A stretch of 56,858 nt of DNA. Origin: a virus (Duplodnaviria; Caudoviricetes). The notes beneath the pieces were generated by a model. It ran no database searches, had not been told where the DNA came from, and saw nothing but the letters and a program-made list of their open reading frames with translations. Made by a program: the position numbers and the translations under genes. Of the stretch, positions 1 through 56,858 are shown in pieces (within the stretch, counting starts at the first letter, position 1; each line of letters begins with the position of its first letter). The stretch spans positions 1-56,858 of IMG/VR virus record IMGVR_UViG_3300049841_000045, one strand, 5' to 3'.

Positions 1-1
1 C

Positions 2-154
2 GGTAAAGGAGGGAAGGGGGGAACTCCTGGTGGAGTTGTGAACGGAGGCGCGGCTTCTGGCGCGGGAGCCGGCGGCGGCGGGGCAGCTAACGGCGGTACG
101 GGCGGGCTTGGTAGCGCGGGGCTTATCCGTTTTAAGTTTCCGGTGTCGGTATGA
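2..154 (+). CDS. C-terminal part of a glycine-rich fibre/decoration protein (5' truncated; probably the end of the ORF starting at 56234)
   Basis: Frame from nt 2 reads GKGGKGGTPGGVVNGGAASGAGAGGGGAANGGTGGLGSAGLIRFKFPVSV*. Its TGA overlaps the ATG at 151 (ATGA). The ending resembles the other Gly-rich ORFs (GGNGRVLILV, GGHGCVVVTTFF). Confidence 0.75.
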   Translation, partial: GKGGKGGTPGGVVNGGAASGAGAGGGGAANGGTGGLGSAGLIRFKFPVSV

Positions 155-1260
155 GTACCCGAAACTACCTAACACATATTCTTTCTGGCGGCGGGGATGT
201 GCAGTTTTCTCGCCCAGGGTTCAAGATTGCTTGCCAGTTTAATACCGGAGGTTCTGGGCAGTCTATGAATTACGCGGGGTATGCGCATTATCGTTCAGTC
301 GGAATGCGTGTCCTTTGGAACTATTACGATACTTCTACGTTCATTAATCCTACAGCGGGGGCTAACGGAATACATTTTCTTTCGACTGATACGTATACTG
401 GCGGGGGGCAATGGGCCTCTGTGCATGAAGTATGGCCCATCATGGATATGCTCTATACGGATCTGGAAACAAGTCTTCCGTTTCATGCGAGTGATGCTAA
501 TGACGTAGTGGTTACTGCGGGTAACGGTGGAGTATCGGGTACAACTCTTACAGTTACTGCGGGGGGCATATCATCTATTACGCGCGGAGCGCGGTTGTTT
601 GGGACGGGGATTGCCGCGAATACGTGGGTTACTGCTTTTACTAATCCTACCATTACGATGAGTCCAGCGAATGCTGTTGCAGATGGGACATCGGTTACGG
701 TCTCTGGTCGGATTAGAGATGTTACGGATCTACGAAATGCTATCGATGCGCAGATGGCGATCGAGATGGCGGCGAATCCCGGTGTAACTAAAATTTTGGG
801 GGCCTACTCAAATACTCCCGCAGGGATCGAGTCCACTGGAAGTTATTTGTTCTGGAACTACGATAAATCTGTCTACGAAGGGATGCAGATTAATAATAAC
901 GTGTGCGGGCAATACGTGGCCGCGAAGAACGACTTCATGGTTCCAGAGTTCTACACAAGTCGGATGGACGACATCTCTGTGAAAGCACAGTGGTTGGTTA
1001 GTGAGAAGAATAGACTGAGTTTGCCGATAAAGATATTTCCTCTGTTCTGGCCTACGGCGGGTACTTCCGAGATGAGTTATGAAACAGCCATGACGAATTT
1101 GGAGTATCTAATTCGCATTCCTGAAATTGACGGTGTGGCCTACTGGGCGGTTAACGGAACGCATGTACCTTCTAAAACATCTCCGTGGTATGACGATGGG
1201 ACCTTTCCGTGGATTACGGCCATCCAGGATTTCATTACAAAATACGGGCTGAGCGTCTAG
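151..1260 (+). CDS. Virion-associated protein; possible glycoside-hydrolase-like barrel with an inserted beta-rich tail module
   Basis: 369-aa ORF. Central SGTTLTVT...GTGIAANTWVT segment is typical of phage tail proteins; C-terminus (KIFPLFWP...DGVAYW) resembles the last strands of GH TIM barrels. Function is inferred. Confidence 0.5.
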   Translation: MSTRNYLTHILSGGGDVQFSRPGFKIACQFNTGGSGQSMNYAGYAHYRSVGMRVLWNYYDTSTFINPTAGANGIHFLSTDTYTGGGQWASVHEVWPIMDMLYTDLETSLPFHASDANDVVVTAGNGGVSGTTLTVTAGGISSITRGARLFGTGIAANTWVTAFTNPTITMSPANAVADGTSVTVSGRIRDVTDLRNAIDAQMAIEMAANPGVTKILGAYSNTPAGIESTGSYLFWNYDKSVYEGMQINNNVCGQYVAAKNDFMVPEFYTSRMDDISVKAQWLVSEKNRLSLPIKIFPLFWPTAGTSEMSYETAMTNLEYLIRIPEIDGVAYWAVNGTHVPSKTSPWYDDGTFPWITAIQDFITKYGLSV

Positions 1261-1271
1261 GAGATTAAGTA

Positions 1272-3386
1272 GTGGCAACTCGACAGAAGACTGTGCAGTT
1301 TGCGTTTCCCGCTAAAGCAACGCTGACGAATAACACGCTTGAAAATATGACTCAGATTACGGTGTATATACCGGAGTCTGGGGTTACTTTTAGGAGTGTA
1401 ACGGCGCGGGTTAGTTTTGACGATATAGTAACTGCTACCGGGGGCACGTTAACTACCAAGACGCTTGCTTTGCAACTTGGGGCTGCCGGGTATAGCACAG
1501 TAACGAATTCTAACTCACTAAACCATACGAGCACTAATCAAAGTTTTTATTTGGCCCAAGATTATACGGCATACTTTGTTTCGAATTGGTCTGGCACGTC
1601 CATGACCTGCGATTTTCAGTTACAGATTAATCAGTCGACGGGCACTACCCTTGGTATGGTCAATGTTTGTGTTGTCCTCGATGTCACGTATGATTATGCA
1701 GACACTAGCGCCACTCAAATTAAAACCGTAAGGATTCCGCTTAATGGGCCAACGGGAGCTTTGACTGTTAGCGATACGACATACGACACGATGCCCGCTC
1801 TGGATTATTATTTAGCAGAACCCAGTAAAACTTATAGAAGTATTTTCATAACCATGGAAGGTATGACCCATAATAATGGGTCAACGACAGACCACACTAT
1901 TACTTTTCATGCGGGTACTGCAACGGTAACTACAGGGAACTACGAGGCATCGCTCGTCGCGGATCGCCGGTATAGGTATGTATGGGATGTTACGAGTGCG
2001 TGGCCCAGTAAGACTGCAACGCAAGTGTTCCAGTTATCTGACACGGTCGGTAGGTGTAATCATCCGCAAGCTTGGCTGACTGTTACCTACGAGTTTAAGG
2101 CTGATGCGGCGACGACTACGTTATCCGCGGGGTTGCCCGATGGTTCCGGCACTACAGTGTCTGTAGTGTCGGCAGCCGCGTTGGGGACTGCCCCTTTCGT
2201 CATCAGCATAGATAACGAACAAATGCTTGTGACTAGTATTGCCTCTAATGATCTTACTGTAACCCGAGCCTATAACGGAACTACGGGGGTCTCGCATAGT
2301 AACGGAGCCACGGTGTCACCTTGCGCCACTAATTCGGTGGTCTTGTGCGGCTACGGGCTAGCCGGGATGAGTGGGGGCACTACAAGTTCTGATTACCAAA
2401 GATTCGCAAATAGTTTACGCATTGAAGAACCTGGTCCTATAACTGCAGCTAAAATAGCCTTTTTACTTGATTTTAATCTAACCGGCGTCGTCGCCGGGTT
2501 GAACGTACGGGTGGGTACTGGATCTTTTGTCGGGTACACTGTAAATTCGACATTGTATGCTGGTAGTTGCGGGCTAATGGTCCGTAATGATTCCGCGTTT
2601 ACCCTGGCCCGTGGCAATAACAATTTAACTTTTGACATCTATAGGACTGACACGACAGTTAATAATTTCATGTTTGGGCTTACTGGTCGTTGGATCGTAA
2701 ACTATGTCAGTGCTAAATCTGCTGCCGGGTATGGTGCGCATAATCATACTGTCGCATGGACTTTGGCGGTAAGTGGAACGGGGGCGGCGCCAAATACGCT
2801 CACGGTTGCGGCTACATCTCCGAATATTCCGGAAACGGATTATTTTCTATCAAATGTTGGAACTCATTACCGCAGTATGCCAAATTCGGGGGTTCTCCCC
2901 GGTCAGTTGTACGCTGCTGTGGAGCGATTAGCCGCCGAAGGCGGTGTCCGGTGGGACACTATAATGTCCGCGGCGCCCATATCTGACAGCAAAGTTGGGG
3001 ACTGGGTTTTTACGTCAGACGCGTCTAGATTTTTCAAGCGATGGCCAGCAGATACAGGGTACGAGCGGTTTGACTTGGAAACTTCTCGGCGGTGGCGGTT
3101 TGCGCATAGCGCTGGCATGTACCCGCTATTGCAACTCTGGTATACCTACCACACCTGCGGCCCCTTCGTCGTCTCTGATTCCGTCACAGGTAGCGATGGC
3201 GGCACAGTGACGATTGGTCTGTATCGCTCGAGCGATGGTGAGCTACTCAAGTCCACGACTCGAGCAGGTAATGGGGCTTATAGTTTCAATTGGTGGGACA
3301 ACACCGAGAACGTCTTCACGGCTTGCACCGATGCGACGGGGCATACCGCGCGCAGTAAGGATGGCGTCGCTACAGGAAGCCCGTAA
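1272..3386 (+). CDS. Large Thr/Ser-rich virion structural (fibre/decoration) protein
   Basis: 704 aa, GTG start after GGAG. Contains the common phage module TTTLSAG...IDNEQMLVT...LTVTRAYNGTT..HSNGATV and a short beta-sandwich-like C-terminus. Confidence 0.7.
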   Translation: MATRQKTVQFAFPAKATLTNNTLENMTQITVYIPESGVTFRSVTARVSFDDIVTATGGTLTTKTLALQLGAAGYSTVTNSNSLNHTSTNQSFYLAQDYTAYFVSNWSGTSMTCDFQLQINQSTGTTLGMVNVCVVLDVTYDYADTSATQIKTVRIPLNGPTGALTVSDTTYDTMPALDYYLAEPSKTYRSIFITMEGMTHNNGSTTDHTITFHAGTATVTTGNYEASLVADRRYRYVWDVTSAWPSKTATQVFQLSDTVGRCNHPQAWLTVTYEFKADAATTTLSAGLPDGSGTTVSVVSAAALGTAPFVISIDNEQMLVTSIASNDLTVTRAYNGTTGVSHSNGATVSPCATNSVVLCGYGLAGMSGGTTSSDYQRFANSLRIEEPGPITAAKIAFLLDFNLTGVVAGLNVRVGTGSFVGYTVNSTLYAGSCGLMVRNDSAFTLARGNNNLTFDIYRTDTTVNNFMFGLTGRWIVNYVSAKSAAGYGAHNHTVAWTLAVSGTGAAPNTLTVAATSPNIPETDYFLSNVGTHYRSMPNSGVLPGQLYAAVERLAAEGGVRWDTIMSAAPISDSKVGDWVFTSDASRFFKRWPADTGYERFDLETSRRWRFAHSAGMYPLLQLWYTYHTCGPFVVSDSVTGSDGGTVTIGLYRSSDGELLKSTTRAGNGAYSFNWWDNTENVFTACTDATGHTARSKDGVATGSP

Positions 3387-3667
3387 TGGCTACGTTCTCG
3401 TTAGACATGCGGGCACCGCCCAGCACGTTTGCGCTGGTGATGTCTGCGTCTATCGCGGCTCCTGCCGTCGACTACATCGTGGACTGGGTGCCCATGTCGT
3501 TAGCGGCCCACTTCCACGAAGTTCGTATTCGGTGGACTGAAGCAGAGTTCAATGCCTTGGTGCTGGCCGAGGCGGCGGGTAGTGCGGTGTGGGCGAAGTA
3601 CCCGCCAGGTAAGGCGCTTCACAAGCCCGAAGTTTGGGTCTGGCTAATGCTCGAGGCGATAGGCTGA
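3386..3667 (+). CDS. Hypothetical protein
   Basis: 93-aa ORF translationally coupled to the upstream gene (TAATG). Confidence 0.55.
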   Translation: MATFSLDMRAPPSTFALVMSASIAAPAVDYIVDWVPMSLAAHFHEVRIRWTEAEFNALVLAEAAGSAVWAKYPPGKALHKPEVWVWLMLEAIG

Positions 3668-3689
3668 ACTAAGGTTTTAAGGAGAATTA

Positions 3690-4289
3690 GTGGTAGCCTT
3701 GCTAGTAGTAGGTTCTGCGCCCTGTGCGCATGAAGACTACGTCAAAGCGAAGGCCCTGTATCCAGACTCGGAAACGATGCTGGTCAACGGGGCCTGCACG
3801 ATGATCGAGGATGCGGAGCACATGCTTTCCGGGCATACGGTGAAGGCGAATGACTTCTACCGCGCCCGGGCAGAAGTGTTTCCCCGTACGCCGATCCGGG
3901 TTCATGCGAACTCGCTCGGGAAGCACCTGCGGGTCTACCAGGCCGCGTTTCCGTGCGTCACGGATTGGTGGGGCCCGGAGATGAGTTCGGGGGCGACCAG
4001 TGCCGGCAAGGCCGCGCTGATCGGCCTGAAGATGGGGTTCGATCCGATCATCCTGTGCGGCTGCCCCATGGACGGGAGCGGGTACAGCATCGATGAGGCA
4101 ACGGTTCCGCAGGACAAGTCCTGCCAGCGCGTCGGCGATCCGAACGTGCAGAACCGGCGAACGATCATGGGGTACCGGGAAAAGTACGTGTCACTGGCGC
4201 GCACGGTATTCAAGGATAAGGTTTTCAGTATGAGCGGATTCACTCGTCTTCACAGCGGCGCGCCTCCCGGGTTTTCGGAAAAGGTTTAA
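3690..4289 (+). CDS. Sialyltransferase/Maf (DUF115)-like putative glycosyltransferase
   Basis: AGGAG SD. Motifs LLVVGSAP...VN and TSAGKAALIGLKMGFDPIILCGCPM match the GT29/GT42/Maf-like pattern (hhhGxGPS; SG..A...A..hG...I.hhGhD). Confidence 0.6.
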   Translation: MVALLVVGSAPCAHEDYVKAKALYPDSETMLVNGACTMIEDAEHMLSGHTVKANDFYRARAEVFPRTPIRVHANSLGKHLRVYQAAFPCVTDWWGPEMSSGATSAGKAALIGLKMGFDPIILCGCPMDGSGYSIDEATVPQDKSCQRVGDPNVQNRRTIMGYREKYVSLARTVFKDKVFSMSGFTRLHSGAPPGFSEKV

Positions 4290-4300
4290 GAGGATCAAGC

Positions 4301-4747
4301 ATGGCGACTTTTCAAGTAACGGATGAATGGGCAAATTACCTCGCGACTTCGGGTGGCGCCGGCAGCCCCGACGTGGACGGCGACACTTATAAGGCGGTGC
4401 TGTCCAACGTTGCCCCGACCAAGGCTGGAACTCAGCTCATCGGGTCAATCACGCAGATTACCGGCGCGGGGGGCTATGCCCCGGTGACGTTGACAGGTAT
4501 TACGTGGGCTGAAACGGGCGCCGGTACGGGCATCTGGCAATTTAGTTCCGCGGCTTTTGCTTGGACGGCTTCCGGAGCGAATTTTGACACGGCTCGGTAC
4601 ATCGCGATTTACGACGATACGCCGACTGTACCTGCCGATCCTGTTGTGGGGTATCTCGATTATGGCACCACGTTTGTCGTAACGGACGGGTCCACATTCA
4701 CGGTAACGCCTGGGGCCAACGGGATCTATCGCATCACGGTGAGCTAA
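4301..4747 (+). CDS. Small virion structural protein (fibre base/adaptor family)
   Basis: GAGG SD. DTYKAVL...GGY...WTASGANF..ARYIAIYDDT...VVGYLDYG is a widespread phage structural family. Confidence 0.7.
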   Translation: MATFQVTDEWANYLATSGGAGSPDVDGDTYKAVLSNVAPTKAGTQLIGSITQITGAGGYAPVTLTGITWAETGAGTGIWQFSSAAFAWTASGANFDTARYIAIYDDTPTVPADPVVGYLDYGTTFVVTDGSTFTVTPGANGIYRITVS

Positions 4748-4748
4748 C

Positions 4749-6449
4749 GTGGCTGATACCAAGGTCAGTGCTTTAACGGCGGTTGCTACGCCCGCGAGTA
4801 CTGACGAGTTCCCGGTTAACCAGAGCAGCACATCTAAGAAGATGACGCTGGCTCAAATCAAGACGTTTGCGCATACTTTGACTGCGCCGACGGTAATTTC
4901 CGTGGGCGCGGAATTTACCAGCACCGGCGTGCCCACGGCCACGCTTCCCGGCACGCACACAACCAACGACATTCTAGTGCTGGTGCTCCAGTCCAGTAAC
5001 GAGATTATCACTGCCCCGTCAGGGTATACACAGCTCGGCCCTCAGAATGGCATCGGTACGGCGGTGGCCGCGGGCGCGAATCGGCTGGGCATTTTCTGGA
5101 AACGAGACGGCGGATCTGAATCCGCTCCGACGATCGCGGACTCGGGCGATCATACCTACGGAATGATGTTCGCTGTACGTGGTTGTCCGACGACGGGCGA
5201 TCCGTTCCATATTGGCGGCAATAACTGGAAGTTCGCGACTTCCACGACGGGCACCAGCCCGGTTTCGGCTACGGTTATCGACAACACCCTAGTGGTCGAC
5301 ATCTGGGCAGGCAGTGCCGATAACGCCGCCGCCGAGGGGTCCTCGCTCGCCAATACGGATCTATCCAGCGTCACCGAACAGTTTGACGATGGTACTACGG
5401 ACGGCACGGGCGGATTCATCTATGTTTCCTCCGGCCTAAAGGCTGTTGCGGGAACAGTTAAGGCCACTACCGTTACGTGGGCGAATACTTCTGTCGATCT
5501 GTGTACCCGCGTTCATTTCCTCCCGGCGGGCACTGTCGATCTGGCCTCCGCCGAGCGCCCGTGCGAGGTGCTTTTGTACTGCGGTTCTCCGCAGGATACG
5601 GATGACACTTGGGTCAAGCCCGCTGGCGCTAAGCGAGTGTTTGCGCAAGTTTGCGATGGCGGTGGGGGAGGGTCCAGCGGAAATACCACGACTACGGCTG
5701 CCGCGGGTGGTGGTGGCGGTGGTGGCGGATACGACGAAGCATGGTACCTGGCGGATGACTTGGGCGCTACGGTCACGGTACACGCGGGAAAAGGTGGTGC
5801 AGCGAACGCGGGGCTAAACCAAGCAGGCAATCCCGGCGTTTTATCTGAGTTTGATAAGGGAAGTCGTGGCCCGTTAACCTCTACTTCGCGTATTGCTGGC
5901 ACTGCTGCGACTGCGGCAGCTTCAGCGGACGGCGGTAATGGTGGTTGCGGATCGGGGCGCGGTAGAGCATCCCCCGCAGTTGCTACAACACGTATCGACT
6001 TAACTGCAGCCACGGCTGGATCTGGGCTAGGCGCGGTAGGAGGCCGCGGCGGTTCTGGTACAACGGCGCCTACCGGCGGGTCCCCCGCTGAGTGGGGCGG
6101 TGGTGGTGGCGAGTCTGGCGCCGATACAGATGCCGCGATTACCAGCGACAATAATGGTTGGTCTGTTCGTGGTGGCGGCGGCGGATCTGGCGGCCGTACG
6201 AACACTACCATTTCGCAGTCCGGCCACGGGGGCGGTGCTGCTGGCGTAAGCTCGGCGCAGGGGGCAACAGGCGCCACATCCACGAAGTTGCCATACGGTG
6301 GATCGGGCGGTGTGGGCGGCGGCTCGAGCGTCGTCACTGGCGGTACGGGCGGGTTCCCCGGCGGCGGGGGCGGCGGTGGAGCTGGCGCAGCGGGTGGGTT
6401 TGGTGGGGCTGGTGGACATGGGTGTGTCGTTGTAACGACATTCTTCTAG
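4749..6449 (+). CDS. Glycine-rich fibre/decoration protein
   Basis: 566 aa. N-terminal ADTKVSALT docking-type motif, beta-rich middle, then TWVKPAGAKRVFAQVCDGGGGG and a long Gly-rich C-terminal domain. Confidence 0.8.
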   Translation: MADTKVSALTAVATPASTDEFPVNQSSTSKKMTLAQIKTFAHTLTAPTVISVGAEFTSTGVPTATLPGTHTTNDILVLVLQSSNEIITAPSGYTQLGPQNGIGTAVAAGANRLGIFWKRDGGSESAPTIADSGDHTYGMMFAVRGCPTTGDPFHIGGNNWKFATSTTGTSPVSATVIDNTLVVDIWAGSADNAAAEGSSLANTDLSSVTEQFDDGTTDGTGGFIYVSSGLKAVAGTVKATTVTWANTSVDLCTRVHFLPAGTVDLASAERPCEVLLYCGSPQDTDDTWVKPAGAKRVFAQVCDGGGGGSSGNTTTTAAAGGGGGGGGYDEAWYLADDLGATVTVHAGKGGAANAGLNQAGNPGVLSEFDKGSRGPLTSTSRIAGTAATAAASADGGNGGCGSGRGRASPAVATTRIDLTAATAGSGLGAVGGRGGSGTTAPTGGSPAEWGGGGGESGADTDAAITSDNNGWSVRGGGGGSGGRTNTTISQSGHGGGAAGVSSAQGATGATSTKLPYGGSGGVGGGSSVVTGGTGGFPGGGGGGGAGAAGGFGGAGGHGCVVVTTFF

Positions 6450-6462
6450 GAGGGCGGCCGCT

Positions 6463-7104
6463 ATGGCGGATAGATACCTTCTAGAAAGTGGGGCACCGGA
6501 CGGGTATTTGCTGGAGGATGGAACTGGCGTCCTCCTGCTTGATGTTGTAACCAACCTCACTTTAGATATTGATACGCCGGGGGCGATAACGCTCGCCGGG
6601 CAGGCGATGACGGCAGCTTATGGACTGCCACTCACCAACGGCGCGATCACGATCGCTGGGCAGGCGATCACTTCGAAGATCAGCGCGGCGCTAAGCACTG
6701 CCGGCGCGATCACGATCGCCGGGCAGGCGATCACTTCGAAGATCGGCGCGGCTCTGAGCACTGCCGGTGCGATTACGATTGCCGGGCAGACGATGACGAT
6801 GGTGCTTGGCACGGAAGTGGTGATATCCACTCCGGGGTCAATCACCCTTGCCGGGCAAAGTGCTACGTCGAAGATCGGCGTGGCGATCAGCAGCCCCGGA
6901 GCGATTGTACTTGCCGGGCAGAGTGTTACACTTTCGCTTGCTTTCGAGATAACGATTCAGGCGGGGCAGGTTACGATCGCTGGGCAGTTTGTTGAGCCCT
7001 GGTTGGTAACGCCGCCTCCGCAATTAGTGCGGGCTATCGTTCCACGGTGCCGCCGGTTGAAGAAAGTGGCGAAGAAGCCAAGAGTCTATCGGTACGAGGC
7101 TTGA
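6463..7104 (+). CDS. Repeat-containing structural protein (about 7 G(A/S)IT(I/L)AGQ repeats)
   Basis: GGAGG SD; N-terminal YLLE.G..YLLEDG motif; ~21-aa repeats; basic C-terminus. Confidence 0.7.
   Translation: MADRYLLESGAPDGYLLEDGTGVLLLDVVTNLTLDIDTPGAITLAGQAMTAAYGLPLTNGAITIAGQAITSKISAALSTAGAITIAGQAITSKIGAALSTAGAITIAGQTMTMVLGTEVVISTPGSITLAGQSATSKIGVAISSPGAIVLAGQSVTLSLAFEITIQAGQVTIAGQFVEPWLVTPPPQLVRAIVPRCRRLKKVAKKPRVYRYEA
6640..6790 (+). repeat. 63-bp near-perfect tandem coding repeat
   Basis: The unit ggcgcgatcacgatcgc(t/c)gggcaggcgatcacttcgaagatc(a/g)gcgcggc.ct.agcactgcc recurs about 2.4 times. Confidence 0.85.
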
Positions 7105-7113
7105 GGGGAGAAC

Positions 7114-7743
7114 GTGGAGATCATTAGCGCATTGGGTCGGGATTGGGTCTGGCCGGAGGCGGACAGGGAGTGCCGCAGGGTGGTATTCGATTGGGCTTCG
7201 GATCTGAATTCCGTTTACCCCCGGTGTCGCAAGTTCGATCTGGCGGTACAGGCAGGCGGGAACATGGGAGTGTGGCCGTGGCTCCTGGCGAAGAAGTTCG
7301 CCAAGGTGATCACGTTCGAGCCCGATCCGGTGTGCTACGACGCGCTGACGCAGAACCTGGCGCACAGCCCGAAGATTGAGTGCCACAACATGGCGCTCAT
7401 GGATGCTCCCGGCGCGGTCCACATGATGAACGATGAGCCGGATAATCTTGGGGCGCAGTACGTGGCGCCCATGCCTCATGGGATTGAAGCGACGACGATT
7501 GATGCGCTGGCATTGCCGATGTGCGACTTGATCTACCTCGATATCGAGGGTGCGGAGTTGCCGGCATTGCAGGGGGCCAAGGCAACGATCAAGGCTTTCA
7601 AGCCCGTCGTCGTGGTTGAAGATAAGGGTCACTCTTCCCGGTTCGGGTACAAGAAGGGTGACTCGGTACAGTGGCTTTACCAGTTCGGGTACTTCGCGGT
7701 GAACCGCCGGCACAACGATGTGGTGTTGATGTGCAAGTCGTAA
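7114..7743 (+). CDS. FkbM-family SAM-dependent methyltransferase
   Basis: VQAGGNMG motif I, VITFEPDP, TIDAL, LIYLDIEGAELPALQGA..TI..FKPVVVVE. Confidence 0.9.
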   Translation: MEIISALGRDWVWPEADRECRRVVFDWASDLNSVYPRCRKFDLAVQAGGNMGVWPWLLAKKFAKVITFEPDPVCYDALTQNLAHSPKIECHNMALMDAPGAVHMMNDEPDNLGAQYVAPMPHGIEATTIDALALPMCDLIYLDIEGAELPALQGAKATIKAFKPVVVVEDKGHSSRFGYKKGDSVQWLYQFGYFAVNRRHNDVVLMCKS

Positions 7744-8351
7744 CGGTTCTGAAGTCGGGCGGCGATTACACCCCGAAGCACGCACAGGTTCTGGCAGCCC
7801 AGCTTAGGGTGTATCTCCCGGGGGCGGAGCTTGTGTGCCTCTCCGACATGCGGGTGCCGGGGGTGGATGTCGTTCCACTCGAGCACGGGTGGCCTGGTTG
7901 GTGGTCTAAGATGGAAGTGTTCTCGCCGCAGATCAAAGGTGATCTGCTGTACTTCGATCTGGATACGCTGATCGTGGGTGACTTGAGGAAGTTGGCGGTG
8001 ACCAAGGAACTGACGCTTTTGCGTGACTTCTACCGCGACGGTCTGCGGCGTGAAGAGGGATTGCAGAGTTCGATGATGTATCTCCCCGAGGCGGATCGCG
8101 CGGAAGTGTGGGAAGCCTTCGCGAGAAACCCCGGGCGAGTGATTGTCGACTACGTGATTGGCGGAGACCAGGCGTTCCTTGAGCGGTTCTATATCGAGAA
8201 GGCGGAGCGGTGGCAGGATCGGTTTCCCGGCGCCGTCGTTTCCTACAAGGTGCATTGCCGCAAGGGCGTGCCTGCGGATGCGAGCGTGATCTGTTTCCAT
8301 GGCCGCCCGCGTCCGTGGCAGGTGCCCGACTACAAGAGGCTTTACGAGTAA
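7731..8351 (+). CDS. GT-A fold glycosyltransferase (GT8-like)
   Basis: Probable GTG start at 7731 (VQVVTVLKSGGDY). Motifs GWWSKMEVF, LLYFDLDT (DxD), GDQAFL, VICFHGRPRPW. Confidence 0.85.
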   Translation: MQVVTVLKSGGDYTPKHAQVLAAQLRVYLPGAELVCLSDMRVPGVDVVPLEHGWPGWWSKMEVFSPQIKGDLLYFDLDTLIVGDLRKLAVTKELTLLRDFYRDGLRREEGLQSSMMYLPEADRAEVWEAFARNPGRVIVDYVIGGDQAFLERFYIEKAERWQDRFPGAVVSYKVHCRKGVPADASVICFHGRPRPWQVPDYKRLYE

Positions 8352-8354
8352 CCC

Positions 8355-8915
8355 ATGGCTATTGAGACTCCTTCAAAAATCGGCCTAATCAGTAAGGCGT
8401 TGATCCTCATCGGCGAGAAGCCGCTGGACTCACTTTCTGACAACCGTTACGGGGCCACGGTCGGGAGTAACCTCTTCGAGGTTATCTACGAGAGTGAACT
8501 GCAGAGTAACCGCTGGCGCTTCGCGGTAACGAAGGACTCGCTCTCCCGGCTCGTGGACGCTCCGCTGAACGAATGGCAGTACGCCTACCAGCTTCCCTCG
8601 GACATGCTGCTGCCCATTGGCGTGTATCCGAAGGCGCCCTACGAGATTTACGCGGATCATCTCTACACGGATCAGTCCAGTGTCGAACTGGACTACATGT
8701 TTAAGCCCGCGGTAAGCGAGATCCCCGCGCACTTCGCGCTCCTGATGGTCTACGCGCTCGCGCGCGATATGGTCAAACCCATCACTGAGTCCGACGCCGG
8801 GGTCGACGTCTTTAACAGGAAGTATCTCTCCCAGCGTAACCGTTCCATGTTCGCCGACGCCCAGGGGCGCCCGAGCCAGATGTTGTTCGACAGTCCTTTC
8901 ACTGATGCGCGGTAA
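8355..8915 (+). CDS. Tail tubular protein A (T7 gp11-like adaptor)
   Basis: I...AL..IGE.P..SL, WRFA, WQYAYQLPSD motifs; directly upstream of tubular B. Confidence 0.85.
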   Translation: MAIETPSKIGLISKALILIGEKPLDSLSDNRYGATVGSNLFEVIYESELQSNRWRFAVTKDSLSRLVDAPLNEWQYAYQLPSDMLLPIGVYPKAPYEIYADHLYTDQSSVELDYMFKPAVSEIPAHFALLMVYALARDMVKPITESDAGVDVFNRKYLSQRNRSMFADAQGRPSQMLFDSPFTDAR

Positions 8916-11398
8916 TGGCTAAGTCAAACGTCGTCATCAATAACTTTCTTTCCGGGGTACTGGACCCCCGGGCATCCGCGCGCATCGATACGGAAGCATT
9001 CAATCGCGGTCTGCTTCGCGGGATCAACATTACCCCGGTTCATCTGGGTGGGGTGCGCCGTCGCCCCGGGTTGAAGTACCTCTACTCGCTCCCCAACCAG
9101 ATCACGCGAATCAGCGGAGGGGTTAGCGTCACGGCACCGAATGGCGGAACGACAGGTAACGCCAACGATGACAGTGAAACGACGTACCTGGCGACGACAG
9201 TCAACGTCAGCACGAATGACCCCTACGTCGTGGTGCACTACGACCTGGGCTCTGCCCAGGCAGTGCTCTTTGCGGATGCGATGGGAATCAGGAGCGACAG
9301 TGGGTCGAGCACGCAGTTCCACATCCAGTACAGCACGAACGACACGGACTGGACGACGCTGGGCGCAGCGTTCTATATCGACACTACGGCTCGGCACTAC
9401 CGGCGCAAGGGGCCCTTCACGGCCCGGTACTGGCGCATCGTCAAGATCGGCGGCACTTCGATGGGGACCGCCAAGATCACGATCAGCGGGTTCAACCTGT
9501 GGTTGGATAGCGGGGCGATGTCTGAGGGCCGGACGATCTCCTTCGAGGTTTCAACTTCGGAGCAGTACACCGTTGTCCTAACGGATCGTTCGGCGACGGT
9601 GTTCAACAACGGCGTGCTGGCCGATCACCAGCCAATGCCCTACGAGAGCGCGGATCTATCTGAGATCGATGCGGCGTCCTTTGCCGAGACGATGGCGTTG
9701 GTACACGAAGACTACTCGCCGCGGTTTCTGGTTCGGGAGTCGGCGACGAACTTCCAGCAGTTCGAGGTTGATTTCAACAACATCCCGCAGATCGACTATG
9801 CGGACACTTCAAGCCCCACTCCGGTGTCGGATCAACAGTCCCTCGCCTTCACCAGCTTCGTTGAAGGCGATACGTTTCAGCTCTCGCTCGAGGGCGCCAC
9901 CACCGGAGCAATCACGTACTCGGGCGCCAATGCCACCACGGCGGCCAACATCGCCCGCGAGGTCCAGAAACTCTGGTCTGTGCAGGCATTCGACGGGGTG
10001 AGTTGTTCGGGGGTTGGCCCCTTCGTCGTCACGTTCGCCAACGCCTCGGCTGCCGCCTACGACAAAATGACAGGCACGACGTTGACGGGTACAGGCACGA
10101 TTGCCGTCACCCACTCGATCACTGGCACGTCGCGTAAGGAGGATGTGTGGAGTGCGACACGGGGCTATCCCCGGTCGGTGGAGTTCTTCGAGGGCCGGAT
10201 GTACTTCGGCGGCACGTTGTCGCGCCAGCAGTCCGTCATCGGAAGCCAGGTCAACAACATTCTCGAGTTCGAGATTGGCGAGGGGCTGGACGATGACGTG
10301 GTGTTTGTCACGCTGAACGGCCGGCAGCTCAACGCGATCCAAGGCATGTTCGCCGGGCGCAGCCTGCAGCTCTTCACCAGTGGCGGGGAGTTCCGCTTCG
10401 TCAAGGAGTCGGGGGTTCCTATCACTCCGGGGGACTACCCGGTGAACCAGACTCAGTACGGCGCGGCCAAGGTCCGCCCGGTCACGATCGACGGGGCGAC
10501 GATCTACATCCAGCGTAACCGCAAGTCGGTTCGCGACTTCCGGTTCGACTACACGGAGAACGCCTACAACTCGCTGGGCGTCTCATCCCTCGCCCCGCAC
10601 CTCATCTATGACGTGCGGGATCTCGCGGCGTGGAATGGCTCGGCGATCGATGAGATCAATCTGGTATTCGTCGTCAATGGGACGAACCCCGATACGAGTT
10701 CGGATGCCTTCGGCCCCGGCACGGTGGCGGTGTACAACTCTCGCAAGGAGTCCAACATCTCGGCGTGGACGATCTGGACGACGGACGGGGAGTTCAAGGG
10801 TGTCAGCACGATCAACCAGGACATCTTCTTCATCGTCAAGCGCACGCTGGGCGGGGTGGACGTACTAACGTTCGAACAGGCGAATGCAGACTACTACACG
10901 GACTGCGCGATACAGGTGACGAATGCTCCGGCGTCAGCTACGGTGACTGGTCTTGGGCATCTAAACGGCGAGGATTGTCGCGTGCGCGCCGACGGGTTCA
11001 TCCTCGAGAACGTAACACCTTCGGCGGGAAGCGCTACGATCGAGCGAGTGAGTTCGCTGGTGGAGGTGGGGTTGGATTGGACGCCGGACGTGACGCCAAT
11101 GCCGCTGCAGACGATGACGCCCAACGGAACGAACCTGATGCGCAAGCGCCGGATCGTCAAGGTGCGCGCCAAGGTGCGCAATACGCTTGGACTGCTGGTG
11201 AACGGCCGGCCGCTCCCGGATCGGTACTTCGATATCGATGACTTCGACGCTCCGGCGACGCCGTTCACTGGCGTACACGTTCTGGAAGAAACAACGAACT
11301 GGGACGAGCAGGAAGACAAACTCGTGTCGTTCACGCAGGTTGACCCGCTGCCGATGGAAATCCTGTCCATCGACGTGCAGCTCGAGGGAGACGTATAA
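8915..11398 (+). CDS. Tail tubular protein B / nozzle (T7 gp12 / P22 gp10-like) with inserted accessory domains
   Basis: NNFLSGVLDP...GGVRRRPG N-terminus, WSATRGYPRSVEFFEGRMYFGG, LFTSGGEF and QVDPLPMEILSI C-terminus. Confidence 0.9.
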   Translation: MAKSNVVINNFLSGVLDPRASARIDTEAFNRGLLRGINITPVHLGGVRRRPGLKYLYSLPNQITRISGGVSVTAPNGGTTGNANDDSETTYLATTVNVSTNDPYVVVHYDLGSAQAVLFADAMGIRSDSGSSTQFHIQYSTNDTDWTTLGAAFYIDTTARHYRRKGPFTARYWRIVKIGGTSMGTAKITISGFNLWLDSGAMSEGRTISFEVSTSEQYTVVLTDRSATVFNNGVLADHQPMPYESADLSEIDAASFAETMALVHEDYSPRFLVRESATNFQQFEVDFNNIPQIDYADTSSPTPVSDQQSLAFTSFVEGDTFQLSLEGATTGAITYSGANATTAANIAREVQKLWSVQAFDGVSCSGVGPFVVTFANASAAAYDKMTGTTLTGTGTIAVTHSITGTSRKEDVWSATRGYPRSVEFFEGRMYFGGTLSRQQSVIGSQVNNILEFEIGEGLDDDVVFVTLNGRQLNAIQGMFAGRSLQLFTSGGEFRFVKESGVPITPGDYPVNQTQYGAAKVRPVTIDGATIYIQRNRKSVRDFRFDYTENAYNSLGVSSLAPHLIYDVRDLAAWNGSAIDEINLVFVVNGTNPDTSSDAFGPGTVAVYNSRKESNISAWTIWTTDGEFKGVSTINQDIFFIVKRTLGGVDVLTFEQANADYYTDCAIQVTNAPASATVTGLGHLNGEDCRVRADGFILENVTPSAGSATIERVSSLVEVGLDWTPDVTPMPLQTMTPNGTNLMRKRRIVKVRAKVRNTLGLLVNGRPLPDRYFDIDDFDAPATPFTGVHVLEETTNWDEQEDKLVSFTQVDPLPMEILSIDVQLEGDV

Positions 11399-11817
11399 TG
11401 GCTTTTTTGACTCTGGCGACCGGGCTTCTGGCGGCTAGCGCTACTCGTAATGCCGGCATCGCCCAGCAGCAGCAATACAATTACCAAGCCTATACGGAAG
11501 GATTGGCTGCGAAGCAGCGCGAGATCGATCGTCGCCGGGATTTAATGCGGGCTCTGGCTGCGCAAAATGCCGCGGCGGGCGTGGGCGGTATCGAGACTGG
11601 CGGTTCGTTTGGCGCGATCGTGCGCAGGAACATCAACGAAAACCAGAATGATCTGCTGGTTAGCCAGGCGAATCTTTCGGCTAGGCAGATGGGGCTTCGT
11701 ACCGCGGGGCTCAACGCGCGCAGTTCCGCGAACGCGGGGGCCACCGTGTCGTTACTGGATACGGCCGGGAAAGTCTACAACGAGATCGGTAGCGCGTTTA
11801 CCGGCGGGCTGGGATAG
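11398..11817 (+). CDS. Internal virion (ejection) protein, small
   Basis: Ala/Gln-rich helical 139-aa ORF after tubular B, as in podovirus gene order. Confidence 0.7.
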   Translation: MAFLTLATGLLAASATRNAGIAQQQQYNYQAYTEGLAAKQREIDRRRDLMRALAAQNAAAGVGGIETGGSFGAIVRRNINENQNDLLVSQANLSARQMGLRTAGLNARSSANAGATVSLLDTAGKVYNEIGSAFTGGLG

Positions 11818-11819
11818 CC

Positions 11820-13409
11820 ATGGCTCTGCAGTACCGTCAGCTTCAGTCCCCCGAGCAAGTCGACACCCAAACCGTGGATGTTGGCGGATCGACTGCGGCG
11901 AATAGTCTCGCTCACGCGCTCAAAAGTTTCGAGGGAGTTGTTTCGGATATAGGCGCAGGGATTCAGAAGCGGAGCGGGGAGGATGCGGGCGCTGCCGCGG
12001 GGGCTTCAGGGAATCCGAAGTTCAAGTCCGGGTTCTGGTCGCAGACGGCGTATGCGCAGGCGTACAACAATGCCGCACTTCGCTCCTACGCCATTCGGGC
12101 CGAGGCAGATGCGGAGGATCAGGCTTCGCGGCTGACCGTCGAGGCAGGTACTGACCCCCAGAAGTTCGCCGCCACGTTCGGAGCGGTGCGCGATCAGACG
12201 CTCAAGAACGCGCCGCCCGAGGCACGTGCAATACTATCTGACTTGTACAACCGTCATCTCGCGGAGGGGGTGGCTAAACTGAGTCAGGCGCAGGCGACGG
12301 AGATTCGCGGGCAGCAGCGCAATGATGTGTCGGACGGCATTTTGCGTTCGACCGATCGTATCGCGCATCTTCGTTCGCAGGACGATCTGGCGTCATCGGC
12401 GCAGGCGGATCAGGAAGAGATGCGGTTGCAGATGCTGATCGATAGCGCCGAGAAGGACGGCACGATCAGCCCGATCGAGGCCGCTGCTACGCGAAAGAGC
12501 GTATCGTACGACATTACCAAGCAGACGGTTGTCGCCAAGTTCGAAAAGGTGCTGGAGAGCCCATACGGTGATCCGGTAGGGTTCATCAAGAAGCTCAAGG
12601 ACTTCAACCAGACGAGCGATGTCCTGCCGCCGGACGAGGAGCATAAGCTCGAGACCACGTTGATGGCGACGCTGCGGGAACACAACTCGCTGGAGGCGAT
12701 GCAGCATTCGCAAGCCAACGCCCTTCAGGAATCGATGATGGCCGCGGGGGATCGGGAGGCGACGGCGGATCTTCTGGCAGGGCGCCTCACTCAACGCAAA
12801 CTCTATGACATGGTCTCTCAGGAGCGGATCTCTCCCGCCGTGGCGCGGACGCTCAACAACGAGTTGAGTTCTGGGAATACGGTCGCGGATGATCAGAAGT
12901 TGAAGGCCCACGTACGACTGAATGTCCTGGACTACAGCGAGCAGGATATCTTGGAGATGCGCGGGCTCTCGTGGCAGACGAAGTCGGATCTAATCGAGCA
13001 GCGGCGCAAGGACTCTGAAGGTTGGAAGGGTACGCAGCAGGCCAGGGAAGCGCAGGCGCGCATTGATCGGTCGCTGGGCATCCCGGAAGGCGGACTCATC
13101 GGTATGCTGAGCGGGGATAAGGCGGATCAGCGTGATCAGGCTATGACGCAGTGGTACAACGCCGTGGATGCACTGGACCCCGCGGAGCGCCAGAGCCAGG
13201 TCATCACCATGGCGGAGGATGTCATCGGGCGGTACATCCGCAAGAACAAGGCGAGTGAAGCGCAGCGGTTGCGCGGTCTGAAAGATGCCTACATACGGGC
13301 TCACCCGCTGGATAGCCTGAACGATGAAGCGCGTAAGACGTATGACACGCGCATTTCGAAGTTCGACACCGATATCGCGGCAGCGGAAGCCGAGGCAGCG
13401 CGTAAATGA
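11820..13409 (+). CDS. Internal virion (ejection) protein
   Basis: 529-aa helical protein in the expected position. Confidence 0.7.
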   Translation: MALQYRQLQSPEQVDTQTVDVGGSTAANSLAHALKSFEGVVSDIGAGIQKRSGEDAGAAAGASGNPKFKSGFWSQTAYAQAYNNAALRSYAIRAEADAEDQASRLTVEAGTDPQKFAATFGAVRDQTLKNAPPEARAILSDLYNRHLAEGVAKLSQAQATEIRGQQRNDVSDGILRSTDRIAHLRSQDDLASSAQADQEEMRLQMLIDSAEKDGTISPIEAAATRKSVSYDITKQTVVAKFEKVLESPYGDPVGFIKKLKDFNQTSDVLPPDEEHKLETTLMATLREHNSLEAMQHSQANALQESMMAAGDREATADLLAGRLTQRKLYDMVSQERISPAVARTLNNELSSGNTVADDQKLKAHVRLNVLDYSEQDILEMRGLSWQTKSDLIEQRRKDSEGWKGTQQAREAQARIDRSLGIPEGGLIGMLSGDKADQRDQAMTQWYNAVDALDPAERQSQVITMAEDVIGRYIRKNKASEAQRLRGLKDAYIRAHPLDSLNDEARKTYDTRISKFDTDIAAAEAEAARK

Positions 13410-14548
13410 ACCCGGCAGAGATTTCCCCGAACGATCCTGATCTCCTGGCGGCGAATACCGAACTGCAGGCGGCTCAGGAACGCGGCCAGCAGAAGGAAAC
13501 GCTCGCGCATTTTGGCGGTGTAACGGACACGATGCCCGGCGAGCACGATCCGATCTCGCCGTGGCTGCGGAGCCTGCCGAAGAACGTCAGTGTGGGGCTC
13601 ATCGATGCGGCGGTCAATACCGCGGATGCGATTGGTTCAGCGACGAACGCGATCGCCGACAAGGCCGGTATTCCCGAGACGCCGAAGGGCAATACGGTCG
13701 ACAAGGCGTATCTCTTGGCTCGGGATCACGTCCTGAATTTCCGTGACGCTCTCGCAACCGACTCCAGTTCCAGCGACGAGATGACCCAGGCGATTGCGCA
13801 GTACGCGATCCCGTTTCTCGGCTGGATGAAGTTGATGGGGGGCCTGAAGGGGACTGGCGTTCTTGGCGCTGTCGGTAAGACTGCCGCCGCGGAGACCCTG
13901 ACCGCAGGCACCGTCCTGAAACCACATGATGCGCGCATGGCGGATGTCGTCGCGCTGGGCAAACACGTCGAGAGTCGGTTCGGCAAGGCGATGAACACGC
14001 TCTCCCCTGACGGCAGTCTGATGAACTCCTACATCAACTGGATGACGGATCGCTCGAACGAAGGGGAGTGGGAAGGCCGGTTCAAGAACGTGGTGGACAA
14101 CCTGGCGGTGTCGGCCGCGGGGGCTGCGCTGGTTCAGGCAAGCGCCGCGGCGTTAAAGGGCACGTGGGCGGTGGGTAAGTATGGGATCGAGAACGTTGGC
14201 AAGGCCCCGGTAGGGCTGAGCGCGCAGAAGGGAGTTCTTGGCGTGGCTAACAACGCATCTGTCGAATCCCCGGCTAGCCTTGAGGCAATCAACCGCGTCG
14301 CGGAAGAGAAGGTGTTGGGGCGAGTACGGATGGTCATTGATCGTGATGGCACCGTACGCCCTCTTCTCGGGGTTGATGCTGTCGATGCCGCGGCCAAGGA
14401 GGGGCAGATCATTGTGCAACGCAATATCGGCGAGCACGAATGGACGCCGTTGTCAAAAGGCAAGGGCGTAGCCGACACCCAAGTGAAAGGTATTCTCAAC
14501 GCTTCGAAGAGCAAGCTGGACGAAGCTATGAAAGCGGGAGCTAAGTAA
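13406..14548 (+). CDS. Internal virion protein
   Basis: 380 aa; hydrophobic Gly/Ala segments and EGRFKNVVDNL motif typical of podophage ejection proteins. Confidence 0.65.
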   Translation: MNPAEISPNDPDLLAANTELQAAQERGQQKETLAHFGGVTDTMPGEHDPISPWLRSLPKNVSVGLIDAAVNTADAIGSATNAIADKAGIPETPKGNTVDKAYLLARDHVLNFRDALATDSSSSDEMTQAIAQYAIPFLGWMKLMGGLKGTGVLGAVGKTAAAETLTAGTVLKPHDARMADVVALGKHVESRFGKAMNTLSPDGSLMNSYINWMTDRSNEGEWEGRFKNVVDNLAVSAAGAALVQASAAALKGTWAVGKYGIENVGKAPVGLSAQKGVLGVANNASVESPASLEAINRVAEEKVLGRVRMVIDRDGTVRPLLGVDAVDAAAKEGQIIVQRNIGEHEWTPLSKGKGVADTQVKGILNASKSKLDEAMKAGAK

Positions 14549-17383
14549 GTGCCTGACTATGGCCTAAAAGAAGCGCTGGAACAGGCCCTGAAAGGCGGCA
14601 AGGGCGCGCGCGTGGCCCGCCCGGCAGAGAAGGAGCTGGCGCAGCAGGAGGCCGACGCCGTGGCCCGCAAGGCCGCCAAAGAGGCCGCTTCCATGGGCCC
14701 CCGGACGGTCCCCCCGTCCCCAGGTCCTACGACCCGGGTCAACCCTGCGGAGCCCTTGGCGGAACCGTTTCCAGCGGAGACTTCCGGGCTCCCCGCTCCG
14801 GAGCGGCACGTCAAGGGCCAGCCTAAACCTCCAGAGCCGGCCCCGGTCAAGCCGGTGCCGCAGGAGCCGGTACGCCCGGTTGCGGCTGAGGTGCCTCCGG
14901 AATCGGTCCAGCCGCCGGATATCCCGGTCGCGGCCACTCGGATATCTCAGGCGAACTTGGGCGACTACGCGCTGGACGAAGCGCATATGCCCAATTTCGA
15001 CACCATCACGACGACTGATGACATTAAGGCAACGATCGCCGAAGTGGCCCAGCAGAATGCGTCGCGGATCAACATCGCCCGCCGGGGCATCATCACCAAT
15101 GAGCAACTGGCGGGATTGGCCGCGGACTTGGATCTGAACACCGATGTCGTGCAGCAGGTCCTGCAGCGCGAGTCGGGCGGAGTCCTGAACCCTGAAACGA
15201 TCCTCGCCGCCAGGCAGGTATTGAACTCAAGCGCTGATCGACTGAAGACACTGGCGGATAAGGTGGCCGTCGGGCAGGCGACGGATATCGAGAAGTTACA
15301 GTTCACCCGTCAGCTCCAGTTCCATAGCGAGTACCAGACTCAGTTCATGGGCGCTCGAGCCGAGACGGGCCGAGCGCTCAACGCCTTCCGTCTCCCAGTT
15401 GGATCGGATGCGACGCAGATTGCGCGCATCAACGAACTCATCGCCGGGGGTGGCGCGGATATCGAGCGTATGGCGCGCGCGATCAAGATGGCCGATAGCG
15501 TGTCGGGCATAACCCAGATCGCCAAGCAGGCATTGGGTGTTCGGGCGGCGGGCGCCTCCATGAATCTCATCAATCGCATCTTCGTGAACGGGATTCTATC
15601 CGGGCCCACGACGCATCTTGTCAACATGACGGGCAACGTGCTGTTCCAGTCCATGAATACGTTCGAACTGGGATTCGCCGCCCGCCTCGGGCGGTTCCTG
15701 CCCGGGGAGGAACACGTCATGGTAGGAGAAGCGCTGTCGAACTTCTACGGACAGGTTCAGGCAACACAGGATGCGTTCCGCCTGGCTAGTCGTGCCATGC
15801 GCACGGGTCAGACGATCGATGGCATTTTGAAGTTCGGAGTTGCCGGCCCTTCCGAAACATTGACCCGTCTCCCTGAACTGGATCGCCCTTATCTGGGCGC
15901 TACGGTGCATGGTATCGACGTGGGGATAGGTCTTCCTACGCGTGCGCTTGCGGCCGAGGATGAGCTGTTCAAGACGCTGTCCTACCGAGGATACGTTCAG
16001 CGTCAGGCGCTGCTTCATGTGCAAGAGCAATTGCAGTCCGGGGCGTTGAAGATCGAGGATGCGGCGGCCTCGGCGCGCCAGTTCATGGAAAATCCCCCGG
16101 CGGAGGTGGAACAGGCTGCCGAAGATTGGGCGCGGGAAATGACGTTCCAGTCCCCCTTGGGCAACGTCGGGCAGAAGTTGCAGTCCTTCCTTCGTAGCTC
16201 CCCGCCGCTGACGCTCATCGCTCCTTTCGTCCAGACGCCGGTCAACATCTTCAAGCAGGGCGTATACCGTTCGCCGATGGCACTCTTCACGGCCCGGTTC
16301 TGGCGCGATGTGAAGGCGGGTGGCGCGGCGCGGGATCTGGCGTTGACCAAGTTCGGAGTAGGCTCGGCGACTTCAGCCATGATCGCTTACTGGACGATGA
16401 ACGGCGATCTCACGGGCGGCGGCCCGCAGAATCCTTCAGCCCGGATGCTGTGGATGGCGGACGGTAAGCGTCCGTATTCGATCAAGGTGACTAATCCGGT
16501 CACGGGCCAGACGACTTGGAACTCCTACGCCCGACTCGAGCCTTTCGCTTCAGTCGTAGGCGCTACGGCCGATACCGTTGAGATCATGTCGTATCTGAAC
16601 AGCGATGTGGATGGGATGCCTGATCAGGAAGCGGCGTATCACGCGGCAGGCGCGATTGTAGCCGGGGTGATGAACAACACGGGTAACAAGACGTTCCTGA
16701 AGGGCATCGCCGACTTTACGGATCTGATGAACGACCCGACGCGGAATATCAAGCCGTACCTCAATCAGATGACGGTTTCTATGGAGCCGTACTCGGCATT
16801 GCAGCGCACGATCCGCAACACGGAAGACCCGTACTTGCGCGAGGCATGGACGGTGCTGGACAAACTCGCCGACAACACTCCGGGGTATTCGCGCAGTCTC
16901 CCCTTGCGTCTGGATCTCTTCGGTGAGCCGCGCGAGAAGAACTCCGGTTCGATTCTCGGTACGATGTCGCCCATCCCTGAGTCCCCCGCTAGTCGTGACG
17001 AGGTGGTAGCGGAACTGCAGGACGTGATGAAGTCGACCAATATCGTGCCCGTGACGATGCCGGGGAAAAGCGTCGCGGCGGGGCTAGGGCTCCCCGCCAT
17101 GCGCCTGACGGCCGCAGAGTACGCGGAGTTGGTGACGCTTTCGCGCGCAACGCCCATCTTCGATGGCGGCACGAAGACGTTCCACGATAAGCTATTCGAT
17201 GTCATGTCTTCGGGCGTGTACCAGGGCGCCGGCCCGGTCGCGCGCGCAGAGCTGTTGAAAATGGTGCAGCGGCAGGCGGACGAGGCCGGGCGAGCACTCC
17301 TCGAGCAGCAGAATCCAGATTACGCCCTTCGGATCTCGGAGTGGCGGTTGCGTAAGCGTCAGCTTCTGACAGGTGAGCAATAA
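14549..17383 (+). CDS. Large internal virion (ejection) protein
   Basis: 944 aa; GTG start with GGGAG SD; motifs NGILSGPTTHLVN, AEDELFK, PFVQTPVNI, YARLEPF and DLFGEP. Confidence 0.8.
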   Translation: MPDYGLKEALEQALKGGKGARVARPAEKELAQQEADAVARKAAKEAASMGPRTVPPSPGPTTRVNPAEPLAEPFPAETSGLPAPERHVKGQPKPPEPAPVKPVPQEPVRPVAAEVPPESVQPPDIPVAATRISQANLGDYALDEAHMPNFDTITTTDDIKATIAEVAQQNASRINIARRGIITNEQLAGLAADLDLNTDVVQQVLQRESGGVLNPETILAARQVLNSSADRLKTLADKVAVGQATDIEKLQFTRQLQFHSEYQTQFMGARAETGRALNAFRLPVGSDATQIARINELIAGGGADIERMARAIKMADSVSGITQIAKQALGVRAAGASMNLINRIFVNGILSGPTTHLVNMTGNVLFQSMNTFELGFAARLGRFLPGEEHVMVGEALSNFYGQVQATQDAFRLASRAMRTGQTIDGILKFGVAGPSETLTRLPELDRPYLGATVHGIDVGIGLPTRALAAEDELFKTLSYRGYVQRQALLHVQEQLQSGALKIEDAAASARQFMENPPAEVEQAAEDWAREMTFQSPLGNVGQKLQSFLRSSPPLTLIAPFVQTPVNIFKQGVYRSPMALFTARFWRDVKAGGAARDLALTKFGVGSATSAMIAYWTMNGDLTGGGPQNPSARMLWMADGKRPYSIKVTNPVTGQTTWNSYARLEPFASVVGATADTVEIMSYLNSDVDGMPDQEAAYHAAGAIVAGVMNNTGNKTFLKGIADFTDLMNDPTRNIKPYLNQMTVSMEPYSALQRTIRNTEDPYLREAWTVLDKLADNTPGYSRSLPLRLDLFGEPREKNSGSILGTMSPIPESPASRDEVVAELQDVMKSTNIVPVTMPGKSVAAGLGLPAMRLTAAEYAELVTLSRATPIFDGGTKTFHDKLFDVMSSGVYQGAGPVARAELLKMVQRQADEAGRALLEQQNPDYALRISEWRLRKRQLLTGEQ

Positions 17384-19191
17384 TGGGTATCGACAACGTC
17401 GCTGACGTAACTCCGCGCCTGCAGTATGTCGCCGGAGTGGCGCAGACGAACTTCGACTATGACTTTTCGATCTTCACTTCTGCAGATCTGATCGTCGTGG
17501 TCGACGGCGTAACCAAGGCGCTCAACACCGACTACACCGTTACTCGGGCCGAGGAAGAGGATACGGACCCGGAGACCCACGGCGGTACGGTCACGTTCCT
17601 GGTAGCAATGACTGGCGGCGAGATCATTACGATCTACCGGGATATCGCGATCGAGCGTTCGACGGACATCGCCCAGAACGGTCCCTGGTCGTCCGTGGCG
17701 TACAACGATGAGCAGGACAAGACCTACCTCCTCATGCAGCAGATCCAGGCTAACGTGGACCGGAGTCTGCGCATTCCTACCATAGCAGAAGTGGATAGCG
17801 CTGATATCATTGTCGAGCCCGCGAACTACGCCAATAAATACTTGGCGTTCGACGCCGATGGCAAGCCGACGCCGGCGGTACTGAGTTCGACGACGATGAC
17901 GCAGGCGATTGTTGGGAACTTGCTGTACCCGAGAACTGCCGCGGAGATTAGCGCGGGGGTTACACCTACGGATTATTCGTATCCCCCGGGGGATGTTCGT
18001 AGGTACGGCGCGGATCCCTCCGGCATTAGCGATGCGACTACGGCTATCAATAACGCGCTAACGGTGGCTGCACAAGGGGCCGCGCTCGGTTACGGCGGGA
18101 TTGTTTTTTTCCCGGCAGGGTATTTCCACGTTTCCGGGCTATTGACGATCCCCCAGTATTGCCGTTTTATTGGGAGCGGGCGGAGGGCTACCGTAATTCG
18201 TAGAACAGTAGATACCCCCATGGTGAACTGGGGGTCTTTCTCCACCATTGAACATATGCGACTGGAGAGCGCTTCCGGGACGTTTAATACCGATTTGATG
18301 CAAATCACGAGTGGCAGTTATCAATCTTGCTATTCCATTGAGACGGCTAACAATGATTTGCGCGCATTGACTTTCGCAGCCAACACTGGAAGTGGATTTA
18401 CCGCTTTCGATTCTTCGTTCGTGACTACCGGGGGAGCTGGAAGCGTAGCCGCAGTCGCTCTTGCTAGTGGCAGCGATAGTTCGGCCTACCCCCGATCCTT
18501 TACCAATTGCGACGGGGAAGGCTCCACGATGATTGATGTCGCGGGCATGAACAACGTCTTCATCACCGGATGTCGCACAGAAGGGATTTTGTGTACGAAT
18601 ACGGCAAACGAAGTATTTATTCGGGGTTGCCGGATAGGTTACAACGGCACAGTCACTTGGACGGGTATGCAGTCGGGACAAGTGATCGCGAACACCTTTG
18701 CTAACACGACGCTAACTCTGCAGAACTGCAACTCCATTTGGTTCATGAATGAGACGCCGGGGCTCAATATTGTTGAAAGCGGCACCAGTAGCGGAAACCG
18801 AATTTGGCTGGATGGAACTTACGTCCCCACGTTCACTACTCTAGGGGGCGGGCAAAGTTTAGGGAACGGCACCATAACGGGGTACTATTCCCGAGATGGG
18901 AGGCGCGTCAGCGCCACCATAGTTGTGCAGTTCGGGTCTACGACGAATTTTGGTAGTGGTAGATTTCGGTTCTCACTTCCTGTTACTGCAGACGCCGGCA
19001 CGTACACATGCTCGGCGTTTATAACCGACAACAACACTAGCAATCGTTATCAAGTCTTGGGTTTGGTAGAAGGGGCCAATAAGGTCGGGTTGTTTGTCCC
19101 CGGGGGAGCGGATAGCGTTGATTCCACGCACCCCATTACCTTCGCGACGAGCGATACGATATGGCTAACTATTAATTACTCGGTCGTCTAA
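17383..19191 (+). CDS. Tail fibre/spike 1 (T7-like N-terminal anchor plus pectate-lyase-like beta-helix)
   Basis: N-terminal QY.A...QT.FDY.F.IF...DL.V.VDG anchor; DVRRYGADPSG..DATTAINNA...VFFPAG.F beta-helix entry motif. Confidence 0.9.
   Translation: MGIDNVADVTPRLQYVAGVAQTNFDYDFSIFTSADLIVVVDGVTKALNTDYTVTRAEEEDTDPETHGGTVTFLVAMTGGEIITIYRDIAIERSTDIAQNGPWSSVAYNDEQDKTYLLMQQIQANVDRSLRIPTIAEVDSADIIVEPANYANKYLAFDADGKPTPAVLSSTTMTQAIVGNLLYPRTAAEISAGVTPTDYSYPPGDVRRYGADPSGISDATTAINNALTVAAQGAALGYGGIVFFPAGYFHVSGLLTIPQYCRFIGSGRRATVIRRTVDTPMVNWGSFSTIEHMRLESASGTFNTDLMQITSGSYQSCYSIETANNDLRALTFAANTGSGFTAFDSSFVTTGGAGSVAAVALASGSDSSAYPRSFTNCDGEGSTMIDVAGMNNVFITGCRTEGILCTNTANEVFIRGCRIGYNGTVTWTGMQSGQVIANTFANTTLTLQNCNSIWFMNETPGLNIVESGTSSGNRIWLDGTYVPTFTTLGGGQSLGNGTITGYYSRDGRRVSATIVVQFGSTTNFGSGRFRFSLPVTADAGTYTCSAFITDNNTSNRYQVLGLVEGANKVGLFVPGGADSVDSTHPITFATSDTIWLTINYSVV
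17890..17976 (+). repeat. 87-bp perfect direct repeat, copy 1 (copy 2 at 19695-19781)
   Basis: acgacgatgacgcaggcgattgttggg...ggggttacacctacggattat is identical in both tail-fibre genes. Confidence 0.95.
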
Positions 19192-19205
19192 ATACGGAAT
19201 ACCAC

Positions 19206-21086
19206 GTGAGCATAGATACAGTCAACGACCTTCCCTCCCGCGTTCAGTACGTTGCGTCAGCGGCGCAGACGGACTTCGACTATCCGTTCCCCGTCTTCCA
19301 GGATGCGGATCTCGTCGTGGATGTCGACGGCACCACCAAGACGCTGACGACGCACTACACCGTCGCCGGGGAAGGCAACGACTTGGGCGGTACGGTTACG
19401 TTCGGTGCCCCGATGGCCGGCGGGGAGATCGTAACAATTTACCGCCAAATTGCTGTCGAGCGTAGCACCGACGTTCAGCAGAACGGGCCCTGGAGTTCAG
19501 TCGCGTACAACGATGAACAGGACAAGACCTACCTGATCCTACAGCAGTTGGATGACCGGTGCGATCGATCCCTGCGTATCCCGGTTACGGCGGAAGTGGA
19601 CGACGCGGATATCGAGTTGACGGTGGCGAACTACGCCAACAAGTACCTGACGTTCGACGCGGATGGCAAGCCGACTCCTGCGGTGCTGAGTTCAACGACG
19701 ATGACGCAGGCGATTGTTGGGAACTTGCTGTACCCGAGAACTGCCGCGGAGATTAGCGCGGGGGTTACACCTACGGATTATGCCTACCAAATTTTTGATT
19801 TAAGACGGTACGGAGCAGATCCAACAGGAAATGCGTTCAGTGATTCTGCTATGTCGTCAGCCATATCTGTATGTGGAAGTACCGGCGGTACGATTTTGGC
19901 TCCTGCTGGCGTCTACAAATTCTCTAGCGCGATATCACTAAGCCAAAAAACAGCTATTACCATACAGGGCGATGGCGCACCTACTAGTGGAGCGCAACCC
20001 GCGACGAGATTCATTTATAGCGGCACTGGGTCTGGTGTATGGATTTCTATGCAATCTTCTGTCGGGTGCAGACTCCGTAAATTACAGTTGATGCATAGTG
20101 GCGCCAGTTTCACAGGAACCTATATAAAGTGCGGGAATGACGGATCGCACGGAGATTCTACTTTTTGCGGGATTGAAGAATGCGTAATTGGGGCCAGTGC
20201 CAGTGGCACAACTCATTTGGATCTCGATAAATGTATCAATTGGTCCGCTGATAGATGCTTGTTTCATACTGGCAATCCAAGCGTAAAAGGGCAGGCCAAT
20301 ACAGGGTCTAGTTATTCAAATGTGGTCAGGTTTAGAGATTGCGAGTGGTATAACTCTACTGTTGCGCCAGTTTACGATTGTGGTCAGTCATGGATATTTG
20401 AAGGATGCACATTTGAAAAACTAAGCGGCGGCGGTGCTGGGGCTATCCTATCTAGCAATGGGACTACCAGCCAAGTTAAGGGTTTAACCATTAGTGGATG
20501 CTGGTTTGGCGACGCTACCAGCGGGGGTACATGGATAGATATTTCCGGTCAAGCGATATTCCTTAGTGGGAATTACATCAGCAGTAGCGCCACTAGTACC
20601 GGAATCAATTGTCGGTCAGTAAGCGGGATAAATGTCTTTGGTAACACGTTTGATACGCTATCCATTGGAATGGCGTTTACATCTTCTGCCGAGGTGGTAG
20701 TTAAGGGGAATATCTTCAACTCCGTTAGTACCGTATTCAGCAATGGGAATAATGTTTCTCAAGGATATGCGGATGTCGGAGCTAACTATGGGGCAGGGAT
20801 ACTAGGATCAAATCATGGTAGTCTGGGTAACAATGGATTTTTCATTGACCCGAACAGAGTTGTTAGACAATGGGGCAGTGTATCCGTTACCACAGGAACG
20901 CCTAACGCTATGTCGTTCCCGATAACTTTTCCCAGTAACATCTTCAATATCGTCGTATCACTATACAATCCTTCTGGTACTAATAACTCCGCCTACGTTT
21001 CTGCCGTTAGCACTTCAGGGGCAACTATAAACGTTGGTGGAACTGCCGGTAGCAATACAGTTTACTGGCAAGCTGTAGGATTGTGA
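19206..21086 (+). CDS. Tail fibre/spike 2 (paralogous anchor, different beta-helix, small C-terminal domain)
   Basis: N-terminal ~190 aa closely paralogous to 17383; DLRRYGADPTG..APAGVY; C-terminal RQWG...FPITFP...YWQAVG. Confidence 0.9.
   Translation: MSIDTVNDLPSRVQYVASAAQTDFDYPFPVFQDADLVVDVDGTTKTLTTHYTVAGEGNDLGGTVTFGAPMAGGEIVTIYRQIAVERSTDVQQNGPWSSVAYNDEQDKTYLILQQLDDRCDRSLRIPVTAEVDDADIELTVANYANKYLTFDADGKPTPAVLSSTTMTQAIVGNLLYPRTAAEISAGVTPTDYAYQIFDLRRYGADPTGNAFSDSAMSSAISVCGSTGGTILAPAGVYKFSSAISLSQKTAITIQGDGAPTSGAQPATRFIYSGTGSGVWISMQSSVGCRLRKLQLMHSGASFTGTYIKCGNDGSHGDSTFCGIEECVIGASASGTTHLDLDKCINWSADRCLFHTGNPSVKGQANTGSSYSNVVRFRDCEWYNSTVAPVYDCGQSWIFEGCTFEKLSGGGAGAILSSNGTTSQVKGLTISGCWFGDATSGGTWIDISGQAIFLSGNYISSSATSTGINCRSVSGINVFGNTFDTLSIGMAFTSSAEVVVKGNIFNSVSTVFSNGNNVSQGYADVGANYGAGILGSNHGSLGNNGFFIDPNRVVRQWGSVSVTTGTPNAMSFPITFPSNIFNIVVSLYNPSGTNNSAYVSAVSTSGATINVGGTAGSNTVYWQAVGL
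19695..19781 (+). repeat. 87-bp perfect direct repeat, copy 2
   Basis: Identical to 17890-17976. Confidence 0.95.
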
Positions 21087-21096
21087 GGAATAACTA

Positions 21097-21600
21097 ATGG
21101 CTTACTCAGACGACGACAAAATATCCGCGGCTGAAACCGTAGTAGAGTCTATCCCCTGGTGGGGGAAATTCCTGTCTTCCCTGGTCCCGACGCATGATAG
21201 TTCGGAACATAAGCAATACCGTTGGAGAGTGAGGATTGCCGTGGTAGCCTGTACAGCATTTTTCATCAGCGGCTATATGCTCGCCGCGTACATCCACTTC
21301 CCGCCCTTCGTGAGTAGCATCGTGCGCACCGAGGAATTCAACGCGCATGTGCAGTTCGAAGAAGCGCGGAACATCAGGCAGGATGAGGAACGCCTGCAGC
21401 TCATCAAGTCCATGGACGATCAGTGGGCCACGCAGCTCGACGCCCAGATCCTGCAATTGCGCAAGGATCAATGCCGGCTGCTGGCCGCCAAGAACCGGGA
21501 AGCCGCTTCTGTCGTCTTCGAGAAGATTCGTGAACGGATGAGCCGGTACTTCAAGCTCACCGGGCAGCAGTACGAACTTCCGGGATGCGAAGATATCTAA
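21097..21600 (+). CDS. Single-pass membrane protein with coiled coil (holin/antiholin candidate)
   Basis: TM segment IAVVACTAFFISGYMLAAYI; immediately upstream of the endolysin. Confidence 0.5.
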   Translation: MAYSDDDKISAAETVVESIPWWGKFLSSLVPTHDSSEHKQYRWRVRIAVVACTAFFISGYMLAAYIHFPPFVSSIVRTEEFNAHVQFEEARNIRQDEERLQLIKSMDDQWATQLDAQILQLRKDQCRLLAAKNREAASVVFEKIRERMSRYFKLTGQQYELPGCEDI

Positions 21601-22215
21601 ATGACGCCCTTCCAACTCAAGGCCATCTTCCCGAAGTGCATGGACATTACGTCCTGGGCCGGCGTACTCGACAAGATCGCGGTCGAGTTCGAGATCAACA
21701 CCCCGGAACGCATGGCTGCCTTCGTGGCCCAGTGCGGGCACGAGTCCGCTGAGTTTAACCGCCTACGGGAGAACCTGAGCTACTCGGCCCGGGGGCTCAT
21801 GGCCACTTGGCCAACCCGGTTCCCCACGGACGCGATCGCCGTGGCCTTCGCCCGCAACCCCCAGCGGATCGCCAACTACGTCTATGCGAACCGGATGGGG
21901 AATGGGCCCCCGGAGTCGAACGACGGGTGGAACTACCGAGGCGGGGGGCTCATCCAGCTTACCGGTAGGGCGAACTACCGGGCGGCAGGGAAGGCGATCG
22001 GAGTACCCCTGGAGACTGCCCCCTCCAAGATCGAACAGCCCCTTGTAGCGGCTCGAGCGGCTGGCCAGTTCTGGCAGTCGCACGGGCTGAACGAACTCGC
22101 CGACAGCGGGGAGTTTGAAAAGATTACCGAAACCATTAACGGCCCGGCCAAGCTGGGTCTTGCGGAGCGGAAGGCCTTCTGGGAGAAGGCCAAGTACGTT
22201 CTCGGAGGTGCCTGA
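21601..22215 (+). CDS. GH19 (chitinase-like) endolysin
   Basis: AAFVAQCGHES...ENLSYS, YANRMGN, YRGGGLIQLTGRANY, IT.TING..GLAER. Confidence 0.95.
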   Translation: MTPFQLKAIFPKCMDITSWAGVLDKIAVEFEINTPERMAAFVAQCGHESAEFNRLRENLSYSARGLMATWPTRFPTDAIAVAFARNPQRIANYVYANRMGNGPPESNDGWNYRGGGLIQLTGRANYRAAGKAIGVPLETAPSKIEQPLVAARAAGQFWQSHGLNELADSGEFEKITETINGPAKLGLAERKAFWEKAKYVLGGA

Positions 22216-22604
22216 TGAATCCCCTGGCTGGACTGAAGACCATTCTCCTGATGCCGCTTCTGGGCGTGTTCGCCGCGAAGTTCCAGCGCATCACGGGCGT
22301 CCCCATGACGCCCGAGGAGCAACTGATCGTGGCTGCAAGTATCCCGACGGGAGCGGCGATCGGTCTTCGGTTCGTGACGACGAGCCCGATCTTCTCGGGG
22401 CTGCGGAACTGGGTATCCCAGCCCGCCAAGCCCAAGCTGGTTGATTTGCCGGTCGAGACTACGGCGCTACTCGCTCATGCGATCGCGCTCAAGATGTCGC
22501 CGACTGTGGTTCTAGGTGTCGAGAAAGTTCTGGCACGGCGTCTTGCCGAAGCACAGGCTAAAATGAATCCGCCTCCGGCGGAAGGAGTGAAGACCAGTGA
22601 ATAA
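22215..22604 (+). CDS. Membrane protein, holin candidate
   Basis: Two hydrophobic segments followed by LRFVTTSPIF, a pattern seen in small phage holins; lies in the lysis cassette. Confidence 0.55.
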   Translation: MNPLAGLKTILLMPLLGVFAAKFQRITGVPMTPEEQLIVAASIPTGAAIGLRFVTTSPIFSGLRNWVSQPAKPKLVDLPVETTALLAHAIALKMSPTVVLGVEKVLARRLAEAQAKMNPPPAEGVKTSE

Positions 22605-23025
22605 GCGTTTTGTTATCGGGCTCGCGGCAGGGTTGATGCTGCTGTTGCCCGCCTGTTCGATGTTCCAGAATGTCGATCAGTCCAAGTTGATCGTGCAGAT
22701 CGCTACGATGAAAGTGATAGAGGCGCAGGGCCCCGCGCACTATCAGGAGCGAGCCGTCAACATCATCAAGATCGGCAATGAGGCCAAGACGTGGCTCGAT
22801 ACGAATGGCGTCTCGCTCGCGTTCCTGCGGGCGGCCATTGAGGCTCGTATCGCCAAGCTGAATCTGGCCCCCTCGGATCAGTTGCTGGCGGGGGTGCTGG
22901 TGGATGCGGCGATTGCGGAACTGCAGAAGAAGGTGGGCGATGGCGTGATCGACCCGCAGAAACTGTACTACGTGAACCAGGTTCTCGACTGGGCGATTGG
23001 CGCCGCGAAATTCTACACGGGCTGA
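22597..23025 (+). CDS. Lipoprotein (lysis accessory/spanin candidate)
   Basis: Signal peptide MNKRFVIGLAAGLMLLLPAC ending in a lipobox-like Cys. Confidence 0.65.
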   Translation: MNKRFVIGLAAGLMLLLPACSMFQNVDQSKLIVQIATMKVIEAQGPAHYQERAVNIIKIGNEAKTWLDTNGVSLAFLRAAIEARIAKLNLAPSDQLLAGVLVDAAIAELQKKVGDGVIDPQKLYYVNQVLDWAIGAAKFYTG

Positions 23026-23028
23026 CCC

Positions 23029-23487
23029 GTGTTCGTCGGTGAGCTAAAGTTCGAGCCAATCAAGGAGGCCCCGGGGGAATTCGTTCTCCTGGGGCCTTGG
23101 ATCTGGGTTCACCCGACGCATGGCGAGGTATGCATCCCCCCGGGATTCATCACGGACTTCGCCTCGACCCCACAGCTCCTGCGGGCGCTGCGGATCTTCG
23201 ACCCAGTGCGTTCGGGCAGCATCTTCGCGGCGCTCCCGCATGACTGGCTCTACTGCACGCAACTTCGCCCGCGGGAAGAGTGCGATGAGATCCTCCGGGT
23301 GGCATTGATCGAGAGCGGCATGTCCTCGGTGGCGGCCAGGACGTACTGGATGGGCGTTCGAATGGGCGGCTGGCTGCCGTGGAAGAGACGACTTGAACGC
23401 GGCGGCGGGGTACAGCCAGACGATTTTGCGAACGGCAGGACGTATGCGGAGTACAAGCGTGCCAGTATCCCGCAGCCCGAAGCATGA
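23029..23487 (+). CDS. DUF1353-family phage protein
   Basis: IPPGFITDFASTP...AALPHDWLY...R.ECD.IL...YWMGVRMGG. Confidence 0.85.
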   Translation: MFVGELKFEPIKEAPGEFVLLGPWIWVHPTHGEVCIPPGFITDFASTPQLLRALRIFDPVRSGSIFAALPHDWLYCTQLRPREECDEILRVALIESGMSSVAARTYWMGVRMGGWLPWKRRLERGGGVQPDDFANGRTYAEYKRASIPQPEA

Positions 23488-23992
23488 CCCGCAGCGACAA
23501 CGCGTCTATCGCTGGGAAGAAGACCTGACAAACTGGGCGGGCGCTCGAGCCAGCCAGAAAGAACTACGCCAGGTCATTCGTCGCTGTTGCGCGACGTATC
23601 GAGTCCCAGTTCCCCGGATGTACTTCGTTACCAAGAACCGTCGTAACGGCAAGCGGTTTCACAGCGAATACAACCCCAATCTCCACACGATCACCTTGCG
23701 CCCGCGCCACATGGACATGGGCTCCGCGATCCACGAATCCGCGCACGCGATCACCGACTGGATACTGGGGTACTGGCTCCAGCCCCACGGGAAGGAATTC
23801 CTCGGGGTGTATATCTCGCTGCTGACGAAACTGAAGATGCTCCCCAAGTCAGCACTCACCGCGCACGCCAAGTCCATGCGCTTAAAGTTCTGCGCTCACG
23901 CCCTGATCGGGCCAAAGCACATTCGCAGGCGGTTCAAGACCCGGGTGCGCAACGCACACCGGGAACGAAGAATGCTCAGGCTGTGGACGTAA
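23444..23992 (+). CDS. HExxH zinc metallohydrolase (Rv0185/TIGR04338- or SprT-like)
   Basis: DPQRQRVYRWE N-terminal motif, IHESAHAI and HGKEF. Start codon uncertain (ORF open from 23393). Confidence 0.7.
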   Translation: MRSTSVPVSRSPKHDPQRQRVYRWEEDLTNWAGARASQKELRQVIRRCCATYRVPVPRMYFVTKNRRNGKRFHSEYNPNLHTITLRPRHMDMGSAIHESAHAITDWILGYWLQPHGKEFLGVYISLLTKLKMLPKSALTAHAKSMRLKFCAHALIGPKHIRRRFKTRVRNAHRERRMLRLWT

Positions 23993-25355
23993 GCCCCTGC
24001 TGCAACCCGTCCTGGGTCGCAGCCTTGCTCTGTAAGAGCCCCACGTAATGATCATCGCGCGTGCCATCCGCTACGATGTGGTGGATACGGATATTCTTGC
24101 CGGCCCGCCTATGCCCACCCGTGAGCCGGGCGTTCACTTGCTGGTAGAGTTCCAGCGAGGGGTTAAGCCCGAAGTGGATCACGTCTTCGGCCCCCGCCTT
24201 GTACACATCGTTGAGCCCATGCCCGGCCGACGCGGGGTGTAGCACGCCGATCTCATAGTTCCCCGACGCCCACTCCACGAAGGACTTGTCTGACCGCAAG
24301 ATAGACCAGGGTCGGACTCCCTTACGCAGCACGGTCTGGATACGCTCCAGATCGTGCCGGTAGTGATAGGCGACCAACATCTTCCCCGAGATCCCCTCGA
24401 TCAACTCCTCGAGGGCATCCAGCTTCTCGGTATGGAACTCCACCCACTCCTCGCCGTCGATGTACACCGCACCGTTGGCGAGCTGCAGGAGTTTACCGTC
24501 CAGCACCCCGGCGTTAACGGCAGTCAGCGGCGTGCCCGCGACTTCCGCGGTGTACTTCTTGGCCATCTCCCGGTACGTACGCATCGCGGACTCCGGGAGG
24601 GTGACGCGGACGAACGTCTCGATGACCTCGGGCAGATCCAGATAGTCCTCCTCCCGCAATGACAACACGATGTCCGCCACGGCCCGCTGAATCTCCGGCT
24701 CCGCTCCGCGCTTGAGCACGGGGGTCTTGAACTGCCCATATCCTTCCAGATCGAACCACCGCTCCGTGAACGCCTTCTCGGTGATCCCCAGCCGTTCGCC
24801 GCGGTCCAGGAGATAGAGTTGACTCCATAGATCGCCGTACCCGTTGGGGGAGGGCGTTCCGGTAAGCTGCACCATACGGGGGAATAGCCTGCGCAGTCGA
24901 CGCATGGACTTCCAGCGTTTGGAAGACTGCGACTTGAAGGATTGCGACTCGTCCAGAACAACCAGATCCCACGGCCAGCGCATGATCTGCTTGCCGTTCG
25001 TGAGGAACTGGGCCTCGAGCCATTGGGTGTTCTCGCGGTTGATCGTGTGGATGTCCGAGGGCGTACGCATTGCGGCTACGCGCTGCTTTTCCGTGCCTCC
25101 GATGACGGATAGTGAGAGATGTTTAAGGTGCGCCCAAGTGTGGATCTCATCCAGCCAGACTTTTCTCGCCACCCGAAGAGGGGCGATGACGAGCATCCGG
25201 CGAACATCGAAGGCGGCTAGAAGATCGGAGAACGCGGTTAGCGTGGTGACACTCTTGCCAAGCCCCATCCCCACCCAGAGCGCGCAGTTGTCATGCGACT
25301 TGATGAACTCGACAGCGCGATGCTGGTAATGGTGAAGATCATCACGGTCTAACAT
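23976..25355 (-). CDS. SNF2-family helicase
   Basis: LHHYQ, MGLGKS, LVIAPLRVA, VVLDES, LTGTP, SAGHGLN, YQQVNARL. Confidence 0.95.
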   Translation of the reverse strand: MLDRDDLHHYQHRAVEFIKSHDNCALWVGMGLGKSVTTLTAFSDLLAAFDVRRMLVIAPLRVARKVWLDEIHTWAHLKHLSLSVIGGTEKQRVAAMRTPSDIHTINRENTQWLEAQFLTNGKQIMRWPWDLVVLDESQSFKSQSSKRWKSMRRLRRLFPRMVQLTGTPSPNGYGDLWSQLYLLDRGERLGITEKAFTERWFDLEGYGQFKTPVLKRGAEPEIQRAVADIVLSLREEDYLDLPEVIETFVRVTLPESAMRTYREMAKKYTAEVAGTPLTAVNAGVLDGKLLQLANGAVYIDGEEWVEFHTEKLDALEELIEGISGKMLVAYHYRHDLERIQTVLRKGVRPWSILRSDKSFVEWASGNYEIGVLHPASAGHGLNDVYKAGAEDVIHFGLNPSLELYQQVNARLTGGHRRAGKNIRIHHIVADGTRDDHYVGLLQSKAATQDGLQQGLTSTA

Positions 25356-25698
25356 CGCGCTCCCGTTTCGCTACGAGTTCCTTGAACTTCTCAAACCCGT
25401 CGCACTCGTATACATCCCAGCCCGCTTCGCGCATCTTACGCTGTTCGTCTTTCTGCGCATCCGTCGAAGTCTTACCGGGGGCCTTGAACTCCACGGCGAA
25501 CTTGTCCCGGTACTCCTGGTGCGCGAATAGGTAATCGGGCACTGAGCGCTGGGCGGGGGACGAGAATTTCCGCGCCCAGTACCCCCGCAGCCGTGCCCAG
25601 TCCACGGACTTCTTCTGAACGTCCTTCTCGAGAATGTCTTTGTGAATGGATTGTGAATCGAAAGCGTCGATAGTGAATGGGTCCCTGAGGTCTTTCAT
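25342..25698 (-). CDS. VRR-NUC domain nuclease
   Basis: EKDVQ...SVPDYLF...VEFKAPGK...Q PD-(D/E)xK pattern, next to the SNF2 helicase. Confidence 0.9.
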   Translation of the reverse strand: MKDLRDPFTIDAFDSQSIHKDILEKDVQKKSVDWARLRGYWARKFSSPAQRSVPDYLFAHQEYRDKFAVEFKAPGKTSTDAQKDEQRKMREAGWDVYECDGFEKFKELVAKRERDVRP

Positions 25699-28649
25699 TT
25701 CCGGTATCTCCTTCCCCTATGCCCGTCCACGGCCACCGGAAGCCCGGCAGCCCACCTCGGCAATTCACACATCAATCGCCCCGCTTCCTCGAAGGACCCG
25801 AAGTCTTGCGAGACTTCCGTTATGACTTCATCATGTACACTTCCGACCACCGAATACCCACGTTCTTCCAACCTGTACATGCCGTGTACAAGTAGGTCGC
25901 GGGCGGTTGCCTGAACAGCATTTTCGCAGTTATGGACTAAAAAAATTTCGCCGGTTTCCCCGCGCACGGTAAAACGTTTTAAAGGCCCTGCGTTAATCAA
26001 GTCGTAGGTTCGAGCAACCTTCCCTCTGGCCACCGTCGTCGGATGCGCTCGTACAGCGTAGTTTTTTTGATTCCGAAAGTTTCCGCCGCCTGACTCACAA
26101 CCATAACCCCCTTCGGCGTGCGTATTGCCACATTCATTCGGGTATTGCGGCCTTGTTCTTTCCGCGTCGCCCATCGGCAATTCTGTTTGGAATACCCTTT
26201 CTCGTTGTTTATGCGATCGAGAGTCAATCCTAACTGGTATTCGGCTAGCATATCCTCTACAAAATTCTCGAAACGTAGCCAGCGATTGCAAACCCGTATC
26301 CCACGCCCCCCGTAATTGCGCCATGCCTTGTGCGACGGAAGTGTACAGCGAGCACGCATACTTCGCCAAACGTGAAAGATAGGGTGCCGGGACATCCCGT
26401 GAGTTATTAATTTTTCGCCTATCAATTTGCCAGTTTTGCATCCACAGGATTTCGGACTTGGCCCTCGTGCTCGAGTTAACCCCGCTCCCCCCAAGGTAAC
26501 CGTTTTTCCACATTGGCACCGCGCCCGCCAGTAAGTCTTTCCCTTTGCGCTGTGCGAATACCCCAAGATTGTTAGGTAAACGAATTTGCGCCCGGTTAAG
26601 TCCTTCGCTCTGTGCCACAACGGCTTCTTTCCATCCCTCATCGGTTAGTACCTCGTGGTCCGGGGTCATAAAAACGCCCGCATAGGATATCACATCCCTG
26701 ACGCCTTGATCAACTAACCCACCGCTGTACACCCAAGATTCTCCATCCCATACCGCGTCTTGCGTTGTGCACAGCTCGATCGCGCGCCACCCCGATAAAG
26801 TAAGAACCTCGGTACCCTCCGCTAAACACAATTTTCCCCCGTAGGTCTCAAGCTCCATCCACTGCCGGGTATAGGTGTCAATGCCCGAGTAACGTAGCCC
26901 CGCGTCCATCTCGGTCTCGACCCACTTCGGGTCGAAGTAGGCAATCCGGCGTCCCGAAGGCAGACGCATGTACAGCCACTTATCCACGACCTTGAACATG
27001 ATCTTCTTGTTCGGGATCACGTAGGTCTTGCCGGAGTATTTCACCGCCAGATCCGCCGCCTCCTTCAGATCCTTCCAGCCTTGTACGATCTTGGGGTGGA
27101 TCGCACGCCACATCCGTTTGAGTGAGTCACAGGCGATGAACTGATCATGCGGCAACCCGGCGCGGTACTGGGGCAGCGTCTGCCACATCCATTCGGCGGA
27201 CTCACGGATCTCCTCATCGATGAATGGTAAAACCGCGTCGGCCATCTCGGCGAGATCCACGCCGTGGTTCGCCGCCATGGTAACGAATGCGGAGGCCCCG
27301 CCCTCATACCCCATAGCGAGTTCCAGGACTTTTCCCACCGCCCGATCCTTTTTATTAACTCTCGCCGGGTTAACGTGGAACGCTCGGGCATACGCTAGCT
27401 TGTACAGGTCCGGGCCTTTGCCCTCATCGAACAGCCGGAACGCCTCCAGCTTCCACTTCTCGCCGAACAGCCAGGCATTCACCCGAGCCTCGATCCCTGC
27501 GTAGTCCGGGAAGATAAAGTCCTTCCCCTTGCCGGAAACCAGCACGGAGCGTACGCACGAAGAGGCTACCTTCATCGGGTCGACACCCGGATACAGATCG
27601 CGTATCCAGCTCAACGATCGAGCGCGGAACGCCTCCATAGCGCTCTCCGGGTCTTCGATCACGGGCCGGAAGAGATTCTGGAGTTGGACGATCTGCGAAG
27701 ACCACCGGCCTGTGCCAGCTCCATGGTACAGGAACATGCCACGAAGGCGTTCATCCTTGCACATCGCGGCAAGGATCGCATCGTACTTCGTCACGGCTTT
27801 CATGTTGTACGTGCTGTAGATTTTCAAAGCACGTTCAACAGGCTCGGGGGCTTCGCCCGCCGAGACGATCTCCTTCACCGTCTCGGCCTGCATATCTGTC
27901 AGTTCCGCGTAACCGTTCGTCCGCACCCACTCCGCGATCTTCTCGCGCTGCGTCGGATTGGCGCCCGTCAACTTCACGCATTCTTCGGCGAGATAGGCCT
28001 TGTACTCATCCACCACCGCCAGGATATTCTCGATCGACTCCAAGTCAACCTTGATGCCCCGGTCGTTGATACGCTGGTCTAGCTCATAAACGAGCTGTTC
28101 GGCGGGGGAGAGATCAGGTACGAGCCGATCGATGCTACGTTCCGACTCCACATCCTGTTTGTTGTAGTCGTACAGGATCTTGAACTTCTCCGGGGAGTTG
28201 GCGGGCGTGTATCGCCCCTCGGGGTGTTTCTTCCGGGGCTTAGAGAGCTGCAACATCGTGATGCGGCCTTCCCCTGACTTCTCGACAGCCCCGAGTGCCT
28301 TCGCCGCCCCGGCCAGATCACGCGGCAGGCCATGCGCCGCCATCTTTGCCGCGGTGCAGACGCACTGTTCGATCTTGATCGGTGGGAATCCTAACTTCCT
28401 ACCGGCGACGCCGTTCAATACGACTCGCTCAAACTGCGCGCTGTGGGCCCGCAGTTCCTTGCCTGCTGCGATATGCGCGATCACCTCGGTGGGCAATTCC
28501 CGCCCCGGCGTCCATAGCTCCACCGGCCCGTCATCGAACGCATAGGCGAAGCACAACAGTTCCGTGGACTCGTGTTCGGCGTAGCGATAGACGCCTGCAG
28601 CCTTGAGGTCTACCTCACTGTAGGTCTCGATATCGAGGTGAAGTCTCAA
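25695..28649 (-). CDS. polA: Family A DNA polymerase (phage type) containing an intein
   Basis: Exo I LDIETYS, TGRWSS, motif A DYAGIEAR, motif B RAVGKVLELAMGY, ENAVQATARD and motif C VHDE. Confidence 0.97.
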   Translation of the reverse strand: MRLHLDIETYSEVDLKAAGVYRYAEHESTELLCFAYAFDDGPVELWTPGRELPTEVIAHIAAGKELRAHSAQFERVVLNGVAGRKLGFPPIKIEQCVCTAAKMAAHGLPRDLAGAAKALGAVEKSGEGRITMLQLSKPRKKHPEGRYTPANSPEKFKILYDYNKQDVESERSIDRLVPDLSPAEQLVYELDQRINDRGIKVDLESIENILAVVDEYKAYLAEECVKLTGANPTQREKIAEWVRTNGYAELTDMQAETVKEIVSAGEAPEPVERALKIYSTYNMKAVTKYDAILAAMCKDERLRGMFLYHGAGTGRWSSQIVQLQNLFRPVIEDPESAMEAFRARSLSWIRDLYPGVDPMKVASSCVRSVLVSGKGKDFIFPDYAGIEARVNAWLFGEKWKLEAFRLFDEGKGPDLYKLAYARAFHVNPARVNKKDRAVGKVLELAMGYEGGASAFVTMAANHGVDLAEMADAVLPFIDEEIRESAEWMWQTLPQYRAGLPHDQFIACDSLKRMWRAIHPKIVQGWKDLKEAADLAVKYSGKTYVIPNKKIMFKVVDKWLYMRLPSGRRIAYFDPKWVETEMDAGLRYSGIDTYTRQWMELETYGGKLCLAEGTEVLTLSGWRAIELCTTQDAVWDGESWVYSGGLVDQGVRDVISYAGVFMTPDHEVLTDEGWKEAVVAQSEGLNRAQIRLPNNLGVFAQRKGKDLLAGAVPMWKNGYLGGSGVNSSTRAKSEILWMQNWQIDRRKINNSRDVPAPYLSRLAKYACSLYTSVAQGMAQLRGAWDTGLQSLATFREFCRGYASRIPVRIDSRSHKQRERVFQTELPMGDAERTRPQYPNECGNTHAEGGYGCESGGGNFRNQKNYAVRAHPTTVARGKVARTYDLINAGPLKRFTVRGETGEIFLVHNCENAVQATARDLLVHGMYRLEERGYSVVGSVHDEVITEVSQDFGSFEEAGRLMCELPRWAAGLPVAVDGHRGRRYRK
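25929..26828 (-). mobile_element. Intein (300 aa, polymerase residues 608-907)
   Basis: YGGKL|CLAEGTEVLT (block A), MTPDHEVLT (block B), TYDLINAG..RFTV (block F), LVHN|C (block G, +1 Cys). Removing it restores YGGKL-CENAVQATARD. Confidence 0.95.
25997..26641 (-). CDS. HNH-type homing endonuclease nested out of frame inside the intein
   Basis: DLTGRKF..LT, W..RCQCG, SCGC, HGMS, WRSMRARC, YGGRGIRVC.RW..FENF..DM, LDRINN.KGY...NCRWAT..EQ.RN, C-terminal HTH. GAGGT SD 8 nt upstream of ATG. Confidence 0.93.
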   Translation of the reverse strand: MRDGKKPLWHRAKDLTGRKFVYLTILGYSHSAKGKTYWRARCQCGKTVTLGGAGLTRARGPSPKSCGCKTGKLIGEKLITHGMSRHPIFHVWRSMRARCTLPSHKAWRNYGGRGIRVCNRWLRFENFVEDMLAEYQLGLTLDRINNEKGYSKQNCRWATRKEQGRNTRMNVAIRTPKGVMVVSQAAETFGIKKTTLYERIRRRWPEGRLLEPTT

Positions 28650-28840
28650 GGCGTTCCCTTACCCCCGCACAGCGGGCATTTTTCCCCGCCGCGGATACGC
28701 CCTACCCCGTTACATACCGGGCAAGCCCGAACCATCTTCACGTCGTCCGTGCCCCGCTCGAGCTGGTAGACCCGCAGAATATCCCGCCAGTCGAAGTCGC
28801 CTGCGCGTATCTTCTCCCGCAGCCGCTCTGCTTCAGTCAC
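28646..28840 (-). CDS. Small zinc-finger protein (CxxCxGxG repeats)
   Basis: CPVCNGVG...CPLCGGKG; coupled to neighbouring genes. Confidence 0.65.
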   Translation of the reverse strand: MTEAERLREKIRAGDFDWRDILRVYQLERGTDDVKMVRACPVCNGVGRIRGGEKCPLCGGKGTP

Positions 28841-29004
28841 GTCTTTTCTTCCTTCTTCTCAACGATTGGATCGATCCGCAGCATGACGATCTGGTTTTCC
28901 TGGTACATCTTCTTGAACCGATCCATGCGCGCAGCCATCTCCTCAAGGGAGTGCGCCTCGAGTTCGTAGGTATAGCGGCGCAGATAGGATACCTGGAACT
29001 TCAT
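28837..29004 (-). CDS. Hypothetical protein
   Basis: MKFQVSYLRRYTYELEA...; likely start at 29004, just after the terminator. Confidence 0.5.
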   Translation of the reverse strand: MKFQVSYLRRYTYELEAHSLEEMAARMDRFKKMYQENQIVMLRIDPIVEKKEEKT

Positions 29005-29006
29005 GC

Positions 29007-29033
29007 AAAAAAGCCCCGGCTCACAACCGGGGC
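29007..29033 (-). terminator. Rho-independent terminator after the SSB gene
   Basis: Minus strand GCCCCGG-TTGTGAG-CCGGGGC-TTTTTT. Confidence 0.85.
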
Positions 29034-29043
29034 AACCACACAC

Positions 29044-29631
29044 TCACTCATCAAACGGATCGGGCCCGGTATCCTCGAGCGCCTCGAACTCCTCCTCCGG
29101 CACGGCCTGGCGTCCAGCCCCAAACGCATCCCCGTCCTTGACGAACTGAATCGCGATCAGATTGCCGTTGATCGCCTTGCGGCCGTGGCTGTTCTGCGCC
29201 CACACCGTAATCGATGCGTTCACATAGCACCCGGCGTAGGGCCATTTGTCGTCCCCCGGCACGAGCTGGGTGAACTTCCCTTCTGCGTTCTTGGTCCGGC
29301 CGACGACGGGCACGCGGGTCGCGCTCTTCGCCTTGACCCAGAACATGCCCTCGTAGCCGTCATAGACCTTGTCCAAATCATCGCCCAGGCCCCAGCACTT
29401 CTCCATGCTCTTGGGGATCTCCCCGTCGAACTGGATCTTGGCCACCCGCGCGGACTCGCTCTTGATCTTAGCGATCGTGGCGGCGTGCGTCTTGTCGCTC
29501 GGGTCCAGCAGGAACGAAGCCTCGAACTTCGGTTCGACCCCTTCCTTGAACGACCGCGGCTTGTCGAGCGCCGGGAAACTCAGCCGCACGTTCGTCAACT
29601 GGATCTTCTCACTCGTTACGTTCTTCGCCAT
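29044..29631 (-). CDS. DUF2815 ssDNA-binding protein
   Basis: NVRLSFPAL, YAGCYVNASI, AIQFVKDGDAFG and acidic tail. Confidence 0.9.
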   Translation of the reverse strand: MAKNVTSEKIQLTNVRLSFPALDKPRSFKEGVEPKFEASFLLDPSDKTHAATIAKIKSESARVAKIQFDGEIPKSMEKCWGLGDDLDKVYDGYEGMFWVKAKSATRVPVVGRTKNAEGKFTQLVPGDDKWPYAGCYVNASITVWAQNSHGRKAINGNLIAIQFVKDGDAFGAGRQAVPEEEFEALEDTGPDPFDE

Positions 29632-29643
29632 TCATCTTCTCCT

Positions 29644-29811
29644 TCAGAGCGAGACGCTCTTCCACGCCTTGCCCGTTTTGATGTGACTGATCATCACCTG
29701 GGACACGTTGCAAGTGTTCGCGATCTTCGCCTGCGGTTTACCTTCCGCCAGCAACTGCTTGATGCGCCTTACACGTGCAACATTCAACTTACCCTTTTTA
29801 CTACTCGCCAT
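29644..29811 (-). CDS. Small HTH DNA-binding protein (55 aa; not in the ORF track)
   Basis: AGAGGAG SD; MASSKKGKLNVARVRRIKQLLAEGKPQAKIANTCNVSQVMISHIKTGKAWKSVSL. Confidence 0.8.
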   Translation of the reverse strand: MASSKKGKLNVARVRRIKQLLAEGKPQAKIANTCNVSQVMISHIKTGKAWKSVSL

Positions 29812-29814
29812 GAT

Positions 29815-31023
29815 TTACTCCTCTGTTAGTTCCTCGAATCCATCTAATGCATCCGCTCCTATTGCTGGCCGGGGGTCATCCCCCGAAACGAGCGCGGGCT
29901 TACCCTTGGGCTTCTTCACCAGTGCAGTCAGTTCCGCGAACGCTTTCTTGCCGATCAGCTTCTCCGCCTTGCTTGGCGTTACCAACTCGGGCTTGGTGAA
30001 GATGCTCTCACGGTTAGCCCCGGCGTGCAATAAGGCTTCCTCTACTTCCCGCTCGGGAGCGCCCCACGCACGATTACTGCGCCCTTCTACAAGTTTGAAG
30101 TCCCCGACGGTTCGCCCTTCGAGAACCTCGCGCATTGCGTAGTCCTTCAGCGCCGCACCCCACTTCTCGATCCACGGCCAAGCGTGCAGTGCCTTGGCGA
30201 TTTCCTCGTTCGTCATCAACGGAACCGTGATCGACACTGCCTCGGCGCTGGCCGCAACCGTATCCAGATCATGGAAGTCGCCCAAGACCTCATCGAACAC
30301 GGCCTTGGCTCGTGTTTTGCAAGTTGCCTTGATCTTACAGAACTGACACCACTCCCCGGTCTTGAACGGTGCGCCGGGGGTTAATGCTAACAGCGCCGCG
30401 GGGGCCGCGATATCCTCAGCCCACTTATGAAGCGTCTCGCTCGAGACTTCCCATTCATCGTAGTGATCCAAGCGAGGCTGGGCGATAGCAAGGACGAACC
30501 TAGGGATCTCGTACAGCCACCAGTAATCCTGCAATACGCCGAGGGCGTATAGCATGAGCTGGGGGTTGTCCTTGGCGTACTTCTTGACGCCTTGACCATG
30601 CTTGAAGTCCGTGATCCACCCGACCTCGTCGGTGAGATGCCCACTGTCCAACGTACCGAAGCCGCCTTGGACGTATCGCTCGTACCGGACCCGAGTCTCA
30701 ACGAGTTCCACGCCAGGGTGCTCGGCGACGCGATCGCAGAACTCTTGCACGGAGTCCGCCATCTCCTCGTCCACCTTCACATCCCAGTGATCCTCGCCAC
30801 GGGTCACGCGTATCGTAGTGTCGATAAAGAAGTGCGCCGGAATGCCCTTCACGCGTATCCATTCGGAGAGTGTATGGGCGGCCGTCCCCTCGAGCGCATA
30901 CCTGGACGGCACGTCCGGCAATCCCTCGGTCGCCAGTACGGAACCCGGACAGTTGATCCAACGCTCGGCCGATGACGGGCCGAGGATGGAGTGCGCGCCT
31001 TCGGGGACCTCGATAATGCTCAT
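29815..31023 (-). CDS. DUF2800 Cas4-like PD-(D/E)xK exonuclease
   Basis: HSILGPSSAERWINCPGS, EGTAAH, FGTLD, TDFKHG.G, NPQLMLYALG, WCQFC....C. Confidence 0.92.
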   Translation of the reverse strand: MSIIEVPEGAHSILGPSSAERWINCPGSVLATEGLPDVPSRYALEGTAAHTLSEWIRVKGIPAHFFIDTTIRVTRGEDHWDVKVDEEMADSVQEFCDRVAEHPGVELVETRVRYERYVQGGFGTLDSGHLTDEVGWITDFKHGQGVKKYAKDNPQLMLYALGVLQDYWWLYEIPRFVLAIAQPRLDHYDEWEVSSETLHKWAEDIAAPAALLALTPGAPFKTGEWCQFCKIKATCKTRAKAVFDEVLGDFHDLDTVAASAEAVSITVPLMTNEEIAKALHAWPWIEKWGAALKDYAMREVLEGRTVGDFKLVEGRSNRAWGAPEREVEEALLHAGANRESIFTKPELVTPSKAEKLIGKKAFAELTALVKKPKGKPALVSGDDPRPAIGADALDGFEELTEE

Positions 31024-31400
31024 TTGGAAGTCTTCGACGCCTCGATTACCGCTGCGAACTTCTCCTCCTTGAGCGCGCCCAGAGTGTCCGCACCGCCGAC
31101 TTGCTTGAGTAAGGCTCGCGCCTTCTCCTGACTCGCCCGCCCCTGATACGCCACCAGCGCCGCGCGTACATCTTCCTTGGTGTACGCCTCGGACTTCTCC
31201 TCTTCCTCGAGGAACCCGTCATCCGGCTCTGCCGTAGTCTCGGGCTGCGGCGGCGCTTCAACCTTTGGCGGCCGCCCGGGGCCGCGCTTCACAGGCTCCG
31301 GCGCGGGCAGCGTAGCTGCAACCGTCGCATCAACCATTGCCCCGGCGGCGATACGCTCCAGCGCCGTAGCGATCCGGGCCAGTTCTGATTCCACAGTCAT
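31020..31400 (-). CDS. Conserved replication-module hypothetical protein
   Basis: ELARIATALERIA, Pro/Glu linker, YTKEDVRAAL...KARALL...GA..L..L; typical upstream of DUF2800. Confidence 0.75.
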   Translation of the reverse strand: MTVESELARIATALERIAAGAMVDATVAATLPAPEPVKRGPGRPPKVEAPPQPETTAEPDDGFLEEEEKSEAYTKEDVRAALVAYQGRASQEKARALLKQVGGADTLGALKEEKFAAVIEASKTSK

Positions 31401-31747
31401 CACTTTTCTCCTTCGGTAGAAAGTCGTTCCAACCACAATTCGGCGTAGTGCTTGATCTTCTCGACATCCAGCACTGCGCCAGCCTTACCGCCCTTTCGGC
31501 CCGCGCGCGTCGCATACTTCACGATGTTCCCCGCGAACCAGTTCAGATTGTTAGCCCAGATATACTCGTTGGGCTGGATCCTCATGTCCTTGTAGTGATC
31601 ACCGCCCACCTGGCGATCAGAGGCTTTAGCCGGCGTCCCTAAAAACTGGGGAGGGACGTACGGATGTGCCGTAACAGGTTCGGGTTTAAGACAACGGCAC
31701 TTGTCAAGCGGTAGCACGCATGCTCCACAGTAGCCATAGGTAGTCAC
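31400..31747 (-). CDS. DUF3310 protein
   Basis: QVGGDHYK...IQP.EYI..NNL....GNIVKY..R...KGG.....D..KI.HY. Confidence 0.9.
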   Translation of the reverse strand: MTTYGYCGACVLPLDKCRCLKPEPVTAHPYVPPQFLGTPAKASDRQVGGDHYKDMRIQPNEYIWANNLNWFAGNIVKYATRAGRKGGKAGAVLDVEKIKHYAELWLERLSTEGEK

Positions 31748-32010
31748 TGTTTGGTCTCCGTATTTCCAACGTGTAACATCTTAATCTCCGGCATCTTCTC
31801 CCCCGGTTCGAGATCATTCATCATGGTGTTGATCGCCCCGGCGAGACACTCGGCCATGTACTCCTCGCTCATGATGCCCGTCAGGCGCATGACGCGGAAC
31901 AGGTGCGCGACCTGCGCCAGCATCACCCCGGCGAGCAATCGCGAGTCATAGGACTGGGTGAGTAAGCGCATGTGCGACACGATCTCATCGACTTGCGGGG
32001 ATTCGCTCAT
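31744..32010 (-). CDS. Hypothetical protein
   Basis: Coupled ORF (ATGA overlaps at both ends) with GGAGG SD. Confidence 0.6.
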   Translation of the reverse strand: MSESPQVDEIVSHMRLLTQSYDSRLLAGVMLAQVAHLFRVMRLTGIMSEEYMAECLAGAINTMMNDLEPGEKMPEIKMLHVGNTETKQ

Positions 32011-33587
32011 AGCCTCCACTCCCCGTCAATGATGTTGATGATCGTCCGTTTACCGTTCGAGTACAGTAATACGTGCGAGTTGAGCCATGAGCTGGGACCG
32101 CGGTTGTACTCGAGCCGAAGGTGGGTAGAGGTTCCCGCCTGGTAGCATCCCTCCTCGATGCAGGGGGAATGGCTGTGCCCGATGACGCTTCGCACGCCAA
32201 TCCGGCGCAGATTCCTCGCCGAACCCCGCGAGCCGTTCGGCCCCAAGTCCCCGTGCATTCCCAGTTCCACGCCTGCAAGTGTGAACGATTCGTCACGCTC
32301 CAAGAACTGTATGCCCGCATCGAAAGCACTCGAGAACCGCTTACGTCCCCAGTACACCAGAGGCGAGGGGTAGCTGGTCCCTTCATCCCCGAACTGCGTG
32401 CCGCGGACCATGGCCAGCGCAGTCTCCAAGTAGAACTCCGCGTTCACCGGATCGCGCTTCCAGTCCTCATTAATGATCCAGCGACTCATGAAGTCATCGT
32501 GATTCGAGGGCACGACGACTGAGTGTATGTAGTCTGGCGTGCGCGCTTCGATGAAGTCTAGCGCCCGCTTGATTTCCGCCCGGGCATCGGTTCGGTCATT
32601 CTTATGCTTAGCGATTGCGGTAAAGGGATTGCCGCGGTGATGGGGGTTGACGCTGTAGCTGTCGAGTACGTCATGCCATATAAGGTGGGTGGGTGGTAGC
32701 AGATCGACCAGTCCCCCTTCCCCGAATGTTGCACTGACCACTGCAGGATCGATGAAGTCGACATGCGTGTCTCCCATGATTAACGCTTCCGGTCGCACTG
32801 CGGGGCCGCTGCCGTTCTCCCCGTAGCGGAAATCCAGATCGATGAACTCCCCTGAACTCTCGGCATTGATCTGCCGCAGATGGAATATCTTCCCGCGCAC
32901 CTCGACAACTGCAGCGCCCAGCGTGTGGTGGAACTCGCCCAGCTTCCCGGCCCGGCTGTCCGTATAGTTCGGAACCGTAACCGCGCCGGTAGTCGTCAGG
33001 ATCTTCGGGAACCGGCTCTGCGGCGTGGCCACGGTCTTTAGCGCGAGTTTCGTATGCGCCAGAATGCTTGACTCCCCGTGCGTCAACGCCTCATACCCAG
33101 TCAGAGGGTTCACCGCAGTGGGCTGGGTCTTCACATCCCCCAGCACCACGAGATTCTTGTTCAACCGCTTGCGCTCGTTGCACAGGTACGGAGTCAGCGC
33201 GTCATCCCATACTTCCTCGTTCGCCTGGCTTGCCGTCCAACGCGACGTGGGGTTCTTGTAGCGCAACGGGACGGCAATCAACTCCGCGTTACGGGAATTG
33301 CAATACGTCTCGAGCGCCTTCAAAAACCCCTTGTGCACGGGCGTTGCGTTCTGCGCAGCGGTGACGACGAACACGTTGGCCTTGCCCAATGCCCGCTTGA
33401 AGACCGGAATCTTACCGCGTCTTACTGTCGTGCCATCCTGCTTGCGCTCCGAGCCATTCGGCTCTGTCGTGGAATAGCAGATACGCCGGTCTCCTCCCCC
33501 GGAGCGGCATTGCCAGCGCTGCGCACCCCCCGGCGTACGGCCACCTTTGTGCATCTGGCTACCACAGCGCGGGCAGGTTAGATTCAC
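32007..33587 (-). CDS. T5 A1-like protein (metallophosphoesterase fold) with N-terminal zinc ribbon
   Basis: FVVTAAQNAT.VH, PTAVNPLTG, TTGAVT..NY...AG....FHH..GA..VEV, GDTH, HD, SNHD, MHGD.GPNGSRG, GHSH; N-terminal CPRCG...WQC. Confidence 0.75.
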   Translation of the reverse strand: MNLTCPRCGSQMHKGGRTPGGAQRWQCRSGGGDRRICYSTTEPNGSERKQDGTTVRRGKIPVFKRALGKANVFVVTAAQNATPVHKGFLKALETYCNSRNAELIAVPLRYKNPTSRWTASQANEEVWDDALTPYLCNERKRLNKNLVVLGDVKTQPTAVNPLTGYEALTHGESSILAHTKLALKTVATPQSRFPKILTTTGAVTVPNYTDSRAGKLGEFHHTLGAAVVEVRGKIFHLRQINAESSGEFIDLDFRYGENGSGPAVRPEALIMGDTHVDFIDPAVVSATFGEGGLVDLLPPTHLIWHDVLDSYSVNPHHRGNPFTAIAKHKNDRTDARAEIKRALDFIEARTPDYIHSVVVPSNHDDFMSRWIINEDWKRDPVNAEFYLETALAMVRGTQFGDEGTSYPSPLVYWGRKRFSSAFDAGIQFLERDESFTLAGVELGMHGDLGPNGSRGSARNLRRIGVRSVIGHSHSPCIEEGCYQAGTSTHLRLEYNRGPSSWLNSHVLLYSNGKRTIINIIDGEWRL

Positions 33588-34012
33588 TTCTTTGCTGCCT
33601 TCTTTTTACTCACTGGCTTCGTATTTTTGCGCACCGGCTTCACGACGCGCTTCTTGACGAAGGCGCGGATAAAGTCAGCGGCCTGCTTGGCCGTGTTCGC
33701 CTTCCCGCATTCCTCCCAGCCGAACAGGGACAGATGCTCGTATTCATCCAGCGAGAACTCGTGCCGGGCTGAAGCCGCCGGGTCGAAAAATCCTTCCAAC
33801 ACCGGCCAACCGTTGTCCTGCCCGAACCAGCGATCTTCCTGGTCAGGGTTCAATACCCAATGCCCCAACGCAGACGCCGGAGAACCGTCATCGTTCTGGT
33901 ATATCCTTCGATCATACCCCGCCGTGCCCGCGGCCAGATGATCCGCATCGGCCCGCTCGAGAATCTTGGCGAGCTGCAATAGCCGTCGGTTACCCTGTGC
34001 GATCGTCGTCAT
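33584..34012 (-). CDS. Hypothetical protein
   Basis: Strong AAGGAGG SD before ATG 34012; Lys-rich tail. Confidence 0.7.
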   Translation of the reverse strand: MTTIAQGNRRLLQLAKILERADADHLAAGTAGYDRRIYQNDDGSPASALGHWVLNPDQEDRWFGQDNGWPVLEGFFDPAASARHEFSLDEYEHLSLFGWEECGKANTAKQAADFIRAFVKKRVVKPVRKNTKPVSKKKAAKK

Positions 34013-34035
34013 GGTTTCCTCCTTATTCCTTTTAG

Positions 34036-34064
34036 ACCGTAGCACATTATAAAAAGGATTGCAA
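34036..34064 (-). promoter_or_regulatory. Putative sigma70 promoter for the middle operon
   Basis: Minus strand TTGCAA-17 nt-TACGGT with extended TG, in a short intergenic gap before a strong SD. Confidence 0.5.
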
Positions 34065-34352
34065 CTACCATCCCAGCCGCTTTCCGGGTACCCACCGATA
34101 GCCGTTCCCGTCGTGAATTCTCCACACCTTGCGCCGCATCGCCGCAGAGCGCAGGCATTCATCCCACCAGACGATAAGTTGGATCTTCTCGGGCCTCAGC
34201 CCGTCACACCGCCGCCACGCGATCTCGAGCGCCTCGCTCAATAGGTATTCCCGATCGCGTGCCACCAGTCGAGTAACGTAGTGCCCCGCCCACTCGCACA
34301 GCCGGGCCGCGTGCGTCACCATCATCTCTTCGAAGGCCTCACGCTCCGTCAT
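34065..34352 (-). CDS. Small protein resembling sigma-factor region 2 only
   Basis: AFEEMMVTHAARLCEWA....RDREYLLSEALEIAWRR.D...WW...LRS follows the ECF sigma2 pattern; ATGA-coupled to the primase gene. Confidence 0.5.
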   Translation of the reverse strand: MTEREAFEEMMVTHAARLCEWAGHYVTRLVARDREYLLSEALEIAWRRCDGLRPEKIQLIVWWDECLRSAAMRRKVWRIHDGNGYRWVPGKRLGW

Positions 34353-36412
34353 TCGAGCCATGACTCCTCCTCGGCGATGATCAGATTTAGAGAGACGCGC
34401 GTACCGTGTATGTACGCCAGTTTCCGCGCACTCAATCCCTCGAGTGCGCGCATGCAATCGCGCCGCCGCATGTCGCGCTCTCCTCGCCCCGGCGCAGGCA
34501 ACCGCTCCACAGCCTCGGTTAGCAGATCGTCTTGTTCTATACTGCCGCCCGCGGCCAAGCCCTTCAGCACATCATAGAGAATAATCTGCTTAGCCCCGGT
34601 GGGTTTGGGCTTGCGCTCCGGGAGTGGCTTCCGTGGAGTATCGTCAATGTGCTGGACGACGCAGCTCGACTCCTCCTCATCCTCCTCGTCGTACCCCAGC
34701 GATACAACCTGTAACTTGAACCCGAGCCGGGCGCCGTCCTGTCCGTCCTTCATCTTGGTGACAACGGCCAGCCGTGCTTCCTCGTTGCGGCTCACCTCGA
34801 TCTCCGCATCCGCCGCGGCCTTCAGGCCGCTCCAGCCTCGCGCCCCCTTGGAGGCATCCTTGCCGGCGTGGTGGATCAGGATAACCAGCGCGTTTGTCGC
34901 CTTATGAACTGCCTTGCAATGCGCCAGCACCTGTCCCATGTCTTCGCCAGAGTTTTCGTTGGCCCCGGGGGTCGTTGCCGACAAGGTATCGATGACCACC
35001 ACGTCAAACTGGCCTCGGGAAAGGATGCCCAGTGCCAGTGCACTCGCGTCCTTGGCTTTGAGGAGGTTGGGACTATCTGGAATGACCGCTGGCATATCGC
35101 GCATCTCACACTCGTGCGCTTGCGCGTAAGCTCTAAGACGAGACCTAAACCCGCCCGTGCCCTCGGCGCATACGTATACCACCCGACCGGGCTGAACCTT
35201 GCGCCCACGCCACTGGAGACCACGGGTGATGGAGGCGCAGATGTCAAGTGCCAGGAATGACTTACCACTGCCTGATTCTCCGTATATGACGCATAACTCC
35301 GCGCGCGGGAGTACCCCACGCACGATCCATTCCATCGGCTTACCCGATGTGAATTCCTCGGCCGGTACGGGAACGAACCGGCCCGCTGGCGCATCGTCCT
35401 TCAGCTCGCCTAAGTCCGCGAACTCCTTCTCCGCGACCATCTGGTTGATCTCGGGTAGAGTGTGCACGTACTCGAGCATCGCCTTGTATGACGGACGCTC
35501 CGTGATAGGTTGATCGTCATCTTCCTGAATGTCGCGATCGCCGAAGCGATGCAGTCTGACCAGGTCGAACGCATTGTGCTGCCCTCGAGCTACGTCCGTA
35601 TCATGGTGGGAATGGAGCTTCAACCCCTCGTCATAGACGATTGCCCCCTCCGGGCGTGAACCGCCGATGTAGGTCCAGCGTTCCGGGTTGCTCGTCGGGG
35701 TGTATGGTAGATTGAAACGAGCAATCGCTTCAGGAATGCTAAACGTTCGGCAAAAATCGCCAACGATTCCGGGCTTCTCATTGGGGGGTTGCTGAGGCTC
35801 GCGCACAAGATGCAGACCGTCGTGTGACTTGCGACGCGGCCACTCACTGACATCGGTCCAGTCCTTGTATTGAGTGAGGATGGTGTCCACATCGATCCAT
35901 ACTCCTTCGTTGACATGCGCGACGTGCTCCCCGTCCGCCCGAATCGCGGGATTGAACATGCACTGCGCGGGAACGAAGCTCTCGCGCGCGATGAGTTCGA
36001 TCCCCACTTCGGCGGCGACCTTGCGCGCCACCGCCTGGAACTCATCGTACCCCGCCGGGCGGGATAGCGGCAGCACGACGCGAAACCGCCACTTCTCGCG
36101 CGTATGCGAGAACGTCGTGTAGAGGGCGTACGCGTACTTGGCCCATTTCAGCGCCACCTCGCCTGCGGTCTCATCGCCAACGTGATCAAAATCGAAGGTG
36201 ATGGCGTGCCGGGAAACGAAGTTGTCGCTATGCCGATGCTCGTTCTCGAACTCGGCGGGGCAGTACCAGCCTACGGAGTCCTTGCTGGCGGCGACGGGGG
36301 GCTTGCGGGTGAGCCACGCTGAGAACTGGGCCCAGGAGGTATGCCGAACCTTGGTGATCCCGGCTAAGTTCGATGACTCGCCGAAACTAACGACCAGCTT
36401 GCGCTCGGGCAT
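34349..36412 (-). CDS. Primase-helicase (N-terminal primase-like domain plus RepA/AAA_25 SF4 helicase)
   Basis: TFDFD, YTTFSH...RFRVVLPLSR; YGESGSGKSF, YVCAEG, VVIDTL, IHHAGKD..KGARGWS.L.AAAD. Confidence 0.92.
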   Translation of the reverse strand: MPERKLVVSFGESSNLAGITKVRHTSWAQFSAWLTRKPPVAASKDSVGWYCPAEFENEHRHSDNFVSRHAITFDFDHVGDETAGEVALKWAKYAYALYTTFSHTREKWRFRVVLPLSRPAGYDEFQAVARKVAAEVGIELIARESFVPAQCMFNPAIRADGEHVAHVNEGVWIDVDTILTQYKDWTDVSEWPRRKSHDGLHLVREPQQPPNEKPGIVGDFCRTFSIPEAIARFNLPYTPTSNPERWTYIGGSRPEGAIVYDEGLKLHSHHDTDVARGQHNAFDLVRLHRFGDRDIQEDDDQPITERPSYKAMLEYVHTLPEINQMVAEKEFADLGELKDDAPAGRFVPVPAEEFTSGKPMEWIVRGVLPRAELCVIYGESGSGKSFLALDICASITRGLQWRGRKVQPGRVVYVCAEGTGGFRSRLRAYAQAHECEMRDMPAVIPDSPNLLKAKDASALALGILSRGQFDVVVIDTLSATTPGANENSGEDMGQVLAHCKAVHKATNALVILIHHAGKDASKGARGWSGLKAAADAEIEVSRNEEARLAVVTKMKDGQDGARLGFKLQVVSLGYDEEDEEESSCVVQHIDDTPRKPLPERKPKPTGAKQIILYDVLKGLAAGGSIEQDDLLTEAVERLPAPGRGERDMRRRDCMRALEGLSARKLAYIHGTRVSLNLIIAEEESWLE

Positions 36413-36445
36413 TTGGGGTTTGCTTTTCTGGCCGCGGGTTGTTTA

Positions 36446-37111
36446 TTATAACGGGTTTCGACCAGAACGGGCCAAGTATTTCAGCAGCTTCGCGGTACGC
36501 CGTTTAACAGTACGGTAGGGGACGAACGAGAAAAGAGCGTACTCCTCCTGAGTCATCGGCTCGCACCCTAGGCCATAAAGATGCCGCAGCATATCTTGGT
36601 CTTGGGGGTTGCGCAATTGACGCAGTAACTGAACGACGTACGCTTCCCGTTCGGCCTGGCAAACCTCTTCCAGCGGGTTATCCAGCGTCTCGGGCGCATC
36701 GGCGTAGGCGAGCCGGGATTCGTACCCCCTGTCAACGTACTCGTCAGGGCTCAAGTCCGCCCACCGGGCTTCACAGTACGGCTCGCCGTGGATCGTCTGC
36801 ATGCCCACCCGGGCATCCCTGCCGCCCACCATGCCGCCGATCTCCTGCCGCAAGTGATTGAGAATCACCCCCCGGGCGTTGGAGATGATCCACGTGGCGA
36901 ACGTGCCCTCGAGGGGTTGCCAGGAATGGACCGCCTCGAGCCCCGCCAGCATGGCCTCCTGAGCTAGATCATCCCCAATCTCCGGGCTCAACTGTCCCCG
37001 CTGCTTCATGCGCCCGACGAGAAAGCCGATCAACGGCGGGACTTGGGCGCCCAATACGCCCCAGTCCTCCCGGTCCCGCGCCGCGGCTAGCTGTTCGTGA
37101 TTGAGATCCAT
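36446..37111 (-). CDS. Phage-encoded sigma70-family sigma factor
   Basis: [25 protein letters not shown]...ARG.I...LR (region 2); L...D..ML...YGL...PMTQEE.A....V....VKR...K.L (region 4). Confidence 0.85.
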
Positions 37112-37790
37112 TCTTGTTTCGCCTTGTCCAATCCAACCCTAGGTGCCTGATGATCTGGCGTACGGTCTCCGGCGCCCACGTCGACCCGGATACTGTTCGC
37201 AGCCCGCTCTGATTCAGGGCCTCGGCCATGCCGCGTAGGCTCACCTCGGCGGCGATCGCTTGGAGGATAGCCTGCCGGTAGGGCTCGACTCGGATCGCCA
37301 CAGCGGCTCTCTGGAGAGCTCTGGCATCGGCTAGCCGCGGATTACCCAGTCGCTTACCCCGGGCCTTGGCAGCCTTCAATGCCGCCTTTGTGCGCTGCGA
37401 TATGACCGCCCGTTCTTTTTCGGCGAGGGCCGCGAACAGGTGGAGCATGAAGGGGTCGGCCTGCCGGCCCAGATCGCAGGCGATGAACTCGACGCACTGC
37501 ACCATGAGCCCGGAGATGAAGTATACGTCGCGGGACAGCCGGTCCAGCTTCGAGACGATGACCGGGCCGGGGAGAGTCCTGGCCGCGGCCAGCGCCTTGC
37601 CGAGTTCGGGCCGCCTGGCGAGAGTATCGGATACCCGCTTGCCCGACTCGACCTCGGTGAACGTGTGCACGAGATCGAACCCTTCTCGTTCCGCAAACGA
37701 TCGGATGGCCTCGGCCTGGGCCTCGAGCCCCAGGCCAGACCGCCCCTGCTCGCGGGTTGAGACTCTGAGATAGGCAACGGCTTGGGTCAT
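36969..37790 (-). CDS. Serine recombinase (resolvase/invertase catalytic domain plus short recombinase DNA-binding domain)
   Basis: [59 protein letters not shown]...TV. Likely start 37790; the C-terminal tail overlaps the sigma gene. Confidence 0.93.
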
Positions 37791-38146
37791 TTTTTGTTGT
37801 GCCTCAGCCGCTCCAGCTCCGCGAGGATGACGGAGGCGTATTCCTCTTGTTTGAACTTCGTAGTGACGGGACAATCTGATTGGTCCCAGACGTCCGCGAA
37901 CCACCTCAACCACCTCTCCGCCTCCTCCAGCGTAGGCCGCGAGACCGACGCGCCTGCAACACCAGCACACTCGGGGGAAGGCGCAGCAGCACGCTGTGAT
38001 GCAAGCGCATCGGCCTCGCGGTTGACTCGGGATACGCAGTAAACGATCTGCCCCACCGCATGCCTAACGACAGGATCACGCAGAATCTCAAACTGTGAGT
38101 TCAGTTCTCGCTCCAGCACCTTAAACATCTCGCGTGCGTCCATCAT
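37787..38146 (-). CDS. Hypothetical early protein
   Basis: Coupled ORF in the early gene train. Confidence 0.55.
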
Positions 38147-38346
38147 CACTTCCCCTTGGGCTCTTTTCGATAGCAACAGAACTTCAGCTTTTTCCCGCTA
38201 CCGCACGCGCACGGAGAATAAAGGCGTATCTGTTGCTCGTAACGTTCCCTCGCAGTTAGGTCACGCCGGACAGGTATCAGACCGCGCTTCCGCGCATTAT
38301 CCTCGCTTTCGACGTAGTACAGTTTCCCGGTGCTAGGTTGCATCAT
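38146..38346 (-). CDS. SEC-C motif protein
   Basis: C-terminal PCACGSGKKLKFCC. Confidence 0.8.
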   Translation of the reverse strand: MMQPSTGKLYYVESEDNARKRGLIPVRRDLTARERYEQQIRLYSPCACGSGKKLKFCCYRKEPKGK

Positions 38347-38377
38347 CGGTTCCCCTTGGGCTTGTTGAAGGCGTCCA

Positions 38378-38461
38378 TCATCTATCTCCAGAAGAAAACT
38401 CCACCACCAGGACAAAGCCTACCAGCAGGATCACACCCCATAAGAAGTCACTTAGCTGCAT
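38378..38461 (-). CDS. Tiny membrane peptide (27 aa)
   Basis: GGGGAG SD; MQLSDFLWGVILLVGFVLVVEFSSGDR. Confidence 0.45.
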   Translation of the reverse strand: MQLSDFLWGVILLVGFVLVVEFSSGDR

Positions 38462-38837
38462 GTTCGCTCCCCTGCTCGCGCGCGATGGCGGCTTGAACCT
38501 TAACTAATCCGTACAGATATCTGTCCGCGGCGTAATAGGCTGCCTCGGCGTGCGCGTTCTTGGCGGCAGTTTTGAAGTCTGCCGGGCACAGTTGCCAGAG
38601 CCGCTCGCGCACTGTCTCGATGACCTTCCTCGCGCTGGCGAGTTCGGCGTTCTGCTCCGCGATGGTCTGCGCGTGTCGCAGGCACTCCATGCGCAGCGTG
38701 GCGAGTTCGGCGCTCAGGGATTCGATGGCGGCTGCTGCGTCCTTGCAGTCGCGCTCTACGCTATGTAGGCCGGCAGAGAACGTAACCGCCTCACAGTCGC
38801 GCAGCCTCTCGCACAGCGCGGCGTGTTCGGGGGTCAC
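38448..38837 (-). CDS. Hypothetical coiled-coil early protein
   Basis: L.ERLR...AAAAIESL pattern common in phage early genes. Confidence 0.6.
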   Translation of the reverse strand: MTPEHAALCERLRDCEAVTFSAGLHSVERDCKDAAAAIESLSAELATLRMECLRHAQTIAEQNAELASARKVIETVRERLWQLCPADFKTAAKNAHAEAAYYAADRYLYGLVKVQAAIAREQGSEHAAK

Positions 38838-39097
38838 GGCACGTCCTTCGCTGAAGTTAGCTTTTGATTCTTCCAGTTCACGTCAAAGTTGATGGCGGCC
38901 TGCTCGGGAGTATCACCGAATCCGGCAACGCCGGCCTGCAAGTCTGGGCCATGCAGCGCGCACCACCGACTCCCATCTGGGAACACGGCCGGCTTCAACA
39001 TATAGAAGGGTCGTAACATTTCGCGATAAAGATCTTCTCTCAAATTCTCGGCGTTCATGCGCGTACCGTGAAACTCGACTTCGTACTGGTGTTCCAT
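38834..39097 (-). CDS. Hypothetical early protein
   Basis: DG.RWCAL.G.DLQ.GVAGFGDTPEQA...FD, a recurring small phage family. Confidence 0.7.
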   Translation of the reverse strand: MEHQYEVEFHGTRMNAENLREDLYREMLRPFYMLKPAVFPDGSRWCALHGPDLQAGVAGFGDTPEQAAINFDVNWKNQKLTSAKDVP

Positions 39098-39309
39098 TAC
39101 GGCACATCCTTCGTGGCGGCGAGCCAGCGGTCGATTTCGTCCCCGCCTTCTTCTGCTGCGATGTAATATTCCCTAGCGTCGTCTAGCATCACCCGCGCTT
39201 CCTTCACTCGCGATTCGAGCCATTCGACGTAATCCCACCGAGGCGCTGCCATGTTGCATCCGTCAATTAAAGCAACACGCTCGCGCTCCGGCATCTTCGG
39301 CGTTGTCAT
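39097..39309 (-). CDS. Hypothetical early protein
   Basis: Coupled ORF starting MTTPKMPER. Confidence 0.5.
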   Translation of the reverse strand: MTTPKMPERERVALIDGCNMAAPRWDYVEWLESRVKEARVMLDDAREYYIAAEEGGDEIDRWLAATKDVP

Positions 39310-39512
39310 TTGATCACCGGTCCGGGATAGGGAACGCACGGGCACGTCGGCGTAGAAGGCGCGTTCCCGCGTCCACAGACTGGGCAGCGCCAGCCAGAAG
39401 AAAAAGGCAGGGGTATTGTGCTGAGCCCGCCAAGTCGAGGGCAGCCAGCATAGTGCATGACTGCCGTTCCTGTGTTTGGGCAGCCGCATTCAGGGCAGGT
39501 GGTGCCGTTCAC
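39306..39512 (-). CDS. Small Cys-rich zinc-ribbon protein
   Basis: CPECG...H..GC...GWRCPVCGRGNAP...CPC. Confidence 0.6.
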   Translation of the reverse strand: MNGTTCPECGCPNTGTAVMHYAGCPRLGGLSTIPLPFSSGWRCPVCGRGNAPSTPTCPCVPYPGPVIK

Positions 39513-39802
39513 TTGATGCCCTCCTGTTCCAGCTTGGCGAGGTAGGCGGTGAGGACACAATCGCACTCCCCTAGTGCCGAATATAGACAATCGTCCTCGT
39601 GCGTTACGTACTGCATGCCCTCCCCCAGCAGCGCCCGCAGCCGGTCGCGCTCGGCGGTTAACATGTCACGCATGCACCTAAGCGACTCAACATCGCAGTT
39701 TGAGCATTGCACTTTGCCGGGACGTACAACGTGCAAATCACAATCTTCGTAGTTACACTTACACCATTCGTTTCCGAAGCCGTCCTCGATAATGTCGCTC
39801 AC
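39509..39802 (-). CDS. Cys-rich hypothetical early protein
   Basis: W.KC....C.LHVVRPGKVQC..C and H..DC......CDC motifs. Confidence 0.6.
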   Translation of the reverse strand: MSDIIEDGFGNEWCKCNYEDCDLHVVRPGKVQCSNCDVESLRCMRDMLTAERDRLRALLGEGMQYVTHEDDCLYSALGECDCVLTAYLAKLEQEGIK

Positions 39803-39989
39803 TTCTTCCCCCCCCCCTCCGCTTCGCGTCGCGCTTGGCGAGCTGCCAGCCAAAGAACAGATCGTTCTCAAGTTGTCCTGAGTACCACCCATCTACCGTT
39901 CTATTGAAGTCCACAGCCCAGTCCTGAAACTGCTGCGTCGCCTTCATCGCCTCCTCGAACCTCTCCCGCTCACTCTTTCGCTTTGCCAT
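39759..39989 (-). CDS. Hypothetical early protein
   Basis: ERERFE......Y........F.GWQ.A pattern common in phage early genes. Confidence 0.55.
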   Translation of the reverse strand: MAKRKSERERFEEAMKATQQFQDWAVDFNRTVDGWYSGQLENDLFFGWQLAKRDAKRRGGGRSERHYRGRLRKRMV

Positions 39990-40416
39990 GTTCGGCCTCC
40001 AGTTCCGCCACGCGGGCCCGCAGACCTCTGATTACCTGCCGCATCGGCGCGACGCAGGTGCAATGCTTCTCATCGGGCGCGCACTGTTCATTGGCGACAG
40101 CGTTGTAGTCGTCCTCGTAATCAGCCACGCGGGCGCGCAGGGCTTCAATGTGTTCCGGTATCGACTTGCCGGTGTACTCCGTGATGCCAAGCGCCTTCCA
40201 TGATCTAGCGCAGCAGCAGTCCTTGCAGTGCTCTTCGTCCTGAATAACTAGATCTTGGTAGCGCGATGCTATGTAGTCGTAGTTTGCCGTCAGCCTCGCA
40301 ATCTCCTCCCGCTGCTCGGCGAGGGCGGAGGCGGCCTCTGGCAGTGCATGCGCTGCTACCAGATGTACACTTTCGTCGCCATTAAGCCAGTGAATCAGCG
40401 CGTCGATGTCGGTCAT
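39970..40416 (-). CDS. Coiled-coil early protein with Cys clusters
   Basis: HCKDCCC...ITEYTGKSIPEHI..LR and DEKHCTCV; likely start 40416. Confidence 0.6.
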   Translation of the reverse strand: MTDIDALIHWLNGDESVHLVAAHALPEAASALAEQREEIARLTANYDYIASRYQDLVIQDEEHCKDCCCARSWKALGITEYTGKSIPEHIEALRARVADYEDDYNAVANEQCAPDEKHCTCVAPMRQVIRGLRARVAELEAEHGKAKE

Positions 40417-40499
40417 TTCCGCGTCCCCAGCCACAGGGCAAATGACAGGAAGGCCAATAACGCCACAGCGCAGATCGCGAATGCTTCGTTGTCGGTCAT
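40413..40499 (-). CDS. Tiny membrane peptide (28 aa)
   Basis: MTDNEAFAICAVALLAFLSFALWLGTRK, ATGA-coupled at both ends. Confidence 0.55.
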   Translation of the reverse strand: MTDNEAFAICAVALLAFLSFALWLGTRK

Positions 40500-40597
40500 A
40501 GCAGTATCCCCCACATCGCCACGACGATGATCGCCGTGAGGATCATGGCCACCCAGAAACCAGGGGTGCGGTCGAATAGTATCTTCAGCCAGTTCAT
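40496..40597 (-). CDS. Tiny membrane peptide (33 aa)
   Basis: GGAG SD; MNWLKILFDRTPGFWVAMILTAIIVVAMWGILL, ATGA-coupled. Confidence 0.55.
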   Translation of the reverse strand: MNWLKILFDRTPGFWVAMILTAIIVVAMWGILL

Positions 40598-40827
40598 TTT
40601 CTCTCCGCGGTTGGGGATGTCTCATTCAACGCGCGCCACTGTGCTACCGTCAACTCGCACTTGTCAAGTCCTTTTAACACTTCCGCCCAGGTTGGGGATG
40701 TCCATGCAACGATCGTGCCGGCCGCGAGGTCGAACAGTTGGTCGACATGCGGGCCGGATTCGAGCACGACACGTCGCACTTTCCTATGCGCGTGATCGAC
40801 CAGTGGATCAGGTTTACGATTGTTCAT
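40594..40827 (-). CDS. Hypothetical early protein
   Basis: GAGAGGAG upstream; starts MNNRKPDPL. Confidence 0.5.
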   Translation of the reverse strand: MNNRKPDPLVDHAHRKVRRVVLESGPHVDQLFDLAAGTIVAWTSPTWAEVLKGLDKCELTVAQWRALNETSPTAERK

Positions 40828-40866
40828 GGGTTGGGGATGTCTCCTCTCCCCAAGGTTGGGGATGTC
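40609..40866 (-). repeat. Four copies of the 13-mer GACATCCCCAACC
   Basis: ggttggggatgtc at 40609, 40690, 40829 and 40854. Confidence 0.9.
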
Positions 40867-41075
40867 AGTGCACGTGTCTCGCGATCGCGCCGCGTCTCGA
40901 CCCATTGCAGCCGGGCCCGCAACGCGCGGTTCTTACCCTGTAGCTCGCGGACGACAGTACGCATGGCCGCGAGCCTGCGGCGGTACTCCTCGCACGCAAG
41001 CAACAGCGCGCGTTCGCTCGCGCGGCCAGCCAGGGGGCGCTTGCCTGGCTGACCGTTGAGGTTACGGGCTGGCAT
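40824..41075 (-). CDS. Hypothetical basic coiled-coil protein
   Basis: 83-aa ORF filling the gap in the early gene train. Confidence 0.45.
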   Translation of the reverse strand: MPARNLNGQPGKRPLAGRASERALLLACEEYRRRLAAMRTVVRELQGKNRALRARLQWVETRRDRETRALTSPTLGRGDIPNP

Positions 41076-41080
41076 CGGTG

Positions 41081-41455
41081 CTAGGCTTGCGCAATCCTGC
41101 CGGCATCGGTCACGTACAGATCCCGCTCGCCGGAATTGTGCGCGGCCAGCGTCAATGCGTCGCCGATAGCGCCTAGGCCACGATCCCAGAATCCGGCGCC
41201 GTGCCCATTGCGCGTTAGCCAGAAGTCATGCCCGGCTTGCGCCGCGTCCAAGTCTGCCAATAGCACGCAATTAGCGTCGCAGAAGTCTCTGCACTCAGAC
41301 AACATCGCTTCGAGCGTGTCTGATTCGATGTCATCAATGCCATAGGTCGCGTCCAAAGGCTCGTCCGTATCGTCCATCGACGACCACAACGCACACTCCA
41401 GATACGCATTGAAAAACGTATCCGGGCCGCCCGTGTATTCAAATTTGGTTTTCAT
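41081..41455 (-). CDS. Acidic conserved phage early protein
   Basis: AYLECALWSS...AGHDFWLTRNGHGAGFWDR motif; Asp/Glu-rich. Confidence 0.75.
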   Translation of the reverse strand: MKTKFEYTGGPDTFFNAYLECALWSSMDDTDEPLDATYGIDDIESDTLEAMLSECRDFCDANCVLLADLDAAQAGHDFWLTRNGHGAGFWDRGLGAIGDALTLAAHNSGERDLYVTDAGRIAQA

Positions 41456-41931
41456 GGCGCCGCCTTGCGCATCGCGCGCCACACGAGCACGGAATGCGTG
41501 CGCGCATCCAGCGCGGACTTCTTCAAATCGTCATCGTAGCCGTTGCCTTCCAGATCATCGCCAAGGAACCCGAAGCACGAATCTGCATGCTTCCATTCCC
41601 TGTCTACCTCATCGAAGTATTCGGCGACCAATCCCCACACCCCCTCACGGTTGCAGCGTGCCAGGAACTCGGCGCGCTCGCGTTCGATTCGCTCCCGCGG
41701 AATGTCGCGGTTTACTTCAGGGTTGAAGCAGTCACCGCATAGATCATCGAAGTCTGAGGCATCGTGAGGCACGGCGCGCAGTCTCACGCAATGCGTAGTG
41801 TCCGGCTTGTCATGTTCGCCGGCCTCACGGCGCCAGAACGCGTAGTACAAGCGCGCATGGCGCATCGCTTCAGCGGCGCGCCAGCCTTTCGCGCGGTACT
41901 TTTCGTATTCACGTTTGATTGTGGGTCGCAT
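41452..41931 (-). CDS. Conserved phage early protein
   Basis: GAGGAG SD; GVWG...EY......W...DSCFGF.G motif. Confidence 0.7.
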   Translation of the reverse strand: MRPTIKREYEKYRAKGWRAAEAMRHARLYYAFWRREAGEHDKPDTTHCVRLRAVPHDASDFDDLCGDCFNPEVNRDIPRERIERERAEFLARCNREGVWGLVAEYFDEVDREWKHADSCFGFLGDDLEGNGYDDDLKKSALDARTHSVLVWRAMRKAAP

Positions 41932-41946
41932 GGTGTGATTCTCCTC

Positions 41947-42462
41947 TCAATCGAAATACCGGCCAGCCAGGCGCGCGCCGAATTCCTTGCGGAAGTGACG
42001 GCGCAGCCAGTCGCCGGGAGAAACTAACTGAATTTGCCCGTTGATTGCATATTGCGCGCCCCCGACCCCATCACGGTGGCGCGGCTGTGGCATCGCATGC
42101 TGACGCGTCCATTCCCACAGCGCAGACGACAACACAGCGCACGCGGCGCGGCGGTACTCGGTGGGGAAGTACTGGCCGGTGCAGTAGTCGAGCCGCACGC
42201 GACCATCGGGCATGCGCTCGCACGTTAACCGGCCGCTGAACGCATTCGGGAACGCGCGCAGTAAATCCTCGCCGGTGAGACTGTCGCGCCACATGACGGC
42301 GCGCAGCAACGTTCCCGCATCGTGCAAGTCGCGCGTAACCTGCCGCGACTCGCTTCGGTAATCTTTCCAGCTACCGTAATTGCCCGGCTCAATGCCGGGG
42401 CGCTGGTGGATGAAAGCCGTAAGGCCTTCGATGATCTGGGTTTTGAGTGTGTGTGTGCTCAT
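41947..42462 (-). CDS. Conserved phage early protein
   Basis: GGAG SD; FI.QRPG.E..NYG...YRSE.R...AFSGRL...YCTGQYFPTEYR.AAC.VL motif. Confidence 0.75.
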   Translation of the reverse strand: MSTHTLKTQIIEGLTAFIHQRPGIEPGNYGSWKDYRSESRQVTRDLHDAGTLLRAVMWRDSLTGEDLLRAFPNAFSGRLTCERMPDGRVRLDYCTGQYFPTEYRRAACAVLSSALWEWTRQHAMPQPRHRDGVGGAQYAINGQIQLVSPGDWLRRHFRKEFGARLAGRYFD

Positions 42463-42479
42463 GTCTGCAATTCTCCGGA

Positions 42480-42617
42480 TTACTCAATGAGTGATGAAAG
42501 GAACAGCAGGGCAAGGACAATCAGCAGGATGACTATCCCCTGCCGGTTCTCGGCTTGCCGCATGCGCTGCTCCAGCGTGTAGAACGCCACCGGGCCGCGC
42601 CAGCGCCGGGGCTTCAT
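42480..42617 (-). CDS. Small protein with C-terminal TM helix (45 aa)
   Basis: MKPRRWRGPVAFYTLEQRMRQAENRQGIVILLIVLALLFLSSLIE. Confidence 0.5.
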   Translation of the reverse strand: MKPRRWRGPVAFYTLEQRMRQAENRQGIVILLIVLALLFLSSLIE

Positions 42618-42688
42618 CGCAGCACCAGTAAGGCATAGATCGGCGCCAGCAGACCGGCCAGGAGCCCCAGACGGGTTAATGCGTTCAT
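42614..42688 (-). CDS. Tiny hydrophobic peptide (24 aa)
   Basis: GAGGAG SD; MNALTRLGLLAGLLAPIYALLVLR. Confidence 0.45.
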   Translation of the reverse strand: MNALTRLGLLAGLLAPIYALLVLR

Positions 42689-42691
42689 GGG

Positions 42692-43339
42692 TTAATACTC
42701 CTCGGCTTCTTCACGCGTGATGAAAAAGTGAATGCCGTTGGAACACTCCACCCGCGGGTCGGGATCGTAAGAGTCCGGGCGGATAAGCCTGCCAAGCACG
42801 TACGGGGTGCCGTCATACTGCGCTTTCCCTTCACCGGCGATCACATACGCAAACTCGGCCCGGCATTTGCGCGAGCTGTACGCGTTAACGCGTTTGGCGT
42901 CAGCGGGAATACGCAATGTGGCGATTACTCCACCCTGCAATTTCTTGTACCCAACGATGTCCCCCGCCGGGAGGATGCAAAAGGCATGCAAGCCTTTCGC
43001 GCCCGCCAGATCGGCGCTGCACAGATTGGCGCAGAACAGATTGGCGCAGAACAGATTGGCGCAGAACAGATTGGCACCGGACAGATCGGCGCTGCGCAGA
43101 TAGGCGCCGGACAGATTGGCGCTGCGCAGATCGGCGCTGCGCAGATTGGCGCAGAACAGATTGGCGCTGCGCAGATCGGCGCCGGACAGATTGGCGCTGC
43201 GCAGATCGGCGCCGGACAGATTGGCGTTGCGCAGATCGGCGTTGCGCAGATCGGCGCCGCGCAGATTGGCGCTGCGCAGATCGGCGCCGAGCTCTAACGC
43301 CACCTCGCGCACCGAGCCGTCGAGAAATGAGACTTTCAT
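42692..43339 (-). CDS. Pentapeptide-repeat protein with DUF5758-like C-terminal domain
   Basis: About 19 A(D/N)Lxx repeats (15-bp tandem DNA units); IVGYKK...L.IPADAKR....RKCRAE.A.V...[15 protein letters not shown]. Confidence 0.9.
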
Positions 43340-43569
43340 ATCTCACCTCCCGCCCGTATCCAGTCTTCGAGAAAGGCTTGCTGTTCGGCCGTGGTGACGT
43401 GTTCCTTTACCGCGAGCTGGCGCGAGTCGCGCAGCTCCCGGATGTACTGGCGGCGCAGCCAGTGTACGTGATCCGCCAGGCGGCGCGTGTCGGTGCCCAT
43501 GGCGGTCAGTTCCTTCAGCGCATTGCGCGCTTGAAGGTAGGAATGCTCAAGCCGGATGAGACGGTTCAT
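43336..43569 (-). CDS. Hypothetical early protein
   Basis: AGGAG SD; 77 aa. Confidence 0.6.
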
Positions 43570-43644
43570 GATGGACTTCTCCTAATGATGCTAGCGTGCA
43601 CCCCGCAAGGCCGGGCGGCGGGCCCCGACCTTGCAGGCTGGGCG

Positions 43645-43884
43645 CTAGTCGCAGCGGCCCTCCTCGTACAGCGCCAGCGAGTCGAGCGCATGGGTGAGCG
43701 CATCAGACATGCGGGAAAAGGTACGCGGGCCGACTCTCACGTCGCCGGTCAATACCCAAGCCGGGCCGGTGGGAGAGTCGGTGTCGCGCGTGATGTGCAC
43801 ACGCGCCCAGGTGTTCTCAAGCGTGAGGTAATCGCCGGAGCGGTTACCCGTGGCCAACTGCGCTAGTTTCTGGATTGTGTACAT
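43645..43884 (-). CDS. Hypothetical early protein
   Basis: GGAGGT SD before ATG 43884. Confidence 0.55.
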   Translation of the reverse strand: MYTIQKLAQLATGNRSGDYLTLENTWARVHITRDTDSPTGPAWVLTGDVRVGPRTFSRMSDALTHALDSLALYEEGRCD

Positions 43885-43888
43885 GGAA

Positions 43889-44209
43889 CTAACCTCCGGC
43901 CTTCGCCAGCGCGGCGCGGGCGGTATCGGCTTGCCACTTCCACTGCTGCGATTCGCCATTAGGGGCGCTGACATAGCTCTCCCCGGCGTGCTCTAGCAGC
44001 GTGCGCAGCGCCGCTACCAGTTCGGGGGCGGCGGCGATCAGGCGGGCATTCGCTTCCGCCATCCGGACGGCCGCGCTGGAATCGTCCTCCGGCTCAATGC
44101 GGCACACTTGGCAGCCAGTGTGAGTTTCGGTGCCGTCGAATTCGATTGTGATGGCCGGGAATCGGCCGGGTGCGACGTGCCACGGGCCGGGAGTGTGATT
44201 AGCAGCCAT
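43889..44209 (-). CDS. Conserved phage early protein (HTPGPW...ANARLIAAAP family)
   Basis: HTPGPW and EANARLIAAAPEL motifs; GGAGGT SD. Confidence 0.8.
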   Translation of the reverse strand: MAANHTPGPWHVAPGRFPAITIEFDGTETHTGCQVCRIEPEDDSSAAVRMAEANARLIAAAPELVAALRTLLEHAGESYVSAPNGESQQWKWQADTARAALAKAGG

Positions 44210-44480
44210 GCGGCACCTCCGAGAGAGCCTTGGCCTCGGCCGCGCTGATGTACTGGCGCGGTGCCACGTCGCGGGCTGCGGCCAGCGCGGCGCGTGCTCG
44301 GTCTAGCGTCTCAACAAACGGGCGGCCGTCGTCGCTGCGGTCGATGTCCGCCACCAGCGCGCGCAGCGCCGCTACCAGCGCGTCGCGTTCTTCTCGCAGC
44401 ACCGTAGCGGCGGCTGTGCTGCTTACCGTGCCGTCTGCAGCGGCAGCGACCAGTGATTCGAGTTGTGACGTTGTGGACAT
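44199..44480 (-). CDS. First early gene, hypothetical
   Basis: 93 aa, directly after the leftward promoter. Confidence 0.6.
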   Translation of the reverse strand: MSTTSQLESLVAAAADGTVSSTAAATVLREERDALVAALRALVADIDRSDDGRPFVETLDRARAALAAARDVAPRQYISAAEAKALSEVPHGC

Positions 44481-44517
44481 GGCGATGTGTATCCTGTGGT
44501 TGTGGGGTGCAGTGGCT

Positions 44518-44545
44518 ATGATAAGGATATCGGGCCAAAGTTCAA
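44518..44545 (-). promoter_or_regulatory. Putative early sigma70 promoter with overlapping repeats
   Basis: Minus strand TTGAAC-16 nt-TATCAT about 40 nt upstream of the first early ATG; ATCGGGCCA at 44529 and 44553. Confidence 0.6.
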
Positions 44546-44639
44546 TAACTAAATCGGGCCAGGCCTTATCAATCCGGGAGGCGCATCCTTTTGCGATCCT
44601 TCTATATAGATAGATGAGAAAAGCGTGCCAGGATGGCAG

Positions 44640-44648
44640 TTATCCACA
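44640..44648 (+). promoter_or_regulatory. Consensus DnaA box
   Basis: TTATCCACA in the main non-coding region. Confidence 0.45.
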
Positions 44649-44806
44649 GGATTGGGGCAATCTTCACAAAACTTAACACTTGGTCGATTGGGCGGGTTGA
44701 TTGTCGACTCGTTGGGAGGAGATAGGTTGACAATTGAGCGGTTTGGAGAGGATAGATGAGAATGGATTGCAATTGGAAGGGATTATTTATAAGCATTTAT
44801 AACTAT

Positions 44807-44960
44807 TGCACCATGCACCAAGTGTGCACCAAGTTGCACCAAATGGTGTGGGAATAAGGATGCACCATGCGCACCATGCGCACCATCCCCCGGAGGGGAT
44901 GGTGCAGGGCGCTTGGTGCGTTGGCGCCGATTTTCGAAGAAACCCCCGGTTTGCACCACG
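44807..44960. repeat. GCACCA iteron-like cluster (candidate origin or packaging region)
   Basis: About 8 direct GCACCA and 2 inverted TGGTGC copies, including the hairpin GCACCATCCCC-CGGA-GGGGATGGTGC (44880-44905), next to an AT-rich tract. Confidence 0.8.
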
Positions 44961-45008
44961 TATAAGGACATAAGGACGATAAGAACGCCAGCCCGGCCAG
45001 GCACGCGC

Positions 45009-45042
45009 CGTCAAGACCTAAACGGGCATTTAGGTCTTGACG
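45009..45042. repeat. Perfect 14-bp inverted repeat
   Basis: CGTCAAGACCTAAA-CGGGCA-TTTAGGTCTTGACG. Confidence 0.9.
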
Positions 45043-45549
45043 CCAGAGTACGTAACCCCTTGATACCCCTCGAATTTCGCCTAATAGGCGACTTTTCCCC
45101 CGGCGCGGGACCGGCCTCCCCGAACGACGCCCCGCCCATTTGCGGTCCTGCTTGGCCCTGAGATTTTTTCAGAAAATTTATAGACTTAGCTTTTTATCGA
45201 TTATATCCTTATTATTATTTTTGGCCCTTTTTTCCTCGAACCCGTTATACTATACACGGAATGGGTATGGCATTTTCACCGTTTTCCAGATCGGCAGCCC
45301 CGCTTGCGCATCGATCGCCGCGATCCGTACCTTCTCCGCGGCACGCGTTTGACGATCACCGCAGGCGGGTGTCTGCCACTGAACCCACAAACGACCCCAT
45401 CCAGGCTCAACGTCAGCCCCTACAAGCGGCGATCGATCTTGGGGAGCCCGTCACCACAGGGGTACCCCCGTCGCCGCTAGAATCGGCTCCTGGCGCCTTC
45501 TACGCGTATACCCCCTAACCGTCGCAATTCAGCCTGAAACCGGAGAATC

Positions 45550-46167
45550 ATGTCCTCGACCGACGAAAACTGGCTCGACATCGGTGAGTCACCGAAGATC
45601 GCCGCCGCGGTCAAGTTGCCCGGCGAGACCCAGCGTGGCACGAATGTTGCAAAGCGGCCTGGCAGTCGGGCTCGAGCTTGGGTCTGTGACGGCGAGTTCG
45701 TCTGGTTCCGACGCAAGCGCGCCAATCCGGCGACGTTGCAGCGATTGACCGATCAGCTCGCCCGCGGCGAGTTGAAGCACATGACGACGAGTGATGACGT
45801 GGAGATCTACCAGGTTCTCAAGTCCTCGCCGTTCCATCGTCCGGCACGCAACTTCACCACGATCGATTTTCCCACGTTGACGCGCGAGACGGTTCTCGCG
45901 GCGTGCAAGCGCGATTTCGCGACTTTTCTCGATGGGCTCGAGGAAATCGCCTCGCGCATCAAAAATGCGCAGTACAGCGACGGACGCTCGGCGGAGCCGG
46001 CGTTTGCGAAAATGCTGTATCAGGAGAAGCTCGAGCACATCTTCAACATGATTGCGTTGCGGCGCGGGCCGTCGCAGGGCGAGATCGACCGCGGGATCAA
46101 GGATCTTCGCGAGAAGCGCAGGGATGGGGGCGGGCGCATGATTCTGTTGCCGCCTGGAAAAGCATGA
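45550..46167 (+). CDS. Hypothetical protein, first late-strand gene
   Basis: GGAG SD; 205 aa; ATGA-coupled to the next gene. Confidence 0.65.
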   Translation: MSSTDENWLDIGESPKIAAAVKLPGETQRGTNVAKRPGSRARAWVCDGEFVWFRRKRANPATLQRLTDQLARGELKHMTTSDDVEIYQVLKSSPFHRPARNFTTIDFPTLTRETVLAACKRDFATFLDGLEEIASRIKNAQYSDGRSAEPAFAKMLYQEKLEHIFNMIALRRGPSQGEIDRGIKDLREKRRDGGGRMILLPPGKA

Positions 46168-46823
46168 ATGCGGACTGGCTTGCGCTTGAAGCGCCAGCAG
46201 AAGATAGAAGTTGGCTGGATACTGGAGAAGACGACGAAAGTTTTTCGCCCGCGCTTCCTACGTCCAGAGAACTGGCGAAGCTAACGCCACAGTTTATTGG
46301 GCCTGTTGATCTGCCCACGGATCCAGCCCGCCGTAACGAGATGATTCATTCGGCATGGTTGAGGCTGAATGATAAGCAGCGCATGTTTTTGAACGCGTTG
46401 CCGGCGCATCGGTTCAGCGTACGCGCTACGGAACGTGCGCTGCGCAAGATGACTCTTGGGGTTTCGCGATCTTCAGTCAATGGCTGGATTCGTTCAAACG
46501 CGGATTTCAAGTTCGTGCTGGATGTGCTGAGAGCTGTGGCTACGGAAGCGGCGATCAATCCGCATAAGTTGCATCTTATGGTGGATGAGATCGCGGAACT
46601 GGCTCTCGAGGGAGAGGACGTTCTGTACCAGGGCCAGCCGACGGGGTTTATTACGCGGAATTTGTCTGGGGCGCTCAAGGCGATTGAGCTGCAGATGAAA
46701 GCGACAAACATGCTGCGCGAACAGGGAGAGGGGGCTCGCGTCAAGGTCAGCATTGTCAGGATGACCGGGGACTGGGAGACGGCTGATGCAATCAGTGTTT
46801 CGGCTGAGGGCGCCGCGGCGTGA
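46164..46823 (+). CDS. terS: Terminase small subunit (putative)
   Basis: Likely start MNADWL at 46164; LNDKQRMFL HTH-like segment, GALKAIEL..K...ML; directly upstream of TerL. Confidence 0.65.
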   Translation: MNADWLALEAPAEDRSWLDTGEDDESFSPALPTSRELAKLTPQFIGPVDLPTDPARRNEMIHSAWLRLNDKQRMFLNALPAHRFSVRATERALRKMTLGVSRSSVNGWIRSNADFKFVLDVLRAVATEAAINPHKLHLMVDEIAELALEGEDVLYQGQPTGFITRNLSGALKAIELQMKATNMLREQGEGARVKVSIVRMTGDWETADAISVSAEGAAA

Positions 46824-48307
46824 AGCAGGTCCGGTTCGAGTATAAGCCCCAGGGTAAGGTTCTCGAGGAGTGGGGGCGCGATCGGTCTCAGGTTTCTATT
46901 ATTCGCGGACCGATAGGCTCTGGAAAGTCTTGGCGCGCGATTTTTCGCATGATTGAACTGTGCGCGCAACAGCAACCGAACCGGGAGGGGCTTCGTCGGA
47001 CTTTTGCGGCGGTAGTACGAAAGACTTACCCTGAGATCACGAGTTCTATTCTGAAGGATGTACGTGAACTGATTCCCGAGGAAATGGGGCGATTGACGAT
47101 GGGGCACCCGCCTCAGTTGGAATTGAAGTTTGATCTGGATGATGATACGCGGGTTGAAGCGACGATTCAGTTTCTCGCGCTTGATAAGGCGGAGGATGCG
47201 AATAAGGTTCGCGGCATGAATATTTCATGGGCGTGGATCAACGAGGTGAACCTCATCTCGGAGAACGTATTTCGCATGGTGCTGGCGCGTACTAATCGCT
47301 TTCGCCCTGGGTATAATACTTGGGCGGGGGTTTTTGCTGATGCAAACCCGTGGGACCAGGACCACTGGTTACAGATTTTGTATGAGCAACAGCAGAAGGA
47401 CCCGACGTTTTTTGCGGATTATAAGTTCTTTGTCCAGCCCGGGGCGTTGATCAAGCAAAACGGGAAATGGGTGATAAATCCTCTGGCGGAGAACCAGGCG
47501 CTGTTGAAGACAGGGTATGTGCAACGATTGATCCCTGGCGCGCGAGAGGACTGGATCCGCATAAACCTGGGGAATGAGCTTGGGTACGCGTATGACGGAA
47601 AACCTGTCCATCCGGATTATTCGGACAAGGGGAATGTAGCGGAGGAGCCGTTGGTCCCCCGGGCGGGAGTAGTGTACGTTGGGTTGGACTTTGGGCTGGA
47701 CCCCTCGGCGGTATTCTGGCAGCGACAGGCTAACGGGCAATGGTGGGGGTTTGATGAGATTGCGGCGCACGATCAGCACAACGAGGCTTTTGCGCGTGAG
47801 TTGAAAGCCCGGTGCGCGCAATGGCGCTCTATGGTGTCTGGGCTGACGTTTTTGTTTGTGGGGGACCCGAGCGGCGATAATCGTTCGATGACGGACGGTC
47901 GGACAACCTTTCAGATATACCGTGGGCATGGGATTAACATAAAAGCGGCGTCGTCCAATGATCCTCAGATTCGACGTGCCGCGTTGGATCGCCCGTTGAC
48001 GCGCACGGTAGACGGGGGCAAACCCGGGTTGTTATTGTCGCCGGGGTTGAACAATCTTCGCAAAGCGCTCGCGGGAGCGTGGTGTTATCGGCGCGTTCAG
48101 GTGGGTAGCACCGAACGATACAAAGATGAGGCGGATAAGGACAAGTATTCGCATATCGGTGAAGCGGCGGAGTATGGTTTGATGGACGCCGGGGAGCATC
48201 AGATAATCAATAACGGTGGTGATAACTCTGAGGCGTGGGCTAAGTATTCCGGAGATATCCGGCGCGGCGCGGTAGGGAGACGGGACTGGAACCCTTTTGA
48301 ATTATGA
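46820..48307 (+). CDS. terL: Terminase large subunit
   Basis: Walker A RGPIGSGKS, Walker B WINEV, DANP, nuclease motifs GLDFGLDP, GDPSG and YSHIGEAAEY. Confidence 0.95.
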   Translation: MKQVRFEYKPQGKVLEEWGRDRSQVSIIRGPIGSGKSWRAIFRMIELCAQQQPNREGLRRTFAAVVRKTYPEITSSILKDVRELIPEEMGRLTMGHPPQLELKFDLDDDTRVEATIQFLALDKAEDANKVRGMNISWAWINEVNLISENVFRMVLARTNRFRPGYNTWAGVFADANPWDQDHWLQILYEQQQKDPTFFADYKFFVQPGALIKQNGKWVINPLAENQALLKTGYVQRLIPGAREDWIRINLGNELGYAYDGKPVHPDYSDKGNVAEEPLVPRAGVVYVGLDFGLDPSAVFWQRQANGQWWGFDEIAAHDQHNEAFARELKARCAQWRSMVSGLTFLFVGDPSGDNRSMTDGRTTFQIYRGHGINIKAASSNDPQIRRAALDRPLTRTVDGGKPGLLLSPGLNNLRKALAGAWCYRRVQVGSTERYKDEADKDKYSHIGEAAEYGLMDAGEHQIINNGGDNSEAWAKYSGDIRRGAVGRRDWNPFEL

Positions 48308-48492
48308 TCAAAACATTCTTGCTGGTCGTGGTTTTCGACATGCAGACCGGCGAGGTATTGAAGATCATAGAGCCGATTCCGGGATTCGAAACGTTCGTTG
48401 ACTGCGAGGCGGCGCGACTGCTGTTGCCGGTGTCGAAGACGAATATTGGCTACCGGGCCTGGTGTCTGACTCCCCGTGACATCCGGATCTAG
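48304..48492 (+). CDS. Small hypothetical protein
   Basis: 62 aa; hydrophobic start and F.T..DCE.A...C pattern; ATGA-coupled. Confidence 0.55.
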   Translation: MIKTFLLVVVFDMQTGEVLKIIEPIPGFETFVDCEAARLLLPVSKTNIGYRAWCLTPRDIRI

Positions 48493-48500
48493 AGTTCAGC

Positions 48501-48941
48501 GTGGAGAAGCTCAGTCTCCTCGAGTTGGCGGGGAAGTCCACGACGCAGTGGTATGCGGTCTATATGGATCGCGAGAACCCCCGGTGGTGGAACCAGTACT
48601 TGAAGAAGGGGTTCCAGCACGTGCAGCTCTGGCGGCCCGTGAAGTACGGTCCGGAGATGCGTGATACGTTCTGGCTGGTGGTCGAGCCCTGTCTTGAGTT
48701 CCTGGACGCAGGAGTGGTGTTCAACCACATGCCGCCCTGGCACAACGACAAGGGGTTCACGGTCCAGCGGGTGGTGTCGGTGTGCCGGGCGAAGAAGGTC
48801 CGGGATTGGTTTCATGTCGGTCCGGTGACGTGTGTTGAACTGGCGAAAGCGTGCCTGGGTACCAAGTCATTCTGGACGCGTACGCCGTGGCAGTTGTACA
48901 AGTACATCGCTCGCTCCGGCGGCGTGTTGATACAGGGGTAG
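48501..48941 (+). CDS. Permuted papain-like protein
   Basis: FQHV (His) precedes TCVELAKACLG (Cys), then TPWQLYKYI. Confidence 0.6.
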   Translation: MEKLSLLELAGKSTTQWYAVYMDRENPRWWNQYLKKGFQHVQLWRPVKYGPEMRDTFWLVVEPCLEFLDAGVVFNHMPPWHNDKGFTVQRVVSVCRAKKVRDWFHVGPVTCVELAKACLGTKSFWTRTPWQLYKYIARSGGVLIQG

Positions 48942-48947
48942 ACAGGT

Positions 48948-49238
48948 ATGAGTTTTGGATCTCCGAAGGCGCCACAGCCTACGCCTGCGCAGAAGCAACT
49001 CGAGAAGTCCCAGGTGATCAATCTCGCGAAGCTGGATGCGCAGGAGAATGAACGACGCAAGCGGTTGCTGACGGCGCAGACGGGAGTGCGAGCCTATCGC
49101 GGTTCTCCTCTGTTCCGGGCGAACATGGGGGATACGGCGGGTACCGGGGCGTCCGCGAGCAGCGGCGCGGGGTATAGCGGGGCGGTGCCCAACGTTAGAG
49201 GTCTTCTGGGTTCGATTCGCATGGGGCCAGTATTTTGA
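48948..49238 (+). CDS. Small virion/assembly protein upstream of portal
   Basis: FGSPKAPQP...ERRKR...G pattern typical before T7-like portals. Confidence 0.65.
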   Translation: MSFGSPKAPQPTPAQKQLEKSQVINLAKLDAQENERRKRLLTAQTGVRAYRGSPLFRANMGDTAGTGASASSGAGYSGAVPNVRGLLGSIRMGPVF

Positions 49239-49423
49239 AAGCTAAACTAGGATCAGGCGCGCGATTTAAGGCGCTGGTGAAGAAGATCAAAGCACATGGC
49301 GGCGCGAGTGATCCGGCAGCGGTTGCCGCATCGATCGGGCGCAAGAAGTACGGGAAGGGCCGGTTTGCCAAATTTTCTGCCAAAGGGCGCAAGCACGAGG
49401 CGCGAGAAGGCGGGAAGAGCTGA
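49235..49423 (+). CDS. Small basic protein
   Basis: KLGSGARFKAL...DPAAVAASIGRKKYGK, a recurring phage family; TTG start. Confidence 0.7.
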   Translation: MKAKLGSGARFKALVKKIKAHGGASDPAAVAASIGRKKYGKGRFAKFSAKGRKHEAREGGKS

Positions 49424-50994
49424 TGTTTCTGAGTACGTTACCCACGGATCTCGAGAACGCGGAAGCGTTGCTGGAGCGTCGCAAGAAAGCGGCAACCAAG
49501 AAAGAGATGTGGCGTTCGACGTACCAGGATGCCTATCGGTTCGCAATGCCGACGCGCGAGACGTTCTCATGGGCGATCGAGGGGCAGAACAAGCAGCGGC
49601 AGTTGTACGATTCGACGCTTCAGGAGTCGACGTATACCGCGGCCAATACGCTCTGCGCCCTGCTGTTCCCTTCGTGGACGCGCTGGGCAGAGTTGGCACC
49701 TGGCGGGGCGATCGGGCAGGATGCCGTCACGCCGGAGATCATTGATGGGCTGCAGAAGGCGACGCAGACATTCTTCACGTTCTTGAACAACAGTAATTTC
49801 GGGACGGTGATCAGCGAAGCGGCGCTGGACTTGATGATCGGCACCGCGGCGCTGAGTTTCGATGAAGGCGATCAGGACAGGCCGTTCTCGTTCTCTTCGA
49901 TCCCGCTTTCGGCGATCGAGATCGAGGAAGGGCCCGACGGTTCGGTTGAGACGACGTGGATGTGCCGCAAGCCTCTGGCGCGGCATCTGATGCGATTGTA
50001 CCCCGGGTTGACGCTATTCGATCTCTCCCCGGCGACGCAGGATGCGATCGTAATGAAGCCGGATGCCGAGATTGAAATTATACAAGGACTTGTATATCAT
50101 CCGGAGACCAAGGCATACTACGGCGTCGTTGTTGAAGTCGCCGCCAAGCAGATCATCTGGCGGTACAACTATGCCTCGAGTTGCCCGACGATCGTTGCGC
50201 GGGCGACCAAGGTAGCGGGGGAGACATATGGCCGCGGTCGTGTACTACTGGCTCTTGCTGACGCGAAGACTCTAGACAAGATGCAGGAGTTCGTCCTGCG
50301 TCATTCGGCGATCAGCGTGGCTCCCCCGATGACGGGGGTGAGCGACGGGGTGTTGAATCCGTATACGGCGACGCTCTCGCCCAATACGATCATCCCGGTG
50401 GCGAGCAACGATACGGGCAACCCGTCGTTGGCGCCGATCCCGATTGGCGGGAACTTCCGCATCACTGAGAATCTGATGACGGATCTTCGCGAGAAGGTGC
50501 GTCGGATCATGCTGGGCCCAGAGCCGAGTGAAGGGGCAGTGAAAAGCGCGACCGAGATCAGTGTCTCGGATCGCAATCGGCTCTGGGCCATGAACGGTGA
50601 GTACAGCCGCATCCAGTCCGAACTTCTGGCGAAGATTATCGCCCGCGGCATCTTCATCCTGCAGAAGAAGGGGCTGATGGCCCGCTTCAAGGTGGATGGC
50701 CGGGAAGTGGCGGTGAAGTACACGTCCCCGTTCGCCAAGTCGCAGAACGCCGAGGACGTGATGGCGCTGCAGGAGACGTTGATGATCGCTGGGGCGATGG
50801 GTCCTGAACTCATTCACTCGGCGTTGAGAACGGAGAAGATGCCGGGGTGGATCGCCCGCATGAAGGGTGTCCCCGAGTCCCTGATCTGTTCGGATGAAGA
50901 ACAGCAGAGCCGGGTAGCCCAGGCGGCGCAGGCGATGGCTGTGATGCAGCAGATGCAGGCTCCCGCGCAACCGGGAGCGCCAGCAGGAGCGTAA
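49423..50994 (+). CDS. Portal (head-tail connector) protein, T7-like
   Basis: 523 aa; LYDST, SNF......LDL.IGTA, R..K..GETYGRG...AL.D.KTL, SATEI. Confidence 0.95.
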   Translation: MFLSTLPTDLENAEALLERRKKAATKKEMWRSTYQDAYRFAMPTRETFSWAIEGQNKQRQLYDSTLQESTYTAANTLCALLFPSWTRWAELAPGGAIGQDAVTPEIIDGLQKATQTFFTFLNNSNFGTVISEAALDLMIGTAALSFDEGDQDRPFSFSSIPLSAIEIEEGPDGSVETTWMCRKPLARHLMRLYPGLTLFDLSPATQDAIVMKPDAEIEIIQGLVYHPETKAYYGVVVEVAAKQIIWRYNYASSCPTIVARATKVAGETYGRGRVLLALADAKTLDKMQEFVLRHSAISVAPPMTGVSDGVLNPYTATLSPNTIIPVASNDTGNPSLAPIPIGGNFRITENLMTDLREKVRRIMLGPEPSEGAVKSATEISVSDRNRLWAMNGEYSRIQSELLAKIIARGIFILQKKGLMARFKVDGREVAVKYTSPFAKSQNAEDVMALQETLMIAGAMGPELIHSALRTEKMPGWIARMKGVPESLICSDEEQQSRVAQAAQAMAVMQQMQAPAQPGAPAGA

Positions 50995-51000
50995 GCGAGT

Positions 51001-51279
51001 ATGGGAGAAGGGTGGTTGGATGAGGATGTGCGTGACCAGGAGATGATCCCGGTCACGCCGGAGCAGCGCAAGGCCGCGATCGAGTTCGCTCAAGCCTACA
51101 AGGTTTTTGCGGACGACGAACGGGGCCGGGCGCTTCTCGAGCACTGGGTTAAGACGATCGAAGCACATGACGTACCGCCTTCCGCGTCAGTGCAGGAGTA
51201 TGCGTTCTGGGAAGGGCGTCGACAGTTTGTCCGTGGCATTCAACGCCAGCTCGCGCTGGCAAAGACAGAGGATATCTAA
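51001..51279 (+). CDS. Bbp19-like small head-assembly protein
   Basis: Y.VF....G.ALL.HW......AF.EGRRQFV..I, between portal and scaffold. Confidence 0.75.
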   Translation: MGEGWLDEDVRDQEMIPVTPEQRKAAIEFAQAYKVFADDERGRALLEHWVKTIEAHDVPPSASVQEYAFWEGRRQFVRGIQRQLALAKTEDI

Positions 51280-52146
51280 GTGACGACCGAAGCAACGACA
51301 CCTGCGGCCGCTGAAGCGGCACCCGCAGCCGAAGCAACCAGTGAGTCTCTGATCCCGGCGGCCGCGCCGGCAGCGGCCCCGGCTGCTGCGGCTCCCACCA
51401 AGGAAGCAGCGCCTGCGGCTGCAGTTCCCGCGGCAACTCCCGCGCCGGCCCCCGCGCAACCTGAGTGGTTTTACGCGGATGGCACTCCCGGCAAGGGTCA
51501 GATGCCTTTATGGTACAAGGCCGATAAGTACAGTACCGTCGAGAAGCAGGCGGAAGCCTATGCGCATTTGGAGAAGCGGTTTGGCGCATTCACGGGCGCG
51601 CCGGAATCTGGTAAGTATGACGTGAAACTCCCCGAGGGCGTGGGGGTCGAATTGGTGACCGATCATCCACTGATGAATGATTTTCAGAAGTGGGCGCTCG
51701 AGCATCAGTTGAACCAGGACGGGTTTAATCAGCTTGTCGGAATGCTGGCGCAGTACGAGGCTGCGCAGATTCCGGACATGGGCGAGATCAAGACGCAGCT
51801 CGGGGCGAACGCTGATGCACGCATCGCTGCGGTGGCACAGTGGACGCAGGCGAATCTGAAGCCTGCGGAATATCAGAAGCTGATGCAGGCGACGACGGGC
51901 TCGAATGCCGCGGCTGTGGTCGAGGTGATCGAAAGCATGATCGCCAAGACCAAGCAGGTCGCGTTGCCGAAACCTGGGCAGGATGTGACCGCGGCGCAGC
52001 CGATGGGCGAGGCCGCCCTTCAGGCAGCGATGCAGAAGAAGGGTCCGGATGGGAAACCGTTATACTTCACGAATGAGCAGTATCGGGCTACGATCGATAA
52101 GCAGATTCGTGAACACTATCAGGCACAGCAGGGGCAGGCCGCTTAA
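51280..52146 (+). CDS. Capsid scaffolding/assembly protein
   Basis: Ala/Pro-rich N-terminus; KY.TVE.QA.AY..LEKRFG.F.GAP..Y; located between portal and capsid. Confidence 0.85.
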   Translation: MTTEATTPAAAEAAPAAEATSESLIPAAAPAAAPAAAAPTKEAAPAAAVPAATPAPAPAQPEWFYADGTPGKGQMPLWYKADKYSTVEKQAEAYAHLEKRFGAFTGAPESGKYDVKLPEGVGVELVTDHPLMNDFQKWALEHQLNQDGFNQLVGMLAQYEAAQIPDMGEIKTQLGANADARIAAVAQWTQANLKPAEYQKLMQATTGSNAAAVVEVIESMIAKTKQVALPKPGQDVTAAQPMGEAALQAAMQKKGPDGKPLYFTNEQYRATIDKQIREHYQAQQGQAA

Positions 52147-52182
52147 ATGCCTTTGATCAAAAGTGATTCGGGGGATAATTAG
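52147..52182 (+). pseudogene. Remnant 5' end of the small MPLxxS gene, cut off by the HNH insertion
   Basis: ATG CCT TTG ATC AAA AGT GAT TCG = MPLIKSDS, matching VPLIMSSS at 52732. Confidence 0.6.
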
Positions 52183-52730
52183 TGAGCTATGTGTTTGAGG
52201 TGCTCTATAGAATGACAGTTAGGGCAAAGTACTTCTAGGTTTTCCTTGGCGTTGTTTTCGGGATTTCGATCTTTGTGGTGGATGCCGAGTATTTGTGGGA
52301 TTTTATCGAATTTGCATCGTTGGCATTTTAGTATCATACCTCGGCGCTGCATTTGTTTTCGCAAAGTAGTTTTTTTAGGGCTCCAAGTCATTAGATCGCT
52401 TTTATTCACGCAAGCCCTACTGCAATAGATTCGTTTTACACTGGGGCTATCTCGAAATGTTTTCCCGCAATGGCGGCAAGTGAAGAGCACGGAGCCCCTA
52501 TCTTTCATAGCGGCGTAATAACAGTTAGGTGAACAGTACTTTGCAATTTTTTCTCGCACTCTAATAACTGTGAAAGACTTTTTGCAGGTTTTGCATATTT
52601 TTGGTACGCGATCGTGTTTTGAGTGCCAATGAAAACCACAGGATCTGGAGCAAAACCTAAAAGTGTCTTTTCGGTAGTTCGGTATGAGAATTTTCTTACC
52701 GCATTCTTCACACTTCATGGGGGTTGACAT
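52179..52730 (-). CDS. Free-standing HNH endonuclease with CxxC zinc-finger repeats, antisense to the late operon
   Basis: Three C..CGK.F......(F/Y)CS..C repeats; CQRC......LGIHHKDRN..NN...NLEVLCPNCH..EH; GAGAGG SD; AT-rich. Confidence 0.9.
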   Translation of the reverse strand: MSTPMKCEECGKKILIPNYRKDTFRFCSRSCGFHWHSKHDRVPKICKTCKKSFTVIRVREKIAKYCSPNCYYAAMKDRGSVLFTCRHCGKTFRDSPSVKRIYCSRACVNKSDLMTWSPKKTTLRKQMQRRGMILKCQRCKFDKIPQILGIHHKDRNPENNAKENLEVLCPNCHSIEHLKHIAH

Positions 52731-52731
52731 T

Positions 52732-52884
52732 GTGCCTCTCATAATGAGTAGTTCAAAGAAAGCCTTCAGAAAAAACGTGGCTACCATGGTACATGAAAAG
52801 CGCCCAGTAAAGCAAGCGGTGGCGATCGCTTATTCGGTTAAGCGGCGCGCTGGAAAACGGAAGGGTAAGCAGGGGTTGATGTGA
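52732..52884 (+). CDS. Small basic phage protein (MPL...KQAVAIAYS family)
   Basis: VPLIMSSSKKAFRKNVATMVHEKRPVKQAVAIAYSVKRRA. Confidence 0.7.
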   Translation: MPLIMSSSKKAFRKNVATMVHEKRPVKQAVAIAYSVKRRAGKRKGKQGLM

Positions 52885-52889
52885 TTCAC

Positions 52890-53095
52890 CTTCGGCGTTC
52901 GCGGGAGCGCCGAAGCTAAATCACAGCTTTTTAGTTGTTCGGCCGGGACCTTCGCAAGAAGCCGGCATGGCACTGACGGGCGCAGCACGAAACGCTGCAA
53001 GGCGAGATAGAGCCAGCGTACCCACGTTGGGACCTCGATTCGAGCGCACGTCGTGGAATTCGGCGAGGATCTCTTTCTCTTCTCTAACTTGAGGT
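52890..53095 (+). promoter_or_regulatory. Structured 5' leader of the major capsid gene
   Basis: Hairpins at 52890-52915, 52942-52966 (GCAA tetraloop, GAC bulge), 52982-52998 and 53022-53056, then a pyrimidine tract and GAGGT SD. Confidence 0.55.
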
Positions 53096-53104
53096 TTTAT
53101 CCTT

Positions 53105-53983
53105 ATGAGTATTTCCCTCGGGGGTACCCCGTCAGCCACCACGAATGCCGCGGTCTATGCGTACGACCAGGCCGTGAAAATGGCGTACCAGGGCTCTTCG
53201 CGTCTCCGCAGTGCCGTCACCGTCAAGACGGGCGTCACGGGGCAGACGCATTATTTCCGGCGGTTCGGTTCGCAGGTCGCTGTGCAGCACACGACTAACG
53301 AGCTGATCACTCCGGCGGACTACCAGCACACCAAGATCGCGGCTGCGCTGAGCAACTGGCGTATTGGTGACTACACGGATCTGTTCGACCAGGCTGAGAC
53401 CACGGTCGATGAGCGTGCGGCGCTTGCGGAGAGCAATGCCAAGGCGCTTGGCCGTGCTGAGGATCAGCTTCTCATCGATGCTATCGATGCCGCAACCGGC
53501 ATCGCGGGCACGGTGGATGAGGATCTCGGCGCGACGAACAGCCCGATCAACAAGGAAAAGCTCCTGCGCGCGAAGCGGTACTTGACCGCGAAGCAGGCGG
53601 ACTCCACGCAGCATACGCTGATCGTGAACGCGGTCGGCATGGAAGGTGCGCTCTCTGAGGTGGAAGTCACCTCGGCGGACTACCAGACCATGCGGGCACT
53701 CGCGGAGAACGGCGGCACGTTGCAGGGCAAGTCGGCGTTTGGGTTCAACTGGATTGTTCTCGAGGATCGCGCGGAAGGCGGTCTGCCGACGGGTTCGTCC
53801 AGCATTCGTTTGTGCTTCGCCTTCGACAAGGCCGCGGTTGGTCTTGCCGTGGGTATGGAGCCGTCGACGCGTGTCGACTTCATCCCGGAGCGTTACTCGT
53901 ATCTGTCTCAGGGTGTCCTGAAGGCCGGTGCGGCGGTGATCGATCCGAACGGTGTTGTCGAAGTCCAGAGTTATGAAGCCTGA
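53105..53983 (+). CDS. Major capsid protein
   Basis: 292 aa; YDQAVK.AYQG...LR..V, D.FDQA, ALGRAEDQL.IDA, TS.DY...AL..G....FGFNW, IDPNGVVEV; follows the scaffold gene. Confidence 0.92.
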   Translation: MSISLGGTPSATTNAAVYAYDQAVKMAYQGSSRLRSAVTVKTGVTGQTHYFRRFGSQVAVQHTTNELITPADYQHTKIAAALSNWRIGDYTDLFDQAETTVDERAALAESNAKALGRAEDQLLIDAIDAATGIAGTVDEDLGATNSPINKEKLLRAKRYLTAKQADSTQHTLIVNAVGMEGALSEVEVTSADYQTMRALAENGGTLQGKSAFGFNWIVLEDRAEGGLPTGSSSIRLCFAFDKAAVGLAVGMEPSTRVDFIPERYSYLSQGVLKAGAAVIDPNGVVEVQSYEA

Positions 53984-54000
53984 TTTTCTGATGTAAATCA

Positions 54001-54525
54001 ATGACTTACGAGACATGGCGCAATGTGGCTGGATTTTCTGGCTACGAAGTTTCAGACCAAGGAAGAATTAGAAGTCTTCCGCGGAAGAACTTGCAGGGCG
54101 CCATGCGTCGAGGGCGCATCCTTAAACAGGATGTGAACTGGGCGGGGTATCACCTCGTCAAGCCTGCCCGAGACGGCGCAAAGCATGCGCGGTTGGTGCA
54201 TCGCCTGGTTCTGGAGGCTTTCAAGGGTGAATGCCCTGAAGGTCTCCAGGCCCGGCATCTGAACGGAATTCGTTCTGATAATCAACTCGGCAATCTTGAG
54301 TGGGGGACTATTCAGGAAAATCGAGCAGATCAGAAAAGACACGGCACCGGGATTCAGGGTGCGCGTAACCCGAAGGCGGTACTGACAGAGATTGATGTGG
54401 AGCGGATTTTTGATCTGCGCCGTTTCGGTCTTAGTCAGCAAGCCATCGGCCGGCAGGTGGGAGTGCATCAGACGCATGTGAGTACGATTCTTCGCGGTAA
54501 GCATTGGTTGCAGAACGCGGCTTAG
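54001..54525 (+). CDS. NUMOD4-HNH homing endonuclease with C-terminal HTH
   Basis: ETWR.V.GF.GYEVSDQGRIRS (NUMOD4); VHRLV..AF...RHLNG.R.DN...NLEW.T..EN. Confidence 0.93.
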   Translation: MTYETWRNVAGFSGYEVSDQGRIRSLPRKNLQGAMRRGRILKQDVNWAGYHLVKPARDGAKHARLVHRLVLEAFKGECPEGLQARHLNGIRSDNQLGNLEWGTIQENRADQKRHGTGIQGARNPKAVLTEIDVERIFDLRRFGLSQQAIGRQVGVHQTHVSTILRGKHWLQNAA

Positions 54526-54555
54526 TTTTTCCTTCTTTTCAAGAGGTAATGTTCA

Positions 54556-54846
54556 ATGGCTTATTCAAGTGCTGGTCTCCAGCGTATTGGTCCGCAGAAC
54601 TCCAATGCGCCGACCATCTGGACCTACGCCACGGCGGACGCTTTGACGACTGTCGACGGCGCGGGCTATTTCAACGCAGCGGCTGCGCTGCTTCAGGTTG
54701 GCGATTGGATTCTGTGCTCGAGTTCTTCGACGTACGGCATCTTCATCGTCAACGCCAACTCTCGTGATCTCGCGGCTAGCCCGCCGGTTGCCGGAGTGGT
54801 GGATTGCTCGAACGCTGTGTCGTTCGGCACAATTGATTCAGATTGA
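54556..54846 (+). CDS. Small virion protein (capsid-associated/decoration candidate)
   Basis: GAGGT SD; WTY.T.D...TV..AGYFN.A...L.VGD.I family usually found right after the capsid gene. Confidence 0.75.
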   Translation: MAYSSAGLQRIGPQNSNAPTIWTYATADALTTVDGAGYFNAAAALLQVGDWILCSSSSTYGIFIVNANSRDLAASPPVAGVVDCSNAVSFGTIDSD

Positions 54847-54861
54847 TCTGAAGTCAACTTC

Positions 54862-54895
54862 GACCGGGGCGCCTTCGGCCCCGGTCCCTTCTTCG
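54862..54895 (+). terminator. Possible weak terminator hairpin
   Basis: GACCGGGGC-GCCTTCG-GCCCCGGTC followed by CCTTCTT. Confidence 0.45.
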
Positions 54896-54906
54896 AGGTA
54901 TGAAAC

Positions 54907-55128
54907 ATGGCATTTGAAAGTTGGTCGAGTGCGACGGGTAACAAGATTTTCCAGAAGGGCGCCAAGTTGGGCGGTCTTCGGCACGAAACGTCCTGGCGTC
55001 GTCGGGCTGTGCGTGAGGCGCAGACGAATCACACGTGGGCGAAGTATGCCCCTGGCGTGGCTCGAGTCACGGGCGAGCTGAAGATCGACGTGAAGGCCGC
55101 GAGAGCGGCAAAACTGGCTTTGAGTTAA
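54907..55128 (+). CDS. Small basic hypothetical protein
   Basis: 73 aa with GAGGT SD. Confidence 0.55.
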   Translation: MAFESWSSATGNKIFQKGAKLGGLRHETSWRRRAVREAQTNHTWAKYAPGVARVTGELKIDVKAARAAKLALS

Positions 55129-55143
55129 GGCTAGGTAAGTACC

Positions 55144-56232
55144 ATGACTAGACGCGTCCGCATTCCCTACCACGTTCCTGGTAGCAGTTCTAACAAATAT
55201 TTGTACATGGATGTGGACATCGCGGGGGGCGTGGCTTCGCCTTCTGGCGCGTCCGGCACGTCTTGGTTTACCGGCACGGGGGCGCCCCCCGATGGGACCG
55301 GGGCTAACGGCGATTTTTACATTGATACTTATGCCGGGGCGTACTATGGGCCTAAAGCGGCGGGTACGTGGTCCGGAACAGGACCCAACTCTTTTGGCGG
55401 TAGTTCGGGGTGGACTCCTACCCCCCATCTCTACACTACGCCGGGCACCTATCAGCTAACTATTTCAGGGTCCCAGGCGTTCTACGCTTTTGTGACTGCG
55501 ACGGCGGCTGGCGGAGCTGGTGGCGGCGGGTATTCAGCGTCTGGCGGCCCCGGCGGCGGAGGTGGCGGCCCCGGGCTGTCGGTAGAGATGATGCCGCTGT
55601 TGCTTGACCCCACAATCAGTACTACGCTCACTATTGTCGTGGGTACCGGCGGGGCGGGGGTTGCTAAAAACACTGACGGGAACAACGGAACGGAAACGTA
55701 TTTTTCGGGCACTTGCATTGTTTCTCCGTTCAAGGATACCAATAACAAAGTGTCTTTGGGGTACGGACTCGGGGGCAAGAAACCTGCGTCCAGCAGCGTA
55801 GGCGGGGATGGCGGCGGCGTTGTGTGGTCCGCGGATACGGCCACGTTGCCGATTGATACGCTCAATACTGGAAACGCGCATGCCGCAAAATCTTTATGCG
55901 TAGCTAACGGCAACATGAACTATCAGTGGATGCACACTATTTTTCAGCCGCCCGGGGGCGGAGGATTTTCTGGTAGTGGCCAAAATTGCGGAACTGTTTT
56001 ACGAACAATCAACGGTATGGGTTGCGGGGCGATTGCCGGGACACAAGCGGACGGTACGGGTGGAGCGGGGTCCCCGGGGGGAGGCACTTCGGCCAGTATG
56101 GGCGGAACCCAGGGGTCTCCTTCCAGTCCCACGGGCGGTAATGCGGTGACGGCTGGCGGCGGCGGAGGGGGAGGATTTTCAAACGCCGGAAGTGGTTCTG
56201 GTGGTAATGGCCGTGTGTTGATTTTAGTCTAG
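55144..56232 (+). CDS. Glycine-rich fibre/decoration protein
   Basis: WFTGTGAP...G.NGDFYID....YYGPK..G.W module, then a Gly-rich domain. Confidence 0.8.
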   Translation: MTRRVRIPYHVPGSSSNKYLYMDVDIAGGVASPSGASGTSWFTGTGAPPDGTGANGDFYIDTYAGAYYGPKAAGTWSGTGPNSFGGSSGWTPTPHLYTTPGTYQLTISGSQAFYAFVTATAAGGAGGGGYSASGGPGGGGGGPGLSVEMMPLLLDPTISTTLTIVVGTGGAGVAKNTDGNNGTETYFSGTCIVSPFKDTNNKVSLGYGLGGKKPASSSVGGDGGGVVWSADTATLPIDTLNTGNAHAAKSLCVANGNMNYQWMHTIFQPPGGGGFSGSGQNCGTVLRTINGMGCGAIAGTQADGTGGAGSPGGGTSASMGGTQGSPSSPTGGNAVTAGGGGGGGFSNAGSGSGGNGRVLILV

Positions 56233-56233
56233 C

Positions 56234-56858
56234 ATGGCTATTATTTGGAAAGTTGAAGAGTGGACTACGCCTAATCAAAGCGCTACGTTTGTTGCGCCGT
56301 CCGCTCTATTGCTCATGGATATGTGTGGACCCGGCGGTTACGGCGGCGCCAGTACAGGCACAACGGGCGGTTCGGGCGGGTCGGCATCACCGTGCGTAGA
56401 AAATTTTCCGCTTATCGTTACCCCCGGTTCGGCAATTGCTCTTCGCGTTGCGGATATCATGCAGCTCGGGCAGGACATGAACTCCAACGGATATAAGGCA
56501 TACTCGAGCATTGCAGGTCCCGGGTTATTGTCACCTTTTTGCGATTTTGGATACTTTCGTTGGTTCACTGTCGGTTGGGGGTCAAACGGAGGAGCGAATT
56601 CTAATTTTGGGGGGCAACCCCAGTCTATTAAGTTAGGGGATTATTTTCATAATTCTATTTGGGGAAGTTTCAACGCAGCCACTTGGCCGGAGATGCTTAC
56701 CGCGAATTCGCGCATAATGCCTCGGTGGATGAATCCTTTGTTTTGTAGCGGGGATGGTTCACGCGCTGGGCCTTCGAATCCGTATTCCTATCAAGTCGCG
56801 GGAAAATTATTCATGGCTAATGTTGGCATGGGGGATGAGTCTGTTAGCGGGGCTTCTG
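56234..56858 (+). CDS. Glycine-rich fibre/decoration protein, 3' truncated by the window end
   Basis: MAIIWKVEEWTTPNQSATFVAPSALLLMDMCGPGGYGG... is open to the end and paralogous in layout to 55144. Confidence 0.75.
   Translation, partial: MAIIWKVEEWTTPNQSATFVAPSALLLMDMCGPGGYGGASTGTTGGSGGSASPCVENFPLIVTPGSAIALRVADIMQLGQDMNSNGYKAYSSIAGPGLLSPFCDFGYFRWFTVGWGSNGGANSNFGGQPQSIKLGDYFHNSIWGSFNAATWPEMLTANSRIMPRWMNPLFCSGDGSRAGPSNPYSYQVAGKLFMANVGMGDESVSGAS

What the first reader, a model, noticed from the sequence alone, without database searches (positions are those of the whole stretch)
25929..26828. Intein with its homing endonuclease overprinted in a different reading frame
Seen: the polymerase frame runs without a stop through a 300-aa intein with intact blocks A, B, F and G. 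The ~215 residues between blocks B and F show no recognisable endonuclease motif. The same DNA read in the +1 frame on the same strand is a complete 214-aa HNH endonuclease (26641-25997) that starts right after block B and stops inside block F. Known: bifunctional inteins normally carry the endonuclease in frame at this position. Inference: a dual-coded selfish element in which the nuclease is made as a separate protein and the intein splices out the shadow peptide. With uniform codon use, 214 stop-free codons would arise by chance only about 3 times in 100,000, so selection to keep both frames open is implied. It may be an intermediate in how endonucleases invade mini-inteins, or a distinct intein class. 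I do not know of a description of this arrangement but cannot search the literature.
Basis: partly seen in the sequence, partly recalled or inferred. Interest (0 to 1): 0.93.

Follow-up and report, generated by a model that had tools for sequence, protein, structure and literature searches.

The report
Polymerase intein with overlapping nuclease-like gene
A self-splicing protein insert (intein) in this phage's DNA polymerase carries a second, well-conserved gene for a homing-endonuclease-like protein written one base out of step over the same DNA; the layout is real and under selection, but this kind of layout has already been described.

Summary
The polymerase ORF (25695-28649, minus strand) runs through a 300-aa intein (25929-26828). 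A 214-codon ORF (25997-26641) lies in its +1 frame, between splicing blocks B and F.

It is not a sequencing artefact. The same layout occurs in 22 of 84 loci carrying a relative of the nested protein, including APSE-1 (P45/P46), Shewanella phage SFCi1 and Caulobacter phages. The host frame has 0 stops in 22/22 embedded copies. All 62 free-standing relatives have stops there (mean 16).

Selection acts on the nested frame (dN/dS 0.10 against 1.86; codon periodicity switches phase). The nested protein folds confidently (pLDDT 90.5), whereas the in-frame linker does not (pLDDT below 50). The intein ends match solved inteins.

Two corrections:
- The "HNH" label rests on PHROG names only. No Pfam HNH model matches, no solved structure matches, and the position I recall as the catalytic His is an invariant Arg.
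- The kind is already in print: non-canonical inteins with out-of-frame endonucleases (Gorbalenya 1998; Gogarten-lab preprints 2025-26). GenBank has annotated both APSE-1 genes.

Notes from this scan report the same layout on at least six other genomes. Verdict: a new member of a known kind, of moderate interest.

The parts
25695..28649 (-). DNA polymerase gene (family A-like), 984 codons, read through the intein without a stop
   Evidence: ORF; Pfam DNA_pol_A, E=4e-12, residues 257-453; 335 homologous polymerases
25929..26828 (-). Intein, 300 aa, inserted at YGGKL|CEN ('site a'); Cys1 ... His-Asn, followed by Cys+1 at 25926-25928
   Evidence: invariant C1, T55, H58, D276, H299, N300 in 17 of 17 aligned inteins
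26565..26828 (-). N-terminal splicing (Hint) part, intein residues 1-88, blocks A and B
   Evidence: AF2 pLDDT 66-96, all beta strands; Foldseek top PDB matches are intein splicing domains (Mtu RecA 2in0 E=9.9e-4, DnaX mini-intein, gp41-1; prob 1.00); phmmer match to Mtu RecA intein block B, E=0.0075
26031..26564 (-). In-frame linker ('shadow peptide'), intein residues 89-266; no fold, no family
   Evidence: pLDDT below 50 throughout; no Pfam, PHROG or NCBIfam hit; host-frame identity 0.27 and host-frame dN/dS 0.9-1.9 among relatives
25929..26030 (-). C-terminal splicing part, intein residues 267-300, blocks F and G
   Evidence: pLDDT 90-95; 72% mean identity among relatives
25997..26641 (-). 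Nested ORF in the +1 frame, 214 aa. Modules: Cys4 beta-hairpin (about residues 18-68), 'YGGRGI' HNH-like module (about 82-166), C-terminal helix-turn-helix (172-203)
   Evidence: phrog_374 E=3e-60; HTH_psq E=1.3e-4; AF2 mean pLDDT 90.5; 137 BFVD structure matches at E<=0.001
26651..26654 (-). GAGG, an SD-like word 9 nt upstream of the nested ORF's ATG (26639-26641). It is written in the His-Glu-Val codons of block B
   Evidence: A start codon with an SD-like word is present in 20 of 20 embedded loci, against 17% of control windows
26144..26236 (-). beta-beta-alpha segment of the nested protein (residues 136-166: L-D-R-I-N-N ... N-C-R-W ... Q..N). Arg143 sits where, from recall, HNH_3-type domains have the catalytic His
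   Evidence: DSSP E140-143, E155-158, H160-164; R143, Y150, N154, C155, N166 invariant in 68 of 68; weak PHROG hits to other HNH-labelled families on residues 136-170
25997..25999 (-). TGA stop of the nested ORF, inside the block F codons GAC TTG ATT

Best explanation
This is a class-1 intein in a phage family-A-type DNA polymerase. Its central ~215 codons do double duty.

Read in the polymerase frame, they give a structureless linker. Its only requirement is to have no stop codon, so the precursor is made whole and the two Hint halves can splice it out.

Read one base downstream, they are an independent gene with its own Shine-Dalgarno-like word and ATG, both embedded in block B codons. Its stop lies in block F. 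The gene encodes a 214-aa member of a huge phage family of modular, homing-endonuclease-like proteins: a Zn hairpin, an HNH-like 'YGGRGI' module and an HTH.

The nested protein is the part under purifying selection. The host frame is kept open purely by synonymous choice in the nested frame: no codon ending in T ever precedes a codon starting AA, AG or GA.

The most likely history is that a free-standing endonuclease-type gene settled in the loop of an intein. Intein and gene have since spread together by homing between polymerase genes (two sites 3 codons apart in the DNA I examined) and into a helicase gene.

Shown:
- the anatomy;
- conservation of the layout;
- the direction of selection;
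- the fold predictions;
- that the closest polymerase relative lacks the intein.

Inferred:
- splicing;
- separate translation of the nested ORF;
- DNA cleavage and homing by the nested protein.
For: 1. Layout conserved. In 22 of 84 loci holding a relative of the nested protein, the match lies wholly inside a long ORF in the -1 frame. All 22 show C..T.VLT ... HN|C intein ends. These include APSE-1, where P45 polymerase and P46 'HNH endonuclease' are annotated as overlapping CDSs, Shewanella SFCi1 and Caulobacter GB2A.

2. Stop avoidance. Host-frame stops are 0 in 22/22 embedded copies and at least 1 in 62/62 free-standing copies (mean 16.4). T at nested codon position 3 before AA/AG/GA codons has frequency 0.000, against 0.187 elsewhere, in embedded copies. 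In free-standing copies the figures are 0.290 and 0.287.

3. Selection. Identity in the overlap is 0.455 in the nested frame and 0.266 in the host frame. Nucleotide diversity by nested codon position is 0.44/0.40/0.61, so the most variable base is host position 1. In the Hint and extein parts the host's third position is the most variable. For the closest pair (L011/L015), dN/dS is 0.10 in the nested frame and 1.86 in the host frame. Nine further pairs that gave a value show 0.15-0.38 against 0.90-1.57.

4. Folds. The nested frame has pLDDT 90.5. The intein frame has residues 1-88 and 267-300 mostly above 90 and residues 89-266 below 50. The intein model's best PDB matches are inteins, prob 1.00.

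5. Own start. 20 of 20 loci have ATG/GTG/TTG with an SD-like word 4-16 nt upstream, against 17% of control windows.

6. Mobility signs. The closest polymerase relative found in viral contigs (L085, 55% identity) is intein-less, reading YGGKL-DENAVQA. Of 120 listed polymerase homologues, 61 have a regex-detected intein and 41 have an uninterrupted site. Hint (0.46/0.72) and nested-protein (0.455) identities exceed those of the flanking exteins (0.27/0.36). GC is 0.51-0.53 in the intein against 0.57-0.63 in the flanks. All 20 embedded copies on the tree fall with 6 free-standing ones on one side of a branch with 98% SH-aLRT (quick tree).

7. No group I intron or other Rfam family in 25500-27300 at E<=1.
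Against: Nuclease identity is weak. 0 of 68 family members hit any Pfam HNH family at E<=1. A family profile finds no PDB sequence. Foldseek of the confident model finds no PDB structure at E<=0.001. Arg143 is invariant in 68/68 at the position where, from recall, HNH_3-type domains have Asp-His.

The same module occurs next to bona fide catalytic domains: GIY-YIG in P0047 and HNH_3 in P0016 and P0040. It also occurs in 2-3 tandem copies in 10 of 56 longer relatives and in up to 11 matched stretches per protein. That pattern is more typical of DNA-binding modules.

Pfam and NCBIfam intein models do not reach threshold on the intein.

No expression or splicing data exist. No RNA run was listed, and read laying was uninformative.

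Two database proteins (P0009, P0025) read from the polymerase and Hint-N straight into the nested frame. Fused or frameshifted forms therefore exist or are mis-assembled.

The tree is a quick search only, because the careful search did not finish.
Confidence: 0.75

Rival explanations
1. The nested protein is not a nuclease. It is an HNH-derived, catalytically inactive site-specific DNA-binding protein made of Zn hairpin, degenerate beta-beta-alpha module and HTH. It would either recruit or guide a nuclease encoded elsewhere (collaborative or trans homing), or act as a regulator. The intein serves only as a harmless landing pad.
For: Arg is invariant at the position where, from recall, HNH_3 domains have the general-base His, in 68/68 members. 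There is no Pfam HNH hit in 0/68 and no PDB sequence or fold match. The module co-occurs with GIY-YIG plus the I-TevI DNA-binding domain (P0047), with HNH_3 (P0016, P0040) and with AP2 (P0017). Tandem copies occur. BFVD neighbours carry mixed names such as 'DNA-binding domain protein', 'AP2/ERF domain' and 'HTH homing endonuclease'. The nearest Atlas clusters with a Pfam family carry NUMOD modules, at scores of 0.90 or below, so these are leads only.
Against: The protein sits where inteins carry their endonuclease. It is under strong purifying selection. The element shows the sporadic, multi-site, multi-gene distribution expected of active homing. Four PHROG families matching at E<=1e-21 are labelled HNH endonuclease. 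Weak hits to other HNH-labelled PHROGs fall exactly on the beta-beta-alpha segment. A conserved acid at position 142 and conserved N154, Q163 and N166 remain.
Confidence: 0.2
2. The nested domain is expressed by ribosomal frameshifting from the polymerase/intein frame, giving an N-extein-HintN-nuclease fusion, rather than by internal initiation.
For: Two database proteins (P0009, 748 aa; P0025, 857 aa) have the polymerase N-part and Hint blocks A and B continuous with the C-terminal ~170 residues of the nested protein, and they end at its stop.
Against: In both proteins the junction lies about 25-30 codons inside the overlap and skips the nested protein's conserved N-terminal hairpin. Each rests on one contig, so a frameshift mutation or an assembly error is the simpler reading. 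A start codon with an SD-like word is present in 20/20 loci. Free-standing relatives of the same length exist (62 loci). I did not run a dedicated search for a conserved slippery site.
Confidence: 0.04
3. Artefact or decay: two compensating indel errors, or an old in-frame endonuclease intein whose reading frame drifted and is now a relic.
For: Canonical bifunctional inteins carry the endonuclease in frame.
Against: The same +1 relation is found in 22 independent loci at about 45% identity, including four groups of sequenced isolates. The nested frame has dN/dS 0.10. T-ending codons are completely avoided at 981 at-risk junctions. The start and stop lie at conserved places. None of 56 longer relatives is a canonical in-frame version.
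Confidence: 0.01

Closest known systems
Actinobacteriophage 'non-canonical' inteins (Gosselin, Arsenault, Gogarten; bioRxiv 10.1101/2025.01.02.630785; passages and section 15 read)
   Same: The homing-endonuclease ORF lies between the splicing blocks but outside the intein's frame. The in-frame linker has no recognisable structure. The endonuclease has free-standing relatives. The proposed origin is invasion of an intein by a free-standing gene. Continued horizontal spread is inferred.
   Different: Their same-strand out-of-frame case is an endonuclease VII-like gene in 'frame 3'. Their other cases are antisense LAGLIDADG or VSR-like genes, and their HNH inteins are in frame. Hosts are actinophage terminase, capsid, ThyX and DNA polymerase genes. 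Here the gene is an HNH-like 'YGGRGI' family member in frame +1, in polA-type polymerases and a helicase; the sequenced isolates with this layout infect Hamiltonella, Shewanella and Caulobacter.
[quoted passage not shown] That text cites Gorbalenya 1998, 'Non-canonical inteins', which is not held
   Same: The overlapping ORF inside the intein is under purifying selection while the intein-frame dN/dS is inflated. A secondary invasion of a mini-intein is proposed.
   Different: That case is a LAGLIDADG enzyme in a +2 ORF of a bacterial chromosomal gene, and mini-intein alleles coexist with it. I found no mini-intein among 61 regex-detected polymerase inteins (229-317 aa).
APSE-1 (Hamiltonella phage) P45 DNA polymerase / P46, GenBank NC_000935. 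The intein is mentioned for APSE polymerases in PMC7313666 (passage read)
   Same: A direct homologue. The intein is at the same YGGK|C site, and the nested ORF is in the same +1 frame, 48% identical to the window's. [quoted passage not shown]
   Different: The record annotates P46 only from an internal ATG (141 aa), although the open frame is 222 codons. None of the papers I could search discusses the overlap. The original 1999 description is not held.
ShiLan domain: hidden out-of-frame HNH in a phage DNA methylase (Arsenault et al. 2025, PMC11855218; abstract and passages read)
   Same: An out-of-frame HNH-type gene lies inside a host ORF that stays open. There is an internal start a few codons into the insert and a stop at its very end.
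   Different: That insert has no splicing domains, so it stays in the host protein. Here Hint halves flank the insert.
Fractured genes: split inteins flanking a free-standing endonuclease gene (Dassa et al. 2009, PMC2677866; passages read)
   Same: A free-standing endonuclease gene is associated with intein halves, and its coding region overlaps the intein part.
   Different: There the host gene is physically split and trans-spliced. Here the precursor is continuous.

Membership tests
Intein (Hint-domain protein-splicing element, class 1) | N-terminal Cys/Ser nucleophile (block A) directly after the N-extein | tested here: met
   Cys1 at 26828-26826; invariant in 17 of 17 aligned relatives
Intein (Hint-domain protein-splicing element, class 1) | Block B Thr-x-x-His | tested here: met
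   T55-P-D-H58; T55 and H58 invariant in 17/17; aligns with block B of the Mtu RecA intein
Intein (Hint-domain protein-splicing element, class 1) | Block F Asp and terminal His-Asn (block G), followed by a Cys/Ser/Thr +1 residue | tested here: met
   D276, H299 and N300 invariant in 17/17; Cys+1 present in all 20 full embedded loci (L013 after the correction)
Intein (Hint-domain protein-splicing element, class 1) | Hint fold | tested here: met
   AF2 model is confident for residues 1-88 and 267-300. The Foldseek PDB matches down to E about 3 (ranks 1-37 as listed) are inteins or Hint/Vint/BIL domains, with prob about 1.00 for the best ~30
Intein (Hint-domain protein-splicing element, class 1) | Match to curated intein sequence models | tested here: inconclusive
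   No Pfam intein family at E<=0.1 on the whole polymerase. NCBIfam NF007072 matches at E=0.0042, 15.5 bits, far below its cut-off
Intein (Hint-domain protein-splicing element, class 1) | Protein splicing demonstrated | not testable with these tools
   Inferred only, because an essential polymerase would otherwise be interrupted in over 20 phage lineages
HNH (beta-beta-alpha-Me) endonuclease | Match to curated HNH sequence models | tested here: not met
   0 of 68 members hit any Pfam HNH family at E<=1; no NCBIfam hit. Only PHROG families whose label is 'HNH endonuclease' match (phrog_374, E=3e-60)
HNH (beta-beta-alpha-Me) endonuclease | General-base His at the end of strand 1 (the first H of H-N-H) | tested here: not met
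   Position 143 is Arg in 68 of 68 aligned members, in the motif (D/E)-R-I/R. That HNH_3-type domains have Asp-His here is recalled, not computed
HNH (beta-beta-alpha-Me) endonuclease | beta-beta-alpha topology with conserved Asn residues | tested here: inconclusive
   DSSP gives strands 140-143 and 155-158 and helix 160-164. N154 and N166 are invariant and Q163 is at least 90% conserved. The topology fits, but the model's geometry was not inspected
HNH (beta-beta-alpha-Me) endonuclease | Structural similarity to a solved HNH nuclease | tested here: not met
   Foldseek against PDB: 0 matches at E<=0.001, and the best hits are unrelated. Profile against PDB sequences: nothing
HNH (beta-beta-alpha-Me) endonuclease | DNA cleavage | not testable with these tools
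   I found no experimental paper on this family in 7 literature searches. None of these searches was aimed at the module by name
[quoted passage not shown] | Endonuclease-type ORF lies between the splicing blocks in another frame, and the host frame stays open | tested here: met
[quoted passage not shown] | In-frame linker without structure; nested-frame product well folded | tested here: met
[quoted passage not shown] | Purifying selection on the nested frame, not on the linker | tested here: met
[quoted passage not shown] | Free-standing relatives of the nested gene exist | tested here: met
   62 free-standing loci. 6 of them group with the embedded copies
[quoted passage not shown] | Sporadic distribution relative to the host gene (ongoing homing) | tested here: inconclusive
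   The closest relative is intein-less. Three polymerase sites plus a helicase host are seen. No extein-versus-intein topology test was run

The most novel reading that the evidence does not exclude
The out-of-frame layout may be a stable end state rather than a short-lived intermediate. On this reading, one intein lineage has radiated across many phage polymerases (three insertion sites) and into a helicase without the nested gene ever moving into frame. Its 'endonuclease' would be an HNH-derived module that has lost the canonical catalytic His. Mobility would then rest on a non-canonical catalytic mechanism, or on a DNA-targeting protein that borrows a nuclease in trans.
Probability: 0.2. 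Interest if true: 0.6.

Novelty: new member of a known kind. Interest (0 to 1): 0.4.

Why it matters
It adds a large, easily testable lineage to the recently described non-canonical inteins. Several cultured phages carry it: Caulobacter phages GB2A, RW, RLK and KcrB, Shewanella SFCi1 and the APSE phages.

It shows concretely how two frames coexist at almost no cost. A +1 overprint needs only that T-ending codons be avoided before AA/AG/GA codons, which is always a synonymous choice.

It warns annotators on three points:
- A 'linker' in a phage intein can hide a gene.
- APSE-1 P46 is probably annotated too short.
- The 'HNH endonuclease' label carried by this very large phage family rests on names rather than on a demonstrated catalytic motif. 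The family has about 200,000 representative clusters at E<=0.001.

Tried and rejected
Group I intron instead of an intein: no Rfam match in 25500-27300 at E<=1, and the frame is continuous. Rejected.

Sequencing error: rejected by conservation of the layout.

Read-level check: the look-up of sequencing runs listed two DNA holders and no RNA holder. In read laying, the probable source run X1 gave no laid contig. X2 gave two 151-nt contigs, 100% identical, covering 25700-25807 and 25851-26001 only. This says nothing about the overlap or about expression.

I described them from the protein sequences only.

Mini-intein ancestor at the same site: none among 61 regex-detected inteins (229-317 aa). 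The regex may miss divergent ones, and 18 of the 120 proteins were classed neither way.

Shadow-motif proxy for the nested gene in protein-only hits: 43 of 120, against 1 of 41 intein-less controls. This is only a proxy, because the DNA was not seen.

Tree: only the quick IQ-TREE search finished. L025 (partial) and L021 (identical to L019) were left out. No rooted inference is drawn.

Atlas search: the nearest clusters have no common Pfam family. NUMOD-bearing clusters score 0.90 or below, so they are leads only.

Papers not held: van der Wilk 1999 and Gorbalenya 1998. What I say of them comes from citations in other papers or from recall.

'Not in print' claim: it rests on searches only. These found no paper describing a same-strand out-of-frame HNH-type gene inside a polymerase intein.

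Full report
**What is there.** On the minus strand, a 984-codon ORF (25695-28649) encodes a family-A-type DNA polymerase (Pfam DNA_pol_A, E=4e-12). After ...TYGGKL it continues with Cys (26828) and a 300-aa insert ending ...LVHN (25929), followed by Cys-Glu-Asn. A 214-codon ORF (ATG 26641, TGA ending at 25997) lies inside the insert, one base downstream of the polymerase frame. It begins right after block B (T-P-D-H-E-V-L-T) and its stop lies in the block F codons.

**The two readings of the same DNA.**
- The +1 ORF matches phrog_374 at E=3e-60 and three further PHROGs at E<=1e-32, all labelled HNH endonuclease. Pfam sees only a C-terminal helix-turn-helix.
- The polymerase-frame translation of the same stretch matches nothing in Pfam, PHROGs or NCBIfam.
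- AlphaFold2 with a 68-sequence alignment gives the nested protein a mean pLDDT of 90.5.
- With a 17-sequence alignment, the intein frame is confident only for residues 1-88 and 267-300. Residues 89-266 stay below 50.
- The confident intein ends are a Hint fold. The listed Foldseek PDB matches down to E about 3 are inteins or Hint relatives, with probability about 1.00 for the best ~30 (Mtu RecA, DnaX mini-intein, gp41-1, DnaB, DnaE).
- C1, T55, H58, D276, H299 and N300 are invariant in 17 of 17 relatives.

**Not an artefact: the layout is conserved.** A tblastn of the nested protein against GenBank phages puts its best hits inside annotated DNA polymerase genes of APSE-1 to APSE-7, Shewanella phage SFCi1 and four Caulobacter phages. 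In each of the three I opened, the match is in the +1 frame of the polymerase CDS. APSE-1 even has the overlapping CDS annotated: P46, 'HNH endonuclease', inside P45.

A scan of IMG/VR with an alignment of the nested proteins returned 80 loci. Over all 84 sequences (80 IMG/VR loci, 3 GenBank loci, the window):
- 22 have the match entirely inside a long ORF in the -1 frame;
- 62 are free-standing genes whose other frames are closed.

All 22 embedded cases show intein ends. Their hosts are:
- 14 at polymerase site a (YGGKL|CEN);
- 6 at polymerase site b, three codons downstream (...EN|C-x-Q-A);
- 2 (L013, L014) in an SNF2-like helicase gene.

**How both frames stay open.** A host-frame stop can only arise where a nested codon ending in T precedes one beginning AA, AG or GA. 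In the 22 embedded copies, T at such junctions has frequency 0.000, against 0.187 at all other junctions. In the 62 free-standing copies the figures are 0.290 and 0.287. Those copies carry 1-41 host-frame stops (mean 16.4), and none has zero. Given the window ORF's own T3 frequency and its 47 at-risk junctions, the chance of no stop is 3.7e-6. The constraint is met entirely by synonymous choices, so the nested protein pays almost nothing.

**Which frame is selected.** In the overlap, mean pairwise identity among 20 elements is 0.455 in the nested frame and 0.266 in the host frame. Nucleotide diversity is highest at nested codon position 3 (0.61, against 0.44 and 0.40), which is host position 1. 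In the Hint parts and exteins, the host's own third position is the most variable. For the closest pair (L011/L015), dN/dS is 0.10 in the nested frame and 1.86 in the host frame. Of the 11 other pairs examined, 9 give 0.15-0.38 against 0.90-1.57, and in 3 the nested-frame dS was saturated.

**Expression signals.** All 20 embedded loci examined have an ATG, GTG or TTG 5-13 codons before the conserved D-L-T-G motif, with an SD-like word 4-16 nt upstream. The same loose test is met by 17% of windows inside the gene body. Most loci use one of two start positions:
- one 10-13 codons before the motif, behind a GAGG or AAGG word in the block B His-Glu/Lys-Val codons (the window uses this one);
- one 6 codons before the motif, mostly behind the Glu/Lys-Gly-Trp codons.

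Actual translation is not shown.

**Signs of mobility.**
- The closest polymerase relative found in viral contigs (L085, 55% identity) has an uninterrupted YGGKL-DENAVQA site.
- Among 120 listed polymerase homologues, 61 have a regex-detected intein of 229-317 aa. These include a third site in the GKV-x-EL motif.
- 41 of the 120 are intein-less, and 20 of those already have Cys at the +1 position.
- Hint and nested-protein identities exceed those of the flanking exteins.
- The intein is 5-10 points lower in GC than the flanks.
- On a quick tree, all 20 embedded copies fall with 6 free-standing ones on one side of a 98% SH-aLRT branch, and 56 free-standing copies fall on the other side.
- No in-frame version turned up: none of 56 longer relatives has block A, the nested domain and block G in one frame.

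**Is it an HNH nuclease?** This is the weak point.
- None of 68 family members hits a Pfam HNH model at E<=1.
- A family profile finds no PDB sequence.
- The confident model finds no PDB structure at E<=0.001.
- The segment L-D-R-I-N-N...N-C-R-W...Q..N is predicted as strand-strand-helix. From recall, it resembles the HNH_3 motif, but the residue where I recall the catalytic His is Arg in 68 of 68 sequences.
- The module also occurs beside real catalytic domains: GIY-YIG in P0047 and HNH_3 in P0016 and P0040.
- It occurs in tandem copies, as DNA-binding modules of homing endonucleases do.
- The family is enormous: 200,639 representative clusters at E<=0.001. Its viral structure neighbours carry mixed names.

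I therefore call it 'HNH-like, homing-endonuclease-type' and give about 0.2 to the rival that it binds DNA but does not cut.

**Comparison with what is known.** Inteins whose endonuclease lies in another frame or strand were named 'non-canonical inteins' by Gorbalenya in 1998. That paper is cited but is not held.

The Gogarten group's preprint of 2025 (version read dated October 2025) describes actinophage inteins with antisense LAGLIDADG or VSR-like genes and a same-strand 'frame 3' endonuclease VII-like gene. It proposes invasion of inteins by free-standing endonuclease genes and notes that such cases are probably overlooked. A 2026 preprint shows the same selection pattern for an out-of-frame LAGLIDADG gene in cyanobacterial DnaX inteins. 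A 2025 paper describes a hidden out-of-frame HNH in a phage methylase that has no intein.

In seven searches I found no paper describing this particular combination: a same-strand +1 HNH-like gene in polA-type polymerase inteins. APSE-1's two CDSs are annotated as overlapping in the GenBank/RefSeq record, and loss of the APSE polymerase intein is mentioned in PMC7313666.

Notes from earlier runs of this scan report the same layout on at least six other genomes. I treat those as leads, not evidence. My own tests reach the same verdict.

**Verdict.** This is a new member of a known kind, of moderate interest, with an open and testable question about whether the nested protein cuts DNA.

Noticed in passing
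L013:3269-4210 and L014:2419-3345 (IMG/VR loci); window 23976-25355: The same intein type, with the same +1 nested ORF, sits in an SNF2-like helicase gene in two viral contigs (...VHN|C followed by helicase C-terminal motifs). The window's own helicase next to the polymerase (459 aa) shows no such insert in its listed translation.
   Followed up: partly
Proteins P0064, P0084, P0068, P0174, P0166: There is a third insertion site for a ~285-291-aa intein in homologous polymerases, inside the GKV-x-EL|...|GY-x-GG motif. Whether these also hide a +1 ORF could not be checked, because no DNA was available.
   Followed up: no
41 intein-less polymerase homologues: 20 of 41 intein-less alleles already have Cys at the +1 position of site a (YGGKLCEN). 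Others have D, T, A or V there. This could be a footprint of precise intein loss or a pre-adapted homing site.
   Followed up: no
Proteins P0009 (748 aa) and P0025 (857 aa): Polymerase N-part plus Hint blocks A and B run, after about 25 linker residues, straight into the nested protein's frame and end at its stop. These are frameshifted, fused or mis-assembled variants. Each rests on one contig.
   Followed up: partly
Proteins P0001, P0002, P0016, P0040, P0047, P0017; one search list: The 'YGGRGI' module and its Cys4 hairpin are highly modular. There are 2-3 tandem modules per protein and up to 11 matched stretches. The module is combined with GIY-YIG plus the I-TevI DNA-binding domain, with HNH_3 or with AP2. 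The family has about 200,000 representative clusters.
   Followed up: partly
L001:2477-3142 (APSE-1, NC_000935): The annotated P46 CDS (L001 2723-3145, 141 aa) covers only the C-terminal two-thirds of a 222-codon open frame. The conserved N-terminal hairpin and a GTG start with an SD-like word lie upstream, so P46 is probably annotated too short.
   Followed up: partly
window 25650-26850: GC is 0.51-0.53 across the intein, against 0.57-0.63 in the flanking polymerase and helicase genes.
   Followed up: no
A protein search of the whole record found only one copy of the nested protein's family, so that gene would belong to a different family.
   Followed up: no
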